Source: Ignavibacteriota bacterium (GTDB lineage: Bacteria > Bacteroidota > Ignavibacteria > UBA10030 > UBA6906). Taken from it: a DNA stretch of 64,000 nt. The translations under genes were made by a program, and so were the position numbers. Under the pieces are notes generated by a model. That model made no database searches and had not been told where the DNA came from. It saw only the letters and a program-made list of their open reading frames with translations. The DNA lies in assembly GCA_963801355.1 (NCBI GenBank), contig CAWDEM010000008.1, positions 2,400,001-2,464,000 on the forward strand. Reading direction: 5' to 3'. Shown here piece after piece: positions 1-64,000 of the stretch; position 1 is the stretch's first letter; each line of letters opens with the position of its first letter.

Positions 1-536
1 CCTTCAATGAACAGCAGATGAGGAAGGTAGGCCGGCATCGCAACGCGTTCGAAAACTTCAAGGAACTCGGCCTGTTCCGCGGTGTAGATGTCGGAGTTCG
101 AGGGTTTGTTCACAGCCACATAGGCCAGCTTCTGCAGGAAGTCCGGTGATGTCATCTTCGGGTGGTTCAATCCGACCGGCGATGAAGCGACGAACGTGAA
201 GAAATCCAGATACTTCTTTCCGTTCTTCGCGTCAACAATGTAGCTCCCGCGGCTCTTCCGGAGATCGATGACAATATCAAACCCGTCGATGAGCATGTGT
301 TTCCGCAGTGTTGGAAGAACCCGATCCGGCGTGATGGCCGGTCCCGTCATCAATGGTGCCTGCGACGTCCGTTTCCCCGGACGAGGTGTGCTCGTTTTCA
401 GGGACCTCTTGCCCGCCTGGCGGCGCAAGTCTGTTTTCAGGGGCCTCTTGCCCGCCGGGCGGCGCAAGTCTGTTTTCACGGGCCTCTTGCCCGCCGGGCG
501 GCGGGGCCGCTGTGCACGACGTTTGCCAATAGCCAT
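1..536 (-). CDS. lat: L-lysine 6-transaminase (class III PLP aminotransferase), 5' part only, with basic repeat N-terminal extension
   Basis: Not in the ORF track because it runs off the window. Manual translation from ATG 536 (SD AAGGAG) gives MAIGKRR...LRKHMLIDGFDIVIDLRKSRGSYIVDAKNGKKYLDFFTFVASSPVGLNHP...AVNKPSNSDIY...FIEG, typical of Lat. Alternative start ATG at 350. Confidence 0.85.
   Translation of the reverse strand, partial: MAIGKRRAQRPRRPAGKRPVKTDLRRPAGKRPLKTDLRRQAGKRSLKTSTPRPGKRTSQAPLMTGPAITPDRVLPTLRKHMLIDGFDIVIDLRKSRGSYIVDAKNGKKYLDFFTFVASSPVGLNHPKMTSPDFLQKLAYVAVNKPSNSDIYTAEQAEFLEVFERVAMPAYLPHLLFIE
394..503. repeat. 39-bp tandem repeat, ~2.8 copies, in frame within lat (RRPAGKRPxKTDL)
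   Basis: Unit gttttcaggg(a/g)cctcttgcccgcc(t/g)ggcggcgcaagtct starts at 394, 433 and 472 (third copy has minor variation and is partial). Confidence 0.9.
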
Positions 537-693
537 GGTTCTGCTCCTTCTTGGTCAGTTGACTCGGTGAGAACTCTGGTGAAATCCGGGGGAGGGAACA
601 GCGGTCCCCTCCCTCCACGGAGCAGGATGGCTCAATAGAACTCGTTGTGCTCGAAAAGCGAGACGAAGTAGAGAGGCTGATGCGTCACACTGA

Positions 694-2187
694 TCACTTA
701 TCGTAGTTGTCAATCTGGGCGCGCTGCAATCCGCCGCTGTAATCGATGTAGACGGTCTTCCACTCGGAGAAGAAATCGTAGACCGTCCACCCGCCTTCAC
801 GGTGACCGTTGCCCGTTTGCTTGACTCCGCCGAACGGCATATGGGCCTCGGCTCCGATCGTCGGTGCATTGATGTATGTAATGCCGGCCTTGATATCACG
901 AATGGCCGTGTAGGCATCGTTGATGTTTGTGGTGTAGACTGATGAGGAGAGGCCGTAGATCGTGTCATTCATCACATGGATCCCCTCGTCGAGCGAGCGC
1001 ACCTTGAGAACCGAGAGCACCGGCCCGAAAATCTCTTCCTTTGCGATCCGGTGATGGGGCTGCACGTCCACAAATATCGTCGGCTCGTGGAACCATCCGC
1101 CGGCGAGGGCGGGATCCCCTGGGACGCCGCCGCCGAACGCAAGCCTCGCACCTTCCTGCAGACCTATCTGCACGTAGCTCTTGACGGTGTCCTGCTGTCC
1201 CTGGTTCACGCAGGGACCCACATCGACGCCTTCCAGGAGGCCATTCCCCAGTTTCAGCTTCGCCACGCGTGTGACGAGCATCTCCATGAAGGTATCATAG
1301 ATGTTCTCGTGGAGCACCAGACGGCTCGTCGCCGTGCAGCGCTGCCCCGTCGTCCCGAAGGCGCCCCAGACCACTCCGTCGAGCGCAAGGGCCAGGTCCG
1401 CATCGGGCATCACCAGCTGGGCGTTTTTTCCGCCGAGTTCCAACGAGACACGCTTCAATGTCGACGCCGCAACTTCGGAGATCTTTTTCCCCACCGCCGT
1501 CGAGCCGGTGAAGCTGACAAGATCTACATCCGGATGGCCGACAATCCCCATACCGACTTCCCCACCGCCGCCATGCACGATATTGATCACCCCTTCGGGG
1601 ACGCCCGCGTCCAGAAGGATCTCCACAAGCGATGTCGCTGTGGCGGGAGTGTCCGATGCCGGCTTGAACACCACCGTGTTGCCGCAGAGCAGTGCAGGGA
1701 AGATCTTCCACGTGGGAATGGCCATCGGAAAGTTCCACGGGGTCACCACCCCCGCAACGCCGATCGGGACACGCATCGCCATATTGAACTTGTTCGGCAA
1801 TTCAGACGGGACGGTATGCCCGAAGAGGCGGCGCCCTTCACTCGATGCGTAGTACGCCGTGTCGATCCCTTCCTGTACGTCACCGCGGGTCTCGGTGAGC
1901 ACCTTGCCCATTTCGCGGGTCATCTGACGCGCAAGTTCTTCCTTCCGGGCAACCATGAGATCGCCGACCCTGCGCATGATGTCGCCGCGCTTCGGAGCGG
2001 GAACCAGCCGCCACTTCTCAAACGCCGCCCTGGCAGACTTCACGGCCTCGTCGACATCTTCCTTGCCGGATTTGGGAAAGGCTCCGACAACCTCCTCCCA
2101 ATGTGCGGGATTGCGGTTCTCAAAAGTTCTGCCCGATTTCGCATCCACCCACTTGCCGTTGATGAAATTCTGGAATTTCTTCGCCAT
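694..2187 (-). CDS. NAD(P)-dependent aldehyde dehydrogenase, possibly 2-aminoadipate semialdehyde/piperideine-6-carboxylate dehydrogenase
   Basis: PWNFP, FTGS, LELGGKN, catalytic GQRC and EEIFGP motifs. Substrate inferred only from adjacency to lat. Confidence 0.9.
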   Translation of the reverse strand: MAKKFQNFINGKWVDAKSGRTFENRNPAHWEEVVGAFPKSGKEDVDEAVKSARAAFEKWRLVPAPKRGDIMRRVGDLMVARKEELARQMTREMGKVLTETRGDVQEGIDTAYYASSEGRRLFGHTVPSELPNKFNMAMRVPIGVAGVVTPWNFPMAIPTWKIFPALLCGNTVVFKPASDTPATATSLVEILLDAGVPEGVINIVHGGGGEVGMGIVGHPDVDLVSFTGSTAVGKKISEVAASTLKRVSLELGGKNAQLVMPDADLALALDGVVWGAFGTTGQRCTATSRLVLHENIYDTFMEMLVTRVAKLKLGNGLLEGVDVGPCVNQGQQDTVKSYVQIGLQEGARLAFGGGVPGDPALAGGWFHEPTIFVDVQPHHRIAKEEIFGPVLSVLKVRSLDEGIHVMNDTIYGLSSSVYTTNINDAYTAIRDIKAGITYINAPTIGAEAHMPFGGVKQTGNGHREGGWTVYDFFSEWKTVYIDYSGGLQRAQIDNYDK

Positions 2188-2210
2188 GCTATCCTCGTGG
2201 TGTTCGATAC

Positions 2211-3506
2211 TCAGTCCAGACCCGCACGCGCAAAGAGATAGTCCACGTTGCGCATTGCGCGCTGAAGGTCAAACAACTCTTCCACTTCCGCCTGTGTCAG
2301 TGTTCCCATGACTTCCCGGGACTGGAGCAACAGCTCTTTGAAATCCTTCCCCTCTTGCCACACCTCCATGGCCGCTTTCTGCACGATCCGGTACGCATCC
2401 TCCCGCTTCATCCCTTTCGTCGTGAGGGCCAGGAGCACCGACTGCGAAAAAATCAGTCCGCGGGTGCGGTCGAGATTCTGCCGCATATGTTCCGGGTACA
2501 CGAGCAACTGGTCGAGCACTTCGGTCATCTCATGCACCATGTAGTCGAGAAGGATGCAACTGTCCGGCACGACGATCCTTTCGACGGACGAATGGGTGAT
2601 GTCACGCTCGTGCCACAATGCAACGTTTTCCATTGCAGCGAGCGCGTTGCCGCGCAACACACGCGCCAGCCCGGCGATCCGTTCGCAGGTGATGGGGTTG
2701 CGCTTGTGCGGCATGGCGGAGGAACCCTTCTGCCCCTTTGCGAAGTACTCTTCCGCTTCAAGCACCTCCGTCTTCTGCAAATGACGGATTTCCGTGGCAA
2801 ACTTTTCAAGGGATGCGCCGATCACCGCCAGCGTGGTCATGAATTCCGCATGGCGGTCGCGTTGCACCACCTGCGTCGAGATCGGTGCGGGCTTCAGCCC
2901 CAGCTTCTCGCAGACATACTCCTCAACCCTGGGGCTCAGGTGCTCGAATGTCCCGACCGCGCCCGAAACCTGGCCGACCGCGATGCGCTCAAGCGCCGAC
3001 GTCAGGCGGGCGATATTGCGCCGGGTTTCGTCGTACCAGAGCGCCAGCTTGAGCCCGAACGTGACCGGCTCGGCATGAACGCCGTGAGTCCGGCCCACCA
3101 TCACGGTCAGCTTGAATTCCCGTGCCCGCCGCGCAAGAACCTCTTCCAGGGCCCGTAGATCCTCCAGGAGCAGCTCGCCGGACTGCTTCATCTGCACAGC
3201 CAGGCACGTATCCAGCACATCCGATGAGGTCATGCCGAGATGAATGTAACGCGATTCCGGGCCGACGTACTCGCCGACATTGGTCAGGAACGCGATGACA
3301 TCGTGTTTCACCTCACGTTCAATATCCTCGATGCGCGGCACGTAGAATCGGGCCTTGTCGCGGATGACCTTCACCGCCTCGCGGGGAATGACCCCGAGTT
3401 CCGCCTGCGCTTCACACGCAAGAATTTCAATTTCCAACCAGATCCGGAACTTGTTTTCTTCGTCCCAGATGTTCCCCATCGCGGGGCGCGTATACCGTCG
3501 GATCAT
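2211..3506 (-). CDS. purB: Adenylosuccinate lyase
   Basis: GRTHG and [11 protein letters not shown] signatures; HLGMTSSD; [10 protein letters not shown]. Confidence 0.97.
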
Positions 3507-4714
3507 AAGGTCCGTCTCTCCAGGGGAAGTGTGAGATCGATCATTTTGTGCTCACGCAACACCTGTACCCGGAGCGCGTCACCGGTCTTCGCCTCGTCAA
3601 CCACGGCAATCAGCGACGATTCGTCGTTGATCCGCTCGCCGTTGACCGAGAGGATAATGTCGCCGACGCGGAATCCGCCGCGCTCCGCCGGGCTGTTCTT
3701 CTTCACGTCGCTGACAATCACCCCCTGGACCTTCTCGAGGCCGAAATATCGCGCGATGCGCCGGTCGACCGCCTGTATCTCCAAGCCGGTCCAGAAATCA
3801 CGCTCGATCTTGCCTTTCTGCCGGAGTTCCGCAACAATGCTCTTCACGCGATTAATGGGAATGGCGAAGCCCAGACCAATGCTGCCCTGATTGGGAGTAT
3901 AGATCACCGCATTGACGCCGATGACTTCTCCCAGCGCGTTGAGGAGCGGTCCGCCGCTGTTGCCGGAATTGATTGCTGCATCCGTCTGAATCATGCCACG
4001 ATAGACCCGCCCTTCCTCAGCCTGCAGTTTTACCCCGGTGTTGCTCACCACTCCCACGGTGACAGTGGGCTTGTCGTTGATGTCGAAAAGACCGAACGGA
4101 TTGCCCATCGCGATCACCCATTCGCCGACGATCACATCGTCGGAGTTCCCGAGCTTCATGGCGGGCAGATTTTTCACGTCAATCTTCAGGAGCGCAATAT
4201 CGGAAATAAGATCCGTGCCGACCAGGGTGGCCTTGTGCTGCTGCCCGTTCGTGAGTGTGACGGTGATTTCTTTGGCGTTGCCCGCAACATGATCGTTGGT
4301 GAGAACATAACCATCGGAAGAAATAAGAAAGCCGGAACCGAGTCCCTGAACCCGTTGCGTGTACGTCTGGTCGCCGAAGAACTGGCGGAAGAACGGATCG
4401 TCGCCCCAGGGAGACCACTGGCGGTACTGACGGAGCTCGGTGACATTGATGCCCACGACCGCGGGACTGGCGAAAGAGACAGCGCGGGTAATGGCATTCC
4501 TGCGTCCGCCGGTGACCGTTTCAGCCACCGAATCCCGGAGAGCTGAGTCATCGCGTACCGCCTGTGCCCCGGTGAAGACCCCTTCCCCGCCCGGAGTCTG
4601 TCCGGCGGCAACCCCCGGTCCGGAGCCGGTGTGGCCGATACTGTATCCGATCAGACCCCCGCCGAGAAAAGGCACCAGAAGGATCAGCACGGTGATCAGG
4701 ATATTACGTTTCAT
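3503..4714 (-). CDS. HtrA/DegP-family trypsin-like serine protease with PDZ domain
   Basis: N-terminal hydrophobic anchor, [32 protein letters not shown]-terminal PDZ. Confidence 0.93.
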
Positions 4715-5352
4715 CGCGTCCTCGTCTTGTCTTCGTCCGGATGCAATTTCTGCGTGAGAAAGTCCCTCACCGGTTCAATATGCCGCAGGAGAATCACACT
4801 CATGAGTGCGACGATGAACCAGCGGATAGTCCCGCTGCCGGCTCCGCATCCCGGGAGGTCGAATGCCACGGAGGGAACAATCGCCCCCGCTATCATGAGG
4901 AGTACCGACGCCACCGCATTGGCAGGGTTGATGCTCCTCAGGAGAGCAAAGGCTCCAGCCCAGAGGATCAGCCATGCGGGAAGGATCAGCCAGCAGACAA
5001 CCAGGGCGGCACCAGCCGCAGCGGCCAGTCCCCTCCCACCACGAAATCCGAGCCAGACCGGAAAGTTATGCCCGGCAACCGCACTCACACCGGCAAGTGC
5101 GGCGTACACCGCATTTCCCTCGGCAACCGCACCACCCAACAGCGCTGCACCCGCACCTTTCAGAAGATCTGCAATCAGCACACATACGCCGAGAGCCCAT
5201 GAGCGTGTGACCTGAAAGCTGTTCAGAGCCCCGACGTTGCCGCTGCCGGCGTTTCTGATGTCAATTCGTGATTTCCAGCGTACAAAAAGGTAGGCAGTCG
5301 GAATGGAACCCACGACATAGCCCAGGACGACAGACAGCGCAATTCGGCCCAC
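4711..5352 (-). CDS. plsY: Glycerol-3-phosphate acyltransferase PlsY
   Basis: [34 protein letters not shown] motifs. Confidence 0.9.
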
Positions 5353-5383
5353 GCGACCTCATGAATCAGGGGTGCTTGAACAT

Positions 5384-5455
5384 AATGTACGAAAAGGGGG
5401 CAGGAGAGTCAATCTGAGCACTTTCCTTGCTATTCCTGATGGAATAGAGTATATT
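5384..5455. promoter_or_regulatory. Back-to-back sigma70 promoters for plsY (-) and larB (+)
   Basis: Minus: TTGACT(5412-5407)-17-TACATT(5389-5384). Plus: TTGCTA(5427)-17-TATATT(5450-5455), 9 nt before the larB ATG. Confidence 0.65.
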
Positions 5456-5464
5456 TTTCGCGGC

Positions 5465-6220
5465 ATGAGCACTGTAACCCTACAAACCCTGCTCGCCCGC
5501 TACAAGAAGGGGACGCTGACCGAAGCGGAACTCCTCCGCAGCCTGCCTGAACACATGTTCGAGTCGCTGGGCTTTGCGACTGTGGACCATCACAGGGAAA
5601 TCCGCCAGGGCTTTCCAGAGGTCATCTTCTGTCAGGGCAAAACGCCCGATCAAGTCGCGCAGATCGCGCGGGCGATTGTCCGGCGCAAATGCATCCTCCT
5701 GGCAACCAGGGCGGATCGCAGTCACTACACGGCGGTGCACCGCATCATCCGGTCCGCACGGTACAACCCACAGGCACGGACGATTCTCGCGAATGCACAT
5801 CTGGTGAAACAGCGCGGAGAGGGAACCATATTGATCGTCACCGCGGGGACTTCGGACATCCCGGTGGCGGAGGAAGCGCGCGTGACCGCCGAGGCGCTGG
5901 GCAACACAACCGACCGGTTGTTTGATGTCGGTGTCGCGGGTATTCATCGCATCCTGATGCAGAGCGAGAAACTGCGAGCTGCGCGCATTATCATCGTCGT
6001 GGCCGGCATGGAGGGGGCGCTGGCGAGCGTTGTGGGGGGAATGGTCTCAGTGCCGGTGATCGCGGTGCCTACTTCTGTGGGATACGGGGCCAGCTTCCAC
6101 GGCCTTTCAGCGCTACTTGGCATGCTGAACTCATGCGCAGCAGGCGTCACCGTGGTGAATATCGACAACGGGTTCGGTGCGGGATATGCTGCAGCGCTGA
6201 TGAACAGAGCCCGGGATTGA
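5465..6220 (+). CDS. larB: Nickel pincer cofactor biosynthesis protein LarB (PurE-like)
   Basis: [65 protein letters not shown]. Start moved to ATG 5465 behind the promoter. Confidence 0.9.
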
Positions 6221-6245
6221 ATGCAACTCTCCGGTTTTCTATATT
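6217..6245 (+). promoter_or_regulatory. Putative sigma70 promoter
   Basis: TTGAAT-17-TATATT upstream of the nucleotidyltransferase gene. Confidence 0.55.
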
Positions 6246-6297
6246 TTAGCGTCACGTGCTACTGGCCGTTCCATCCACAACTTCGCCCGACACGCAC

Positions 6298-8808
6298 ATG
6301 AAAGCCGTCATAATGGCAGGTGGTTTCGGGACGAGGCTTCGTCCCCTGACCTGTAACATTCCCAAGCCGATGGTGCCTCTCATGAATAAACCCATGATGC
6401 ATCATATCGTTTCCCTGCTGAAGCGCCACGGGCTTGGGGACATCATTGCCACGCTCTTCTACACTCCCGAGGTGATCACCAGCTATTTCGGCGACGGATC
6501 ACAGTTCGGCGTGAAGATGCATTATGTGCGGGCCGAAGCGGATTACGGCACCGCCGGCAGCGTCCGGAATGCCACCAAAGGAATGCACGAACGGATTATC
6601 ATCATCAGCGGCGATGTGCTCACGGATTTCGACCTCACAGCAGCGCTGCAGTATCACGAAGCGAAGAAAGCAAAAGCCACCATTGTCCTCACACATGCCG
6701 CCAACCCGCTCCAGTTCGGCGTCGTGATCACCGACGAGAACGGCAAGATTACGCGGTTCCTGGAAAAACCCTCCTGGGGCGAAGTGTTCAGTGACACGAT
6801 CAATACCGGGATCTATATCCTCGAACCCGAAGTGCTGGAGATGATTCCGTACCGTGAGGATTTTGATTTCAGCAAAGATCTCTTCCCGCTTCTCCTCCGG
6901 CAGGATGCCGGTCTCTACGGATGCACCGCCGACGGCTACTGGCGTGACGTCGGCAACCTGAACGAGTACCAGGATGCGCACATCGACGCGTTGAACGGCG
7001 GCGTCCGGATTGACATCCCGGGAGAACTCGTCGGTAACGCCTGGATCGGAGAAGGATCGCATCCGGTTCCCGCGTCTGTGCAGCTGAGCGGCAGAGTGGT
7101 CATCGGACGGAACTGCACGATCGGAGAAGGAGTGAAGATCGCCAACAGCGTCATCGGCGACAATTGTGTGATCGGCCCGGGGACGATCATCAGCAACTCG
7201 GTGGTATGGAGTGACGTGGTGCTCGGCCACAGCAGCGAACTGTCGGCCGACGTTGTGGGTTCGAAGTGCTCGATCGGCGAGAAGACCGTCATCGCCGAGA
7301 ATGTCTTCATCGGCGACGGCTGCTGGGTCGGCCGGGGTGCACGGCTCAGTGCCAACATCAAGTTGTGGCCGGAAAAAGTGGTTGAAGAAGGCGCGGTCCT
7401 GACCCGCAGCCTGGTATGGGAAGACAAGTGGCTGCGGGAGCTCTTCACCGATTCGCGTGTCACGGGATTGTCGAACATTGAGATGAACCCGGAGTTCGGC
7501 GCGAAGTTGGGCGCGGCGTACGGCGCGTTCATTGGTGCCGGCAAGACTGTGGTCACCTGCCGTGATGCGGACAACGTGTCGCGAATGATGAACCGCGCGC
7601 TCCTGTGCGGACTGGTCTCCGCCGGCGTGAACACCTTCGACCTGCGGGCGCTCTCGATTCCCCTGCTCCGGCATGAACTGAGCAGCGGCAAGGAAGCCGG
7701 CGGCATCCATGTGCGCCGCAATCCGTCCGACAAGAACCTCACAGATATCATTTTCTTCGATGCCAACGGCAAGGATTTGCCCACCAGCAGAACCAAGAAC
7801 GTCGAACGCCTCTTTTTCGGTGAGGACTTTGCGCGCGCCCCGCGGGAGAAAGTGGGCTCCATTTCCTTCCCCGAACGTACGACCGAGGCGTACAAGGAGA
7901 AGTTCCTCTCGTCATTGGAGGTCGACGCGATCAACCGGAAGAAGTTCAAGCTGGTGATCGATTATTCCAATGGCGTTGCGTCGACGATTTTCCCGATCAT
8001 CCTCAGCTCGTTCGACTGTCAGGTCGTTGCCCTGAACGCCCACCTGGATCCGAAAAGGCTCACACGCGACAAGTACGAGTTCGAATATTCCATGAAACAG
8101 CTGGCGCACATCGTGACATCACTGAAGTACGATCTCGGATGTCTTATCGACGGCGGCGGGGAGCGGCTGTTCCTGGTGAACGAAAACGGGGCGATGCTCG
8201 ACAGCGACCGGCTGCTGACCGTGGTGACGGACATGTTTCTGCAGACGCACGCCAACGTCGAAGGTATCGCCGTGCCGATCACCTCTTCAGGGGAGATCGA
8301 CATGATCGCGGCACGTTACGGCGTCAAGGTCGTGAAGACACGCAACAGCCACCTTGCCATGATGGAAGCGGCTTCCAACAAGAGCGTGCGGTTCATCGGC
8401 GGCACCAAGGGCGGATTCATCTTTTCGGATTTCTTCTTCGCCACCGACGCCATGTACAGCCTCGCCAAACTGCTGGAGATGATGGCGAAAGCCGATAAGC
8501 GTCTGGGCACCTTCGACGCGGAAATCCCGCGCCTCCACAATGCCCGGCGTGCGGTCAACTGTTCATGGGAACACAAGGGAAAAGTCATGCGCCACATCAT
8601 GGCCGACACCGAAGGAAAACGGCGCGACCTGGTTGACGGCATCAAAGTCTATTTTGAGAACCGCACAGAAGGACTGTCCGTACTCCTTATCCCCGACAAA
8701 GAACGTCCTCTCTTCCACATCAGCGCGGAAGCGGAGGATCAGCAGGCGGCGGACCGGCTGGTCCACCATTACGAACAAAAGGTCATCGCCTGGCGTGATG
8801 AACCATAG
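6298..8808 (+). CDS. Mannose-1-phosphate guanylyltransferase-like NTP transferase fused to hexapeptide repeats and a phosphomannomutase-like domain
   Basis: MKAVIMAGGFGTRLRPLT..PKP, FLEKP, YWRDVG, left-handed beta-helix repeats, C-terminal PGM/PMM-fold region. Confidence 0.88.
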   Translation: MKAVIMAGGFGTRLRPLTCNIPKPMVPLMNKPMMHHIVSLLKRHGLGDIIATLFYTPEVITSYFGDGSQFGVKMHYVRAEADYGTAGSVRNATKGMHERIIIISGDVLTDFDLTAALQYHEAKKAKATIVLTHAANPLQFGVVITDENGKITRFLEKPSWGEVFSDTINTGIYILEPEVLEMIPYREDFDFSKDLFPLLLRQDAGLYGCTADGYWRDVGNLNEYQDAHIDALNGGVRIDIPGELVGNAWIGEGSHPVPASVQLSGRVVIGRNCTIGEGVKIANSVIGDNCVIGPGTIISNSVVWSDVVLGHSSELSADVVGSKCSIGEKTVIAENVFIGDGCWVGRGARLSANIKLWPEKVVEEGAVLTRSLVWEDKWLRELFTDSRVTGLSNIEMNPEFGAKLGAAYGAFIGAGKTVVTCRDADNVSRMMNRALLCGLVSAGVNTFDLRALSIPLLRHELSSGKEAGGIHVRRNPSDKNLTDIIFFDANGKDLPTSRTKNVERLFFGEDFARAPREKVGSISFPERTTEAYKEKFLSSLEVDAINRKKFKLVIDYSNGVASTIFPIILSSFDCQVVALNAHLDPKRLTRDKYEFEYSMKQLAHIVTSLKYDLGCLIDGGGERLFLVNENGAMLDSDRLLTVVTDMFLQTHANVEGIAVPITSSGEIDMIAARYGVKVVKTRNSHLAMMEAASNKSVRFIGGTKGGFIFSDFFFATDAMYSLAKLLEMMAKADKRLGTFDAEIPRLHNARRAVNCSWEHKGKVMRHIMADTEGKRRDLVDGIKVYFENRTEGLSVLLIPDKERPLFHISAEAEDQQAADRLVHHYEQKVIAWRDEP

Positions 8809-8823
8809 GAAAGTGCCAGCACA

Positions 8824-9294
8824 ATGAAAATCAGCGACATCCTTACCGAAGACCTCGTTATTGCCCGGCTGAAGGGGACTTCCAAGCAGGAAATTATCGA
8901 CGCGATGGTGGATCTCGTCGCGGCTTCCCCAAAAGTCCTCGACAAGGCAAAGGTCCGCGCAGCAATCTTTGAACGGGAAGAAATCATGTCCACCGGCGTC
9001 GGAAACGGATTCGCCATCCCGCACGGCAAGACAGACGCTGTCACAGACATCGTTGCGGGGTTCGCGGTGACCGAACGGGACATTGACTACGATTCGCTGG
9101 ACGAGAAACCCGTCCGGCTCGTCTTCCTGCTCGTCGGGAAAGATAATCTTGTCGGACCGCACATCAAATTGTTGAGCAGAATTTCTCGCCTGATGAACAA
9201 GGAGGAATTCCGCACGAAGCTCCTCGCCTCGAGCACTGCCCAGGAGATCCTTGACCTTTTCCGGCGCGAAGAAGCGACCTATTTTGAACTCTGA
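8824..9294 (+). CDS. PTS IIA-like protein (PtsN/fructose IIA family)
   Basis: REEIMSTGVGNGFAIPHG phospho-His motif; DSLDEKPVRLVFLL. Confidence 0.9.
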   Translation: MKISDILTEDLVIARLKGTSKQEIIDAMVDLVAASPKVLDKAKVRAAIFEREEIMSTGVGNGFAIPHGKTDAVTDIVAGFAVTERDIDYDSLDEKPVRLVFLLVGKDNLVGPHIKLLSRISRLMNKEEFRTKLLASSTAQEILDLFRREEATYFEL

Positions 9295-9301
9295 GGCACG
9301 C

Positions 9302-9727
9302 ATGCCCGCGCGCTCATCAGCGAAAGAACAGGTCGAACCCGAATACCGCCTCCTCATCGCCCCGCACGTCGCCGAGCGCACGCTCCGCAACGTGACACGC
9401 GTGATCCTCGAAACCACAAAGACCTTCGCCACGTTCTCGTACGAACTCTCTGTGGGGGAAGAAATCGACGACGGCTCCATTTCCCTCTCGGTCCTGGGCT
9501 TCAAAACCCCGCACCTCACGATGCCCGCACCCGGCCCCGCCCGCTTCCGGAAGGAGTACGAAGGTCTGCACGGCATGTACACCCTGGTCATTACAGGAAT
9601 CGACGGTCGGCAAAACAGTTTCTCCCTCCGGATCTCTCCCAAGAAAGTCGAACTACTCACATCACCGCGGAAATCGTTTGTCCAGATCGTCACCGATGCC
9701 TCACACTGGACGTCTCCCACTACTTGA
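9302..9727 (+). CDS. Hypothetical protein (beta-rich)
   Basis: Fills the operon gap between the PTS IIA gene and lgt, in the same orientation; no recognised motif. Confidence 0.7.
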   Translation: MPARSSAKEQVEPEYRLLIAPHVAERTLRNVTRVILETTKTFATFSYELSVGEEIDDGSISLSVLGFKTPHLTMPAPGPARFRKEYEGLHGMYTLVITGIDGRQNSFSLRISPKKVELLTSPRKSFVQIVTDASHWTSPTT

Positions 9728-9737
9728 GTGACATTTC

Positions 9738-10631
9738 ATGATTCCCATCCTCTTCCAGATCGGCCCTCTGCGCGTCTACAGCTACGGATTGATGCTCGGG
9801 ATCGCATTCCTCCTCGGGAGCTACATCCTCTCGCGGCATTTCAAGCGTCACAAGATCGACCCCGCTGCGGCCAACACGATTACCATCCTCGCGGTCATCT
9901 TCGGCATCGGGGGGGCAAAAATCCTGTACCTCATCGAGGATTGGAGCCATTTCGTGCGCGACCCCTGGGGAATGACCTTCTCCGCCGGAGGATTGACCTG
10001 GTATGGCGGCTTCCTCCTGGCGTTGCTTGTGGTGTCGCTCTATGTCCGCTCGAAACGAATACCCTTCCTGAAGGTCTGGGATGGTCTCGGCATTGCCCTC
10101 ATCCTCGCGTACGGCGTTGGACGCATCGGATGTCATCTGTCAGGGGACGGCGATTACGGCGGGCCGACACACCTACCGTGGGGAACCATCTATGTCCAGG
10201 GAACGGCAAAACCCGCTGTGATGCTGCAGGACTATTTTCTGCGTCATCCGGAAGAACGGGTCACCTGGCAGTATGATTCGCTTCGCGTCCTCATCGCCGG
10301 CAAAGACCGGATGGGCAACTACTACTCCCGTTTCGACGAGATCACACCGCTTCATCCGACGCCGATCTACGAGCTCCTCCTGGGGTGCGCGGGATTTGTC
10401 CTTCTCCTCTGGCTACGGGAACGGTTCACCGTTGACGGTATGCTCTTCATGGCGTACCTCATGCTCGCAAGCACGTTCCGGTTTCTTGTGGAGTTCCTCC
10501 GTTTGAATCCCCGCCTCTGGAACGGGCTCTCCGAGGCGCAACTCTTCAGCATCGTACTCTTCTTCATCGGGCTGGCCGGCCTGCTCATCCTTCGCCGCCG
10601 AACACCTCCACTCACCTCAGGAACGGGGTAG
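9738..10631 (+). CDS. lgt: Prolipoprotein diacylglyceryl transferase
   Basis: YSYGLM, GGLTWYGG, GRIGC, PWG, HPTPIYE, RFLVEFLR. Confidence 0.92.
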   Translation: MIPILFQIGPLRVYSYGLMLGIAFLLGSYILSRHFKRHKIDPAAANTITILAVIFGIGGAKILYLIEDWSHFVRDPWGMTFSAGGLTWYGGFLLALLVVSLYVRSKRIPFLKVWDGLGIALILAYGVGRIGCHLSGDGDYGGPTHLPWGTIYVQGTAKPAVMLQDYFLRHPEERVTWQYDSLRVLIAGKDRMGNYYSRFDEITPLHPTPIYELLLGCAGFVLLLWLRERFTVDGMLFMAYLMLASTFRFLVEFLRLNPRLWNGLSEAQLFSIVLFFIGLAGLLILRRRTPPLTSGTG

Positions 10632-10646
10632 GCCCCGCGGCACGCC

Positions 10647-11396
10647 ATGGCACAGATGCTGACCGGGCGAAAGCCCATCATCGAGGCCCTCCGATCGGGA
10701 AAGCCGATCGAACGTATCAGCATGTTGCAGGGGATCCGGGGTGACGTGATCGATGAGATCCGGCGCCTGGCCGACCAGCATGGTGTCCCCCTGACGGAAA
10801 TCGACAAACAGTCGTTCCGGCAGCTGGCTGTCGATGCGACAACCCAGGGAGTCATTGCATTCGTGCCTGCACGTCCCGCCGCCAACCTGGAGTATGTGCT
10901 TGCGTCACTCGCCGAGCAACAGCAGATCGGGTTTGTGCTCATCCTCGACCAGATCGAAGATCCGCAGAACCTGGGAGCGCTCATCCGCACGGCAGAGTGT
11001 GCGGGCGTCCATTGCGTGATCATCCCGAAGCACCATGCTGCCGGCATCACCACAGCAGTCGTCAAGGCCTCCGCCGGGGCGACCGAGCACATACCCGTGA
11101 CAGAAGTGACCAATATCGTGTCGACCGTCGAACGATTGAAGGAAGCCGGATTTTGGATTGTCGGTCTTGCGGGCGAGGGAGAGAAGACATTCAACGAGCC
11201 GGACTACACTGTGCCGATCGTGCTGGTGGTGGGTGGCGAAGGGCGTGGCATCAGACGCCTGGTGAAGGAGCACTGTGACCACCTCGTGCGGATCCCGCTC
11301 TTCGGAAAGATCGAATCGCTGAATGCTTCCGTCGCCGGCGCTCTGTGCATGTACGAAGTCGTCCGTCAGAGGACCAGAGCGATTCTCAGGGCCTGA
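10647..11396 (+). CDS. rlmB: 23S rRNA (guanosine-2'-O)-methyltransferase RlmB
   Basis: SpoU motifs DQIEDPQNLGALIRTA, KASAGA, GGEGRG, ESLNASVA. Confidence 0.92.
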   Translation: MAQMLTGRKPIIEALRSGKPIERISMLQGIRGDVIDEIRRLADQHGVPLTEIDKQSFRQLAVDATTQGVIAFVPARPAANLEYVLASLAEQQQIGFVLILDQIEDPQNLGALIRTAECAGVHCVIIPKHHAAGITTAVVKASAGATEHIPVTEVTNIVSTVERLKEAGFWIVGLAGEGEKTFNEPDYTVPIVLVVGGEGRGIRRLVKEHCDHLVRIPLFGKIESLNASVAGALCMYEVVRQRTRAILRA

Positions 11397-11426
11397 ATGC
11401 CGTGACGTGAACCCCGCACACCGTCC

Positions 11427-12758
11427 TTACCCGCGCTCCAATCCGTATTTCTTCATCTTGCTGTAGAGATGGCTCCGCTGTATCTTGAGAAGTTCAGCGG
11501 TCCTGCTGACATTCCAGCCCGACGCCTCAAGCTGTTTCCTGATGAAGACCGCCTCGGCCCGGTCTTTGAACTCCTGAAATGTCATCCCCTCCATATCGAG
11601 GCCGGCAACCTCACCCCTGGGTGTGGACGGCGGGGCCGGGAGATCGGTTTCCGCAATGACAGCATCGGGGGTCATGATCACCATTCGTTCGATCGTATTG
11701 CGCAATTCCCGGACGTTGCCGCTCCATTCCATGGCCTGCAGACGGTGGAGTACTTCTTCCGCGATGGTCTTCGCGGCGATGCCATTCTGGGCACAGACTT
11801 CATCAACGAACTCCCGCGCCAGGAGCGGAATATCTTCTCTCCTTTCACGCAAACTGGGCACCCGGATCGGTATCACGTTCAATCGATGGTACAGGTCTTC
11901 GCGAAACGTGCCGTTGCGTGCTGCGTCGGCGATGTTCTTATTCGTCGCGGCAATCACGCGGACGTCCACGGTGATCTGCCGTGAACCACCAACCCTTTCG
12001 ATCCTCCCTTCTTCGAGTGCCCGCAGAACTTTCGCCTGCGCGTTCAAGCTCATGTCACCGATCTCATCGAGGAACACTGTCCCGTGGTCGGCCAGCTCGA
12101 ACTTTCCCACCCGCTGGTTCGTCGCGCCGGTGAAGGAACCCTTTTCGTGCCCGAACAGCTCCGACTCGATGAGCTCGTTGGGGATCGCCGCACAGTTCAC
12201 TTCAATGAGCGGCTGCGCGGATCGTTTGCTGAATCGATGGATCGCCTGGGCGACGAGCTCTTTTCCTGTGCCGTTTTCGCCCGTGATCAACACCCGGGCT
12301 TCCGTCGGGGCCACCCGTTTGATGAGCGCAAGCAGGTCTTTCATCACCTGGGTCTCGCCGATAATGCGGGACTTCCGGTCCACCTGCTCGCGCAGATGTT
12401 TGTACTCGGTGGCGTTCCGCACGACGATGATCAAGCGTTCGCGATCAATGGGTTTGGGAAGAAAGTCATAGGCACCGAGGCGCGTCGCCTCAACAGCGGT
12501 CTCGATGGTACCATGCCCCGAAATCATCACGACAGGGAGTGCGGGGGAGGATTCACGGATCACCTGCAGGACGCGCATGCCATCGATCCCGGGCATCTTG
12601 ATATCCAGCAGCACCAGATCGACACCTCCCGCCTGCACCCGGGTGATTGCCGATGGACCGTCTTCCGCGAACACGACGGCAAACCTCTCGTATTCCAAGA
12701 TCATCCTGATGGAGTCGCGGATCGCCTTTTCGTCGTCGACAACGAGCACTGTTTTCAT
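11427..12758 (-). CDS. Sigma54-type response regulator (REC-AAA+-HTH), NtrX-like
   Basis: REC domain, GENGTGKE, ELFGHEKGSFTGA, FLDEIG, GNVREL, Fis-type HTH. Confidence 0.92.
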   Translation of the reverse strand: MKTVLVVDDEKAIRDSIRMILEYERFAVVFAEDGPSAITRVQAGGVDLVLLDIKMPGIDGMRVLQVIRESSPALPVVMISGHGTIETAVEATRLGAYDFLPKPIDRERLIIVVRNATEYKHLREQVDRKSRIIGETQVMKDLLALIKRVAPTEARVLITGENGTGKELVAQAIHRFSKRSAQPLIEVNCAAIPNELIESELFGHEKGSFTGATNQRVGKFELADHGTVFLDEIGDMSLNAQAKVLRALEEGRIERVGGSRQITVDVRVIAATNKNIADAARNGTFREDLYHRLNVIPIRVPSLRERREDIPLLAREFVDEVCAQNGIAAKTIAEEVLHRLQAMEWSGNVRELRNTIERMVIMTPDAVIAETDLPAPPSTPRGEVAGLDMEGMTFQEFKDRAEAVFIRKQLEASGWNVSRTAELLKIQRSHLYSKMKKYGLERG

Positions 12759-12797
12759 GGATCCTCGCCCGCTACGGGCTCCTCCGATGCGACATCA

Positions 12798-13544
12798 TTA
12801 CGGTTCCCTCTCCGGCCGCGCCGGGGCGGAGAGGGGGACATGCATTTCACTCGACGGAAGCACCTCCCGATCCTCACGCAACCGTGCGGCAAAGCGCCTT
12901 CCCCGGTCGTTTGCCGCAAGGTCTCGGGAGTCATAAGCTCCGCCTACGACAATAGCGTCTTCCCCCCACTCAATGAAGTCTCCGAAACGCTCCGCCGGAG
13001 CGGAGCCACCAAATACATAGGCAAGAAACGCCGAGCCGAAGAAATGCTGCAGTTTGTCCCGGTCGCCGTTTCCCCCGGGAGGGGAATCGGGAAACAAGTG
13101 AGCCGGTAATGCGCCGACGCGTTCCGCAAATTCCCCGGGGAATTCTCCGGTCAGGGGGAACCAGACCACCGGACCCAGCAGGGGCACCCGCAACCCCACG
13201 GTGCGGTGGTCGACCGTGGCCAGAAAGATGACGAGCAACGATACGGCCCGGTTGTTCCAGCACATCTGCTCGGCCCACCGGAATGCCACGTCGACGGCAT
13301 ACTGATCGCCCCAGCGTTCCCTGAGCAGGCGGAATTCTTCGCGGCGGAGCGACTCCTTGAGTTCCTGTACGGCAGTGCACACCACCGGGATCAGGATCGG
13401 AAGGATCGCCTCCTGGAGGGGGTGTATCTCGTCCAGTGCCGGCAACGGCGGAGGCGCACACGAATCCCTCCCTCCCTGCCCGCTGCTCTTGACCGTGCCC
13501 CATACGACCAGTGCAGCGACAATCCCCATCCCGATGCGATTCAT
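12798..13544 (-). CDS. Hypothetical exported/membrane protein with a DKxxHF motif
   Basis: ATG 13544 overlaps the upstream stop (ATGA); hydrophobic N-terminus; DKLQHFFGSAFLAY...DLAANDRG. Confidence 0.65.
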   Translation of the reverse strand: MNRIGMGIVAALVVWGTVKSSGQGGRDSCAPPPLPALDEIHPLQEAILPILIPVVCTAVQELKESLRREEFRLLRERWGDQYAVDVAFRWAEQMCWNNRAVSLLVIFLATVDHRTVGLRVPLLGPVVWFPLTGEFPGEFAERVGALPAHLFPDSPPGGNGDRDKLQHFFGSAFLAYVFGGSAPAERFGDFIEWGEDAIVVGGAYDSRDLAANDRGRRFAARLREDREVLPSSEMHVPLSAPARPEREP

Positions 13545-14461
13545 CGACGGCGGAAAAACTCCACAGTCTTGCGCAGACCGTCCGCCAGCGAGACGGCCGG
13601 GTGCCACCCCAACTCGTCTGCAATCCGGCGGCAGTCTAGAACGCTTCTCGTCTGTTCTCCTTGCTTCCCGGGCCCATGCGTTTCCAGACATGCGCTCCCT
13701 GTCGCAGCTTTGAGCGCACGGAATATCGCGTTGACGTCCGTCTCTATGCCCGTGCCCACGTTGTAGATATGACATCCCTTCGTCCGCAGGGCAAGGAGAT
13801 TGGCGTTCACCACGTCACCGACGAACACATAGTCCCGCGTCTGAGCACCGTCCCCGTTGATCACCGGCATCCCCGCCTGGAGCATCTTCGTGGTGAAGAT
13901 TGCCACCACTCCCGCTTCCCCTTCGGGGTTTTGTCTCGGACCATAGACATTCGCATACCGGAGCGCGATCGGTTCAAACCCGTGGACGGAGGCATAATAG
14001 AACAGATACTGCTCGGTTGTCAGTTTCGCCACGCCGTATGGAGAAATCGGACGTGTGGGATGTGTTTCCGGCGCAGGAAATACCTCCTGCTCACCGTACA
14101 CCGCGCCCCCGCTCGAAGCGAAGATCACCCGGCGGATTCCCGAACGGAGACTCTGCTCCATCAGCGTGAGCATGCCAAGGATGTTGACCGATGCGTCGTA
14201 GACCGGGTCCGCGACCGAACGACGAATATCCATCTGTGCGGCATGGTGATTGACGACGTCGAATTTCCCGGCGGTCATCACCTTGCCGAGGGCTTCCGCA
14301 TCACGGAGGTCCACGTTGCAGAACTCCGCGGAGGGATTGACATTACCCTGTCTTCCCGTGGAGAGGTTATCAACCACTGTCACACGGTGACCATCGGCGA
14401 GATAGGCGTCAACAATATGAGAACCGATGAAGCCGGCTCCTCCGGTGACCAGTATGTTCAT
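13541..14461 (-). CDS. NAD-dependent epimerase/dehydratase (UDP-glucose 4-epimerase-like)
   Basis: TGGAGFIGSH, YGVAK, LRYANVYGPRQ, TRDYVFV. Confidence 0.92.
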   Translation of the reverse strand: MNILVTGGAGFIGSHIVDAYLADGHRVTVVDNLSTGRQGNVNPSAEFCNVDLRDAEALGKVMTAGKFDVVNHHAAQMDIRRSVADPVYDASVNILGMLTLMEQSLRSGIRRVIFASSGGAVYGEQEVFPAPETHPTRPISPYGVAKLTTEQYLFYYASVHGFEPIALRYANVYGPRQNPEGEAGVVAIFTTKMLQAGMPVINGDGAQTRDYVFVGDVVNANLLALRTKGCHIYNVGTGIETDVNAIFRALKAATGSACLETHGPGKQGEQTRSVLDCRRIADELGWHPAVSLADGLRKTVEFFRRR

Positions 14462-15789
14462 GGCGTAGTGTTCCTTTCGATATACGAACCGATGGCATAG
14501 ATGAGCGCCCGGTACCCAATGTCGCGCCGGTAGTGCATCCCGTCGAAATGGACTTGTGCGACGGCCGCATAGGCATCGCGAATGGTGTCTGCAATAATCC
14601 CGGATGCCCGCACGGCTGTGATCCCGAGGACCCGGCCTCCGGCAGAAACCAGCGTTGTTCCTTCCATGCGGGTCCCCGCGTGGAAGGCGATGATGCCCTG
14701 ACGGCGGTCCAGGCGTTCGAGTCCGGTGATGGCCTTCCCCGCTTCATACGCATCGGGATATCCTCCGGAGGCAAGAACAACGCAGACCGCCGTACCCGGT
14801 GTCTGCGGCGTCCAGCTCAGGTTCCGGTACGCCCCGACCCCTCCTCGAGCCGCCGCAAGAAGCAGTTGGGCCAGATCACCCCCGAACAGCGGAAGAACGA
14901 CCTGGGTTTCAGGATCGCCGAATCTGGAATTGTATTCGATGACCCTGGGCCCGTCGGGCGCGATCATCAGGCCCACATACAGACATCCGGCATACGGTCT
15001 CCCCTCAGCAGCCATCCCTGCAAGTGTCGGACGCACAATGGTCTCCTCCACCTGCCGCAGCAGGGCAGCAGTCACGATGGGCGCCGGGGCGTATGCCCCC
15101 ATGCCGCCCGTATTCTTGCCTTCATCGTTGTCGAGAGCACGCTTGTGATCCTGCGCCGGAGCAAGAATCACGTAGTCCGCACCGTCGGTGATCGCAAACA
15201 CTGATGCCTCCTCACCCCGGAGGAATTCTTCCACGACAACGCGCGAACCAGCCCGACCGAACCTGGCTCCGCGGAGCATCCCGAGCACCTCCCGCGTGGC
15301 CTCGTCCCGGTCATGACAGATGAGCACGCCTTTTCCTGCTGCCAGACCGTCGGCCTTGACGACCACGGGCAACGGGATCCGCTGCAAATACTCCGAAGCC
15401 CCGGACTCCTCTCCCTGTTCAAACGTTCTGCTTGCGGCAGTCGGGATGCGATGACGGGACATGAATTCTTTGGCGAACACCTTGCTCCACTCGAGTTCGG
15501 CGGCCCGGCGCGTCGGTCCGAACACGGGGATACTCTGTGCACGGAAGAGATCGACAATTCCCTCGGCAAGAGGTTGTTCCGGACCGACCACGGTCAGGTC
15601 AATATGCTCTTGCCGGGCATACGCCACAAGAGCCTGAAGATCGGTGGAGGCAATGGGCACCAATTCGGCTACACGCGCCATCCCGGGATTTCCCGGGGCG
15701 CAGATGAGTCTGGTGACGCCGTCGCATCGCGCGAGAGCCCATGCCAGCGCGTGTTCTCTGCCGCCGGATCCTATAACAAGTACATTCAT
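14458..15789 (-). CDS. purD: Phosphoribosylamine-glycine ligase
   Basis: GSGGREHAL, VGPEQPL, KADGLAAGKGV, QDHKR, NTGGMGAY, RFGDPETQ. Confidence 0.97.
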   Translation of the reverse strand: MNVLVIGSGGREHALAWALARCDGVTRLICAPGNPGMARVAELVPIASTDLQALVAYARQEHIDLTVVGPEQPLAEGIVDLFRAQSIPVFGPTRRAAELEWSKVFAKEFMSRHRIPTAASRTFEQGEESGASEYLQRIPLPVVVKADGLAAGKGVLICHDRDEATREVLGMLRGARFGRAGSRVVVEEFLRGEEASVFAITDGADYVILAPAQDHKRALDNDEGKNTGGMGAYAPAPIVTAALLRQVEETIVRPTLAGMAAEGRPYAGCLYVGLMIAPDGPRVIEYNSRFGDPETQVVLPLFGGDLAQLLLAAARGGVGAYRNLSWTPQTPGTAVCVVLASGGYPDAYEAGKAITGLERLDRRQGIIAFHAGTRMEGTTLVSAGGRVLGITAVRASGIIADTIRDAYAAVAQVHFDGMHYRRDIGYRALIYAIGSYIERNTTP

Positions 15790-15790
15790 G

Positions 15791-17086
15791 TTATGATTCC
15801 ACAAGAAGAGATTCGAAAATTCTCACAACCGACCTCGTCAGGAGAACGCGATTGTAACGGTCAATCACCTCCTGGTCGGGCCCGCGCAATTCATGTCGTT
15901 CCCAGAGGTTGAAGAACCTCATGATCGCCGCTTTGATCGCCGGCACATCGTCCGGTGCGGTGACCGTACCCCCCGCCTCGAGGACTGCACTCTTGATGAA
16001 TCCGTCCGGGGCACATGCCAGGATAGGCTTTCCCGCTCCAATGTACTCGTAGGTCTTCCCCGGCGAACCGACATCATCACCGACAATCATCCAGAGGACA
16101 TCGGAGGCAAGAAGCTCACGGATGCACTGCACATGCGGCAGATAGCCTGTTTCCGTCACCGTAGCTTGCAGCCCGAGACGCGACACCAGCTTCCGGTTTT
16201 CATCGCGGAAGTTGCCGACGAAGTGTGCATTGATGCGCCCACGCAACCGCGGCTGCTCCTTCAGCAGTTCGGCCAGCGCACCGAGAAAGTAATCCGGCTT
16301 GCGGTCTTCCCAGAACACCCCGGCGTACGTGATACGCATGGCCGTTCGCTTTGGAATATTGAGCGGCAGGCTGCGTGCCTTCTCAAAGTCGGCAGGGTCA
16401 AATCCCTGCGGAATGATATCCACATCGTGATACCCCAGAAACCGGTGCCTTTTGAGAATGAGCTCCTTGACCTTCCTGTTCGTGGTCACAATATGGCTGC
16501 TTGCTTTCAGGGCATGGCGCTCGAGACGGATGTTCACGAGCTTGTGCAGCGGTGTCGGGTAGAACTTGAACGGATATTCCACCCAGGGATCGCGATAGTC
16601 GAAGACGAGGGGGATGTGCAGTTCCTTCTTCAGGGCACGGCCGATGAGAAAATCCGTAAAAGGGGGCGCGGTGGCAAAAATCATATCAAAGGGGGTCTCG
16701 CGCGCGATCTCCAGTGCCCGGGTCACCGCCTTGCGTTTCCACCCGATCTTGTTGTCCGGGAAAAACACCGTATCGCTGAGGTGGCTGAGCAGCTTCCGGC
16801 TCCATTCGGAAGGAAACTCGACGACCTGCTTCCCGGTGATAAGCTTCCCGGGTCCCGCGGCGGCTGTACGCACAATGCGTGTATCGCGCCCCTCCAGATC
16901 TTCCAGCAGGGTATCATCCTCGGCGAGATACCCGCGCGGCTCCACGGTCAACACCGTCGGATGCCACCCGTATTCCGAGAAATACTTGACAAATTTCAAT
17001 GTCCGCTGGACACCGCTCAAGCCCATGGGTGGGAAGTAGTATGCGATGACCAGGACCCGCCGTGGTGTTTCTGTTCGTGGAGGCAT
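15791..17086 (-). CDS. Glycosyltransferase family 4 (GT-B)
   Basis: IAYYFPP..GVQR, DYRDPW, PGKTYEYIGAGKPIL. Confidence 0.85.
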   Translation of the reverse strand: MPPRTETPRRVLVIAYYFPPMGLSGVQRTLKFVKYFSEYGWHPTVLTVEPRGYLAEDDTLLEDLEGRDTRIVRTAAAGPGKLITGKQVVEFPSEWSRKLLSHLSDTVFFPDNKIGWKRKAVTRALEIARETPFDMIFATAPPFTDFLIGRALKKELHIPLVFDYRDPWVEYPFKFYPTPLHKLVNIRLERHALKASSHIVTTNRKVKELILKRHRFLGYHDVDIIPQGFDPADFEKARSLPLNIPKRTAMRITYAGVFWEDRKPDYFLGALAELLKEQPRLRGRINAHFVGNFRDENRKLVSRLGLQATVTETGYLPHVQCIRELLASDVLWMIVGDDVGSPGKTYEYIGAGKPILACAPDGFIKSAVLEAGGTVTAPDDVPAIKAAIMRFFNLWERHELRGPDQEVIDRYNRVLLTRSVVRIFESLLVES

Positions 17087-17088
17087 AA

Positions 17089-18135
17089 TCACATGATGAG
17101 GAGCTCTTTGGGGGCTCCGGTGAGCACCGTACATCCCGACGACGTCAGTACGACATCATCTTCAATGCGCACGCCGAAGCGTTCCGGGAGATAGATCCCG
17201 GGTTCAATAGTTATCACACTTCCCACCCGCAGCTGCTCGTTGCTGAGGTGTGACACCCGGGGCCGTTCATGGATCCTCAGCCCGAGGCCGTGTCCGAGCG
17301 AATGGGTGAAGAACCGTCCGAAACCATCCGCTGCAATGGGTGCGCGCGCCGCGGCATCAAGATCCGATGCGATCATGCCCGCCCGCGCAACATCGATCGC
17401 TTCACGCTGGGCTGCGAGCACGCTGGCGTAGACATCACGCTGCGCGCGTCCGATCCGGCCTATACCCACCGTCCGCGTCAGGTCGGAGCAATATCCGTCC
17501 ACGGTGCAGCCGAAATCCAGGGTGATGAATTCCCCCGATCTGACGGTTTTCTCTGACGCCCGGCCATGTGGCAGGGCGCCGCGGTTTCCGCTGGCGATGA
17601 TGGGTTCGAACGCATCTCCACCTGCCCCATGACAACGATGGCGGTAGGTGATTTCCGCGGCGATCTCAAGCTCCCTCACACCAGGCCGGAGAAACGAAAG
17701 GATCTCCAGGAACACTTTGTCCGTGATCGCCACCGCGCGCCTGATGCTCGAGAGTTCATCGGGATCCTTGACGATTGCGATTTCTTCGACGAAGCCGCGC
17801 ACAGGCACCAGCTCCACAGAACCTACGCTGTCCCGGAAAGGCTTATACTGGGCATAGGTGACGTCTTCCGACTCAAAAGCCACACGCCGGCACCCTCTCA
17901 GGAGTTTCCGTGCGACAATCGTTTTCCAGAGATCATGGGATGCAATGATCCGCCGGAACCCCCGGACTTCCTGTGCGCTCTGCGCACGGTACCGGGAATC
18001 TGTGAGAAACCATGCCTCCGATGCCGTGACAACCGCAACCCCGTGCGAGCCGGTGAATCTGGTCAGGTAGCGGACATTGGGAAGGTGAGAAACCACCAGT
18101 GCGGCGATGTGGTGTTCACGCATGCGCGCCCGCAA
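17089..18135 (-). CDS. Xaa-Pro aminopeptidase (M24B)
   Basis: RYLTRFTGS, DFG..YCSDLTRT, HSLGHGLGLRIHE, TIEPGIY, GVRIEDD. Start codon uncertain (TTG 18135 or ATG 18123). Confidence 0.92.
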   Translation of the reverse strand: MRARMREHHIAALVVSHLPNVRYLTRFTGSHGVAVVTASEAWFLTDSRYRAQSAQEVRGFRRIIASHDLWKTIVARKLLRGCRRVAFESEDVTYAQYKPFRDSVGSVELVPVRGFVEEIAIVKDPDELSSIRRAVAITDKVFLEILSFLRPGVRELEIAAEITYRHRCHGAGGDAFEPIIASGNRGALPHGRASEKTVRSGEFITLDFGCTVDGYCSDLTRTVGIGRIGRAQRDVYASVLAAQREAIDVARAGMIASDLDAAARAPIAADGFGRFFTHSLGHGLGLRIHERPRVSHLSNEQLRVGSVITIEPGIYLPERFGVRIEDDVVLTSSGCTVLTGAPKELLIM

Positions 18136-18175
18136 TCGGACGAGACGGTCAGCGCGGAGTGACCGGAACCGGCCG

Positions 18176-19645
18176 TCAGCGAAGGTGGTAATTCGGAGCC
18201 TCTTTGGTAATCGTGATATCGTGAGGATGGCTCTCGCGGAGACCCGCCTCGGTCATACGGACAAACCGTCCTTTAGACTGGAGTTCCCGGACGGTGCGAG
18301 CGCCGCTATATCCCATCGCCGAGCGCAACCCGCCGATCATCTGATAGATTGTCTCGCCCAGTGAACCTTTGAACGGCACGCGCCCCTCGATCCCTTCAGG
18401 CACGAGCTTCTGGATGTCGTCTTCCGCATCCTGAAAATATCTGTCCTTGCTCCCCGCTCTCATCGCCTCGATGGATCCCATCCCGCGATAGACCTTGTAG
18501 CTCCTTCCTTCGTAGAGCATCTTTTCCCCGGGGCTTTCCTCCACGCCGGCGAAGAGGCCGCCGATCATCACTGAATCCGCACCGGCGGCAATGGCCTTTG
18601 CAATATCCCCTGTCTGCTTGATGCCTCCGTCGGCAATCACCGGAATCCCGGCCTTGTGTGCGACAGCGGCGCACTCCATGATCGCGGTCACCTGCGGTAC
18701 GCCGACTCCGGCAACAACACGGGTCGTACAGATGGATCCCGGGCCGATCCCCACTTTCACGGCGTCCACGCCGGCCCGGACCAGGGCCCGCGTGCCTTCG
18801 CGCGTCCCCACGTTCCCGGCGACAAGATTGAGCGACGGAAATTCCTTGCGCAGCTTTCGCGCCGTATCGACCACACCCTGCGAGTGCCCATGGGCGGTAT
18901 CCACAATGACCAGGTCCACCCCCGCTTTCACCAGCGCCGCCACACGCTCCCCGGTTTCACCGGTGACGCCCACCGCAGCTCCAACGCGCAGCCGTCCATG
19001 CCGGTCTTTGCATGCATTGGGATGGCGGATTTTTTTCATGATATCTTTATAGGTAATGAGGCCCCGCAGCACGCCCTGCTTGTCCACCACCGGCAGCTTT
19101 TCGATCTTGTATTTCATCAACAGCTGCTTCGCTTCTTCCAGATTCGTGCCCACCGGAGCGGTAATGAGGTGTTCCCGGGTCATGATTTCGGCCACCGGCT
19201 GCTCTTCATCCGGCTCGAAGCGCAGGTCCCGGTTGGTGATGATGCCGATCAGACGTTGCTGGTCATCGACCACAGGAATACCGGAAATCCTGTATTTGGT
19301 CATCAGCTGGATGACGTCGCCCACTTTCTGTGTCGCATTGACGGTGACCGGGTCGAGGATCATGCCGCTCTCCGACCGTTTCACCAGGTCGACCTCTTCC
19401 GCCTGGGCGGCAATCGTCATATTCTTGTGCAGTATGCCGATGCCTCCCTCCCTTGCCATGGCGATTGCCATCGCGGATTCCGTCACAGTGTCCATCGCCG
19501 CGCTCAGCAAGGGAATGTGCATCGTGATATGACGGGTCAGTCGTGTGCGCACGTCGACATCGCGCGGCAACACGGTGGAATGATTGGGGACAAGAAGGAC
19601 ATCGTCGTAGGTGAGTGCTTCGCCCATGATCTTTGCTGGTTTCAC
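18176..19645 (-). CDS. guaB: IMP dehydrogenase with CBS pair
   Basis: [40 protein letters not shown]. Confidence 0.98.
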
Positions 19646-19686
19646 GTCAGGTGGCCCCGATAGCCGGTGGTTGTCTCAGTGAGTGG

Positions 19687-20868
19687 TCATGATGTGTACG
19701 CCGGAAAGCCGGTTATGTCTTCGCCTACAATCAGCGTGTGCATCTCATGCGTCCCTTCGTACGTCAGCACCGATTCGAGGTTTGACGCGTGACGCATCAC
19801 GGGATACTCATCCAGAATCCCGTTTGCCCCCAGGATGCTGCGCGCACTCCGCGCAATCGCGAGAGCCTGATGCACATTGTTGCGTTTGGCAAGAGAGATC
19901 TGCTGGTAGCGGACTCTTCCGCCATCCTTCAGGCGCCCGAGCTGCACGCAGAGCAACTGCGCTTTCGTGATTTCGGTAACCATCTCCACCAGTTTTGCCT
20001 GTGTGAGCTGGAATGATGCAATCGGTCTGTCGAATTGAACGCGTGTACGCGCGTAGGTGCCGGCTGAGTCGTAACAGGCCATTGCTGCGCCGAGGACGCC
20101 CCAGGCGATGCCGTAGCGCGCCTGATTCAAGCACGACAGGGGAGCGCGCAGGCCATCCGCAAGCGGGAGAATGCTCGAGGGGGGCAGGACAACATCCTGG
20201 AACACCAATTCCGAGGTCACGGACGCCCGCAGGGAGTGCTTCCCCTTCATCTCGGGAGCGGAGAATCCCGGTGTCCCCTTCTCCACGAGAAAACCCCTGA
20301 TCGTTCCGTCAAGTTTCGCCCAGACCACGGCAATATCGGCAATCGTGCCGTTGGTGATCCACATCTTGGCACCATTGAGCACATAGCCGTCCCCGTGGCG
20401 CTCAGCCATGGTCAGGAGTCCGGCAGGATTCGACCCGAAGTCAGGTTCCGTGAGCCCGAAGCATCCCACTGCTTCACCCGTTGCCAGGCGCGGCAACCAG
20501 TAGTTCTTCTGCTCGTCGGACCCGTAGGCATAGATCGGGTACATCACCAGGGCACTCTGGACGGAAACAAAACTTCTGAGCGCACTGTCTCCCCGCTCCA
20601 GTTCCTGCATTGCCAGACCGTACGCCACGTTGTTCATCCCGGCACAACCATACTCCGCAGGCAACGTCGCACCGAAGAGGCCCAGGTCCGCCATGCGCGG
20701 GATCAACGCAGCGGGGAATTCACCGTTGCGGTAGTATTCTTCAATGATGGGAATGACGTGGTCATCCACGAAGGCACGCACGGTGGAACGCACAAGGATT
20801 TCTTCTTCGCTGAAGAGTTCATCAACGCCGAAGTAGTCAAGCCCGAGGAATTTGGACATGCGCGGCAC
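19687..20868 (-). CDS. gcdH: Acyl-CoA dehydrogenase, glutaryl-CoA dehydrogenase type
   Basis: ELERGDS, SVQSALVMYPI, CFGLTEPDFGSNP, KMWITNG, SLRAS, ILGANGI, TYEGT. Confidence 0.85.
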   Translation of the reverse strand: MPRMSKFLGLDYFGVDELFSEEEILVRSTVRAFVDDHVIPIIEEYYRNGEFPAALIPRMADLGLFGATLPAEYGCAGMNNVAYGLAMQELERGDSALRSFVSVQSALVMYPIYAYGSDEQKNYWLPRLATGEAVGCFGLTEPDFGSNPAGLLTMAERHGDGYVLNGAKMWITNGTIADIAVVWAKLDGTIRGFLVEKGTPGFSAPEMKGKHSLRASVTSELVFQDVVLPPSSILPLADGLRAPLSCLNQARYGIAWGVLGAAMACYDSAGTYARTRVQFDRPIASFQLTQAKLVEMVTEITKAQLLCVQLGRLKDGGRVRYQQISLAKRNNVHQALAIARSARSILGANGILDEYPVMRHASNLESVLTYEGTHEMHTLIVGEDITGFPAYTS

Positions 20869-20965
20869 CGTGCAGGTGAAGATAAATAAGATAGCGAAAT
20901 GGAGAGCTTAAAAGCAAGATACGTGCGGAGCAGGTGATGATACGAGGAGTGCGACGGCAGACCGG

Positions 20966-22339
20966 TTAGTCCGGCACCGGGAGACCGTAGCGCTTGATCT
21001 TCAGGTAGAGTGTCTTCTTGCTGATACCGAGCACCTCCGCGGTGCGGGCTCGATTGAAGTTGTGTTCCTTCAACACACGTGCAATGTGCAGCCGTTCCAG
21101 ATCTTCAAGGGTTGTTCCACCTTCAGGGGTTGGCGGCAACTCTGCAACGGGCACCGGAGCGGCGGAACGGTGCACGGAGAGTTGCAGATCACCTTCACCG
21201 ATCACTTCGCCCGCCGAGAGCAGGATGGCCCCTTCAATCACATGTTCCAATTCCCGCACGTTGCCGGGCCAGTGGTAGCTCTGGAGCAAACGGGCCGCAT
21301 CAGCGGAAAGGGTCTTCACATTCTTCGATTTCGCCTTCTGCCGGAGAAAATATTCCGAAAGCAACGGAATGTCGTCCGCCCGTTCCAGCAGCGTCGGCAC
21401 GACCAGGGTGATGACATTGAGGCGGTACAGCAGGTCCTCCCGGAACCGCCCGGCGCTCACCTCGTCAAGCAAATTCTTGTTCGTTGCACTGACAACACGG
21501 ACGTCCACCTGCAGCAGGTTCGTTCCCCCCACGCGACGGAATTCTCCCGTTTCCAGAAACCGCAGCAGCTTCGGCTGAATTGCCGGACTGATGTCTCCCA
21601 CTTCATCCAGGAAGAGCGTCCCGCCATTGGCGACTTCCACAAGACCCTGTTTTGCTGCAAACGCATTGGTGAAGGCCCCCTTCTCATGACCAAAGAGTTC
21701 GCTCTCGAGGAGCGCGTCAGGAATGGAGGCACAGTTCACTGCGACAAACGGGCGGTTGTTGCGCGGGCTGCGTCGATGAATCAGGCTGGCGATCAGTTCT
21801 TTGCCGGTTCCGCTCGCACCCTGAATAAGGATAAATGACTCGCTCTCCGCAAACCGTGTGGCGTTATCGACGAGGCGGACAAATGCCGGGCTCTGTCCGA
21901 TGAGTTCGTTGCTCCCCGCTTTCCGGGTGAGCTCGCTTTTCATCAACTTGTTGTCGATAAAGAGCTGCCGCCGCTCTATTGCCCGGTGAACGGTATTGAA
22001 GATCTCCTCGATGTCGTACGGCTTGGCGAGAAAATCATATGCCCCGAGTTTGATCGTTTCAATCGCCGTCTTGATGTCGGCGTAGTTGGTAAGAATGATG
22101 ACCTGCGTTGTGGGAGAGTATTCCTGGACAAACTTGAGGACATCGATGCCGGTGACGCGCGGCATGCGGATATCGAGGAGTATAACGTCGTACACTTTGG
22201 CCTGAATGCGGTTGATGGCCTCGCCCCCGTCAGCGGCAACATCCACCGCAAACTCATCGGCCTCTCCGAGTTCCGCTTCCAGCAACTGACGGAGCGGCTC
22301 TTCGTCGTCAACAACAAGCAGGTTGTACTTCTTCGCCAT
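20966..22339 (-). CDS. Sigma54-dependent response regulator (NtrC/AtoC family)
   Basis: REC domain, GASGTGKE, ELFGHEKGAFTNA, WPGNVREL, C-terminal HTH. Confidence 0.93.
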   Translation of the reverse strand: MAKKYNLLVVDDEEPLRQLLEAELGEADEFAVDVAADGGEAINRIQAKVYDVILLDIRMPRVTGIDVLKFVQEYSPTTQVIILTNYADIKTAIETIKLGAYDFLAKPYDIEEIFNTVHRAIERRQLFIDNKLMKSELTRKAGSNELIGQSPAFVRLVDNATRFAESESFILIQGASGTGKELIASLIHRRSPRNNRPFVAVNCASIPDALLESELFGHEKGAFTNAFAAKQGLVEVANGGTLFLDEVGDISPAIQPKLLRFLETGEFRRVGGTNLLQVDVRVVSATNKNLLDEVSAGRFREDLLYRLNVITLVVPTLLERADDIPLLSEYFLRQKAKSKNVKTLSADAARLLQSYHWPGNVRELEHVIEGAILLSAGEVIGEGDLQLSVHRSAAPVPVAELPPTPEGGTTLEDLERLHIARVLKEHNFNRARTAEVLGISKKTLYLKIKRYGLPVPD

Positions 22340-22383
22340 GACAGGACCGTGCGTCCGGCCCGCACCGCGGCCGGTGCCGGCGC

Positions 22384-22752
22384 CTATTCACTGAGCACGC
22401 GCTCAATCGTGGTGAGCAGATCCACCAAGTCGTACGGCTTGCTGACAAAATCATCCGCGCCCAGCTTTTTGGACTCGATGGCGTTTTTCAGATCCGCAAA
22501 TCCCGTGAGCATCACGACCTTGGTCTTCTCGTGCTGCTCCTTGATGTGCTTGAGGACTTCAAAACCGTTCATCCGGGGCATTTTGATGTCCAGCAGCACG
22601 AGATCAAAGGAGTTCTTGCCCATTTCCTGAATGGCATCGTCTCCATCCGGGGCCGTGCGCACATCGTATCCCTCGTTGATCAGCTCGTTGCTGAGCACGG
22701 TGCGCAGAGAATCTTCGTCGTCAACGACTAGCACCGATCGTTTCTTGGCCAT
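22384..22752 (-). CDS. Single-domain response regulator (receiver)
   Basis: VVDDE, LLDIKMP, MLTG, KPY; true start is MAKKRS at ATG 22752. Confidence 0.9.
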   Translation of the reverse strand: MAKKRSVLVVDDEDSLRTVLSNELINEGYDVRTAPDGDDAIQEMGKNSFDLVLLDIKMPRMNGFEVLKHIKEQHEKTKVVMLTGFADLKNAIESKKLGADDFVSKPYDLVDLLTTIERVLSE

Positions 22753-22833
22753 CAGAGCGCTCTCCGGCGTTTTGGTGAGTTCCGGCCCATGCTGCCCCAC
22801 GACGCCACCGTACAAGGACCGGCAATGCGGAAA

Positions 22834-22895
22834 AGTATACCCAAAGTTGTGAACAAAATCAACAATTTGCAACTCTCCCCGCATTGTGCTATTAT
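22834..22895. promoter_or_regulatory. Back-to-back sigma70 promoters of the signalling cluster
   Basis: Minus: TTGATT(22862-22857)-17-TATACT(22839-22834). Plus: TTGCAA(22867)-17-TATTAT(22890) with extended TG, 9 nt before ATG 22905. Confidence 0.65.
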
Positions 22896-22904
22896 TACCC
22901 CACA

Positions 22905-23582
22905 ATGGACCCCTCCGAACCAATCAACCTGCTCTTTGTAGATGACGATGTGGCCTATATGGCCATTGCCCGCCATCTCCTCACGAAATACCAGGGATCC
23001 CGCTTCCAGGTGACCTGGAAACAGGACGCAAATTCCTCGCTGGCGTTTCTGGCCGAATCACCTGACATCGACCTCATTGTGATTGACTATTTTCTTCCGG
23101 ATATGAACGGACTGCAATTGGTTCAGCACATCCGCGAGCGCAACCACGAAATACCCATCGTTTTTCTTACCTCCAACCGGGATTTCCGCCTGGCGATTGA
23201 AGTCATGAAGTACGGCGTGGAGGACTATCTGATCAAGGATGAGGCGGTGGATTCGGTCCTTCCCAGAACCATTCTGAACATTATCGAGCGCGTTCACCTC
23301 AAGAGGCAAATTGCCCTGGAACGGAAGGCCGATTTGATAGCCCGTAAACGGACGGACGCCATAAAGGAACTCGTTGTCACGGTATGCCATGAGTTCAATA
23401 ACCCCCTTGCTGCAATCAAGATCAGCACCGATATTCTCCTCCGCCAGTCGCTTGATGAGGAAGAAACCCGGCTGGTGCATGCCATCGACGAAAATATCAA
23501 CCTGGTGGAGAAGGAAATCTCCCGGCTCCGCGATATGAATTTTGAGCGCCCCGAATTCCTGGAAAGCCCGGGGCGGTCTTGA
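22905..23582 (+). CDS. Receiver + HisKA (DHp) protein lacking the HATPase domain
   Basis: REC (FVDDD, IDYFLPDMNG, FLTS, YLIK), coiled coil, H-box HEFNNPL, then a stop about 60 aa later with no N/G1/F/G2 boxes. Confidence 0.85.
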   Translation: MDPSEPINLLFVDDDVAYMAIARHLLTKYQGSRFQVTWKQDANSSLAFLAESPDIDLIVIDYFLPDMNGLQLVQHIRERNHEIPIVFLTSNRDFRLAIEVMKYGVEDYLIKDEAVDSVLPRTILNIIERVHLKRQIALERKADLIARKRTDAIKELVVTVCHEFNNPLAAIKISTDILLRQSLDEEETRLVHAIDENINLVEKEISRLRDMNFERPEFLESPGRS

Positions 23583-23607
23583 TTCTCAACCGGTTCTTTC
23601 CTATATT
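23579..23607 (+). promoter_or_regulatory. Putative sigma70 promoter
   Basis: TTGATT-17-TATATT. Confidence 0.6.
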
Positions 23608-23612
23608 AATAA

Positions 23613-23763
23613 TTCCTGAAGTGAAATTGACCGGCAAGTGCCGGATTTGCTATAGACTGATGTATCACTGAAGCCAGTGAAACGGACACCCTATACCGAC
23701 CGAAAGCTTTTTGCGAAAAACACACAACCTCACAATCCCGCCCCACGGCGGGATTCTTATTTT
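23613..23763 (+). ncRNA. Candidate small RNA or attenuator leader, unassigned
   Basis: Bounded by a promoter and an intrinsic terminator; nested complementary segments around a TCACTG-AAGC-CAGTGA hairpin. Confidence 0.45.
23734..23763 (+). terminator. Rho-independent terminator
   Basis: AATCCCGCC-ccac-GGCGGGATT followed by CTTATTTT. Confidence 0.7.
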
Positions 23764-23776
23764 CTGTGAGGGGGCC

Positions 23777-24889
23777 ATGAGCATGCAGGTTCGGGACATA
23801 CAGCGTGTGCTGGAGGAATGGGCACCGCGGACAGCGGCGTGGGAGCACGACAATGTCGGCATACAGTGCGGTGATCCGCATATGAAGGTTCGGGGAGTAC
23901 TGATCTGCCTTGACATCACGGAGGACGTTGTCCGCGACGCCCTCCGTCGCCAGGCGAACCTGATTGTCAGCCATCATCCCCTCCTCTATCATCCCCTGTC
24001 CTCGGTCACCTCAACCACGCGCGCCGGCCGCACAGTGACCATACTTGTACGGAAAGAGATTGCGGCCCTCGCAGCACACACCAACCTTGATGCCGCACCG
24101 GAAGGCACAAGTGCAGCCCTTGCCGGCGTCCTGGGTGTGCGGGACCCGGAGCCCCTCGATCATTCGTTGGGACTGCAGGTGAAATTGGTGACGTTCACAC
24201 CCACGGCCGACGTGGATCGGGTCGCCCGGGCCATGGCGGAAGCCGGCGCGGGTATCATCGGCAACTACTCGTTGTGTTCGTTCCGTACGGAAGGCATTGG
24301 AACATTTCAGGGAAATGCGGCGTCACAGCCGGCCGCCGGCCGGCGGGGGAAGTACGAACGCATCCCGGAAGTGCGGTTGGAAATGATCGTCGACCGCGAC
24401 CGCCTCCCCGGCGTCCTTGCAGCCATGCGGGACGCGCATCCCTATGAAGAAGTGGCATACGATATCTATCCGGTTGAGAATGCACACCCCCGGTTCGGGA
24501 TGGGGGCAATCGGCAGTTTACCCCGCCCCTCGACGCTCGGGGCGTTTCTCCGCCGGGTCCGGCGCACGTTGAGCACGGGCGCACTCCGGTATACGGGGGA
24601 CGTGCGGCGGCGGGTTGTCCGCGTCGCCGTGTGCGGCGGGGCCGGCAGCCGTCTCATCGAACACGCGATCGCGCAGCATGCAGACGTGTTCGTCACAAGC
24701 GATGTTTCGTTTCACCGTTTTCAGGATGCCGCAGGACGCGTCGCGCTGATTGACGCCGGGCATCACGAAACCGAATACCCGGTACTCGCGACGCTTGCCG
24801 GGAAGATCCGGGAGGCATGCCGGGCACGGGCGGAACGCATTCCCGTCGCCGTCAGTGCAGTACGTACCAATCCTGTTGCTTATGCGTAG
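23777..24889 (+). CDS. Nif3/YbgI-family dinuclear metal protein with PII-like insertion
   Basis: DNVGIQ, SHHPL, HTNLD, GAGIIGNYSLCSF, HPYEEVAYD, DAGHHETE. Confidence 0.93.
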   Translation: MSMQVRDIQRVLEEWAPRTAAWEHDNVGIQCGDPHMKVRGVLICLDITEDVVRDALRRQANLIVSHHPLLYHPLSSVTSTTRAGRTVTILVRKEIAALAAHTNLDAAPEGTSAALAGVLGVRDPEPLDHSLGLQVKLVTFTPTADVDRVARAMAEAGAGIIGNYSLCSFRTEGIGTFQGNAASQPAAGRRGKYERIPEVRLEMIVDRDRLPGVLAAMRDAHPYEEVAYDIYPVENAHPRFGMGAIGSLPRPSTLGAFLRRVRRTLSTGALRYTGDVRRRVVRVAVCGGAGSRLIEHAIAQHADVFVTSDVSFHRFQDAAGRVALIDAGHHETEYPVLATLAGKIREACRARAERIPVAVSAVRTNPVAYA

Positions 24890-24891
24890 TA

Positions 24892-25641
24892 ATGTCAGAG
24901 GAGCCATCGTTGAAAACAAAGTTGCAGCAGCTGTACGCCCTGCAACTCGTCGATTCACATCTCGACGAGCTGCAGGAGCTTAAGGGAGACCTGCCGGGCG
25001 AGGTGCAATCGCTCGAAGAACAACTTGCAGGACTCGGCGACGAGCGGAAAAATCATGAATCAAGCATGAAGCAGTCGTTCTCGCAGCGTGACGACGCCGA
25101 CGCACATATCATCTCACTGAAGGAACGGCTGGAAAAATACAAGAAACAGCAGTTCGCCGTGCGCACAAACAGGGAATATGACGCCCTGACGCGAGAGATG
25201 GATACGGCGACCGAGACGATCACGAAGCTCGAGAAGGATATGGAGCAATTGGAAGCGGCGGCCACGATTGCACGGACGCAAATGGAGGAAGCCGACGTAA
25301 AAATTGCCGAGCTTGAAAAAATCCTGACGGAAAAACGGGCCGCCCTTGCCGAGGTATCCAAGGCGACCGAAGACGAGGAGCTGCGTTTCACGCACGAGCG
25401 CGACAAGCTTGTCGCACGCATCACCAAGCCTGATCTCGCGGCGTACGAGCGGATCCGGAAGGCGAAGCGCGGCACAGCCGTCGTTCCCGTCAAACGCGAG
25501 GCGTGCGGCGGATGCCACAACCGCGTGCCGCCACAGAAACTTCTCGAGCTCCGGAAGAACGACCGGATATACACGTGTGAGCGGTGCGGACGTATCATTG
25601 TGTCCGACGAAATCGTGCAGTCCAGCGTCCGCATGGCATGA
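24892..25641 (+). CDS. Coiled-coil protein with C4 zinc ribbon (DUF164-like)
   Basis: Long coiled coil, NREYDAL, YERIR, CGGC...CERCGRI. Confidence 0.9.
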   Translation: MSEEPSLKTKLQQLYALQLVDSHLDELQELKGDLPGEVQSLEEQLAGLGDERKNHESSMKQSFSQRDDADAHIISLKERLEKYKKQQFAVRTNREYDALTREMDTATETITKLEKDMEQLEAAATIARTQMEEADVKIAELEKILTEKRAALAEVSKATEDEELRFTHERDKLVARITKPDLAAYERIRKAKRGTAVVPVKREACGGCHNRVPPQKLLELRKNDRIYTCERCGRIIVSDEIVQSSVRMA

Positions 25642-26051
25642 CGCTCTATGCAGCTACAGACGGGGCATCCCGCGGCAATCCTGGTGAAAGCGGCGTGGGG
25701 GTGATTGTGCGTGATGAGGCAGGACGGGAAGTGCTTTCGATCTCCCGGTACCTCGGGACAGCGACGAACAATATCGCCGAATACACGGCCCTGATCCTTC
25801 TGCTGCAGGAGATGCAAAAAATCCCCTGCTCCCGGCTCGTGGTACAGTCCGACAGCGAGCTTCTGGTGCGCCAGGTAAACGGGAAGTATAAGGTGAAGAA
25901 TCCCGGCCTGAAACGGAAATTCGACGAGGTGCAACGGCTCCGTGCGGTGTTGCCGTGCACACTCGAAGTACGTTATGTCCCCCGGGCAGAAAATGCCGAG
26001 GCCGACTGGTTGGCCAACCGGGGGATCGACGAACGCAAGATTTTTCTATAA
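25638..26051 (+). CDS. rnhA: Ribonuclease HI
   Basis: DGASRGNPG, TNNIAEY, DSELLVRQ, NAEADWLAN. Confidence 0.92.
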   Translation: MTLYAATDGASRGNPGESGVGVIVRDEAGREVLSISRYLGTATNNIAEYTALILLLQEMQKIPCSRLVVQSDSELLVRQVNGKYKVKNPGLKRKFDEVQRLRAVLPCTLEVRYVPRAENAEADWLANRGIDERKIFL

Positions 26052-26071
26052 CTCACATAAACCAATCACAC

Positions 26072-26489
26072 AGCAGGTCGGGCAACCGCGCCACGCTACA
26101 TGCGGGGTGAGGAAAGTCCGAACTCCATAGAGCAGGGTGCCCCGTGAACAACAGGGGTCCCGACCGCGCAAGCGGCCGGGAACGGAAAGTGTCACAGAAA
26201 ATACACCACCCCGAGTTCCGGCGACGCTTCGCGTCGTCGGAGGCGAAGGGAAAGGGTGAAAAGGCGAGGTAAGAGCTCACCGCCCCGGGAGTAATCCCGG
26301 GGGCACGACAAACCCCACCTGGAGCAAGGCCAAATATGAGAGGAGAGGCTGCTCGTCTCGCTTCCCGCTACGGCGGGATCCACTCTCGGGTAGGCCGCTA
26401 GAGCCAAGGAGCAATCCGCGGCCCAGAGAAATGGTTGCCTCCTCCGCAGTCAAACGCGGGGAAGACAGAATTCGGCTTACAGACCTGCT
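26072..26489 (+). ncRNA. rnpB: RNase P RNA (type A)
   Basis: Conserved GAGGAAAGTCC, GGAAAGTGTCACAGAAA, GGGTGAAA..GGTAAGAGC, AAACCCC..GGAGCAAG and ACAGAATTCGGCTTA; P1 ends AGCAGGTC/GACCTGCT pair. Confidence 0.97.
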
Positions 26490-26545
26490 CTGCTGTTGGG
26501 CACCGCGTCCGGTCGCCCGCAGCATTTTACCGTACGGAGTTCCAT

Positions 26546-28276
26546 GTGCACCAACAAGTGAAGGAGCACAGGTGGATCGTGGCCGATCCACCTGACCCGG
26601 GTGTCGTTACCACCCTGGCCAAGGAGATTAATGTTCCGGAGAGCATTGCGAAAGTCCTTGTCTACCGCGGCATCGCGGACTACGATAGGGCAAAGGAGTA
26701 CTTCCGACCGTCGCTGACACAGCTGCACGATCCGTTCCTGCTGGATGGAATGGAAGTCGCGGTTGCACGCATCCGTGCAGCCTTGGCGACACATGAGCAG
26801 ATGTTCGTGTTCGGCGACTATGATGTGGACGGCACGAACGGTGCCGCAATGCTCTATCTGTTTCTCCGTGACCGCGGCGGCAATGTCGGCTACTATATCC
26901 CGGACCGTCTGAAGGAAGGGTACGGCATATCGCATCAGGGAATCGACCGTGCGATTGAACTGGGCGTCACTCTCTTCCTGGCAATCGATTGCGGCATTAC
27001 GGCGGTCGATCAGATTGCGTACGCGAGCGAAAAGGGCCTGGATGTTATCATCTGTGATCATCATGAAGCAGGCCAGACGCTGCCCAAGGCACTCGCCGTG
27101 CTGGATCCGATCAAGCCGGGTGATACCTATCCGTTTAAGTTCCTGTGCGGTTGCGGGGTCGGCTTCAAGCTCATCCAGGGTCTGGCCCGCAGCATGGGCG
27201 ACGAATCACTGGTCACCCCGTTCCTGGACTTTGTCACGCTGGCCAGTACAGCGGATATCGTCCCGCTGACCGGGGAGAACCGTGTCCTCGTCAAGATCGG
27301 GCTGCAATCGATCAACACCGCGCCGCGGCCCGGGATCAAAGCCCTTATTGAAAGTGCAGGCTTGCGACCGGGGAACATCACCACCGGCCAGATTGTGTTT
27401 GCCCTTGCGCCCCGTATCAATGCCGTCGGGCGCCTGGGTGATGCGACGCGCGCAGTGCGCCTGCTGACGTCCGAAGACGCCGAAGAAGCCCGGTCCCTCG
27501 CCCAGATCCTTGAAGAGGAGAACCGGAACCGGCGGCGCATCGACGAAGACACCTTTGCCGATGCACAACAACTCGCCGAGGAATGTCTGGATCTCGACAC
27601 CGACCCCGCCATTGTGTTGCACCAGGAGCACTGGCATCCGGGCGTCGTGGGGATCGTCGCTTCACGCATGGTCGAGCGATACTACAAGCCCTCCATCATG
27701 ATGGCGACCGTCGATGGGGTCGCCAAAGGGTCGGCGCGCAGCGTGTCGGGCTTTGACATCTACGAAGCCCTCAAACGCTGCGAAGACAAGCTTCTGCAAT
27801 TCGGCGGACACAAGTATGCCGCGGGTGTCACCGTGGATTTAAGCCGTGTCGACGAATTCCGCGACGCGTTCAATGCCGCAGTGAAACTGTTGATGAAAGA
27901 AGAGTTGAAAACACCGGAGATCCGAATCGACCTGGAACTTACACTGTCCGATATCACTCCATGGTTTGTCAAGCTCCTCCGGGAGTTCGCCCCGTTCGGA
28001 CCCAACAACACCAGGCCGACCTTCCTGACCCGCAATCTCGAGGTGGCCGGGAGTCCACGCATCGTCGGCCGCAACCATCTGCGCTTCCGGGTACGGCAGA
28101 ACGGCGTGGTCTTCGACGCGATCGGATTCGGTCTTGGCGAGCACCTTCCACGCATCCCCGTGGGTCGCCGCGACCTCGATTGTGTCTATACTGTCGAAGA
28201 AAACGAATGGAATGCACCGACGGGATCCCGATCGGGAGACCCCGTTCCGCAGCTCAAGATCAAAGACCTACGGTAA
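26546..28276 (+). CDS. recJ: Single-stranded DNA exonuclease RecJ
   Basis: GDYDVDG, DCG, DHH, APRINAVGRL, KGSARS, GGHKYAAG. Start is GTG after GGAG; the ORF-track start lies inside rnpB. Confidence 0.95.
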   Translation: MHQQVKEHRWIVADPPDPGVVTTLAKEINVPESIAKVLVYRGIADYDRAKEYFRPSLTQLHDPFLLDGMEVAVARIRAALATHEQMFVFGDYDVDGTNGAAMLYLFLRDRGGNVGYYIPDRLKEGYGISHQGIDRAIELGVTLFLAIDCGITAVDQIAYASEKGLDVIICDHHEAGQTLPKALAVLDPIKPGDTYPFKFLCGCGVGFKLIQGLARSMGDESLVTPFLDFVTLASTADIVPLTGENRVLVKIGLQSINTAPRPGIKALIESAGLRPGNITTGQIVFALAPRINAVGRLGDATRAVRLLTSEDAEEARSLAQILEEENRNRRRIDEDTFADAQQLAEECLDLDTDPAIVLHQEHWHPGVVGIVASRMVERYYKPSIMMATVDGVAKGSARSVSGFDIYEALKRCEDKLLQFGGHKYAAGVTVDLSRVDEFRDAFNAAVKLLMKEELKTPEIRIDLELTLSDITPWFVKLLREFAPFGPNNTRPTFLTRNLEVAGSPRIVGRNHLRFRVRQNGVVFDAIGFGLGEHLPRIPVGRRDLDCVYTVEENEWNAPTGSRSGDPVPQLKIKDLR

Positions 28277-28295
28277 GATCAAGGAGAACGAGACC

Positions 28296-29057
28296 ATGTC
28301 AGGCCATTCGAAGTGGGCTACCATCAAGCGGAAAAAAGCTGCGACCGATTCTGCCAGAGGCCGCTTGTTCACACGCCTGATCAAGGAAATCAGCATCGCC
28401 GCCCGCCAGGGGGGCGGTAACGCCGAAGGAAACCCGCGCCTTCGCCTCGCCATCCAGACGGCAAAAGCCGCGAATATGCCGGCGGACAATATCAAGCGCG
28501 CGGTTCAGAAAGGCACCGGCGAGCTCCCCGGTGTCGCGTACGAGGAGGTTACGTATGAAGGATACGGGCCCGGCGGCGTCGCTGTCCTCGTGGAAACCGT
28601 CACCGACAACGCCAACCGTACCGTGTCCGAGATGCGCCATACCTTCAGCAGGAGCAACGGCAACCTCGGACAAAGCGGGAGCGTGGCCTGGATGTTCCAC
28701 CGCAAAGGATCGATCATCGTCCCCAAAGCCGGACAGAAAGTGCCCTTGACGGAAGATGACCTGATGGGGATCATCATCGACGCGGGTGCCGACGACATGC
28801 AGACCGAAGTCGATCTGTACGCCATTACCACCTCTTCACACGATTTGGCTGCGGTCAAGAAAGCAATCGAGGATAAAGGTATTGTCGTCGAAAGCGCAGC
28901 CCTCCAGATGGTTCCGCAGACGACCGTGAAGATCACGGGCAAGGATGCGGAGAACATGATGAAGCTGATGGAAGCACTTGATCAGCATGATGACGTCCAG
29001 AACGTTTACGCGAACTTCGATATCGACGACAAGGAACTTGCGACGCTCAGTGCCTGA
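28296..29057 (+). CDS. YebC/PmpR family protein
   Basis: MSGHSKWATIKRKK, NPRLR, YEGYGPGG, TDNANRT, DDVQNVY. Confidence 0.96.
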   Translation: MSGHSKWATIKRKKAATDSARGRLFTRLIKEISIAARQGGGNAEGNPRLRLAIQTAKAANMPADNIKRAVQKGTGELPGVAYEEVTYEGYGPGGVAVLVETVTDNANRTVSEMRHTFSRSNGNLGQSGSVAWMFHRKGSIIVPKAGQKVPLTEDDLMGIIIDAGADDMQTEVDLYAITTSSHDLAAVKKAIEDKGIVVESAALQMVPQTTVKITGKDAENMMKLMEALDQHDDVQNVYANFDIDDKELATLSA

Positions 29058-29082
29058 CACACAGCAAGCGGCTTCCAGAATC

Positions 29083-29619
29083 ATGGTGGTGCTCGGAGTT
29101 GACCCGGGCACTCTGGTGACAGGGTTCGGTGTCGTGGCCCGGAAAGGCACCACCCTCCGGCTCCTTGCCTCCGGCACGATCACCTCTTCTTCGGGCAGCA
29201 GCATTCCCGAGCGGCTCCATACGATCTACACCCGGCTCCGGCACGTGCTGGCGGTACACCATCCCGACGAGTTCGCCATCGAGAGCGCATTCTACGGAAA
29301 GAACGCGCAATCCGCACTGAAACTCGGGCATGCCCGCGGCGTCTGCCTGCTGGCTGCCGTGCAGCGCGGTCTGACGCCTGCGGAATATTCACCCCGCGAA
29401 GTGAAGAAGGCCGTCGTGGGCAACGGCAATGCGTCGAAAGAACAAGTGCAGTTCATGGTCAAAGCGCTGCTGGGAATCAAAGGCGGCGGTATGGCCGCCG
29501 ACACCTCCGACGCGATCGCCACGGCACTCTGTCACCTGAACAGAACATCACTCCCATCCTCCCGTCATCGCAGCTGGCGGTCGTATGTGGAGGCGCACCC
29601 CGAGAAAGTGGTGTCATGA
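29083..29619 (+). CDS. ruvC: Holliday junction resolvase RuvC
   Basis: LGVDPG, AIE, LKLGHARG, GNGNASKEQV, DTSDAIA. Alternative GTG start at 29050. Confidence 0.95.
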   Translation: MVVLGVDPGTLVTGFGVVARKGTTLRLLASGTITSSSGSSIPERLHTIYTRLRHVLAVHHPDEFAIESAFYGKNAQSALKLGHARGVCLLAAVQRGLTPAEYSPREVKKAVVGNGNASKEQVQFMVKALLGIKGGGMAADTSDAIATALCHLNRTSLPSSRHRSWRSYVEAHPEKVVS

Positions 29620-30221
29620 TCACCAGGCTTCGCGGTGAACTCATAGCAAAATCCCCGACGGAAGTGGTTGTCGATGTCAACGGCGTCGGTTACGGCGTGC
29701 ACATTCCCGTGTCGACATTCGAGAAGATCGGAGATCTGCATTCCACCGTCCAGCTGTTCACGCACTTGCATGTACGGGAGGATCTGCTCCAGTTGTACGG
29801 ATTTGCGACCGACGAGGAACGGGCGGTGTTCCGCCTGCTGATATCGGTTACCGGCATCGGTCCGAAGATGGCCCAGGGTATTCTCTCGGGGATCTCTGTC
29901 CCCGATCTGAAAACATACCTCGCCTCGGGCAACGCCGCAGCTCTGATCTCGATACCCGGCGTCGGACGCAAACTGGCGGACCGTCTCGTCGTCGAGCTGA
30001 AGGACAAAATGGGGCGGCTGGACTCGGGCGGTCCGGGCGCGGCATTCCCGGCCGATGCGCAGGGGTCTATGCGCTCCGAGGCATTACTGGCGCTCACGTC
30101 TCTCGGGTACAACCGGGCCGTGGCCGAGCGGGCCCTGCGCGCGGCACTGGAGGAGCTTTCCGACAACTCCCCCACCGTCGAAGGGCTCATTAAAACTGCA
30201 CTGCGGCACGCCGCAGGATAG
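29616..30221 (+). CDS. ruvA: Holliday junction branch migration protein RuvA
   Basis: VNGVGY, HVRED..LYGF, VTGIGPK, IPGVGRK, ALTSLGY. Confidence 0.96.
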   Translation: MITRLRGELIAKSPTEVVVDVNGVGYGVHIPVSTFEKIGDLHSTVQLFTHLHVREDLLQLYGFATDEERAVFRLLISVTGIGPKMAQGILSGISVPDLKTYLASGNAAALISIPGVGRKLADRLVVELKDKMGRLDSGGPGAAFPADAQGSMRSEALLALTSLGYNRAVAERALRAALEELSDNSPTVEGLIKTALRHAAG

Positions 30222-30254
30222 GTCCGCCGGGCACCCTTCTCCCGTCCCGTTTCG

Positions 30255-30283
30255 TTGCTTTTCTGAAGCGCATCTGTTACCTT
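30255..30283 (+). promoter_or_regulatory. Putative sigma70 promoter for ruvB
   Basis: TTGCTT-17-TACCTT with extended TG. Confidence 0.5.
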
Positions 30284-30314
30284 TAGATTCGCGCTGTACC
30301 CGTATACCCCATCC

Positions 30315-31358
30315 GTGAAACGCAAAACAGACCATACGAACCCGGAGAGGATGGAGAACGAAGCCGAGATGGATCAGGCACTCCGCCCTCTCACATTCGC
30401 GGATTTTAACGGTCAAAAGAAGATCGTTGACAACCTGCGCGTTTTCATTACTGCGGCTCGTCAACGCAAGGAATCGCTCGATCATGTGTTGCTGACCGGC
30501 CCGCCTGGACTCGGCAAAACGACCCTCGCCCATATTATCGCCAACGAAATGGGCGCCGCACTTAAATCCACCTCCGGGCCGGTTCTCGACAAGCCCGGCG
30601 ACCTTGCAGGCCTGCTCACTAACCTGCAAGAAGGCGATGTGCTGTTCATCGACGAAATTCACCGCTTGAATCCCGTGGTCGAGGAGTATCTCTACTCCGC
30701 AATGGAGGATTTCCGTCTGGATATCATGATTGACGCGGGCCCCAATGCGCGCAGCATACAACTCTCGCTCCCCCGCTACACGTTGATCGGCGCCACCACC
30801 AGGTCCGGTCTGCTGACCGCCCCCCTGAGGGCGAGATTCGGCGTCACGAACCGTCTGGACTACTATACAAGCGAGACGCTTGCATCAATTATCAGCCGGT
30901 CCGCCCGCATACTCAACGTCAGGATCGATGACGACGGCATCCACGAAATCGCCCGCCGTTCACGTGGCACCCCGCGAATCGCAAACCGGCTCCTGAGGAG
31001 GTGCAGGGACTTCGCGCAGGCGGACCCCGTGCTCGCGCATCACCGGGGCGTCATCGCCCGTGAGGTTGCAAATCATGCCCTGCTTGCGCTGGAGGTGGAC
31101 GAACACGGTCTGGATGAGATGGACAAACGTATCCTGCTCTGCCTGCTGGAGAAGTACAACGGCGGACCCGTGGGCATCAACACCCTCGCGGTTGCCGTCG
31201 GCGAAGAGGCCGGCACGATCGAGGAAGTCTACGAACCCTACCTGATCCAGGAAGGGTTCATCAAGCGAACACCGCGCGGGCGGGAAGCTACCGTCCTTGC
31301 GTACAAGCACTTTGATATTCGCACACCTGTTCCATCCCAGCATTCACTCTTTGGCTGA
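30315..31358 (+). CDS. ruvB: Holliday junction helicase RuvB
   Basis: [41 protein letters not shown]. Confidence 0.97.
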
Positions 31359-31362
31359 CCCT

Positions 31363-32913
31363 ATGAGTCTCGACGCCGATCTTCAATCGGTACAGGAAGT
31401 CCGGGATACCCTGCAGAAGGTGAAAGAAGCCCAGCTGGAATTCCGCGGCTACTCGCAGGAGCAGGTCGACCGGATCGTGCAGGCGATGGCAGAGGCCGGC
31501 TTCGCCGCCGCCGCCCGGCTGGGGAGACTCGCGTCCGAAGAAACGGGGTTCGGCAAAGCCGAAGACAAGCAGAAGAAGAACGAATTTGCTACGCGCAGGA
31601 TATGGGAATCCATCGCCACCTTGAAGACCGTCGGCATCATCGACGAAGACCCCGCCCGAAAGGTCATCAGGATCGCCGAGCCCATGGGGATCGTGGCGGC
31701 ACTCATCCCGTCGACCAACCCGACGTCGACGGTGTTGTTCAAGGCCATCATTTCCGTGAAGGCACGGAATGGCATTGTGGCAAGCCCGCACCCCAGGGCT
31801 GTCCGCTGCACGATCGAAGCGATGAACGTCATGCGTGACGCGGCGGAAAAAGCAGGCGCCCCCCGCAACCTCATGGTGTGCCTCTCCTCGTCGACACCCG
31901 AGGGGACTGATGAATTAATGCGGCACAAGCTCACTTCTGTCATCCTTGCGACCGGCAGCCACGCGATGGTGCGTGCCGCGTACAGTTCGGGCAAGCCGGC
32001 CTATGGAGTCGGCGCAGGCAATGTTCCGGCCTTCGTTGAGCGTACCGCCAATATCCGTAAAGCGGTCGCCGATGTCATTTCAGCAAAGCTCTTTGACTAC
32101 GGCGTACTCTGCTCCACAGAATCCGCTCTTGTGTGCGACGCTCCCGTGAAGCGTGCAGTGGTCGAAGAATGCATGCGGCGGGGCGGACACTTTGTGGCCG
32201 GCGACGACAAAGCACGCCTCTCCGGCCTGATGTTTGATGCCCGCGGCGCGATCAATCCCGCCATCGTCGGCAAATCGGCGGCGTTCATCGCCCAGCGCGC
32301 GGGTATCACCATCCCCGCGAATATCGGAGTACTGATCGCAGAACTGGACGGAGTCGGACGGGACTATCCGCTCTCGCGCGAAAAACTGTCGCCGGTGCTC
32401 GCGTTCTATACCGTCGACGGATGGCGCGAAGCCTGTCACCGCTGCATGGAACTTCTGGAATTCGGTGGTATTGGCCATTCGATGGTGATCCATTCGGCCG
32501 ACCGGGAGATCATCATGAAGTTTGCCTTGGAGAAACCGGCGTTTCGCATCATGGTGAACACCCAGGGGGCGCTGGGCGCCGCGGGATACACTACCGGACT
32601 GGATCCTTCGCTGACCCTCGGCCCCGGCACATTGGGCGGCTCGATCGTCTCGGACAACGTCACCGCCCGGCACCTATTGAATATCAAACGCCTTGCCTTC
32701 GAGACTCATCCAATAAATCCTGCGGAACCGGCGGAGCCAGGGCAACAGGCAGGGTGGATTGACAATGCCGAACGCCGCCTTGCCTCGCCGGCTGTCAGCC
32801 CGCCACAGGGAACCACGGGTCATGCAGCGGCGGCGAACCGCCGATACGGGACAGGTCTGAGCGAGATGGACCTGGATGCACTCATCGCCCGTTTTCGCAA
32901 GGAGATCAGCTGA
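31363..32913 (+). CDS. CoA-acylating aldehyde dehydrogenase (EutE/AdhE-N type) with C-terminal extension
   Basis: ETGFG, PSTNPTST, PHPRA, ILATG, SSGKPAYGVGAGN, EKLSPVL, SLTLGPGT..DNV. Confidence 0.9.
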   Translation: MSLDADLQSVQEVRDTLQKVKEAQLEFRGYSQEQVDRIVQAMAEAGFAAAARLGRLASEETGFGKAEDKQKKNEFATRRIWESIATLKTVGIIDEDPARKVIRIAEPMGIVAALIPSTNPTSTVLFKAIISVKARNGIVASPHPRAVRCTIEAMNVMRDAAEKAGAPRNLMVCLSSSTPEGTDELMRHKLTSVILATGSHAMVRAAYSSGKPAYGVGAGNVPAFVERTANIRKAVADVISAKLFDYGVLCSTESALVCDAPVKRAVVEECMRRGGHFVAGDDKARLSGLMFDARGAINPAIVGKSAAFIAQRAGITIPANIGVLIAELDGVGRDYPLSREKLSPVLAFYTVDGWREACHRCMELLEFGGIGHSMVIHSADREIIMKFALEKPAFRIMVNTQGALGAAGYTTGLDPSLTLGPGTLGGSIVSDNVTARHLLNIKRLAFETHPINPAEPAEPGQQAGWIDNAERRLASPAVSPPQGTTGHAAAANRRYGTGLSEMDLDALIARFRKEIS

Positions 32914-33014
32914 CCCGGACAGCAAAGAATTTTCATCTCATGTTCAATCGCACCACAACAGTACGCAATCAACACAGAGTCATCGTAACATCCATCCACA
33001 ATCAGGAGTCATCA

Positions 33015-34457
33015 ATGCAAACAAGAACTATGTTCGTAGTCCTTCTTGTGTTGGGGATAGTGGCGTCATGCACCGCCGTGGCGCAATTGCGCGATCAGGG
33101 CATGAGCACGGGGCTGAGTGGAGGTGTCGCCCAGGGTATCACTGATATCACCAAAAACTCCCCCAAGGTCCTTGCCCGGTGGTTCGTCCGCGCCCCATTT
33201 ACTACTGGGCTGTCCGGAGAAATCGGATTGGGCCTGGGAAATGTCGGTGGCGACGAATACAGAACCGAGATCGTCCCCGTGGACTTCCGCTTTGTCGCAA
33301 GCCCGTTTGCGTTCACCGGGGTGAACCCGTTCCTGTATGCCGGAGCCGGTGGCGTATACTATACCGTGAAGGACAAGCCGGCGAACCCAACATCCACAAA
33401 GCTCGACGGCTGGTCTGCATTGGTTCCCTTGGGCATCGGGCTGCAATTTAAGCTCGCCGAAGGATTCGCTTTTGAGGTGAGCGGTGGATACAACATGACG
33501 TTTGGCAAGAATCTCAATGCGATCCTCGAAACGAAGAATGACAATTACATCAGCGGGCTCGCCGGCATCACCCTCTACGGCGAGAGCCCGAATGCCGATC
33601 CCGACGCCGACGGACTCACGAATGCCGAGGAGAAGCAGCTCGGCACGAACTCAAAGGTGGCGGACAGCGACGGCGACGGACTCAAGGACGGCGAGGAAGT
33701 CCTCAAGTACAAAACCGCACCGTTGAAGGCCGATAGCGATGGAGACGGACTGAAGGACGGCGAGGAAGTCTTGACCGACAAGACCGACCCGAACAAAGCC
33801 GACACGGACGGCGACGGCCTGAACGATGGTGAAGAGATCTCGAAATACAGGACCGACCCTCTGAAGGCCGACACAGACGGTGATGGCCTGAAGGACGGTG
33901 AAGAGGTCATGAAGTACAAGACCGATCCTCTGAAAGCCGACACAGACGGTGATGGCCTGAAGGACGGCGAAGAGGTCATGAAGTACAAGACCGATCCTCT
34001 GAAGCCCGATACGGACGGCGGCACGGTGCTCGATGGCGCAGAAATCGTGCGTGGTTCGAATCCATTGGATCCCACGGATGATGTGCCCAAGAAGGAAGAG
34101 CTCAAGGTAGAGGCGGGCAAAGCCATTATCCTGGAGGGCGTGCAGTTCGAGACCGGAAAAGCAGCGATAACTCCTTCATCGGAGGCCGTTCTTGAAATCG
34201 TGCTGAACACGCTTGCCCAGAACCCCGATATCGCCGTTGAGATCCGCGGCTACACCGACAACGTCGGTAAGAAAGCAAGCAATCTGAAGCTGTCACAGGG
34301 ACGGGCCGATGCGGTGCGCGAGTGGCTCGTCGCCAAGGGCATCGCTCCAGAACGCATCACGGCCAAAGGTTACGGCCAGGACAACCCGATTTCACCCAAC
34401 ACCACGAAAGAAGGAAAAGCGAAGAACCGGCGCATCGAGTTCTTCCGGACGAAGTAA
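33015..34457 (+). CDS. OmpA-family outer membrane protein: beta-barrel, Ca-binding DxDGDG repeats, peptidoglycan-binding domain
   Basis: Signal peptide, seven DxDGDGLxDGEE-type repeats, GYTDNVG...NLKLSQGRA...NRRIEF. Confidence 0.9.
33595..34080. repeat. Coding tandem repeats with ~69-bp (23-aa) period
   Basis: Near-identical units begin at 33851, 33920 and 33989 ([23 protein letters not shown]); flanking copies are more diverged. Confidence 0.85.
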
Positions 34458-34466
34458 CCACCTTTT

Positions 34467-34516
34467 CGCCGGTGTGCGCCCATCATCATCCGGGCGCACA
34501 CCGGTGTGATTTTTCT
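34467..34516 (+). terminator. Stem-loop after the ompA-like gene (terminator or mRNA stabiliser)
   Basis: CCGGTGTGCGCCC...GGGCGCACACCGG 13-bp stem followed by TGTGATTTTT. Confidence 0.55.
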
Positions 34517-34534
34517 CCCAGAAGGAGTACACTT

Positions 34535-34939
34535 ATGTCCATGATCCAAGAATTCAAAGCCTTTGCCATGAAGGGTAACGTCGTCGATATGGCGGTCGGT
34601 ATCATCATCGGCACGGCATTCGGGAAGATCGTCACTTCGCTGGTCAATGATGTCATCATGCCTCCTATCGGATTGCTGTTGGGTGGAGCTGATTTCAGCA
34701 ACCTCAGCATCCCTCTTCGGGACGCTGCAGAAGGAGTTTCCGCGGTGGTGTTGAAATACGGGGTCTTCATCAACACGATCATCGATTTTGTCATCGTCGC
34801 CCTGGCGATTTTCCTGCTCGTGCGCGCCATGAATTCCCTCCGCAAGAAGAAGGAGGAAGCCCCTGCCGCACCGCCGGCACCCACAAAACAGGAAGTGCTG
34901 CTTGGTGAAATCCGGGATCTTCTTAAGGCGGGAAGATAA
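34535..34939 (+). CDS. mscL: Large-conductance mechanosensitive channel
   Basis: [35 protein letters not shown]. Confidence 0.97.
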
Positions 34940-35000
34940 GTATATGGGTGTTGCGGGGCAACCCTGTGGTGTCACTCACGGTTTCATGAAGGAGAGGAAG

Positions 35001-35867
35001 ATGCGTTCTTTCACCGTCTTGCTTGGTGCAATGTGTGTTCTCACGATAGGCATGCAGGGGACGCTGACTGCACAGCAGGATACTGTAAAAGCGCCCGAAT
35101 ACGGCTGGAAGCACACCAGCGTCGGCACAGTGACCCTGTCACAGGTCGCGTTCACCGACTGGACCCAGGGAGGGGAGAATGCCCTCGCATGGGCCCTCGG
35201 TCTGGAGGGGAAGTCAGTCCAGGAACAGGAACGGACGAACTGGTCGAATAGCTATAAATTCGGGTTCGGGCAAACCCGGCTCGGCGATCAGGGGATACGC
35301 AAGACCGATGACCGGATCGATCTTGAGTCAATGCTCACGTACAAGCTGGCCGAAAAGGTGAATCCATATGCCGCCGCCACGCTCAAGACACAGTTCGCCA
35401 AAGGGTTCAAATACGACGGCGCCGGCAACGGAACAGCGGTCTCCCAGTTCTTTGATCCTGCATATCTGACGCAGAGCGTGGGGGCGGTGTACCAACCGAT
35501 TCCCGAACTCAAAACCCGGTTCGGCGTCGGTCTCCGCGAGATTCTCACATCCAACTTTCCGGGCTATGCCGACGACCTCGAGACCCTGGAAATTGAAAAG
35601 ACCCGCGTAAACGGCGGCCTTGAGTCTGTGACAGAGCTGGCCTGGAAGATCGATGAGAATGTCACATTCGGATCAAAGCTGGAAATGTTCAGCACGTTCA
35701 AGAAATTGGATGAGGTGATCGTCCGGAGCGACAACACGCTGGCGGCAAAAGTCAGCAGCTTCATTACGGTGTTGCTCAATGTGCAACTTCTCAACGAACG
35801 TGCGATCAGCCCCCGCACACAGGTCAAAGAAGTGCTGGGCATTGGCCTCACATACACATTTCTCTAA
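35001..35867 (+). CDS. Outer membrane beta-barrel protein (DUF3078-like)
   Basis: Signal peptide, WTQGGE, RKTDDRI, TQFAKG, FFDPAYL, terminal GLTYTFL. Confidence 0.75.
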   Translation: MRSFTVLLGAMCVLTIGMQGTLTAQQDTVKAPEYGWKHTSVGTVTLSQVAFTDWTQGGENALAWALGLEGKSVQEQERTNWSNSYKFGFGQTRLGDQGIRKTDDRIDLESMLTYKLAEKVNPYAAATLKTQFAKGFKYDGAGNGTAVSQFFDPAYLTQSVGAVYQPIPELKTRFGVGLREILTSNFPGYADDLETLEIEKTRVNGGLESVTELAWKIDENVTFGSKLEMFSTFKKLDEVIVRSDNTLAAKVSSFITVLLNVQLLNERAISPRTQVKEVLGIGLTYTFL

Positions 35868-35977
35868 GCCGGGGAGGAGCTCATTCCCTTCCCCCCTTTC
35901 TGACCTTCTCCTCCACCCTTGCCTCTTCTCTTTCAACGGGAAGGGGCAGGTGTGATTGGAGTCGATCGGCACACATC

Positions 35978-36580
35978 ATGCCCGGTCATAAGCTCTCCCG
36001 CTCGTTCTACCTCCAACCGACACTCGAAGTCGCCCGGAAGCTTCTCGGGATGTATCTGGTCCGCAACACCGCCGGGAGCCGGCTGGCAGGGCGTATCGTC
36101 GAAGTTGAAGCATATCTTGGGGAGCTGGACCCTGCGAGTCACGCCTACCGCGGCCGCACCGCACGCAACGACGTCATGTTTTCCCGGGGCGGCCACCTCT
36201 ATGTCTACTTCACATACGGCATGCATTTCTGCAGCAACGTGGTAACGGAAAAAGCGGGCATCGGCCGCGCTGTGCTCCTGCGTGCCCTGGAGCCGGTAGA
36301 GGGGATCCCTCTGCTTGCGCGACGACGCGGAAAGGATCCTGCGGACCCCGAACAACTGTGCAATGGTCCGGCGAAGCTCTGCCAGGCATTCAGCATCGGA
36401 CGGGAGCAGAACGGCACTGACCTCTGCGGAAGCGATATCTGGATCGAGCGAAGGGATTCACCGCTCCGGATCGCCCAGATCGGCACGTCATCGCGTGTAG
36501 GAATCTCGGCAGGAAGAAAGCAGAAGTGGCGGTTCTTCGTGAAGGGGAACCGGTTTGTGTCGAAGGGACGGCCCGGGTGA
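35978..36580 (+). CDS. DNA-3-methyladenine glycosylase (MPG/AAG family)
   Basis: GRIVEVEAY, DPASH, YVYFTYGMH, AVLLRA, NGPAKL, RVGIS. Confidence 0.93.
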   Translation: MPGHKLSRSFYLQPTLEVARKLLGMYLVRNTAGSRLAGRIVEVEAYLGELDPASHAYRGRTARNDVMFSRGGHLYVYFTYGMHFCSNVVTEKAGIGRAVLLRALEPVEGIPLLARRRGKDPADPEQLCNGPAKLCQAFSIGREQNGTDLCGSDIWIERRDSPLRIAQIGTSSRVGISAGRKQKWRFFVKGNRFVSKGRPG

Positions 36581-36584
36581 AGAC

Positions 36585-36702
36585 GGGCGATAGGCACGAG
36601 GCGATCGGCAGGAGCCGATAGGCACGAGGTGATGGGCACGAGGCAATAGGGAGGAGACGCTTCCCTCCTATTGCCCAACGCCTGGTGCCTCGTGCCGTCG
36701 CT
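36585..36702. repeat. Heptamer (AGGCACG/AGGCRAT) tandem-inverted repeat element
   Basis: About nine 7-bp units, a central hairpin, then reverse-complement units; lies between convergent genes. Confidence 0.8.
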
Positions 36703-36720
36703 TGTTGTCTACGGCCTCAA

Positions 36721-39450
36721 CTACTTCAACAACAGCAACTTCTTGCTTTCCGTAAAACTCCCCGCTCCGCTCTTGGAGTCACGCCCGACGGCGGAGTCCA
36801 GAGGGCGGACTTGCAGCCGGTAGAAGTACGTGCCGGTTGCCATGCCCAACGCATTCCACTCCACCTGGTATCTCCCCGCCACGACATCTTCATTCATGAG
36901 CTCGGTTACCTGCCGGCCCAGCAGATCATAGACCGTCAGGGAAACTCTGCTTCTCTCAGGAATCGAGAATCTAATTGTTGTGGACGGATTGAACGGATTC
37001 GGATAGTTCTGCAGCAATTCATAGCGCGACGCCACGCCTTCAGCCGATTCGACAGAAGATACTCCGGAGCCACTCGTCACGATCGCGCGGATCCGGAGAT
37101 TGTTCGGCGTAATTGCCACCCACGCCGACCCGTCATACAGAAAGCTCCGGTTTGAAGCAACTGTTCCCGCATCCTGGCGCACCCTCACCGTATCTCCGGT
37201 TCCCGGGATGGACGCGACTATGAAGTAGTCGGTCCCCGACGTCACCGGAACATTGGCACTCATAAGCTGCGTGTAGTTGTACGTTTCACGGCAGAGCATA
37301 CCCAAAGGAACCAGCACGCTGTTCCCGATCTTCGTCCCCGGCATGCCGCCGCTGTTAGTATAGATCTCGTACTGCATGTTGCCTGTGCCAACGATCCCGT
37401 CGCTGTTCCGCGTCACATTCATCTGGACACCTGTCAGCCTACCGTTGACATCCGGTGTGAACCTCACGGCATACTTGGTGGAACCGGCGAGCGTCCGGGT
37501 TTGACTTGTACCGGCAACGTCGTAGGCGAAGGTTTTTCGCACGACGGTGGCGGCACCGTTGTAACTCTTCGCCACCGCCTCAACAATGTCCAGCTTTCCA
37601 TAACCCCACGTGTAGTTCGGGAGGCCGGATGCAAACGCATCACCGTTCGCGGTTGATGTGATCAGAGTCTTGATTTGCGCCGCAGTCAGCGATGGCTTTG
37701 CCCCCAGCAGCAACGCACAGGCACCGGTCACATGTGGGGCTGACATGCTTGTGCCCGACAGGATCTGGTGTTTCTGCCCGGGGTGGATAACACTGGCCGC
37801 GCCTGTCGTGTCCACGAAACTCGAGAGGGCAGACGAAATCCCCTGCCCGGGGGCGGCAATATCCGGTTTGAGCCGGCCATCTCTGGTGGGCCCGATAGAG
37901 CTCCATGCCGAGATGTTCCCGGTTCGGTCAGTGCCAGCATAAAAATAGGTCTGCCCTGTGTAGACCGGCCAGCCCCACTTCGTCGCATAAGCACCTACGG
38001 TAATCGCCCCATCAGATGTGCCGGGCATATCGAGGGTCTTGTCATATCCTCCGCCCGTCAATGTGACGGAAGCGTTTCCCACGGTCTTTGTAACCAGCCA
38101 GGCGTCATAGGTCACCTGCCCGCCGCTTGTATTTGTGATGGCCAGCGTCCACGTACCGGTCTTGGGCACATTCGTGGTTGCGTCATGTACCCAGAGGTAG
38201 ACTTCCCGATCGGAATTCAAGCTGCTTGTGATATTCTGGAGCGTGATGGTCCCATCGGTGTTGACCGGACCGTCACCGAACTCTCCGGCATTGCGCGTGT
38301 ATGTGATGCCTGTTGGTGACGTAACCATTGCCGAGACAGTCGGATTGCCCGAAAACCATGCTTCAAAAGAAAACGCGTCGTTGTCTGTGCTTGCAGTCGG
38401 TGTATATGTTGGCACCGTGAACGTAATCGTCGCCATCCCGGCGGCTGCAATTGTCCCCGCAATGTGCATCGGTTGGTCCCCTTTGTTGCCGGCAGAAACC
38501 ACAACAACGCGGCCGGGCGTACCGACAAATGTGTCCATCGCCACCTCGTACGCGCGGGTTCCGTCACGGGGTCCTGACTGTCCGCCGATGCTGTAGTTGA
38601 TCACAACAGGCTTGCCGAGAGCGACGGCCTTCGCCTGTGCATAGGTCAGTCCATCGATCATATTTGTCTCGGAGAAGGAGTTGTCCCCCCCTTTCACAAC
38701 GATAATATCTGCCATGGGGGCCATGCCGGCGTACTTGCCTCCAAAGGTGCCGCCATTGCCAGCGGCCGTTCCTGCCACGTGCGTGCCATGGCCATTCGTA
38801 TCTTTTTCACGCACGATGCCCGCCGGTGATCCGTCAATTTCGTTGTCAATCTGGGCCTTCGTGTATTCCACGCCGTACGCGAAACCGGAGGGTGAAGTCT
38901 CTCCCCCAGTGGGGGTCAACGTTTGATCCCAGATGAAAAGAATGCGGGTCTTCGTGCTGTCACCGGGCATGCAGAAATCCTTGTGCTTCCAGTCTATGCC
39001 GGTGTCAAAGACGACCACGATCGCACCCTGCCCCTTGTAGGGAGTTGAGTTGACCAAACCGCCATGGAGCAGGGATGCCCCGGTCTCGGGAATGCTGACA
39101 TCGTTTACCGGATAATTCACGCTGCCCGGATCCAGATAGTGCACTTCGGGCATACCGGCAAGCTGTTCGATGTCGCGGGGCGTGATCTGCGCTGTCACAA
39201 ATTTCGGAAAAGCGCTGTTCACATGAATACCGGCGGCACGTATGGCATCGGGGTTTGCCGTGTAGATGATGGCATCATAGGGACTGCCGACCCGGGAGGC
39301 ACCCTCCAGGTGCGGCTGGCCGGTGAGTGCTTGCTGGAAAAAAGGGTGGAGCTTTTGGGCGGCCGGTCCCCCCGGTGCACCCGCCAGGAGAATTGCCGCA
39401 CCGCAGGTGAGGAGAAACCCACCCACCAGCAACCGTCGCAAAGCGCTCAT
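36721..39450 (-). CDS. Secreted S8 subtilase (CspA-like) with T9SS-type C-terminal sorting domain
   Basis: Signal peptide, prodomain, triad DTGID / HGTHVAG / GTSMSAPHV, RILFIWDQT motif, inserted domain, C-terminal LLQNYPNPFNPSTTI...KKLLLLK. Confidence 0.92.
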   Translation of the reverse strand: MSALRRLLVGGFLLTCGAAILLAGAPGGPAAQKLHPFFQQALTGQPHLEGASRVGSPYDAIIYTANPDAIRAAGIHVNSAFPKFVTAQITPRDIEQLAGMPEVHYLDPGSVNYPVNDVSIPETGASLLHGGLVNSTPYKGQGAIVVVFDTGIDWKHKDFCMPGDSTKTRILFIWDQTLTPTGGETSPSGFAYGVEYTKAQIDNEIDGSPAGIVREKDTNGHGTHVAGTAAGNGGTFGGKYAGMAPMADIIVVKGGDNSFSETNMIDGLTYAQAKAVALGKPVVINYSIGGQSGPRDGTRAYEVAMDTFVGTPGRVVVVSAGNKGDQPMHIAGTIAAAGMATITFTVPTYTPTASTDNDAFSFEAWFSGNPTVSAMVTSPTGITYTRNAGEFGDGPVNTDGTITLQNITSSLNSDREVYLWVHDATTNVPKTGTWTLAITNTSGGQVTYDAWLVTKTVGNASVTLTGGGYDKTLDMPGTSDGAITVGAYATKWGWPVYTGQTYFYAGTDRTGNISAWSSIGPTRDGRLKPDIAAPGQGISSALSSFVDTTGAASVIHPGQKHQILSGTSMSAPHVTGACALLLGAKPSLTAAQIKTLITSTANGDAFASGLPNYTWGYGKLDIVEAVAKSYNGAATVVRKTFAYDVAGTSQTRTLAGSTKYAVRFTPDVNGRLTGVQMNVTRNSDGIVGTGNMQYEIYTNSGGMPGTKIGNSVLVPLGMLCRETYNYTQLMSANVPVTSGTDYFIVASIPGTGDTVRVRQDAGTVASNRSFLYDGSAWVAITPNNLRIRAIVTSGSGVSSVESAEGVASRYELLQNYPNPFNPSTTIRFSIPERSRVSLTVYDLLGRQVTELMNEDVVAGRYQVEWNALGMATGTYFYRLQVRPLDSAVGRDSKSGAGSFTESKKLLLLK

Positions 39451-39482
39451 GTGTGTAGCCTTTCAGAATGTATGGGAAGATG

Positions 39483-39840
39483 TCATTTGTGAAGTTGATT
39501 CTTGCTGCCCTCATCTACGGAGCGGACTGAGGGAAGAGCGAGGAGCGCACGGAGCTGGTCTTTTGAAACGCGGGCTGTAATGACATCACCGAACGCGCTC
39601 TGCACTTTGACCCCTTGAGCCCGGATTTCATCGGGACTGTCCGAGCGGATGATCACGCCATATTCCTTTGTCCCGTCAGCTCCCACCGTGACGTCATACA
39701 ATGCGTCGGGCACTGACTGTTCGGTCAACAGTGCCAGAAGACCGGGTGTGAGTTTTGCCTTTCTCTGCAGAACTCAATTCACGGGATCCGCAGCAGGAGG
39801 TGGCAAACACCAGGAGAAGAATTGCGGGATATCGCAGCAT
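39483..39840 (-). CDS. Small putative lipoprotein resembling the subtilase prodomain, interrupted by a 1-nt frameshift near 39753-39763
   Basis: GGAGG SD and ATG 39840 give MLRYPAILLLVFATSCCGSRELSSAEK; the next frame continues KLTPGLLALLTEQ...GSKNQLHK, the 81-aa ORF-track entry. Confidence 0.75.
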
Positions 39841-39869
39841 GTGGCCCTCCGGAAGAAGTTCGTGGTCAT

Positions 39870-39898
39870 AGAATACTGAATCCTTCTGCCAGACACAA
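39870..39898 (-). promoter_or_regulatory. Putative sigma70 promoter for the lipoprotein-subtilase pair
   Basis: TTGTGT-17-TATTCT on the minus strand, 30 nt upstream of ATG 39840. Confidence 0.5.
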
Positions 39899-39909
39899 GG
39901 TCCCGGGGA

Positions 39910-42903
39910 TCAAGGGCGGGCAAGCTCCCGGCGCAGAAATTCAGCTGTTGCAGATTCCGGGGCTTCGGCGATTTCCTCCGGTGATCCTTCCGCAACAATC
40001 CGTCCTCCTGCTGCCCCTCCCCCCGGACCCATGTCAATCACCCAATCGGCCATCTTGATAACGTCGAGGTTATGCTCGATGACAATAACCGTATTGCCCT
40101 TGTCCACAAGGCGGTTCAGAACTCCCAGCAGCATCCGGACATCCTCAAAATGCAGGCCCGTGGTGGGTTCATCCAGAATGTACAAGGTATGTCCTGTGCC
40201 TACCTTGGAAAGCTCTGTCGACAGCTTGATGCGCTGGGCTTCGCCTCCGCTGAGTGTCGTGGCCTGCTGCCCGATACGGATGTACCCGAGGCCGACATCG
40301 AAAAGAGTCCGGAGCTTACGCTGTATGGAAGGGATATCCTGGAAGAACGGAAGCGCCTCGGCCACGGTCATTTCCAGCACATCCGCAATCGACTTGCCCT
40401 TAAAGACAACCTGCAAGGTTTCCCGGTTGTAACGGCGCCCCTTGCATACATCGCATTGAACATACACGTCGGGCAGGAAGTTCATTTCAATCCTGCGTAC
40501 GCCGTCGCCTTCACAGCGATCGCACCGCCCACCCTTCACATTGAAACTGAACCTCCCCGGCTTGTAGCCGCGGATTTTGGCTTCCGGCAACTGCGCAAAG
40601 AGATCGCGGACAGGGGCAAAGAGGCCCGTGTAGGTGGCCGGGTTCGAACGTGGTGTGCGCCCGATGGGGGACTGATCGATGTCGATCACTTTGTCAATCT
40701 CTTCAATGCCGCGCACCTTCGTATAGGGAAGCGGAACTGCCTTCGCCCTGTAGTACTTCCGCGCGAGGAGACGGTACAGCGTCTCATCGATGAGCGAAGA
40801 CTTGCCGGACCCGCTGACACCTGTGACTGCAATAAATACCCCTAACGGGATGCGGGCAGTTACCTGACGGAGATTGTTGCCTGATGCGCCCTCGAGGATA
40901 ATTGCCTTGCCATTCCCCGTCCTGCGCTCCCCCGGGAGCGCGATCCGCTTCCGCCCCTGAAGGTAGTGTGCGGTGTACGATATGGGTTCGAATCCCTGAT
41001 CGTGTACCCGGAGCGCATCGTTTCTCAACGCAAGGCCGCCGGGAGGGCCGGCCGTCACCAATGCTCCGCCGTGTTCACCCGCACCAGGCCCGAGGTCAAT
41101 AACATAGTCCGCGCTCTCGATCATCTCGCGGTCATGCTCCACGACAATCAGCGTATTCCCCAGGTCACGAAGGTACTTGAGCGATTCGATGAGCTTGCGA
41201 TTGTCACGCTGGTGCAGGCCAATGCTTGGTTCATCCAGGATATATAGCACCCCGACAAGTTGGGAGCCGATCTGGGTCGCAAGCCTGATCCGTTGTCCTT
41301 CTCCACCGGACAGCGTACGCGCCGAGCGATCCAGCGTCAGGTACTCCAGTCCGACATTGACGAGAAATTGCAGCCGTTCCCCAATTTCCTTGATCACCGG
41401 CCGGGCAATGGTCGTCAGACGTTCATTCAACTTGAGAGACCGGAACAGAGTAAGCGCGTCGTTGATCGGCAGGTGGACGATGTCGCTGATCGCATGAAGC
41501 TTCCCGGTGGCCTCATCGCGCAGCTTGACTGCAAGGTTCTCGCGCTTCAGCCGCCCGCCCTTGCACTCCCCGCAGGCAGTGGTATTCATGTAAGCCTCGA
41601 CCCACTCCCTGATGGTGTTGGACGAGGTCTCGGCATAGTAGTGTTTAAGGGTCTCGAGAATGCCGCCGAAGCGGTGCGTGTAGGTCACCGTGCGACCGCT
41701 GGAGTAGGTGTACTCGACGGCGAATCGTTCCTCCGCGCTGCCATAGAGGAGCACTTCGCGGGCTCTCTTCGACATCTTCCTGATCGGGAGATCAAAATCG
41801 AATCCGTACTTCTTCCCCACGGCGCGAATCTGATTGAAAAGCCACGTTTGTCTGGGCTTTCCCAGAGGAGCAAGGCCTTCCTGATTGATCGACCGGGAGT
41901 CATCCGGAATGATCAAATTGACATCCAGCTCCTTCACTTCGCCCAGGCCGTTGCACGCGGGACATGCGCCATACGGCGAATTGAACGAGAAGGCATTGGG
42001 TGCGGGCTCTTCGTAGCTGATATCGCAGACCGGACACGCGAGAAGACGGCTGAACATCGTTTCAGTGGGGACTCCTGCGGGGGCCGCAGCGGACCGCCGT
42101 TTCTTTCTGGTTGCAGCCGCCGCAGGCAGATCCGGGTTTTCCGGTTCCGGGCTCATGATCATCACCCCGTTGCCGAAGCGGAGTGCAACTTCGACGGAAT
42201 CCGCAATCCTGCTCCGCGCTTCGCTTCGCACCACGAGCCGGTCAACCACGATTTCGATGTCGTGTACCTTGTAACGGTCCGCCTGCAGCCCCTTGGCCAA
42301 TTCATGAACCACGCCGTCAATGCGGACCCGGATGAAGCCGTCACGGCTGATTTCCTCCAGCAGCTCGCGGTAGTGCCCTTTCCGCCCGCGCACGACCGGT
42401 GCAAGAATCAGCACCCGTGTGCCACCGGGGAGCTTCATGATACTGTCGATAATCTGGTCCGTACTTTGCTTCTGCACCGGTCCGCCGCATTTCCAGCAGT
42501 ACTGGGTGCCCGCACGGGCAAAGAGGAGGCGGAGATAATCGTAGATCTCCGTTACGGTGCCGACCGTGGATCGCGGGTTATGGCTGACGGTCTTTTGTTC
42601 GATGGAAATCGCCGGACTGAGCCCTTCGATGTAGTCCACATCGGGCCGTTCCATGACATCCAGGAACTGCCTGGCGTAGGCGGAGAGGCTGTCGACGAAG
42701 CGTCGCTGGCCTTCGGCGTAAATGGTATCAAAAGCGAGGCTGGATTTGCCGGAGCCCGACAGTCCGGTGATCACGACCAGGCGGTCGCGGGGGATATCGA
42801 CATCAATCCCCTTGAGATTGTGTTCCCGGGCGCCGCGGATGACAATCTGCTCTAGAGCATCGGTTCCGGGCTCGTGTGACATGGGCTGCGAATTCTTGAC
42901 CAT
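39910..42903 (-). CDS. uvrA: Excinuclease ABC subunit A
   Basis: Two ABC modules (GLSGSGKSS, GVSGSGKSS, LSGGE), zinc fingers. Start is ATG 42903 or 42882. Confidence 0.97.
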   Translation of the reverse strand: MVKNSQPMSHEPGTDALEQIVIRGAREHNLKGIDVDIPRDRLVVITGLSGSGKSSLAFDTIYAEGQRRFVDSLSAYARQFLDVMERPDVDYIEGLSPAISIEQKTVSHNPRSTVGTVTEIYDYLRLLFARAGTQYCWKCGGPVQKQSTDQIIDSIMKLPGGTRVLILAPVVRGRKGHYRELLEEISRDGFIRVRIDGVVHELAKGLQADRYKVHDIEIVVDRLVVRSEARSRIADSVEVALRFGNGVMIMSPEPENPDLPAAAATRKKRRSAAAPAGVPTETMFSRLLACPVCDISYEEPAPNAFSFNSPYGACPACNGLGEVKELDVNLIIPDDSRSINQEGLAPLGKPRQTWLFNQIRAVGKKYGFDFDLPIRKMSKRAREVLLYGSAEERFAVEYTYSSGRTVTYTHRFGGILETLKHYYAETSSNTIREWVEAYMNTTACGECKGGRLKRENLAVKLRDEATGKLHAISDIVHLPINDALTLFRSLKLNERLTTIARPVIKEIGERLQFLVNVGLEYLTLDRSARTLSGGEGQRIRLATQIGSQLVGVLYILDEPSIGLHQRDNRKLIESLKYLRDLGNTLIVVEHDREMIESADYVIDLGPGAGEHGGALVTAGPPGGLALRNDALRVHDQGFEPISYTAHYLQGRKRIALPGERRTGNGKAIILEGASGNNLRQVTARIPLGVFIAVTGVSGSGKSSLIDETLYRLLARKYYRAKAVPLPYTKVRGIEEIDKVIDIDQSPIGRTPRSNPATYTGLFAPVRDLFAQLPEAKIRGYKPGRFSFNVKGGRCDRCEGDGVRRIEMNFLPDVYVQCDVCKGRRYNRETLQVVFKGKSIADVLEMTVAEALPFFQDIPSIQRKLRTLFDVGLGYIRIGQQATTLSGGEAQRIKLSTELSKVGTGHTLYILDEPTTGLHFEDVRMLLGVLNRLVDKGNTVIVIEHNLDVIKMADWVIDMGPGGGAAGGRIVAEGSPEEIAEAPESATAEFLRRELARP

Positions 42904-42915
42904 TGGAGAAGAAAG

Positions 42916-42944
42916 AATGTACCACAATGGGGATCGAATTTCAA
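42916..42944 (-). promoter_or_regulatory. Putative sigma70 promoter for uvrA
   Basis: TTGAAA-17-TACATT with extended TG. Confidence 0.6.
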
Positions 42945-42953
42945 CCCGCTGGA

Positions 42954-43853
42954 TTAATGCACCCGCTCGCGTTTGCTGAGGTATTCGATGAGGGCGACGT
43001 CAAATGGAGTGCGGGTGTCGAGGAGGACGTAGTCGATGTGATGCTCCCGGCATTCCCGCTTGTACCGCTCGATGAAGCCGCGGAACGCTTCACGGTAGCC
43101 GGTGCGGATATGCCACGGTTGGGTGGCAAGCATCTCCGCCGTCTCAAGATCGCGGAATGTGGCATCGTGGTCGAACGCGAAGCTCCGTTCCAGAGGATCC
43201 AGCACATGCATGACGATCACTTCGTTCTTCTTATGACGGAAATGCTTGAGGGCCGCGATCACCTGATCGGGATCATCCAGTAAATCACTCAGGATGATCA
43301 CCAGTCCCCTCCGCCGTATGTGTTCCGCCACGAGGTGCAGCGATCGCCCGGCCGCCGTCCCCTTTCCCCCGGTGATCTGCTGCAATGTCAGCAACAATTG
43401 CTTGAGATACGGTCTGGTCGCATGCGGCGGGAGGAACGATGTGATAGATTCGTCAAATGTGGCCAGGCCCACCGCGTCCTGCTGCTTCACCATCATGTAG
43501 GCAAGGGATGCGGCGAGATACGAGGCATATTCAAGTTTCGGCATCTGGCCGGCGGACGCGTACGTCATGGACTTGCTGGTATCCAGGATCAGGTACGCTT
43601 TGAGGTTGGTTTCTTCTTCGTACTGCTTTATGTAGAACCGGTCGGTCCGGCCGTAGATCTTCCAGTCCACGTGCCGGATTTCATCGCCGGGCAGGTAGGG
43701 ACGATGTTCTGCGAACTCCACGCTGAACCCGTGATACGGGCTGCGGTGCAGTCCCGCAATGAAGCCTTCCACCACGAGACGGGCGCGGAGCTCCATGTTC
43801 GCCAGGGTCGAAACAACCTGCGGCAACAGGTATTTCCTGTAGTCATCCTGCAT
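42954..43853 (-). CDS. DUF58 (vWA-like, MoxR-associated) protein
   Basis: GLHRSPYHGFSVEFAEHRPYLPGD.IR.VDWK, LDTSKSM, LSDL. Confidence 0.9.
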   Translation of the reverse strand: MQDDYRKYLLPQVVSTLANMELRARLVVEGFIAGLHRSPYHGFSVEFAEHRPYLPGDEIRHVDWKIYGRTDRFYIKQYEEETNLKAYLILDTSKSMTYASAGQMPKLEYASYLAASLAYMMVKQQDAVGLATFDESITSFLPPHATRPYLKQLLLTLQQITGGKGTAAGRSLHLVAEHIRRRGLVIILSDLLDDPDQVIAALKHFRHKKNEVIVMHVLDPLERSFAFDHDATFRDLETAEMLATQPWHIRTGYREAFRGFIERYKRECREHHIDYVLLDTRTPFDVALIEYLSKRERVH

Positions 43854-43899
43854 GACGTGCTCTTACCGTCGATTTCCTGTACACGGAAACGCCGGTGCG

Positions 43900-44448
43900 C
43901 TAATGAGGCTTCGTCGCGACCTGCGGTTTCGCCGGAGCCGGGGGGAGAAGCTCTTCTGGCTTCTTTCCCAGCGTATTCAACTCGTATTGTGCCGAGCTCG
44001 CCAGTTCGGCATCGGGAAAACGTTCCAGAAAGCGCTGGTATGCGGCCTTCGCGCTGTCCAGCATGTTCAGGTTGTTGTTGTAGATATACCCGATCATGAA
44101 CATTGCCGTCTGTGCCTTCGGCGTGGAAGGGAATGCCGCCACGTACCGGCGGAATGCATCAACCGCTTTCTCCGGATTGTCCATCACACCGGCCTGCAAT
44201 TCTGCAACCTTGAACAATGCCTGTTCCGCTTCGGGCGATCCGGGGTGTTCCCCGAAGACCTTCTCGTATTCGGAGATCACCGGCGCAAACTCCCCATGCA
44301 CGTCGGCCTTCGTGCCAAGGCTGTCGATCACATGTTGGGCGCGCTGCTGGGCTTCCTGTGCCTGCTGCAACAGCTCCGGCGCAGTTTTCGTGCTACACCC
44401 GATGCACGTCAGGAGCGTGACGGTGAGAAGAACGACCGGATACTTCAT
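43900..44448 (-). CDS. Tetratricopeptide-repeat lipoprotein
   Basis: Lipobox-like CIGC; TPR motifs AEQALFKVA, AMFMIGYIY, FLERFP. Confidence 0.8.
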   Translation of the reverse strand: MKYPVVLLTVTLLTCIGCSTKTAPELLQQAQEAQQRAQHVIDSLGTKADVHGEFAPVISEYEKVFGEHPGSPEAEQALFKVAELQAGVMDNPEKAVDAFRRYVAAFPSTPKAQTAMFMIGYIYNNNLNMLDSAKAAYQRFLERFPDAELASSAQYELNTLGKKPEELLPPAPAKPQVATKPH

Positions 44449-44498
44449 GGATCACCTCAATTGAGAATGGCAGGTTGCTGAAATTTCACGTCTCTGGT

Positions 44499-44527
44499 AA
44501 CCTAGGAAAAGTCACACTGAACTGCAA
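44499..44527 (-). promoter_or_regulatory. Putative sigma70 promoter for the TPR-DUF58 genes
   Basis: TTGCAG-17-TAGGTT. Confidence 0.4.
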
Positions 44528-44535
44528 CGACACGT

Positions 44536-45888
44536 TCACACACGGCCTTCATCTCTCACCATCACCGCGGCAAAAAAGCCATCTGTGCCGTTACGGTGTG
44601 GATAGAGCTGGAGATAGGGTGACGATCGATCAGCGGTAATTCCCCAGCGCGTCAGGATCTCCGCGGAAGACTGAAGCGAAAATTCCGGGTGTCCGGCGAG
44701 AAACCGCGACACGACATCTTCGTTCTCCTTCCGGAGCAGCGTGCATGTGGAGTACACGAGCCTTCCTCCCGGCATTACCAGAGCTGCCCCTGCATCCAGC
44801 AGTTCCCCCTGCTGCGCGTTGAGTTGTGCCGAACGTTCTTCTGTGTAGGTGGTTTTGAGCGACGGATTGCGTCTGACCGTGCCGATCGCCGAACAGGGAG
44901 CATCGACCAGCACGCCGTGCGCTTTCCCCCGCAGCCGGGCAATGGCGGCCCCGTCGCGTCGTGCCGACAGGACCATCTGCACTTTCGCCCCGGCACGCTC
45001 AGCGCGTTCCACGAGGTGACGGAGCTTGCGGTCATCAATATCAATTGCGACCAGCCTGCCCCGGTTCTCCATGAGCGCGGCGAGATGGAGGGTCTTTCCT
45101 CCGCCCCCTGCACATGCGTCAACCACAGTCATCCCGGGCTGAGGATGCAGCAGCAACGACAGGAGCTGGCTCCCTTCATCCTGCATTTCAAACATCCCTT
45201 CGCGGTATGGCCGGAGGTTCTCCAGTGTGAGGCGTTTCGACAGCACCAGCGCGAATGGCGAACAGGTGCCCTTGACGGTATCCACGCCGGCTGCGGTCAG
45301 GAGTTGCCGGCACTGATCGACAGTCCCCTTGAGCGTGTTCACGCGGATGGCCAGCGGCGCCTGCGTGTTCAACGACGCTGCCAGCGCCTCCGCTTCTTCA
45401 GCCCCCATCCGCTCAATCCATTCACGGATGATGCTATCGGGAAAAGAATGGACCGTGGCGATGCGGGTAAGGGGTGAGTCAAGCAGCTCGGCGGGGATCC
45501 GGGAGGTCAACAGCATCGCAGGGAATTCGGGCGGCAATTTGCCGGCAAGCGAAGAAGAAATGTACTCCGCAAGCGCAGCGGATATCTCAGCAGCGCCGGC
45601 GTGCTCCACGTGCATCTCATGTGCGGCCACCAGCAAAGAGCACGACTCCGGGAGGGTGAGGTTGACGGGATCCGTCAACGTGCGGCACGCGGCCCGGACA
45701 AGCTGATCCAGGAGGCGGCTGTGCCGGAGAGAGCCGTATACCATACGCGCGATCTCGCGGCGGTCACGGGCACCAAGGTACCGGCGCTCACGGAAAAAGT
45801 CCGCCATCACACCGTCAGCCGGCCGATGACCTCCGTGGATACGGCTCAGCGCCTCGGCTGCATGACCCAGAAGAGAGGATGGTTTCAC
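44536..45888 (-). CDS. RsmB/NOP family RNA (cytosine-C5) methyltransferase
   Basis: QDEGSQ, DACAGGGGKT, VDAPCS, YSTCT..ENE, TDGFFAA. Confidence 0.92.
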   Translation of the reverse strand: MKPSSLLGHAAEALSRIHGGHRPADGVMADFFRERRYLGARDRREIARMVYGSLRHSRLLDQLVRAACRTLTDPVNLTLPESCSLLVAAHEMHVEHAGAAEISAALAEYISSSLAGKLPPEFPAMLLTSRIPAELLDSPLTRIATVHSFPDSIIREWIERMGAEEAEALAASLNTQAPLAIRVNTLKGTVDQCRQLLTAAGVDTVKGTCSPFALVLSKRLTLENLRPYREGMFEMQDEGSQLLSLLLHPQPGMTVVDACAGGGGKTLHLAALMENRGRLVAIDIDDRKLRHLVERAERAGAKVQMVLSARRDGAAIARLRGKAHGVLVDAPCSAIGTVRRNPSLKTTYTEERSAQLNAQQGELLDAGAALVMPGGRLVYSTCTLLRKENEDVVSRFLAGHPEFSLQSSAEILTRWGITADRSSPYLQLYPHRNGTDGFFAAVMVRDEGRV

Positions 45889-46814
45889 GCTTCAACGACG
45901 GGCAATCGCATTGAGGAGACCTGGTAGGCACGGGCCATGCGGGGCGTGTTGAACGCTATACCGACTTCACCACGGGGATTCAGTGCGATGATGCCCCCGT
46001 ACCCCCGGGTCTTTTTTTCGAGAATTCTGAGGGCATCCTGTACGGCTTCCGTGGGAGTCATGCGCTTCAGCTCCATCAGATCCACGACTGTCTTGGCCAT
46101 GACCACTTTGATCATCGCTTCGCCCCAGCCGGATGTGGACACCGCGCCGATGTTGTTGTCGGCATAGGTACCACATCCGATGAGCGGCGAATCGCCCACC
46201 CTGCCGGGAAACTTGTTGGGAATGCCGCCGGTAGACGTGCCGGCAGCAACGGCACCTTTGATGTCCAATGCGACGGCACCGACCGTCCCGGATGGCTGGC
46301 GTTTCTTGCGGAAGGCATCCTTTGTAGTGAATTCTCCATCGGACTGCAATGTGCGCCAGCGGTCAAGCTCACGGGATGTGATCAGGTCATCCTGGCTGCA
46401 GGTCGGGATCCTGTGTTCACGTGCAAAGCGGGTCGCCCCCAGACCAACGAGCAGAACATGCTCGCTCTTTTCCATGATCGCCCGGGCCAGTGTGATCGGG
46501 TGGGGAATATTCTGCACCGCCGCCACCGCGCCGGCCTGGAAGCCAACACCACTCATGATGCTCGCATCCAACTCCACTTCGCCGGCGGCATTAATGAACG
46601 AACCGCGCCCCGCATCGAACGTCTCATCCTCCTCCATGACCACGATTGCCTGTTCGACGGCATCAACCGCGGAGCCGTTCTTTCGCAGCACCTCCCACCC
46701 GGCTCTGATCGCCGCCCGGAGCCCCCGTTTGTGGGGCTCAACGAGCTCATCGGGAATGTCCCACGCCCCGCCATGGAGCACGAGCGCAAGATGTTGTCTG
46801 TCCGGGGTCTTCAT
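45885..46814 (-). CDS. iaaA: Isoaspartyl peptidase/L-asparaginase (Ntn hydrolase)
   Basis: HGGAW, ELDASIM, GTVGAVA, TSTGG, GRVGDSP, SGWGE. Confidence 0.9.
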   Translation of the reverse strand: MKTPDRQHLALVLHGGAWDIPDELVEPHKRGLRAAIRAGWEVLRKNGSAVDAVEQAIVVMEEDETFDAGRGSFINAAGEVELDASIMSGVGFQAGAVAAVQNIPHPITLARAIMEKSEHVLLVGLGATRFAREHRIPTCSQDDLITSRELDRWRTLQSDGEFTTKDAFRKKRQPSGTVGAVALDIKGAVAAGTSTGGIPNKFPGRVGDSPLIGCGTYADNNIGAVSTSGWGEAMIKVVMAKTVVDLMELKRMTPTEAVQDALRILEKKTRGYGGIIALNPRGEVGIAFNTPRMARAYQVSSMRLPVVEA

Positions 46815-46825
46815 AAAGTCGTTTG

Positions 46826-46854
46826 AAGATACAAATACCCCGCATCGGATTCAA
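46826..46854 (-). promoter_or_regulatory. Putative sigma70 promoter for iaaA and the RsmB-family gene
   Basis: TTGAAT-17-TATCTT, 11 nt before ATG 46814. Confidence 0.55.
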
Positions 46855-46893
46855 GGAATCGAATCTTCGCTACAGCCGGCGGCGGGAACGCGG

Positions 46894-49515
46894 TTACTTC
46901 CGTTGGAACGATATCACTCCCTCCTGGCCGAGGCCGACCACCACAGTATCTCCCTCTGCGAAGGCCCCTTTGAGGATCTGTTCCGACAGTGGATTGATCA
47001 CATGTTTCTGGATCATGCGCTTGAGGGGACGCGCACCGAACATCGGATCGTACCCCAACTTTGCGAGCCAGTCCTGCGCCTCATCCGTCACCACGAGATG
47101 CAGACCCTTCTTTTCCATGAGATTATTGACACGATCCATCTGCAGACGCACGATCGAACGGATATCCTCCCGGCGCAGCGGGCGGAAGATGATGATCTCG
47201 TCGATCCTGTTCAGGAATTCCGGCCTGATCGTCTGTTTGAGGAGCTGCAGCAGCTCGCTCTTCAGGTCCGCAAAGACATCGTCCCATTGCTCGTTCGATC
47301 CGAAATCTGCCGCAACCCGTTCGCTGATCAGCTGGGAGCCCAAATTGCTGGTCATGATGATGATCGTGTTCTTGAAGTCGACCGTCTTCCCTTTGCTGTC
47401 GGTCAACCGTCCCTCATCCAGCACCTGGAGCAGCACATTGAAGACTTCCGGATGTGCTTTTTCGATTTCATCAAGGAGCACGACGGCATAGGGTTTGCGT
47501 CTGACCGCTTCGGTGAGCTGGCCTCCTTCGTCGTAGCCGACATAGCCGGGAGGCGCACCGATAAGGCGGGACACGGAGAATTTTTCCATGTACTCGCTCA
47601 TGTCGATACGCACCATGGCGTTCTCGTCGTTGAAAAGAAACTCCGCCAGGGCTCGCGCCAGCTCGGTTTTTCCGACGCCGGTACTGCCGAGGAAAATGAA
47701 CGAGCCGATGGGCCGCTTGGCATCCTGGAGGCCGGCGCGCGAGCGCCTGATGGCGTTGCTCACCCCGGTCACCGCTTCATCCTGCCCTATCACACGCTGA
47801 TGGAGGCGCTCCTCAAGGTGCAGCAGCTTCTGACGGTCGCTCTCCAGCATCCGCGTGACAGGTATGCCCGTCCACCGGGCGACGATCTCCGCGATGTCCT
47901 CGGCATCCACCTCCTCTTTCAGCATCTTCTGGTCCTTCTGGATCTCTTGAAGCTTCGTCGACGCCTCCTTGATCTTCCGCTCGAGGCCGGTCAACACACC
48001 ATACCGGAGTTCCGCCACACGGCCCAGGTCCCCTTCGCGCTCCTTCTGTTCCGCCTCCTGCTTGGCCGCGTCCATTTCTTCTTTCATTTTGCGGATGGAG
48101 AGGATCAGATCCTTTTCGAGCTGCCAGTGTGCGCGGAGGCCTGACCGGAGTTGTTGCTGCTCCGCGATTTCCTGCTCGATGACCTCGAGGCGTTCGCGCG
48201 ATGCATCATCATGTTCACGCCGGATGGCTTCCCGCTCGATCTCCAGCTGCTTGATCCGCCGTTCGACGTCGTCCAGCTCTTCAGGCATCGAATCGATCTC
48301 GATGCGCAGCTTCGCCGCAGCTTCGTCTACCAGGTCGATCGCCTTGTCAGGCAGAAAGCGGTCCGCGATGTATCTGTGACTGAGCTGGGCCGCTGCCACC
48401 AGCGCCCCGTCAGTGATCCGCACGCCGTGGTGTACTTCGTACCGCTCCTTCAGTCCCCGGAGTATGGACACCGTGTCTTCGACGCTCGGCTCGTCGATCA
48501 AGACCGGCTGGAACCGGCGTTCCAGCGCCGCGTCCTTCTCGATGTACTTGCGGTATTCATCGATGGTGGTGGCGCCGATGGCCCGGAGCGCACCCTTCGC
48601 GAGAGCCGGTTTGAGCATGTTGGCTGCGTCCACGGCACCCTGTGCCGCGCCGGCACCGACAAGCGTGTGCAGTTCGTCAATGAACAGAATGATCTCGCCC
48701 TGCGATTCCTCAACTTCCTTCAGCAACGCTTTGAGCCGCTCTTCGAACTGCCCACGGAAGCTGGTTCCTGCAATGAGCGATCCCATATCAAGAGCGACGA
48801 TCCGCCGGTTCTTCAGGGATTCCGGCACATCGCCCTTGACAATCCGGTTTGCGATCCCTTCCGCAATCGCGGTTTTGCCGACACCGGGTTCACCGATGAG
48901 GACCGGGTTGTTTTTTGTCCGGCGGGAAAGGACCTGGAGGACGCGCCGGATCTCTTCGTCGCGGCCGATGACCGGATCCATCTTGCCCTTGCGGGCGAGT
49001 TCGTTCAGGTCACGCCCGTAGCGCTGTAGTGCCTGATATTTGTCTTCTGGATTCTGATCGGTCACCCGCTGTGAGCCACGGATCTCTTTGAGCACTTGAA
49101 GAACCGCCTCTTTTGTCACTCCCTGGTCCTGCAGTAACCTGCCTGCCGGTGATTCGGGATTCGTCACAAGGCCGAGGAGCAGATGCTCCGTGCTGACATA
49201 CTCGTCTTTCAGATCCTGGGCTTCCTTAAGGGCGCGTTCAAACACACGGCCCAGTGTAGAGGACATGCCCTGCTGGCCCAGTGATCCGCCGCTCACCTTG
49301 GGGAGACGGTCAATGAGTTCGTTGAGCTTGATCTTGATATAGCTCAGGTTCGCACCTGCCTTCTGCACGATGGGCGGAACCGTGCCGCCCGCATCCTGGA
49401 CGAGTGCGGCAAGAAGGTGCTCGGGTTCAATGGCCTGGTTCGCGTAACTGGAAGCGATCTCCTGTGCATTTTGCACCGCTTCCTGGGATTTAATGGTGAA
49501 TTTGTTGAAGTTCAT
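46894..49515 (-). CDS. clpB: ATP-dependent disaggregase ClpB
   Basis: Two AAA+ domains ([16 protein letters not shown]) and a long middle coiled coil with AELRYG. Confidence 0.97.
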
Positions 49516-49540
49516 ATTCTTTCTCTCTTTCCATCAGTGT

Positions 49541-49571
49541 GCAAAAGGCGAGGTATCACCTCGCCTTTTGC
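49541..49571. terminator. Perfect hairpin between dnaK and clpB (terminator-like on both strands)
   Basis: GCAAAAGGCGAGGT-atc-ACCTCGCCTTTTGC, 14-bp stem. Confidence 0.7.
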
Positions 49572-49624
49572 CGGTCCCACGACGCATGCCATGCCGGCCT
49601 GCGGTTCACGGACGGTTCTCCTGA

Positions 49625-51547
49625 TTACTTCTTGTCGTCCATGACCTCGAAGTCCGCGTCCTCAACCTTCTTGTCATCCCCCTTCGGAGGTGCGCCGCCC
49701 GCCTGCTCTTGCTGCTGGCCTGCCTGTTGCTGCCCGCCTGCAGCGGTTGCCTGCTGATACATCTGCGTGGATGCTTCATTCCACGCCGTGTTCAGGGCTT
49801 CCATTGCAGGCTTGATCGTGGAGGCATTGTTGCTCTTAATGGCCTCCTTGAGGGCGCTGTTTGCACTTTCAATCTTTGAACGTACGTCGCTGGTGATCTT
49901 CTCGCCGAACTCCTTCAGCTGTTTCTCGGTCTGGAATGTCAGGTTGTCCGCCTGGTTCCGGAGTTCAATCTCCTCCTTCTTCTTCCTGTCGTCGGAGGAA
50001 TGTTCCTGGGCCTCCCGCTTCATTTTCTCCACCTCTTCCTTGCTCAAGCCGCTGGAGGATGTGATGCGGATCGATTGCTCTTTGGCGGTCGCCTTATCCT
50101 TCGCCGATACGTGCAGGATGCCGTTTGCGTCGATGTCAAACGTCACCTCAATCTGCGGAATGCCGCGCGGTGCCGGCGGGAGCCCGTCGAGGTGAAATCT
50201 TCCGAGTGTCCGGTTGTCGACAGCCATCGGACGCTCGCCCTGGAGGATGTGAATTTCCACAGATGTCTGGCTGTCCGCCGCCGTAGAAAAGACTTCGCTC
50301 TTTTTTGTCGGAATGGTCGTATTTGCATCGATCAGTTTTGTCATGACATTGCCCAGGGTTTCGATCCCCAGCGACAATGGAGTCACATCGAGCAAAAGCA
50401 CATCGGTGACGTCCCCGGCAAGCACACCACCCTGGATTGCAGCACCCACGGCCACGACCTCGTCGGGGTTGACCCCTTTGTGCGGCTCGCGTCCGAAGAT
50501 CTGGCGCACCACTTCCTGCACTTTGGGAACGCGCGTCATGCCGCCGACCAGAATGACTTCATCGATCTGGCCCGGCTGCAAACCTGCGTCCTTCAACGCG
50601 TGCTCGGTCGGCCCGAGTGTACGCTGGATAAGATCATCCACCAGCTGCTCGAACTTCGTCCGTGTAAGTGTCATGTTCAGGTGTTTCGGTCCGTCCGCCG
50701 TCGCCGTGATAAACGGGAGATTGATCTCTGTCTGCATGAGCGTCGACAGTTCCATCTTGGCCTTTTCCGAGCCTTCCCGCAGACGTTGCAGCGCCATCGG
50801 ATCCTTCCGCAGGTCGATCCCCTCCTGCTTCTTGAACTCATCGGCGACAAAGTCCACGATGCGCTGATCGAAATTGTCACCGCCGAGGTGTGTGTCGCCA
50901 TTCGTTGACTTCACTTCGAACACCCCGTCGCCCAGTTCAAGGATGGAGATATCGAACGTGCCTCCGCCAAGGTCGTAGATCGCAACTTTTGATTCGCGGT
51001 TCTTCTTGTCGAGGCCGTACGCTAGTGCAGCGGCTGTGGGTTCATTGATAATGCGGCGGACGGTCAGGCCGGCGATCTCACCTGCCTCTTTGGTTGCCTG
51101 GCGCTGCGCGTCGTTGAAATACGCAGGCACGGTAATCACCGCCTCTGTGACCTTCTGGCCGAGGTAGTCTTCCGCGGTCTGCTTCATCTTCTGGAGAATC
51201 ATCGCGCTGATTTCCGGCGGCGAATATATCCGGTCCCCGGCTTCCACGCGCGCCGTGTTGTTCTCCCCTTTCACCACCTTATAGGGGACAAGACGCATTT
51301 CTTCGTTCACTTCGTTGTAAAACCTGCCCATGAAGCGCTTGATGGAAAAAACAGTGTTCTGCGAGTTCGTCACGGCCTGACGTTTCGCTGCCTGTCCTAC
51401 AAGCCTTTCCCCGTTCTTGGCGAATGCGACGACTGACGGAGTCGTCCTTCCGCCTTCAGCGTTGGCGATAACCTGGGGATCGCTTCCCTCCATCACAGCA
51501 ACCACTGAATTTGTCGTTCCAAGGTCAATTCCGATAATCTTACCCAT
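49625..51547 (-). CDS. dnaK: Chaperone DnaK (Hsp70)
   Basis: [40 protein letters not shown]. Confidence 0.98.
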
Positions 51548-51596
51548 TGAAGTCTCTCCTTTTGAGAAATGTCAAAACGATATACAGACATAGGAA

Positions 51597-51612
51597 TGCA
51601 ACAGCCGTGCCA
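51597..51612 (-). promoter_or_regulatory. Sigma54 (-24/-12) promoter of dnaK
   Basis: Minus strand TGGCAC-GGCTG-TTGCA matches the RpoN consensus exactly, 50 nt upstream of the ATG. Confidence 0.8.
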
Positions 51613-51700
51613 CCTCTTCCGATGATGTTCGCTGCCCGTAACCAGTCATTTTAAAAAGAGTTATACGTAAACAACAAATTCCGACGACCGATGAGACATA

Positions 51701-51762
51701 TGACAAAAAGGCACAAGAAGCCAAATATACGCCAATATGACCGATTCGCTGCCAATTTGGCC
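51701..51762. promoter_or_regulatory. Repeated 13-bp palindromic boxes, candidate enhancer sites
   Basis: TGACA-AAA-AGGCA (51701), CGCCA-ATA-TGACC (51730), TGCCA-ATT-TGGCC (51750). Confidence 0.45.
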
Positions 51763-51810
51763 TGAGTCTACTGCCTTGATTCTCATGCTTATGTTATTTA
51801 TATAGGATCC

Positions 51811-52611
51811 ATGATCAGTGCCGCAGATCTCAAGCAGGGCCTGAAATGCGGGCGATTTGGCGAAAGAATCCACGCTTTCGAAGTGATTGACTCGACCAAC
51901 ACGTTCGCCCGCTCGCTCGCGGCCGGTGGCGCATCCGAAGGGACGCTGGTTGTGGCAGAGGAACAAACTGCCGGCAAAGGGAGATTGGGCCGCAGGTGGT
52001 TGGCCCAGCCCGGGGAGAATCTGACATTCTCGCTGATCCTCCGCCCCTCTATCGCCCCCTCCTGCATCAATCTCCTTCCCCTGGGCGTCGCCGTTGCTGT
52101 CGCTCATGGAGTCCAACGTGCCACCGAGCTCAAGGTATACTGCAAGTGGCCCAACGACCTGCTTCTCCGTGGAAAGAAGGTCGCGGGAATACTGATGGAG
52201 AGTGTCTACGGAAAGCGTGGACTCGACTTCGTCGTGGTGGGCATCGGCATCAATGTGAATCAGCGTACCTTCCCGGTCGAGGTAGGCCCGCGGGCGACTT
52301 CACTGGCGCTGCACCTGCACGCGCCCGTCGATCGGATCGCGCTCTTCAGGTCGGTGCTCGAATCCCTTGAAGAAGAGTACGACGCAATGACTTCCGCGGG
52401 TTTTCAGAACATCCTGCCCGCCTGGCTGGAACTTGCCCCCATGATCGGCACACGGATCTCCGCCGACATGCAGGGAACAACCGTGACCGGAATCGTTCGC
52501 GGCGTTACGCCCGAGGGGGCACTTCTTCTGCACACGGAGGCCGGCGACCATACGCTCTTCGCCGGCGATGTCACAATTCTCGAAATGGAATCCTATGCTC
52601 CTCGCAATTGA
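51811..52611 (+). CDS. birA: Biotin-[acetyl-CoA-carboxylase] ligase without HTH
   Basis: DSTN, QTAGKGRLGRRW, KWPND, KVAGIL, GIGINV. Confidence 0.94.
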   Translation: MISAADLKQGLKCGRFGERIHAFEVIDSTNTFARSLAAGGASEGTLVVAEEQTAGKGRLGRRWLAQPGENLTFSLILRPSIAPSCINLLPLGVAVAVAHGVQRATELKVYCKWPNDLLLRGKKVAGILMESVYGKRGLDFVVVGIGINVNQRTFPVEVGPRATSLALHLHAPVDRIALFRSVLESLEEEYDAMTSAGFQNILPAWLELAPMIGTRISADMQGTTVTGIVRGVTPEGALLLHTEAGDHTLFAGDVTILEMESYAPRN

Positions 52612-53371
52612 CATCGGCAACACCCACACGGTCATCGGGGTCTACCGCCACACAACGCTCGTTGCCGACTGGCGCCTGGCAAGCCTGACCCACCGAACAG
52701 CAGACGAGAACTGGTTGACGCTCAAGAGTTTCTGTGCCGATGCCGGTATTGATCCGGCGGCCGTCACCGCCGTGGGCATTTCTTCCGTCGTCCCCGATCT
52801 CACGTTCGTGTTTGAACATCTCGCGCGCAAGCATTTCGCCGTCGAGCCGGTCACGATTTCAGGAGCTCTCGATTTTGGCATTCGCATCCTGTACAAGGAT
52901 CCTTCGGCGGTGGGTGCCGATCGCCTGTGTAACGCCGTCGCCGGCTTTGAAAGATACGGCGGCCCGCTGATCATCATCGACTTCGGTACCGCAACGACCT
53001 ATGATGTTGTTTCCGGCGAGGGTGACTATCTTGGCGGCGTCATCACGCTGGGGCTCGAGTCCACGGCACAGGAACTCCACCGCCGCGCCGCCAAGCTGCC
53101 CCGCATTGAGCTGCGGTTTCCCCCCTCGGCCATCGGAGATGATACTGCATCCAGTATGCAGTCAGGCGTGCTCTTCGGCGCAGTCGATGCAACGGAAGGC
53201 ATTGTGAAGCGGATCCGGGCCGAACTGGGTGGAACGGCACGGGTGATCGCCACCGGAGGGCTGGCCAGGATCATAGCAGCACACACCGCCGTCATCGAGG
53301 CGGTGGAGCCGTCTCTGGTACTGGATGGGATTCGGTTGATTCTGGAGAGGTTGGAGAGGAAGAGGCAATAG
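52595..53371 (+). CDS. coaX: Type III pantothenate kinase
   Basis: LAIDIGNT, VGADR, IDFGTATT, GG.I..G, ATGG. Confidence 0.95.
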   Translation: MLLAIDIGNTHTVIGVYRHTTLVADWRLASLTHRTADENWLTLKSFCADAGIDPAAVTAVGISSVVPDLTFVFEHLARKHFAVEPVTISGALDFGIRILYKDPSAVGADRLCNAVAGFERYGGPLIIIDFGTATTYDVVSGEGDYLGGVITLGLESTAQELHRRAAKLPRIELRFPPSAIGDDTASSMQSGVLFGAVDATEGIVKRIRAELGGTARVIATGGLARIIAAHTAVIEAVEPSLVLDGIRLILERLERKRQ

Positions 53372-53481
53372 GCACGAGGCAATTGGCAATGGGCGAGAGA
53401 CGTTAGAGGCGGGCATGAGGCAATAGGCGTTGGGCGACAGGGGTGCCCCCCCTAATGCCTCGTGCCTAACGTCTCGTGCCT
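53363..53481. repeat. Heptamer (AGGCAAT/AGGCACG) tandem-inverted repeat element
   Basis: Same unit family as 36585-36702; lies between convergent coaX and nuoN and supplies the coaX stop codon. Confidence 0.8.
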
Positions 53482-53488
53482 TCCTTAC

Positions 53489-54997
53489 TTACGGCGTTCC
53501 GAAAATCTTCACCGATGCCTGCGCGAGATCCACTAGTGGCGTGAAATACAAACCGAGCAGGATCGTCGGCACAAGCAGGAGCACCACCAACACCCCTTCG
53601 AGCCGTGTCGTTGAAAGGGCCGGACCCGGTCGATCACCCGCACGCAGGAACGTATTCCGCAATACCCGCATGTAATAGTACAACGCCACGACGCTGTTCA
53701 GGGCACCGACGATTGCAAGCCAGACCCACTCATGATGTATCAGCGCCGCAAACAGATACAGCTTCCCGATGAAACCGGCCGTGGGGGGAAGACCGGTGAG
53801 TGAGATCAGGAAGATTGCCAGCGCCACAGTGAGAAATGGCGAGCGTGAGCCCAACCCCTTGTAGTCCTCGATATCCTCACTTCCCAGCTTGTTCGCAATC
53901 AACATCACGACGTAGAAGGCGCCGAGGTTCATGAAGAGGTAGATGACGAAATACAGCATCACCGCGGAGATACCGTCGGTGCTCAAGACCACCAGACCCA
54001 TGAGCATATAGCCTGCATGGGCGATGCTGGAATACGCCAGCAACCGCTTCAGGTTGTTTTGCCAGATGGCAATCAGGTTGCCGACCGTCATAGTCAGCAC
54101 GGAAAGCAGGACCACGATCTGCCGCCAGTCGAACCCGGGCAGGATGGCCCAGGCCCCAACGGGCAATGCCACGGCGGCGGTATCAACGAAGGTCACCTTG
54201 AAGAACCGGATCAGCAGGGCAAACCCGCCGGCTTTCGACGCCACGGACAGGAATGCTGTGATGGTGATCGGTGCGCCCTCGTACACGTCGGGCGCCCAGA
54301 AGTGGAACGGGACGGCCGAGATCTTGTACCCGAGTCCGGCGATAATCAGCATTCCTGCCATTGCCAGGACGAGGATGGGAGACCCTCCGCTCGCAATGAC
54401 CGCCGGGAGTGCATGGTTGATCTCCGCGAATCCCAGGAATCCCGTGAGACCATAGACCAGGGAGATGCCGTAGACCATCAGGCCTGACGAGACGGCGCCG
54501 TAAATCACGTACTTGAGTGCAGCCTCGCTCGAATCCGGCGCCTCGCGCGTATATCCCGAAAGGAGATACGAGCTGATAGACGACAGCTCGATCGTCAGAT
54601 ACATCATCAACAAGTTGCTGGCACCTACCATCAGCATGATGCCGAGTGTCAGGGCAACCAGCAGCACATAATACTCACCCATCTTGCGGCCCGGGATATT
54701 CAACTCTGCGGAGCCGAGAGAAAACACCGTTACCAGCAGGGCGGCCAGCAGCACCAGGAGTTTGAAGAACCAGGCGAAGGGATCCACCGACAGCATGCCG
54801 CTGAAGACGGCAGCATGTGCACCCGTTTGCCCGAGGACGAAACCGCCGGTGACGATCAGCCCCACCACCGCAAGCCCGGCCACCATTACGGCATTGCGCC
54901 GGAAGATGAGATCGGCGATCAGCGTCACGAGCAGCGTGACGGTCAGCGCCACCTCAGGAGTTATCAGCGCGAGATCTTGGAGAAGTCGAGCGGCCAT
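53489..54997 (-). CDS. nuoN: NADH-quinone oxidoreductase subunit N
   Basis: EAALKY, YKISAVPFHFWAPDVYEG, KRLLAYSSI, SLTGLPP. Confidence 0.95.
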   Translation of the reverse strand: MAARLLQDLALITPEVALTVTLLVTLIADLIFRRNAVMVAGLAVVGLIVTGGFVLGQTGAHAAVFSGMLSVDPFAWFFKLLVLLAALLVTVFSLGSAELNIPGRKMGEYYVLLVALTLGIMLMVGASNLLMMYLTIELSSISSYLLSGYTREAPDSSEAALKYVIYGAVSSGLMVYGISLVYGLTGFLGFAEINHALPAVIASGGSPILVLAMAGMLIIAGLGYKISAVPFHFWAPDVYEGAPITITAFLSVASKAGGFALLIRFFKVTFVDTAAVALPVGAWAILPGFDWRQIVVLLSVLTMTVGNLIAIWQNNLKRLLAYSSIAHAGYMLMGLVVLSTDGISAVMLYFVIYLFMNLGAFYVVMLIANKLGSEDIEDYKGLGSRSPFLTVALAIFLISLTGLPPTAGFIGKLYLFAALIHHEWVWLAIVGALNSVVALYYYMRVLRNTFLRAGDRPGPALSTTRLEGVLVVLLLVPTILLGLYFTPLVDLAQASVKIFGTP

Positions 54998-55000
54998 GGA

Positions 55001-56638
55001 TTAGTGTACTCCCATCATGCCCTGTGCGCCGGCACTCTGGAGAATACCGGCCAGAGAATTCAACGAGGTACTCATCAGGTCCAGCACCGGAGACGGATAG
55101 ATGCCGAGGAAAATGACGATGACGGCAAGTGTCGCGAGCATAAGGGTCTCGCGCCCGTTCATATCCGTCAGACCCTGCCATTTCTCGGGCAGCGTCCCCA
55201 GGAACACCCGTTGCAACACCCAGAGCATGTAGCCCGCGGTCAGGACGATGGTGACGGCACCGATAATCGTCAGGGTCGGGAATGTCCGGAAGGCGCCCAG
55301 CAGGGAAAAGACCTCGCTGATAAAACCGCTGAGGCCCGGCAGACCGAGTGCCGCAAAGAAGGCAATGGTCATCACGGCAGCGTACCGGGGCATTTTGTTC
55401 ATAAGCCCGCCGAACTCGTTCAGCCCGCGCGTGTGGGCACGATCATAGATCACGCCCACGATGAGAAAGAGCATCGCGGTAATGGTCCCGTGATTGAACA
55501 TCTGGAACACCGCACCCGTCATCCCCTGGGTGTTCATCGAGGCCAGGCCGAGCGTGACAATGCCCATGTGACTGACGCTCGAATAGGCAATGAGCTTCTT
55601 GAAATCCGTCTGTGCCATCGCCACCAGGGCACCATAGATCATGCTGATCACCCCCAGCAATGCAAGCTCCCACGAGAAGTAGCGCATCGCATCAGGGAAG
55701 ATCGGAAAACTGACTCTCAGCAAGCCATAGGCGCCCATTTTCAGAAGAACGCCCGCCAGGATGACGCTGATCGCCGTCGGTGCCTCCACATGGGCGTCCG
55801 GAAGCCAGGTGTGGAAAGGGAACGCGGGAATTTTGATGGCGAATCCGATGAACAGCGCAACGTACGCGATATAGCGCCAGGTCGTCCCCCATCCGCCGAG
55901 CAGCGACCCCGGTATGAAGTTCTGCTGATCGGTCATCGCCAGCAGATTGAATGTATGGATCCTCTCCAGGCCCTGGGCACCGTTCTTCATGGCGTCAGCT
56001 GTGGAGATGATGGTACCGGCCGGGTCAATGAACACATTCGTGCTGAAATAGAGTGCCAGCATGGCCAGCAGCATCAGCACGCTCCCGAGCAACGTATACA
56101 GAAAGAACTTGATCGCGGCATACTCGCGTCGCGGGCCGCCCCACACACCGATCAGGAAATACATCGGCAGGAGCATGAGTTCCCAGAACACGTAGAAGAG
56201 GAAGAAGTCGAGGGCGACGAACACACCCATCATGCCGGTATCCAGGAGCAGGAACAGGGCGAAGTATCCTTTGACCGATTTTTCGATCGTCCACGACGAA
56301 ATGGTCGCGATCCACGACACGAGCGCGGTCAGCAGCACCATCACCACACTGATCCCGTCAATCCCCAGGAAGTATTCGATGTGCACCCGCCCGAACCAGG
56401 CAACGCTCTTGACGTCGATCCAGCTGCCCTGCTGGACGAACTGCATGCCGGCGAAGCTGCGGTCGAAACGTGCGAAGATGATGACCGCCAGCACCACCTG
56501 CAGCGTTGTGAAGCCCAGCGAGGTCCAGCGGATAGCGCCGTTGTTCCCCTTGGGCAGCAACAACACGGTCACCATACCCACGATGGGCAGGAATGTGATC
56601 CAGGTCAGGATTCCGATACCGAGAATAGTGAATTCCAT
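55001..56638 (-). CDS. nuoM: NADH-quinone oxidoreductase subunit M
   Basis: FWELML, HTWLPDAHVEAPT, KKLIAYSSVSH, GLPGLSGFISE. Confidence 0.95.
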   Translation of the reverse strand: MEFTILGIGILTWITFLPIVGMVTVLLLPKGNNGAIRWTSLGFTTLQVVLAVIIFARFDRSFAGMQFVQQGSWIDVKSVAWFGRVHIEYFLGIDGISVVMVLLTALVSWIATISSWTIEKSVKGYFALFLLLDTGMMGVFVALDFFLFYVFWELMLLPMYFLIGVWGGPRREYAAIKFFLYTLLGSVLMLLAMLALYFSTNVFIDPAGTIISTADAMKNGAQGLERIHTFNLLAMTDQQNFIPGSLLGGWGTTWRYIAYVALFIGFAIKIPAFPFHTWLPDAHVEAPTAISVILAGVLLKMGAYGLLRVSFPIFPDAMRYFSWELALLGVISMIYGALVAMAQTDFKKLIAYSSVSHMGIVTLGLASMNTQGMTGAVFQMFNHGTITAMLFLIVGVIYDRAHTRGLNEFGGLMNKMPRYAAVMTIAFFAALGLPGLSGFISEVFSLLGAFRTFPTLTIIGAVTIVLTAGYMLWVLQRVFLGTLPEKWQGLTDMNGRETLMLATLAVIVIFLGIYPSPVLDLMSTSLNSLAGILQSAGAQGMMGVH

Positions 56639-56678
56639 GAACGAAGTATCCTCCAGGAGTTACGCGTGCATATCGGTG

Positions 56679-58751
56679 TCAAACAACACGAAATACGAAA
56701 TAGAGAATGAGCACACTGAGGACAGCGTACATCACATAGGTCTGCACCTTGCCGGTCTGCACCTTGCGGAACACGAGGCCGATGAAGCCGGAGAGGTACG
56801 CCAGGAGATTGACAAAGCCGTCGATCACGATTGAGTCAAACTTGCCGCTGACGAAGGAGGTCAGCGTGGTCAGCCAGCCGGCGCCGTTCACCGTGCCGTC
56901 AATGATCGTATCGTCCACCCACCGTAACCCGCGTGTCAGGGCGTGTGTCCCGCCCACAACAACGGTATTATACAGGTCGTCGAAACCCCACTTGTTCATC
57001 AGGAACGCATGCACGGGTGCCATGCGCGATGCGACTGCGTCGGGGCTGATCTTCTTCCAGTAGTATGTCGCGAACGCCACGAGAATTCCCGCACCCGCAA
57101 CGAGCAATGACAGTGCCATGGCCGTTCCGTGCGCGTGATGCAGTGCCTCCGCAAACACTTCCCTTCCCGGTGCGGCGAGCGCTCCCGGGACCACGGAGAG
57201 GGGCCGTTCAATGGCCTTCGCGATCCAGCCGCCGGAAGCATTCAGCGGATTCAGACTGAACACCGCGAATGTCGAGAGAACGGCGAGTATGATCAGCGGG
57301 ACCGTCATCACCCCGGGCGATTCGTGCAGATGGGCACGACGTTGCACATCCGTGTGCTCACCGAGAAATGTCAGGATGACGACACGGAACATGTAAAACG
57401 CGGTCAGTCCGGCCACCAGAAAACCGACAATCGGAATGAGGACATGACCGGTGAGGCTGCCGTAGGCCAGGGTACCCGCCAGAATCTCATCTTTGCTGAG
57501 GAATCCGGAGGTCAGGGGAACACCGGAAATCGACAGAGTGTACACGACAAACGTCCAGAATGTCACCGGCAGGTAGTCCCGCAGACCGCCCATATTCCGG
57601 ATATCCTGGGCGTCGGTGAGATGATCCTTCTGGTGATGGAGCGCTGCATGCATCGCGTGAATCACCGACCCAGCTGCCAGAAAGAGACCCGCTTTGAACA
57701 TCGCATGCGTGACCAGGTGGAAGAACCCCGCCGTATATGCGCCCACACCGAGACCCATCACCATGTAGCCGAGCTGGCTGATGGTGGAATAGGCCAGCAC
57801 TTTCTTGATGTCATTCTGGACGATGGCGATGGTCGCCGCAATGAACGCGGTCGTTGCACCGATGTAAGCGATCACCATCAGGGCATCCGCGGTCATCAGC
57901 GGGAATGTCCGCGCGATAAGATAGACCCCCGCGGCAACCATCGTCGCAGCATGAATCAACGCGCTCACCGGCGTGGGACCTTCCATCGCATCCGGGAGCC
58001 ACACGTGCAACGGAAACTGGGCGGACTTGCCGACGGCGCCGCAGAAGAGGAGGATCCCCGCGGCGGTCAGCCAGTTCTGGCTTCCGTACGGGAGCGTGCC
58101 CGCACCAATACCGGAGAACATCTGCTGCAAATTGAAGGTGCCGAACGTGGTGAACAGAATTGCCATCCCGATAAAGAACCCGACGTCGCCGATGCGATTC
58201 GTGATGAACGCTTTGATCCCCGCATCCGACGCGCTCTTCTTCTCATACCAGTGACCGATCAGCAGATACGAACTGATGCCCACCAGCTCCCATCCGACAT
58301 ACAGCAGGAACAGGTTATTGGCGAGGACGATCATCAACATGGAGAAGGAGAAGAGGCCCAGGTAGCCGAAGTACCGCGAGTAGCGTACGTCATCGTGCAT
58401 ATACCCGATGGAAAAGAAGTGCACCAGGGTGCTGATGAGGGCAACCACGGTCATCGTGATCGCGGCCAGGTTGTCGACGGAGAAGCCGAGAACGATCTTC
58501 AGCGGTCCGATGCCCGGCGCTTCGTGAAGGTCCACCCACGTGAAGTTGAAGTCCAGGGTCTCGGTGGGAAACGCCGTGAGCTTCTGCACCAGCACGGTAA
58601 TTGAGGCCGCGAGCGCGGCGGTGATGACGGCGGTCTCAAACCAGTCTCCCTGCCGTGGAAGTCTCTTGCCGAAAAACATCATCAGCACAAACCCGGCAAG
58701 CGGGAGCACGAGAACAACGAGCGAAAGGGTGATCAGGGTGTCAGGCGACAT
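56679..58751 (-). CDS. nuoL: NADH-quinone oxidoreductase subunit L
   Basis: GWELVG, GKSAQFPLHVWLPDAMEGPTPVSALIHAATMV, KKVLAYSTISQLG. Confidence 0.96.
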   Translation of the reverse strand: MSPDTLITLSLVVLVLPLAGFVLMMFFGKRLPRQGDWFETAVITAALAASITVLVQKLTAFPTETLDFNFTWVDLHEAPGIGPLKIVLGFSVDNLAAITMTVVALISTLVHFFSIGYMHDDVRYSRYFGYLGLFSFSMLMIVLANNLFLLYVGWELVGISSYLLIGHWYEKKSASDAGIKAFITNRIGDVGFFIGMAILFTTFGTFNLQQMFSGIGAGTLPYGSQNWLTAAGILLFCGAVGKSAQFPLHVWLPDAMEGPTPVSALIHAATMVAAGVYLIARTFPLMTADALMVIAYIGATTAFIAATIAIVQNDIKKVLAYSTISQLGYMVMGLGVGAYTAGFFHLVTHAMFKAGLFLAAGSVIHAMHAALHHQKDHLTDAQDIRNMGGLRDYLPVTFWTFVVYTLSISGVPLTSGFLSKDEILAGTLAYGSLTGHVLIPIVGFLVAGLTAFYMFRVVILTFLGEHTDVQRRAHLHESPGVMTVPLIILAVLSTFAVFSLNPLNASGGWIAKAIERPLSVVPGALAAPGREVFAEALHHAHGTAMALSLLVAGAGILVAFATYYWKKISPDAVASRMAPVHAFLMNKWGFDDLYNTVVVGGTHALTRGLRWVDDTIIDGTVNGAGWLTTLTSFVSGKFDSIVIDGFVNLLAYLSGFIGLVFRKVQTGKVQTYVMYAVLSVLILYFVFRVV

Positions 58752-58802
58752 AACAATCGGCAGTCAGTGGTCAGTACTCAGTGGCCGGATCTTCGGGAGC
58801 CG

Positions 58803-59150
58803 TTATTCCTTCAACGAACTGATTTCATCCACGTTAACGGTCTGGAACCGGTGATAGATGTTCAGCACAATAGCCAGGGCCACCGCAGCTTCTGCAGCGG
58901 CGAGGATGATGACGAAAATGGCGGCAACCTGCCCGTCCAGATTCACGCCGCCGTAACGGGCAAAAGCGATGAGATTGAGATTCGCCGCATTCAGCACGAG
59001 TTCGAGCCCCATGAGCACGAGAATGGCATTCCGGCGCGTTACCATAGCCAGGAGCCCCAGGGTGAAGAGCACGGCGCTGACCATGAGAAAATGGGCAAGC
59101 TGGACGTGCGGCAGCCAATCAAGGAAATTCGACAATACCGAAGAGTTCAT
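58803..59150 (-). CDS. nuoK: NADH-quinone oxidoreductase subunit K
   Basis: RRNAI..LMGLELVLN, AAAEAAVALAI. Confidence 0.95.
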   Translation of the reverse strand: MNSSVLSNFLDWLPHVQLAHFLMVSAVLFTLGLLAMVTRRNAILVLMGLELVLNAANLNLIAFARYGGVNLDGQVAAIFVIILAAAEAAVALAIVLNIYHRFQTVNVDEISSLKE

Positions 59151-59161
59151 GAAGGCAACCC

Positions 59162-59668
59162 TTATGACAGTTTCTTTGTCCGGCGTGCAATGAACGCAGC
59201 ACCGACCATGGCAACAAGCAGCACCACAGAAGCCACTTCAAATGGCAGGGCGTACGAGGTCATCAGCATTTCGCCGATGCGTCCGGCGGTCGACGTCAGT
59301 GTGGCGGGAGGAGCCGTGACGGTGCTCCACGTCGCATAGAACACACCTGCGAGAGACCCGAACACGATTGCGGCAAGTATCACCGCCGGAATCATGTGGA
59401 TGGTCCCCGTTTTCATATCCACGCTGATCACCTTGTTCGTCAGCATCACACCAAAGAGCAGCAATGTGAGAATGCCTCCGACATACACGAGGATCTGTGC
59501 GACCGCGACAAAATCCGCCGCCAGGAGTACATAGAATCCCGCCACACCGAAAAACGTGAAGAGAAGAGAGAAGGCGGCATACACAATGTTCTTCGAAAAT
59601 ACCACGATGGCGGCGGATCCGATCGTGATAATAGCGAAGAGATAGAAGATCAGGTCGAATGTTTCCAT
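59162..59668 (-). CDS. nuoJ: NADH-quinone oxidoreductase subunit J
   Basis: QILVYVGGI, PFEVASVVLLVAMVGA. Confidence 0.94.
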   Translation of the reverse strand: METFDLIFYLFAIITIGSAAIVVFSKNIVYAAFSLLFTFFGVAGFYVLLAADFVAVAQILVYVGGILTLLLFGVMLTNKVISVDMKTGTIHMIPAVILAAIVFGSLAGVFYATWSTVTAPPATLTSTAGRIGEMLMTSYALPFEVASVVLLVAMVGAAFIARRTKKLS

Positions 59669-59671
59669 AAC

Positions 59672-60427
59672 CTACTCTTTCTTCGGTGGCGGCTGGGGAG
59701 GAACAGCCTTCGGTGCAGGTGCCGGAGCAGGCACAGGCGCAGCTACGGGTGCAGGCGCCGAAGCAGGCACAGGCGCAGCTGCGGGTGCCGGTGCAGGCGC
59801 AGCCACAGGTGCCGGTGCAGCTACAGGCGCAGGTGCAGCTACGTTCGCAGATGCAGGCGCAGGTGCCGGTGAAGGCATGGGGACAGGTGCAGCGGCGGCC
59901 TTTGCAGCGGCCGCTGCCGCTTTCTTGGCCGCTTGCTCCTTATCGTAGGCCACAAGCTTGATCTTGGCCTGGTCGGCCTCGGTCGGTGTCATGACTGCAA
60001 ACGAGTAGATCAGTCTCTCCCGGTCAAACTCGGAGAACTCGTACACATCAGTCATCTTAATGCATTCCGTCGGACAGGGAGGCACGCACAGGCCGCAATA
60101 GCAGCACTTGGCGATATCGATATCGAATCGTGGAACGTACAGTCGCTTCTTTGTTCCTACCGACGTCAGGCCGAGATCGACATCGGGCGTCGACTTGATG
60201 GTCTCAATGGTGATGCAGTCCACTGGACATGCCATCGCGCATTGATCGCAACCGATGCAGTCGTCGATGTTGACATACAGCCGGTTGCGGGCACGTTCCG
60301 GCAGCTTGAGTTTGACGTCGGGATATTGGATGGTGACGGCGGGCGTGAACAGATGCTTCCACGTCACCTTCATCCCGATCAGCGCGGTCACCAGACCGTC
60401 ATAGACATTGCGAAAATAGCTGCTCAT
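59672..60427 (-). CDS. nuoI: NADH-quinone oxidoreductase subunit I with Pro/Ala-rich tail
   Basis: Two 4Fe-4S motifs, CIGCDQCAMACP and CCYCGLCVPPCP; ~70-aa Pro/Ala tail. Confidence 0.93.
   Translation of the reverse strand: MSSYFRNVYDGLVTALIGMKVTWKHLFTPAVTIQYPDVKLKLPERARNRLYVNIDDCIGCDQCAMACPVDCITIETIKSTPDVDLGLTSVGTKKRLYVPRFDIDIAKCCYCGLCVPPCPTECIKMTDVYEFSEFDRERLIYSFAVMTPTEADQAKIKLVAYDKEQAAKKAAAAAAKAAAAPVPMPSPAPAPASANVAAPAPVAAPAPVAAPAPAPAAAPVPASAPAPVAAPVPAPAPAPKAVPPQPPPKKE
59696..59920. repeat. Imperfect 18/36-bp coding repeats (APAPVA) in the nuoI tail
   Basis: Recurrent gcaggcacaggcgcagct and ggtgcaggcgca units. Confidence 0.75.
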
Positions 60428-60479
60428 TCCTCAGAGTCCGTTTGATGCGATACAATCGTACGCCGGCCCCGGCACCGCC

Positions 60480-61502
60480 TTACTGCAAGGCGAGCATCCA
60501 GACGCCAACGCCCAGGATAAGCACAAAGGAAAACGGTATCAGGACCTTCCATCCTACGTACATCAACTGGTCGACGCGCACGCGCGGCAGCGTCCACCGC
60601 AACCACATCTGCACAAAGACGAACGTCATGCCTTTCAACAAAAACCAGAATGCACCCCACCAGGGCCCCGACATGAAGTCCCCGAACGGACTATTCCACC
60701 CGCCCAGGAACAACGTCGTAGCGATGGCACTCACGGCGAACATGTTGGCATATTCGGAAAGAAACAGCAGTGCGAACCGCATACCGGCATATTCTGTATG
60801 ATACCCGCCCACAAGTTCCGACTCCGCTTCCGGGATGTCAAACGGCGTGCGGTTCACTTCTGCCAGAGACGCAGTGAAATAGATGATGAGGGCGCAGAAC
60901 AGAAAAGGAAATTTCTGGAACATGAACCAGTTCCAGAACATGCCGCTTTGCGCGGTATTGATCTCCTGCAGGTTTAGTGTGCCCGCGACCATCACCACCG
61001 TCAGGATCGCCAGCGCCACGGGAATCTCGTAACTCACAATCTGTGCAGCAGAACGCAATGCGCCGTAGAGGGACCATTTGTTGTTCGAAGCCCAACCTGC
61101 CATCAGCAAACCCACGACGGCAATCGAGGAAATCGAAATGAAATAGAACAGGCCGACATTGATGTCGCTTCCCGCGTAGGCCGCACTGAACGGCACAACC
61201 GCATACGCCGCATAGGCCCCGCCAAAAACAATGTAGGGTGCAAGTTTGAACAGTCTACTGTCCGCCGCGGTCGGGATAATATCCTCTTTCATGATGAGTT
61301 TGAGGATGTCGGCAATTGTCTGTATCGAACCGTGCCACCCCGCCTTCATCGGACCCAGACGGTCCTGCATGTGAGCGGAGATTTTCCGCTCCCACCATAC
61401 GGCAAAGAGGGCGAACGGGATTACCCAGACGAGCGGAACAAGTGCCATCAGGGTATACACGAGGATCTCGTTCTGCAGAACGCCAACAAGGAAGTCTTTC
61501 AT
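60480..61502 (-). CDS. nuoH: NADH-quinone oxidoreductase subunit H
   Basis: [46 protein letters not shown]. Confidence 0.96.
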
Positions 61503-61547
61503 GAGGATCCGGGGTCTAGGGTCTGGTATTTCGGGCCTGCTGCGCCG

Positions 61548-62753
61548 CTACCGGTCAACTTCTCCAAGCACAATGTCAATACTGCCAAGGATTGCCACTA
61601 CGTCGGCGATCATCGCGCCACGACAGATGGCCGGGACCGCGGAGAGGTTGAGGAAGCATGGTGGCCGTACCTTGACACGGTACGGTGATGACGTGCCATC
61701 CGACACGATATAGAAGCCAAGCTCCCCTTTGGGTGTCTCGGTGCGCACGAAGACCTCTCCTGGCTCCGGGCGAATGCGCTTGGGAATAGCCGACTGCACG
61801 TCTCCGGCCGGGAGCTGTTCGACCGCCTGTTCGATAATATTGACGCTCTGTTCCATTTCATGGACACGGACCATGTAGCGGTCCCACGAATCGCCCACCC
61901 TCCCCTTGATACCCATCCCCACCGGGATGTCAAAAGCGAACCGGTTGTAGATGGAATACGGATCGTTCTTCCGGAGGTCCCATTTCACGCCGGAGCCCCG
62001 GAGCACGGGTCCGCTGGCACCGTAGTTGATGGCAACCTCGGGAGGCAGAACGCCGACGCCGGCCGTGCGTTCTTTGAAAATCTTGTTGTACGACAACAGT
62101 TCGTTGAGTTCGGCGATTTTGGGACGGAAGTACTTGCAGAAATCCCGTGTTTTGTCCTGGAAATTCGGCTTCACGTCGTGGGAAAGCCCCCCCACCCACA
62201 TATAGTTATAGAGCAGGCGGGCACCGCAGGTTTCTTCGAAGATATCCAGCACATGTTCCCGATCGCGCATGCAGTACAGAAACGGCGTGTAGGCTCCCAT
62301 GTCGATCCCGTATGTCCCGAGGGCGATCAGGTGGCTGACGATCCGGGAAAACTCCGCCATGATCACGCGGATGTATTCGACCCGCTCCGGGACCTGGATC
62401 TTCAGCAGCTTTTCCATGGCAACAACATAGCCGAACTCGTTGCTCATCGCCGCGACATAGTCGAGCCGATCGACGTACGGAATAACCTGCTGATAGTTGT
62501 TCATGTGCTCGGCGTGCTTTTCAAAGCACCGGTGCAGGTAACCGATTTGCGGAATGGCATCCACAACAATCTCGCCGTCCACGATCAGTTCAAGTCGCAA
62601 CACACCATGGGTGGACGGATGCTGCGGTCCCATGTTGATAACCATCTCTTCGGCCCGGAGCGGGCGTCCCAGTCCGGGAACGGTCGCCCGTCTCCGGCCC
62701 GCCTCGCCCTCTCCGGCTGCGCTTTCCTTTTGTGCTGTAACGGTGACGTCCAT
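61548..62753 (-). CDS. nuoD: NADH-quinone oxidoreductase subunit D
   Basis: NMGPQHPSTHGVLRL, GYLHR, DRLDY, C-terminal GEVDR. Confidence 0.96.
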   Translation of the reverse strand: MDVTVTAQKESAAGEGEAGRRRATVPGLGRPLRAEEMVINMGPQHPSTHGVLRLELIVDGEIVVDAIPQIGYLHRCFEKHAEHMNNYQQVIPYVDRLDYVAAMSNEFGYVVAMEKLLKIQVPERVEYIRVIMAEFSRIVSHLIALGTYGIDMGAYTPFLYCMRDREHVLDIFEETCGARLLYNYMWVGGLSHDVKPNFQDKTRDFCKYFRPKIAELNELLSYNKIFKERTAGVGVLPPEVAINYGASGPVLRGSGVKWDLRKNDPYSIYNRFAFDIPVGMGIKGRVGDSWDRYMVRVHEMEQSVNIIEQAVEQLPAGDVQSAIPKRIRPEPGEVFVRTETPKGELGFYIVSDGTSSPYRVKVRPPCFLNLSAVPAICRGAMIADVVAILGSIDIVLGEVDR

Positions 62754-63232
62754 TAGTACGGTACTTTCATGCCGTTGTAGAACTCAGGTACCTGGTAGTC
62801 CTTGCGGAGCGGAAACCCTTCCCAGTCATCGGGCATCAGAATGCGCCGCAGGTCGGGATGGCCATCAAAGACCACGCCGATCATATCGTATGCCTCGCGT
62901 TCCTGCCAGTTGGCGGCTTTCCAGATGGCCTCAACGGACTGGACGTGCGGATGGTCCGCCGTCACTTCTGTTTTCAGGACAATCCTGTGATTCCATTTCA
63001 TCGAGTACATATGGTACACCACACCGAGGCGTCCCTTCGTGTAGTCCATTCCCGTCAGCAACATGAGCGAATCAAATTGCATCCGACCGTCATCGCGGAG
63101 AAACAGGGCGATATCCCGCATTCTGTCGGGTGCAACGCGTATCCAGGGATCCAGCACACCATCCACTTTTGCCTCGAGGATGGCGTCGCCGAAGCTGCCC
63201 TTCAGGGCCTCGTGAATCTCTTGAGCAATCAT
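62753..63232 (-). CDS. nuoC: NADH-quinone oxidoreductase subunit C
   Basis: WQEREAYDMIG..F.GHPDLRRILMP..W.G.PLRKDY; start is MIAQE at 63232. Confidence 0.94.
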   Translation of the reverse strand: MIAQEIHEALKGSFGDAILEAKVDGVLDPWIRVAPDRMRDIALFLRDDGRMQFDSLMLLTGMDYTKGRLGVVYHMYSMKWNHRIVLKTEVTADHPHVQSVEAIWKAANWQEREAYDMIGVVFDGHPDLRRILMPDDWEGFPLRKDYQVPEFYNGMKVPY

Positions 63233-63269
63233 GGGTCTTCTTTTTTGTCGATAGTCAGCAGGTGTTGGA

Positions 63270-63764
63270 TCAGGCCGATTTCTTTTTTGCCAGGCTCTCG
63301 CTCCGGATTTTCTCCTTGAGCTTGAGCAAGCCTTCGAGGAGGGCTTCAGGACGGGGCGGACAGCCCGGAATATACACATCCACGGGAATCACCCGGTCAA
63401 CCCCTTTGAGGACATGGTACCCATGTTCCCAGTACGGGCCGCCGCAATTGGAACAGCTCCCCATGGAGATCACATACCGCGGCTCCGGCATCTGATCGTA
63501 CAGCACCTTGATGCGAGAGGCCATTTTGATCGTCACGGTCCCTGCAACGATCATTGCGTCAGCCTGCCGGGGGGAAGAACGGAAAAACGTTCCGAACCTG
63601 TCCAGATCGTAATGCGATGCGCCCGTCGCCATCATTTCGATCGCGCAGCAGGCCAGACCGAACTGAATGGGCCAGATGGAAGACAGACGCGCCCAGTTGA
63701 GCAGGCTGTCGGTGGAAGTGATAAGGATATTGCTGTTTTCAAAGCGCTGGTCAAGCAGTCCCAT
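63270..63764 (-). CDS. nuoB: NADH-quinone oxidoreductase subunit B
   Basis: [29 protein letters not shown]. Confidence 0.96.
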
Positions 63765-63774
63765 AGCGTTCCTG

Positions 63775-64000
63775 TCAGACGGCTATTTCTTCTTCAGTGA
63801 GCGGTGCCTCACGCACGCCGACTCCGCGTTCGTACCGCGGAATTCGTGGTGCGGGTTTGTCCCATTCCAGATCGCCTTTCCGCCAGACGTACGCGTACCC
63901 CGCGAGCAGAATAGTGAGGAACACGATCATCTCGAAGAATGCAAACCATCCGAGGGAGTTGTAGACGAGCGCCCAGGGAAAGAGGAAGACCACCTCTACG
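63775..64000 (-). CDS. nuoA: NADH-quinone oxidoreductase subunit A (3' part, truncated by the window edge)
   Basis: [22 protein letters not shown]; lies upstream of nuoB. Confidence 0.9.

Follow-up and report, generated by a model that had tools for sequence, protein, structure and literature searches.

The potempins PotA-E of Tannerella forsythia, as described in PMC9890683, are lipoprotein inhibitors of 98-132 residues whose genes lie immediately upstream of T9SS proteases; their inhibitory action is experimentally documented, and PotC inhibits the S8 subtilase mirolase. Among stand-alone inhibitors of MEROPS family I9, PMC6993865 names Pleurotus POIA1, yeast PBI2, Arabidopsis SPI-1, Toxoplasma MIC5 and Plasmodium SUB1-ProM, the last being a propeptide mimic that inhibits SUB1 and is encoded beside it. 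According to PMC5638518, ORF2 serves ASP, a serine protease of Aeromonas sobria, as an external chaperone; the ORF2 structure (3wqb) was among the fold matches reported below. Finally, the account of Clostridium CspB in PMC3567191 has the prodomain acting in trans, where it folds the enzyme and blocks it through its C-terminal P3-P1 residues, and staying bound after cleavage to gate the active site.

We analyzed a stretch of 64,000 nucleotides from an Ignavibacteriota bacterium (assembly GCA_963801355.1, contig CAWDEM010000008.1), here called the window, and found a candidate two-gene module. It would comprise a small (about 118 aa) secreted, probably lipid-anchored protein and a T9SS-sorted, Csp-like S8 subtilase, the first gene having been born of an old duplication of the second gene's prodomain, which the subtilase retains. 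Our analysis as a whole favors, with a probability of roughly 0.6, a reading in which the small protein would be a membrane-tethered cognate inhibitor of the neighboring subtilase and would neutralize any protease turning active at the cell envelope.

Organization of the locus

The features of the locus are collected in Table 1. The protease matched Pfam Peptidase_S8 with 159.3 bits, and its closest solved relatives are the Csp germination proteases. Residues D149, H221, N322 and S568, which from the motifs DTG, HGTH and GTSM we take to be the Asp-His-Ser triad and the oxyanion Asn, are all in place, as in active S8 subtilases as opposed to Csp-like pseudoproteases. The C-terminal domain scored above the cutoffs for T9SS type A cargo in both Por_Secre_tail PF18962 (29.5 bits, cutoff 27) and TIGR04183 (31 bits, cutoff 23). 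Sorting domains of T9SS type A generally serve to attach a protein to the cell surface or to release it. The prodomain is conserved in all 20 orthologous proteases that we aligned.

Table 1. Window positions of the small gene, the protease gene and neighboring features.
Feature	Position	Strand	Remarks
S8 subtilase precursor, 909 aa	36721..39450	(-)	signal peptide, prodomain, Csp-like catalytic domain with insertion, further domains, T9SS type A C-terminal sorting domain
T9SS C-terminal sorting domain, aa 816-880	36811..37005	(-)	NYPNPFNP invariant in 13 orthologues
Catalytic region, aa 117-640	37531..39102	(-)	D149, H221, N322, S568 invariant in 13 orthologues
Protease prodomain, aa 30-116 (KLHP...GSVNYPVN)	39103..39363	(-)	paralogue of the small protein; then DVSIPETGA
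Spacer, small gene to protease, 32 nt	39451..39482	(-)	small gene stop to protease ATG
Small gene frame B, prodomain-like domain (AKLTPGLL...VDEGSKNQLHK)	39483..39773	(-)	open 39773..39486, stop 39485-39483
Small gene frame A	39694..39840	(-)	ATG, signal peptide, lipobox-like Cys (MLRYPAILLLVFATSC followed by CGSRELSSAEK...)
Extra G (1-nt insertion), divide between frames A and B	39758..39759	(-)	GG here, single G in relatives
Shine-Dalgarno-like GGAGG	39846..39850	(-)	5 nt before ATG at 39840; direct reading of sequence
uvrA, upstream neighbor, ORF 1005 aa	39910..42927	(-)	69 nt from small gene ATG

The original prediction described the small gene as a single reading frame with its own candidate promoter. 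Its GGAGG element, its 32-nt distance to the protease ATG and its KLTP...GSKN peptide on the minus strand are all present as listed in Table 1. The single frame did not hold, since the span 39840-39483 is 358 nt, no multiple of three, and the signal peptide and the domain lie in separate frames. Frame A runs out of frame past about 39759 and stops at 39696-39694 after 48 codons; the earliest common start in frame B is a TTG at 39728. In orthologues, the frame A region and the domain form one continuous frame. With a frameshift between signal peptide and domain, the sequence as given yields no lipoprotein-prodomain product. Nor did the promoter find support: a scan of 36500-40100 for sigma-70-type promoters, the scope of which leaves out Bacteroidota-type promoters, gave 0 against 1.4 expected. 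No RNA data set was listed as containing the stretch, and the one RNA run compared with it yielded no contig there. We found no terminator-like site in the 32-nt spacer. The upstream neighbor uvrA is found at only 7 of 23 related loci and is outside the two-gene system.

As sequenced, the small gene would be a pseudogene of very recent origin, unless the extra base is an assembly error. At this site the window has gagaaaGGcaaaact, against gagaaa-gcaaaact in three relatives of the same genus (DNA alignments with G001, G002 and G003; blastn against G002). Contigs from two public runs also carry one base fewer at 39758; their source is a related strain (likeness 96% and 94%) and their depth about 2.6, so they do not settle the origin of the extra G. 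We put a genuine, recently inactivated pseudogene in this one copy at a little short of even odds. The extra G stands in the assembled sequence. The alignment with G002 spans 21.6 kb and has 8 indels, of which the extra G alone is uncompensated and inside a conserved coding region; indels are thus not rife in the assembly. Disrupted copies also occur in two further genomes, the gene being interrupted in G004 and truncated in L042. Against this, the dN/dS of the domain relative to G002 is 0.14, as for intact pairs, which would make any inactivation very recent. Moreover, the window genome is assembled in only 8 contigs, and single-base indels are a typical residual error of such few-contig assemblies. 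The other few-contig genome of the genus, G004 (10 contigs), is likewise frameshifted in the small gene, whereas the three fragmented same-genus assemblies carry it intact. No split genes were found among 117 ORFs from the relatives' loci, a sample of about 12 kb of unique genome sequence that is too little for an error rate. Programmed +1 frameshifting at AAA-G would be unlikely, since none of the relatives has the insertion and the next codon, GGC, is no stop. Any annotation of the small gene in the window as intact needs a check of this one base first.

Relationship of the small protein to the protease prodomain

The likeness between small protein and prodomain, originally proposed from an alignment by eye, proved significant both in pairwise and in profile comparison. 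The small protein shares 40% identity over 55 aa with protease residues 58-112 (BLASTP E 3e-11), and a family-level comparison by HHalign (43 small proteins, 20 prodomains) gave a probability of 99.2% (E 6e-20, 96 columns). Judged by these alignments, small protein and protease prodomain are true paralogues. The small protein was also originally said to stop near the prodomain end, and its last residue, K90, indeed aligns with protease N116, directly ahead of DVSIPETGA. Its C-terminus thus matches the predicted P1 position of the prodomain, which is the expectation for a product-like inhibitor.

No Pfam family matched the small protein of the window, and PF05922 Inhibitor_I9 matched 0 of 43 family members at E<=10; in the ESM Atlas, an I9 cluster was only a sub-threshold lead (score 0.86). 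For PF18425 CspB_prodomain, 4/43 small proteins matched at E<=10 (best 0.0066), all under the gathering cutoff of 25 bits, and 15 of the 20 protease prodomains matched (best 8.6e-4), that of the window with 15.7 bits against the same cutoff. A profile search against PDB sequences returned nothing significant, the top match (E 0.071) being an unrelated dehydrogenase.

The AlphaFold2 model of the frame B domain (pLDDT 86.4) has an alpha/beta propeptide fold after an N-terminal helix. Its best Foldseek matches are subtilase propeptides (E 5.8e-3 to 4e-2, probability 1.00), none of them at E<=0.001. With VIA-align, the top 17 rows were all subtilase propeptides or pro-forms (Z 7.9-6.4), all Z scores being below 8, with 5.4 for POIA1, 5.5 for the CspB prodomain and 5.0 for ORF2; here too, the C-terminus of the model fell on the final residue of the propeptide chains. 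The model has the fold of MEROPS I9 (PF05922), and the sequence fails to match that family. Taken alone, the fold evidence is moderate.

The proposed lipid anchor was assessed across the family. A Cys ends the signal peptide in 59/59 distinct sequences, in most of them 12-15 residues ahead of the KLxP motif; among representatives with a complete N-terminus, 104 of 106 have it. A looser lipobox pattern fits 36/59 sequences and is the only one that fits ATSC of the window; in one clade, position -1 is occupied by Q, H or Y. The strict pattern [LVI][ASTVI][GAS]C, as quoted in PMC9890683, fits 18 of the 59. The lipoprotein signal LLLVFATSC put forward originally is encoded after the ATG at 39840 and its Cys is conserved, but a canonical lipobox occurs in a minority of the family and the frame is split from the domain. 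The small protein is probably lipid-anchored through this invariant Cys.

We then asked how well the pair is conserved. An S8 homologue lies directly downstream on the same strand at 22 of 23 true loci in named MAGs. At L041, a locus at a contig start, the small gene has no S8 gene within 4 kb downstream. One hit of the genome scan, L044, was a false positive, an unrelated 866-aa protein in an Oscillospiraceae record. The protease was detected at E<=1e-60 in 13/41 relatives, and in each of these 13 it is closely preceded by a small ORF whose N-terminus is Cys-ended; similarity was significant for 11 of these ORFs, with one further at E 1.4e-5 and one non-significant (0.059). Searches at E<=1e-3 gave a family of 365 cluster representatives, and among the best 150 of these, 146 are <=200 aa and the match extends to the C-terminus in 131. 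The family is large, and it is entirely unannotated.

These data bear on whether the small ORFs are simply functionless remnants, left over from a tandem duplication that took in part of the protease gene at its 5' end. The small ORF does copy the 5' part of the adjacent gene, and copies are disrupted in G000, G004 and L042. Nevertheless, the pairing, which a decayed partial duplication would not be expected to keep, is retained at 22/23 loci, and dN/dS is 0.08-0.19 in 9 pairs, indicating purifying selection. A tree of 18 small proteins and 18 prodomains separates the two groups by a 100/100 branch with parallel subclades, which places the duplication of the prodomain as old on phylogenetic grounds. 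The copy also has a signal peptide type of its own, Cys-ended where that of the protease is ordinary, its length is constant, and the family numbers 365 representatives. Remnants of this kind are scarcely credible and, as far as sequence comparison goes, already contradicted by the conservation data.

Possible roles of the small protein

We infer lipidation, binding, inhibition and the site of action in the envelope, and the geometry of binding on the catalytic domain is predicted from alignment. The conserved prodomain of the protease can already chaperone and inhibit, which leaves no obvious need for a second copy and speaks against a tethered inhibitor. A rival reading is a foldase acting in trans, in the manner of ORF2: the lipoprotein would aid (re)folding of the catalytic domain at the membrane, and inhibition would be a transient by-product. 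Propeptide folds are intramolecular chaperones, the CspB prodomain works in trans (as reported in PMC3567191), and PMC5638518 describes ORF2 as a chaperone that also inhibits for a time, the Lys at its C-terminus lying at the catalytic centre; ORF2 also figures among our fold matches (VIA-align Z 5.0; Foldseek rank 23). We nevertheless consider a foldase unlikely. By a reference cited in PMC5638518, systems of the ORF2 type serve a propeptide-less protease, whereas 20/20 aligned proteases here retain the prodomain, and the long separation of copy and prodomain into distinct lineages suggests different roles.

In another reading, the lipoprotein would mainly hold the protease at the envelope by binding it as a prodomain does, localizing it or storing it as a latent reservoir for later release rather than protecting the cell. 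The structural evidence for a tethered inhibitor and the invariant Cys would fit such a tether equally, and long-lived binding of the prodomain type is known from CspB and PCSK9, as PMC3567191 relates. The protease already bears a T9SS type A sorting domain, however, and we regard this role as very unlikely. A bolder reading has the odds well against it: after self-cleavage of the prodomain, the lipid-anchored copy might take the vacated site and create a latent, releasable membrane pool, and this might represent a widespread class of self-protection against T9SS subtilases in Bacteroidota/Ignavibacteriota-like bacteria. Such a hand-over, if true, would have no counterpart described among bacterial proteases.

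A membrane-tethered cognate inhibitor remains our preferred reading. If the small proteins inhibit their neighbors, this would be the first family in prokaryotes of subtilase inhibitors that derive from a prodomain and stand alone. How a cell stays safe from T9SS proteases of its own, the problem addressed by potempins, would then have found a second solution, evolved independently. The matched inhibitor-protease pairs, whose co-evolution can be read, would lend themselves to work on prodomain specificity and to subtilase control in biotechnology.

Comparison with known systems

The original prediction knew of no description of the arrangement for CspA-like T9SS proteases. In the literature searched, which covered few subscription journals, we found no description of a bacterial stand-alone prodomain lipoprotein, but precedents for the arrangement do exist in potempins (described in PMC9890683) and in eukaryotic propeptide mimics encoded next to the subtilase (described in PMC6993865). 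Csp-type PF18425 is the nearest Pfam family to both the protease prodomain and the small protein, with matches below cutoff, but in the account of PMC3567191 the prodomain lies within the precursor and has no separate gene.

ORF2 is bacterial, separately encoded and adjacent to an S8-type protease gene, and PMC5638518 places its C-terminus at the catalytic site, where it inhibits and chaperones. That source locates orf2 downstream of the protease gene and has ORF2 replace a propeptide that ASP lacks, whereas the protease described here has a conserved prodomain (aa 30-116) of its own. The sections of PMC5638518 cited here do not describe ORF2 as a lipoprotein, and its fold similarity to the small protein is weak (Z 5.0, rmsd 3.6).

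Overall, the gene layout is like that of potempins, and in fold the small protein is similar to SUB1-ProM and POIA1, two I9 inhibitors that stand alone in eukaryotes. It shares with these inhibitors, as presented in PMC6993865, a separate small gene product and the propeptide fold, and the SUB1-ProM gene likewise adjoins that of its target. The examples named there are eukaryotic, soluble and without significant sequence similarity to propeptides, whereas the small protein is bacterial, probably lipid-anchored, clearly homologous in sequence to its cognate prodomain and partnered with T9SS cargo. With potempins, as portrayed in PMC9890683, it has in common a small ORF, here for a probable lipoprotein, immediately upstream of a T9SS protease, one inhibitor (here a proposed one) per protease gene, and the proposed purpose of guarding the cell's own envelope; the potempin-type layout (32-nt spacer, sorting domain, 22/23 loci) is present here, with the ORF frameshifted in the window. 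The folds described set the two apart. Potempins are, in the same source, beta-barrels (OB-fold or eight-stranded up-and-down) that insert a loop into the cleft and are unrelated to the prodomain, and the small-protein model is no beta-barrel: it has the alpha/beta propeptide fold, is a paralogue of the cognate prodomain and is predicted to bind by its C-terminal tail.

Reading frames of the small gene in the window

The 909-aa S8 subtilase gene is preceded by a small prodomain-like gene on the same strand. The original prediction treated 39840-39483 as one gene encoding a prodomain-mimic lipoprotein, but this 358-nt stretch holds no open reading frame: the peptide quoted in its support sits in another frame (frame B) than the ATG and signal peptide (frame A). 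P0001, our designation for the frame B protein, comprises 96 residues from stop to stop. The predicted 32-nt spacer between the small-gene stop and the protease start was confirmed; no terminator-like site was found between the two genes and a scan of the locus revealed no sigma-70-type promoter.

Signal peptide and domain fall in separate frames because the window reads gagaaaGGcaaaact where three aligned genomes of the same genus (G001, G002 and G003) read gagaaa-gcaaaact; in all three, a single 118-codon frame unites both parts. The 21.6-kb alignment of the window with G002 (88-90% identity) contains 8 indels: one of 15 nt, in-frame; a compensating +1/-1 pair within the protease gene; four outside coding starts, as read from ORF maps; and that in the small gene. 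Indels are thus not widespread in the assembly, which may nonetheless hold one rare error at the small-gene site. The base is missing in contigs of two public runs which, being 96% and 94% alike at a depth of ~2.6, represent a related strain. The dN/dS of the window domain relative to G002 is 0.14, equal to intact-copy values; if dead, the gene would have been inactivated very recently. G004, another few-contig genome of the genus, likewise has a frameshifted small gene containing a TGA, and in a MAG (L042) the copy is shortened by about 27 residues. We regard assembly error and pseudogene as near even for the window's copy. Separately, the protease gene itself is broken across three frames at one related locus (L043).

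Positions of features in the window and at related loci
Feature	Location	Positions	Strand	Remark
uvrA	window	39910-42927	minus	upstream neighbour, 69 nt before small-gene ATG
GGAGG	window	39850-39846	minus	precedes ATG at 39840
Small gene, frame A	window	ATG 39840, stop 39696-39694	minus	48 codons; encodes MLRYPAILLLVFATSCCGSRELSSAEKGK...
Small gene, frame B	window	open 39773 to stop 39485-39483	minus	contains the originally quoted peptide
First common start codon, frame B	window	39728	minus	TTG
T9SS sorting-domain coding stretch	window	36576-37025
505-aa ORF	window	32940-34457	plus
Frameshifted small gene	L009 (G004)	1426-1780
Divergent small gene	L012 (G010)	1483-1821	minus	113 aa
Second S8 paralogue	L036	7293-8219
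Truncated small gene	L042	3899-4180
Broken protease gene	L043	4337-5796

Conservation of the small gene and its protease

P0001 matched 14 of 41 relatives' genomes; in 11 of them, a few hundred bases at most separate a small ORF from a second match, which lies within a long S8 ORF downstream. The protease is present in 13 of the 41 (E<=1e-60), and all 13 carry, directly upstream, a small ORF whose N-terminal segment ends in Cys; the match was significant in 11, reached E 1.4e-5 in G030 and was non-significant (0.059) in G038, where size and layout are nevertheless the same. Scanning species-representative genomes gave 24 loci, one of them false. An S8 homologue lies directly downstream on the same strand in 22 of the 23 true loci, a set that overlaps the 41 relatives (several small-ORF sequences are identical), so that the counts are not independent. 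The exception, L041, sits where a contig begins, and the genes after it encode unrelated membrane proteins. The conserved pairing that the original prediction called for is thus borne out. Named records among the loci are MAGs labelled Bacteroidota, Ignavibacteriae or Ignavibacteriota. Only 7 of the 23 loci have uvrA upstream, so the conserved unit is the small gene-protease pair and not the neighbourhood.

At L036, the first protease is immediately followed by a second S8 paralogue, which matches residues 33-329 at E 1e-103; this is a tandem protease duplication in which no second small gene was seen between the two. At L012, a divergent family member with an LLAQC signal end precedes an S8-like ORF of another, more distant kind, marked by a GVLDSGLD motif; small genes may hence have partners in other subtilase lineages as well.

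The window's protease scores 159 bits against Peptidase_S8, carries a T9SS type A sorting domain above both curated cutoffs and shows partial matches to Csp germination proteases, which are also its best solved relatives. D149, H221, N322 and S568 are shared by all of 13 orthologues, and by these motifs the enzyme should be active. The sorting-domain coding stretch has ~25 other matches in G002 (65-97% identity) and looks like conserved sequence common to many cargo genes. Elsewhere in the window, a 505-aa ORF encodes roughly eight Asp-rich DxDGDGLxDGEE repeats that by eye resemble thrombospondin type 3 repeats, followed by what reads as an OmpA-like C-terminus.

Relationship to the protease prodomain

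P0001 aligns with protease residues 58-112 at 40% identity (E 3e-11), and a profile of 43 small proteins matches that of 20 orthologous prodomains with 99.2% probability (E 6e-20, 96 columns), starting at the KLxP motif and reaching the C-terminus. The resemblance noticed originally by eye is hence significant, and by these alignments it is real and covers the whole domain. In the profile alignment, K90, the last residue of the window's small protein, pairs with protease N116, after which the protease continues DVSIPETGA. Solved Csp-type chains beginning at the mature N-terminus align from ~residue 118-120, which puts the C-terminus of the small protein no more than a few residues from the expected processing site, in agreement with the original observation that it stops near the end of the prodomain; this end shifts by one or two residues in other clades.

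Modelled with AlphaFold2, the 90-residue domain reaches a mean pLDDT of 86.4. With Foldseek, nothing reached E<=0.001, yet the highest-ranking rows were subtilase propeptides (8c4x_B, pro-subtilisin E, Tk-subtilisin and BPN' prosegments, the CspB prodomain and Aeromonas protease ORF2). With VIA-align, the top 17 rows were all subtilase propeptides or pro-forms (Z 7.9-6.4), with POIA1 at 5.4 and ORF2 at 5.0, and the last residue of the model aligned with that of the propeptide chains. As every Z is <8, rated middling by VIA-align, the fold evidence backs the sequence evidence and does not stand alone. The window's small protein matched no Pfam family; Inhibitor_I9 matches 0/43 small proteins, and CspB_prodomain matches 4/43 as well as 15/20 prodomains, all below its cutoff.

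In a tree of 18 small proteins and 18 cognate prodomains, a branch with 100/100 support separates the two kinds, and matching subgroups recur on either side of it. L023 (prodomain masked), L039 (prodomain cut by a contig end), L040, L042 and L043 (partial small matches) and L041 (no protease) were left out. This topology agrees with a single old duplication and subsequent co-divergence, and not with partial duplications that were repeated or recent. Among five orthologues, dN/dS is 0.08-0.19 (9 computable pairs; one saturated).

In the wider family, all 32 close homologues (117-147 aa) are unnamed or 'hypothetical' and free of Pfam domains. A 50%-identity library yielded 365 representatives at E<=1e-3, of which 167 reach <=1e-10; among the best 150, 146 are <=200 aa and the match reaches the C-terminus in 131. 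Near neighbours in the ESM Atlas are only 'hypothetical protein' clusters. Below threshold lie ~102-aa 'CspB prodomain domain-containing' clusters from Bacillota and ~111-aa 'Peptidase inhibitor I9 domain-containing' clusters; stand-alone prodomain-sized proteins may occur in other bacterial groups too.

Probable membrane anchoring, possible function and known systems

A Cys ends the hydrophobic segment in 59/59 distinct sequences, 12-15 residues before KLxP in nearly all, and in 104 of 106 N-terminally complete sequences among the best 150 representatives. The protease signal peptides are ordinary and lack this Cys. As for the predicted lipoprotein-type signal, the strict lipobox pattern of the potempin paper (PMC9890683) fits only 18/59 and a looser pattern 36/59; in one entire clade the Cys is preceded by Q, H or Y. 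These signals are best interpreted as those of putative lipoproteins.

The most economical reading is that the small protein is a tethered cognate inhibitor, which would bind the protease as a cleaved prodomain does and inhibit it from the membrane. Four published systems lend this reading support: a CspB prodomain supplied in trans both folds its enzyme and, with high specificity, occludes the active site via its C-terminal P3-P1 residues (PMC3567191); stand-alone propeptide mimics inhibit subtilases, SUB1-ProM being encoded beside its target (PMC6993865); Aeromonas ORF2 places its C-terminal Lys at the catalytic centre (PMC5638518); and the fourth system is that of the potempins, described below (PMC9890683). 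The folding activity would also suit a chaperone in trans, which is less likely because the protease retains its own prodomain. A role as tether or reservoir is not separable here from inhibition, and a functionless remnant is contradicted by the conservation data. The detached-prodomain family is of moderate to good interest, even though the window's own copy is flawed.

In the literature searched, mainly open-access main texts, no account turned up of a bacterial lipoprotein that copies a subtilase prodomain. Potempins are described as small lipoprotein inhibitors encoded directly upstream of secreted proteases in T9SS-using bacteria, where they protect the outer membrane; the authors of that work note that the occupied membrane face is not readable from sequence (PMC9890683), and the same applies to the small protein. 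The module resembles potempins in gene layout and anchoring, and I9-type inhibitors in prodomain mimicry, and so joins two known ideas.
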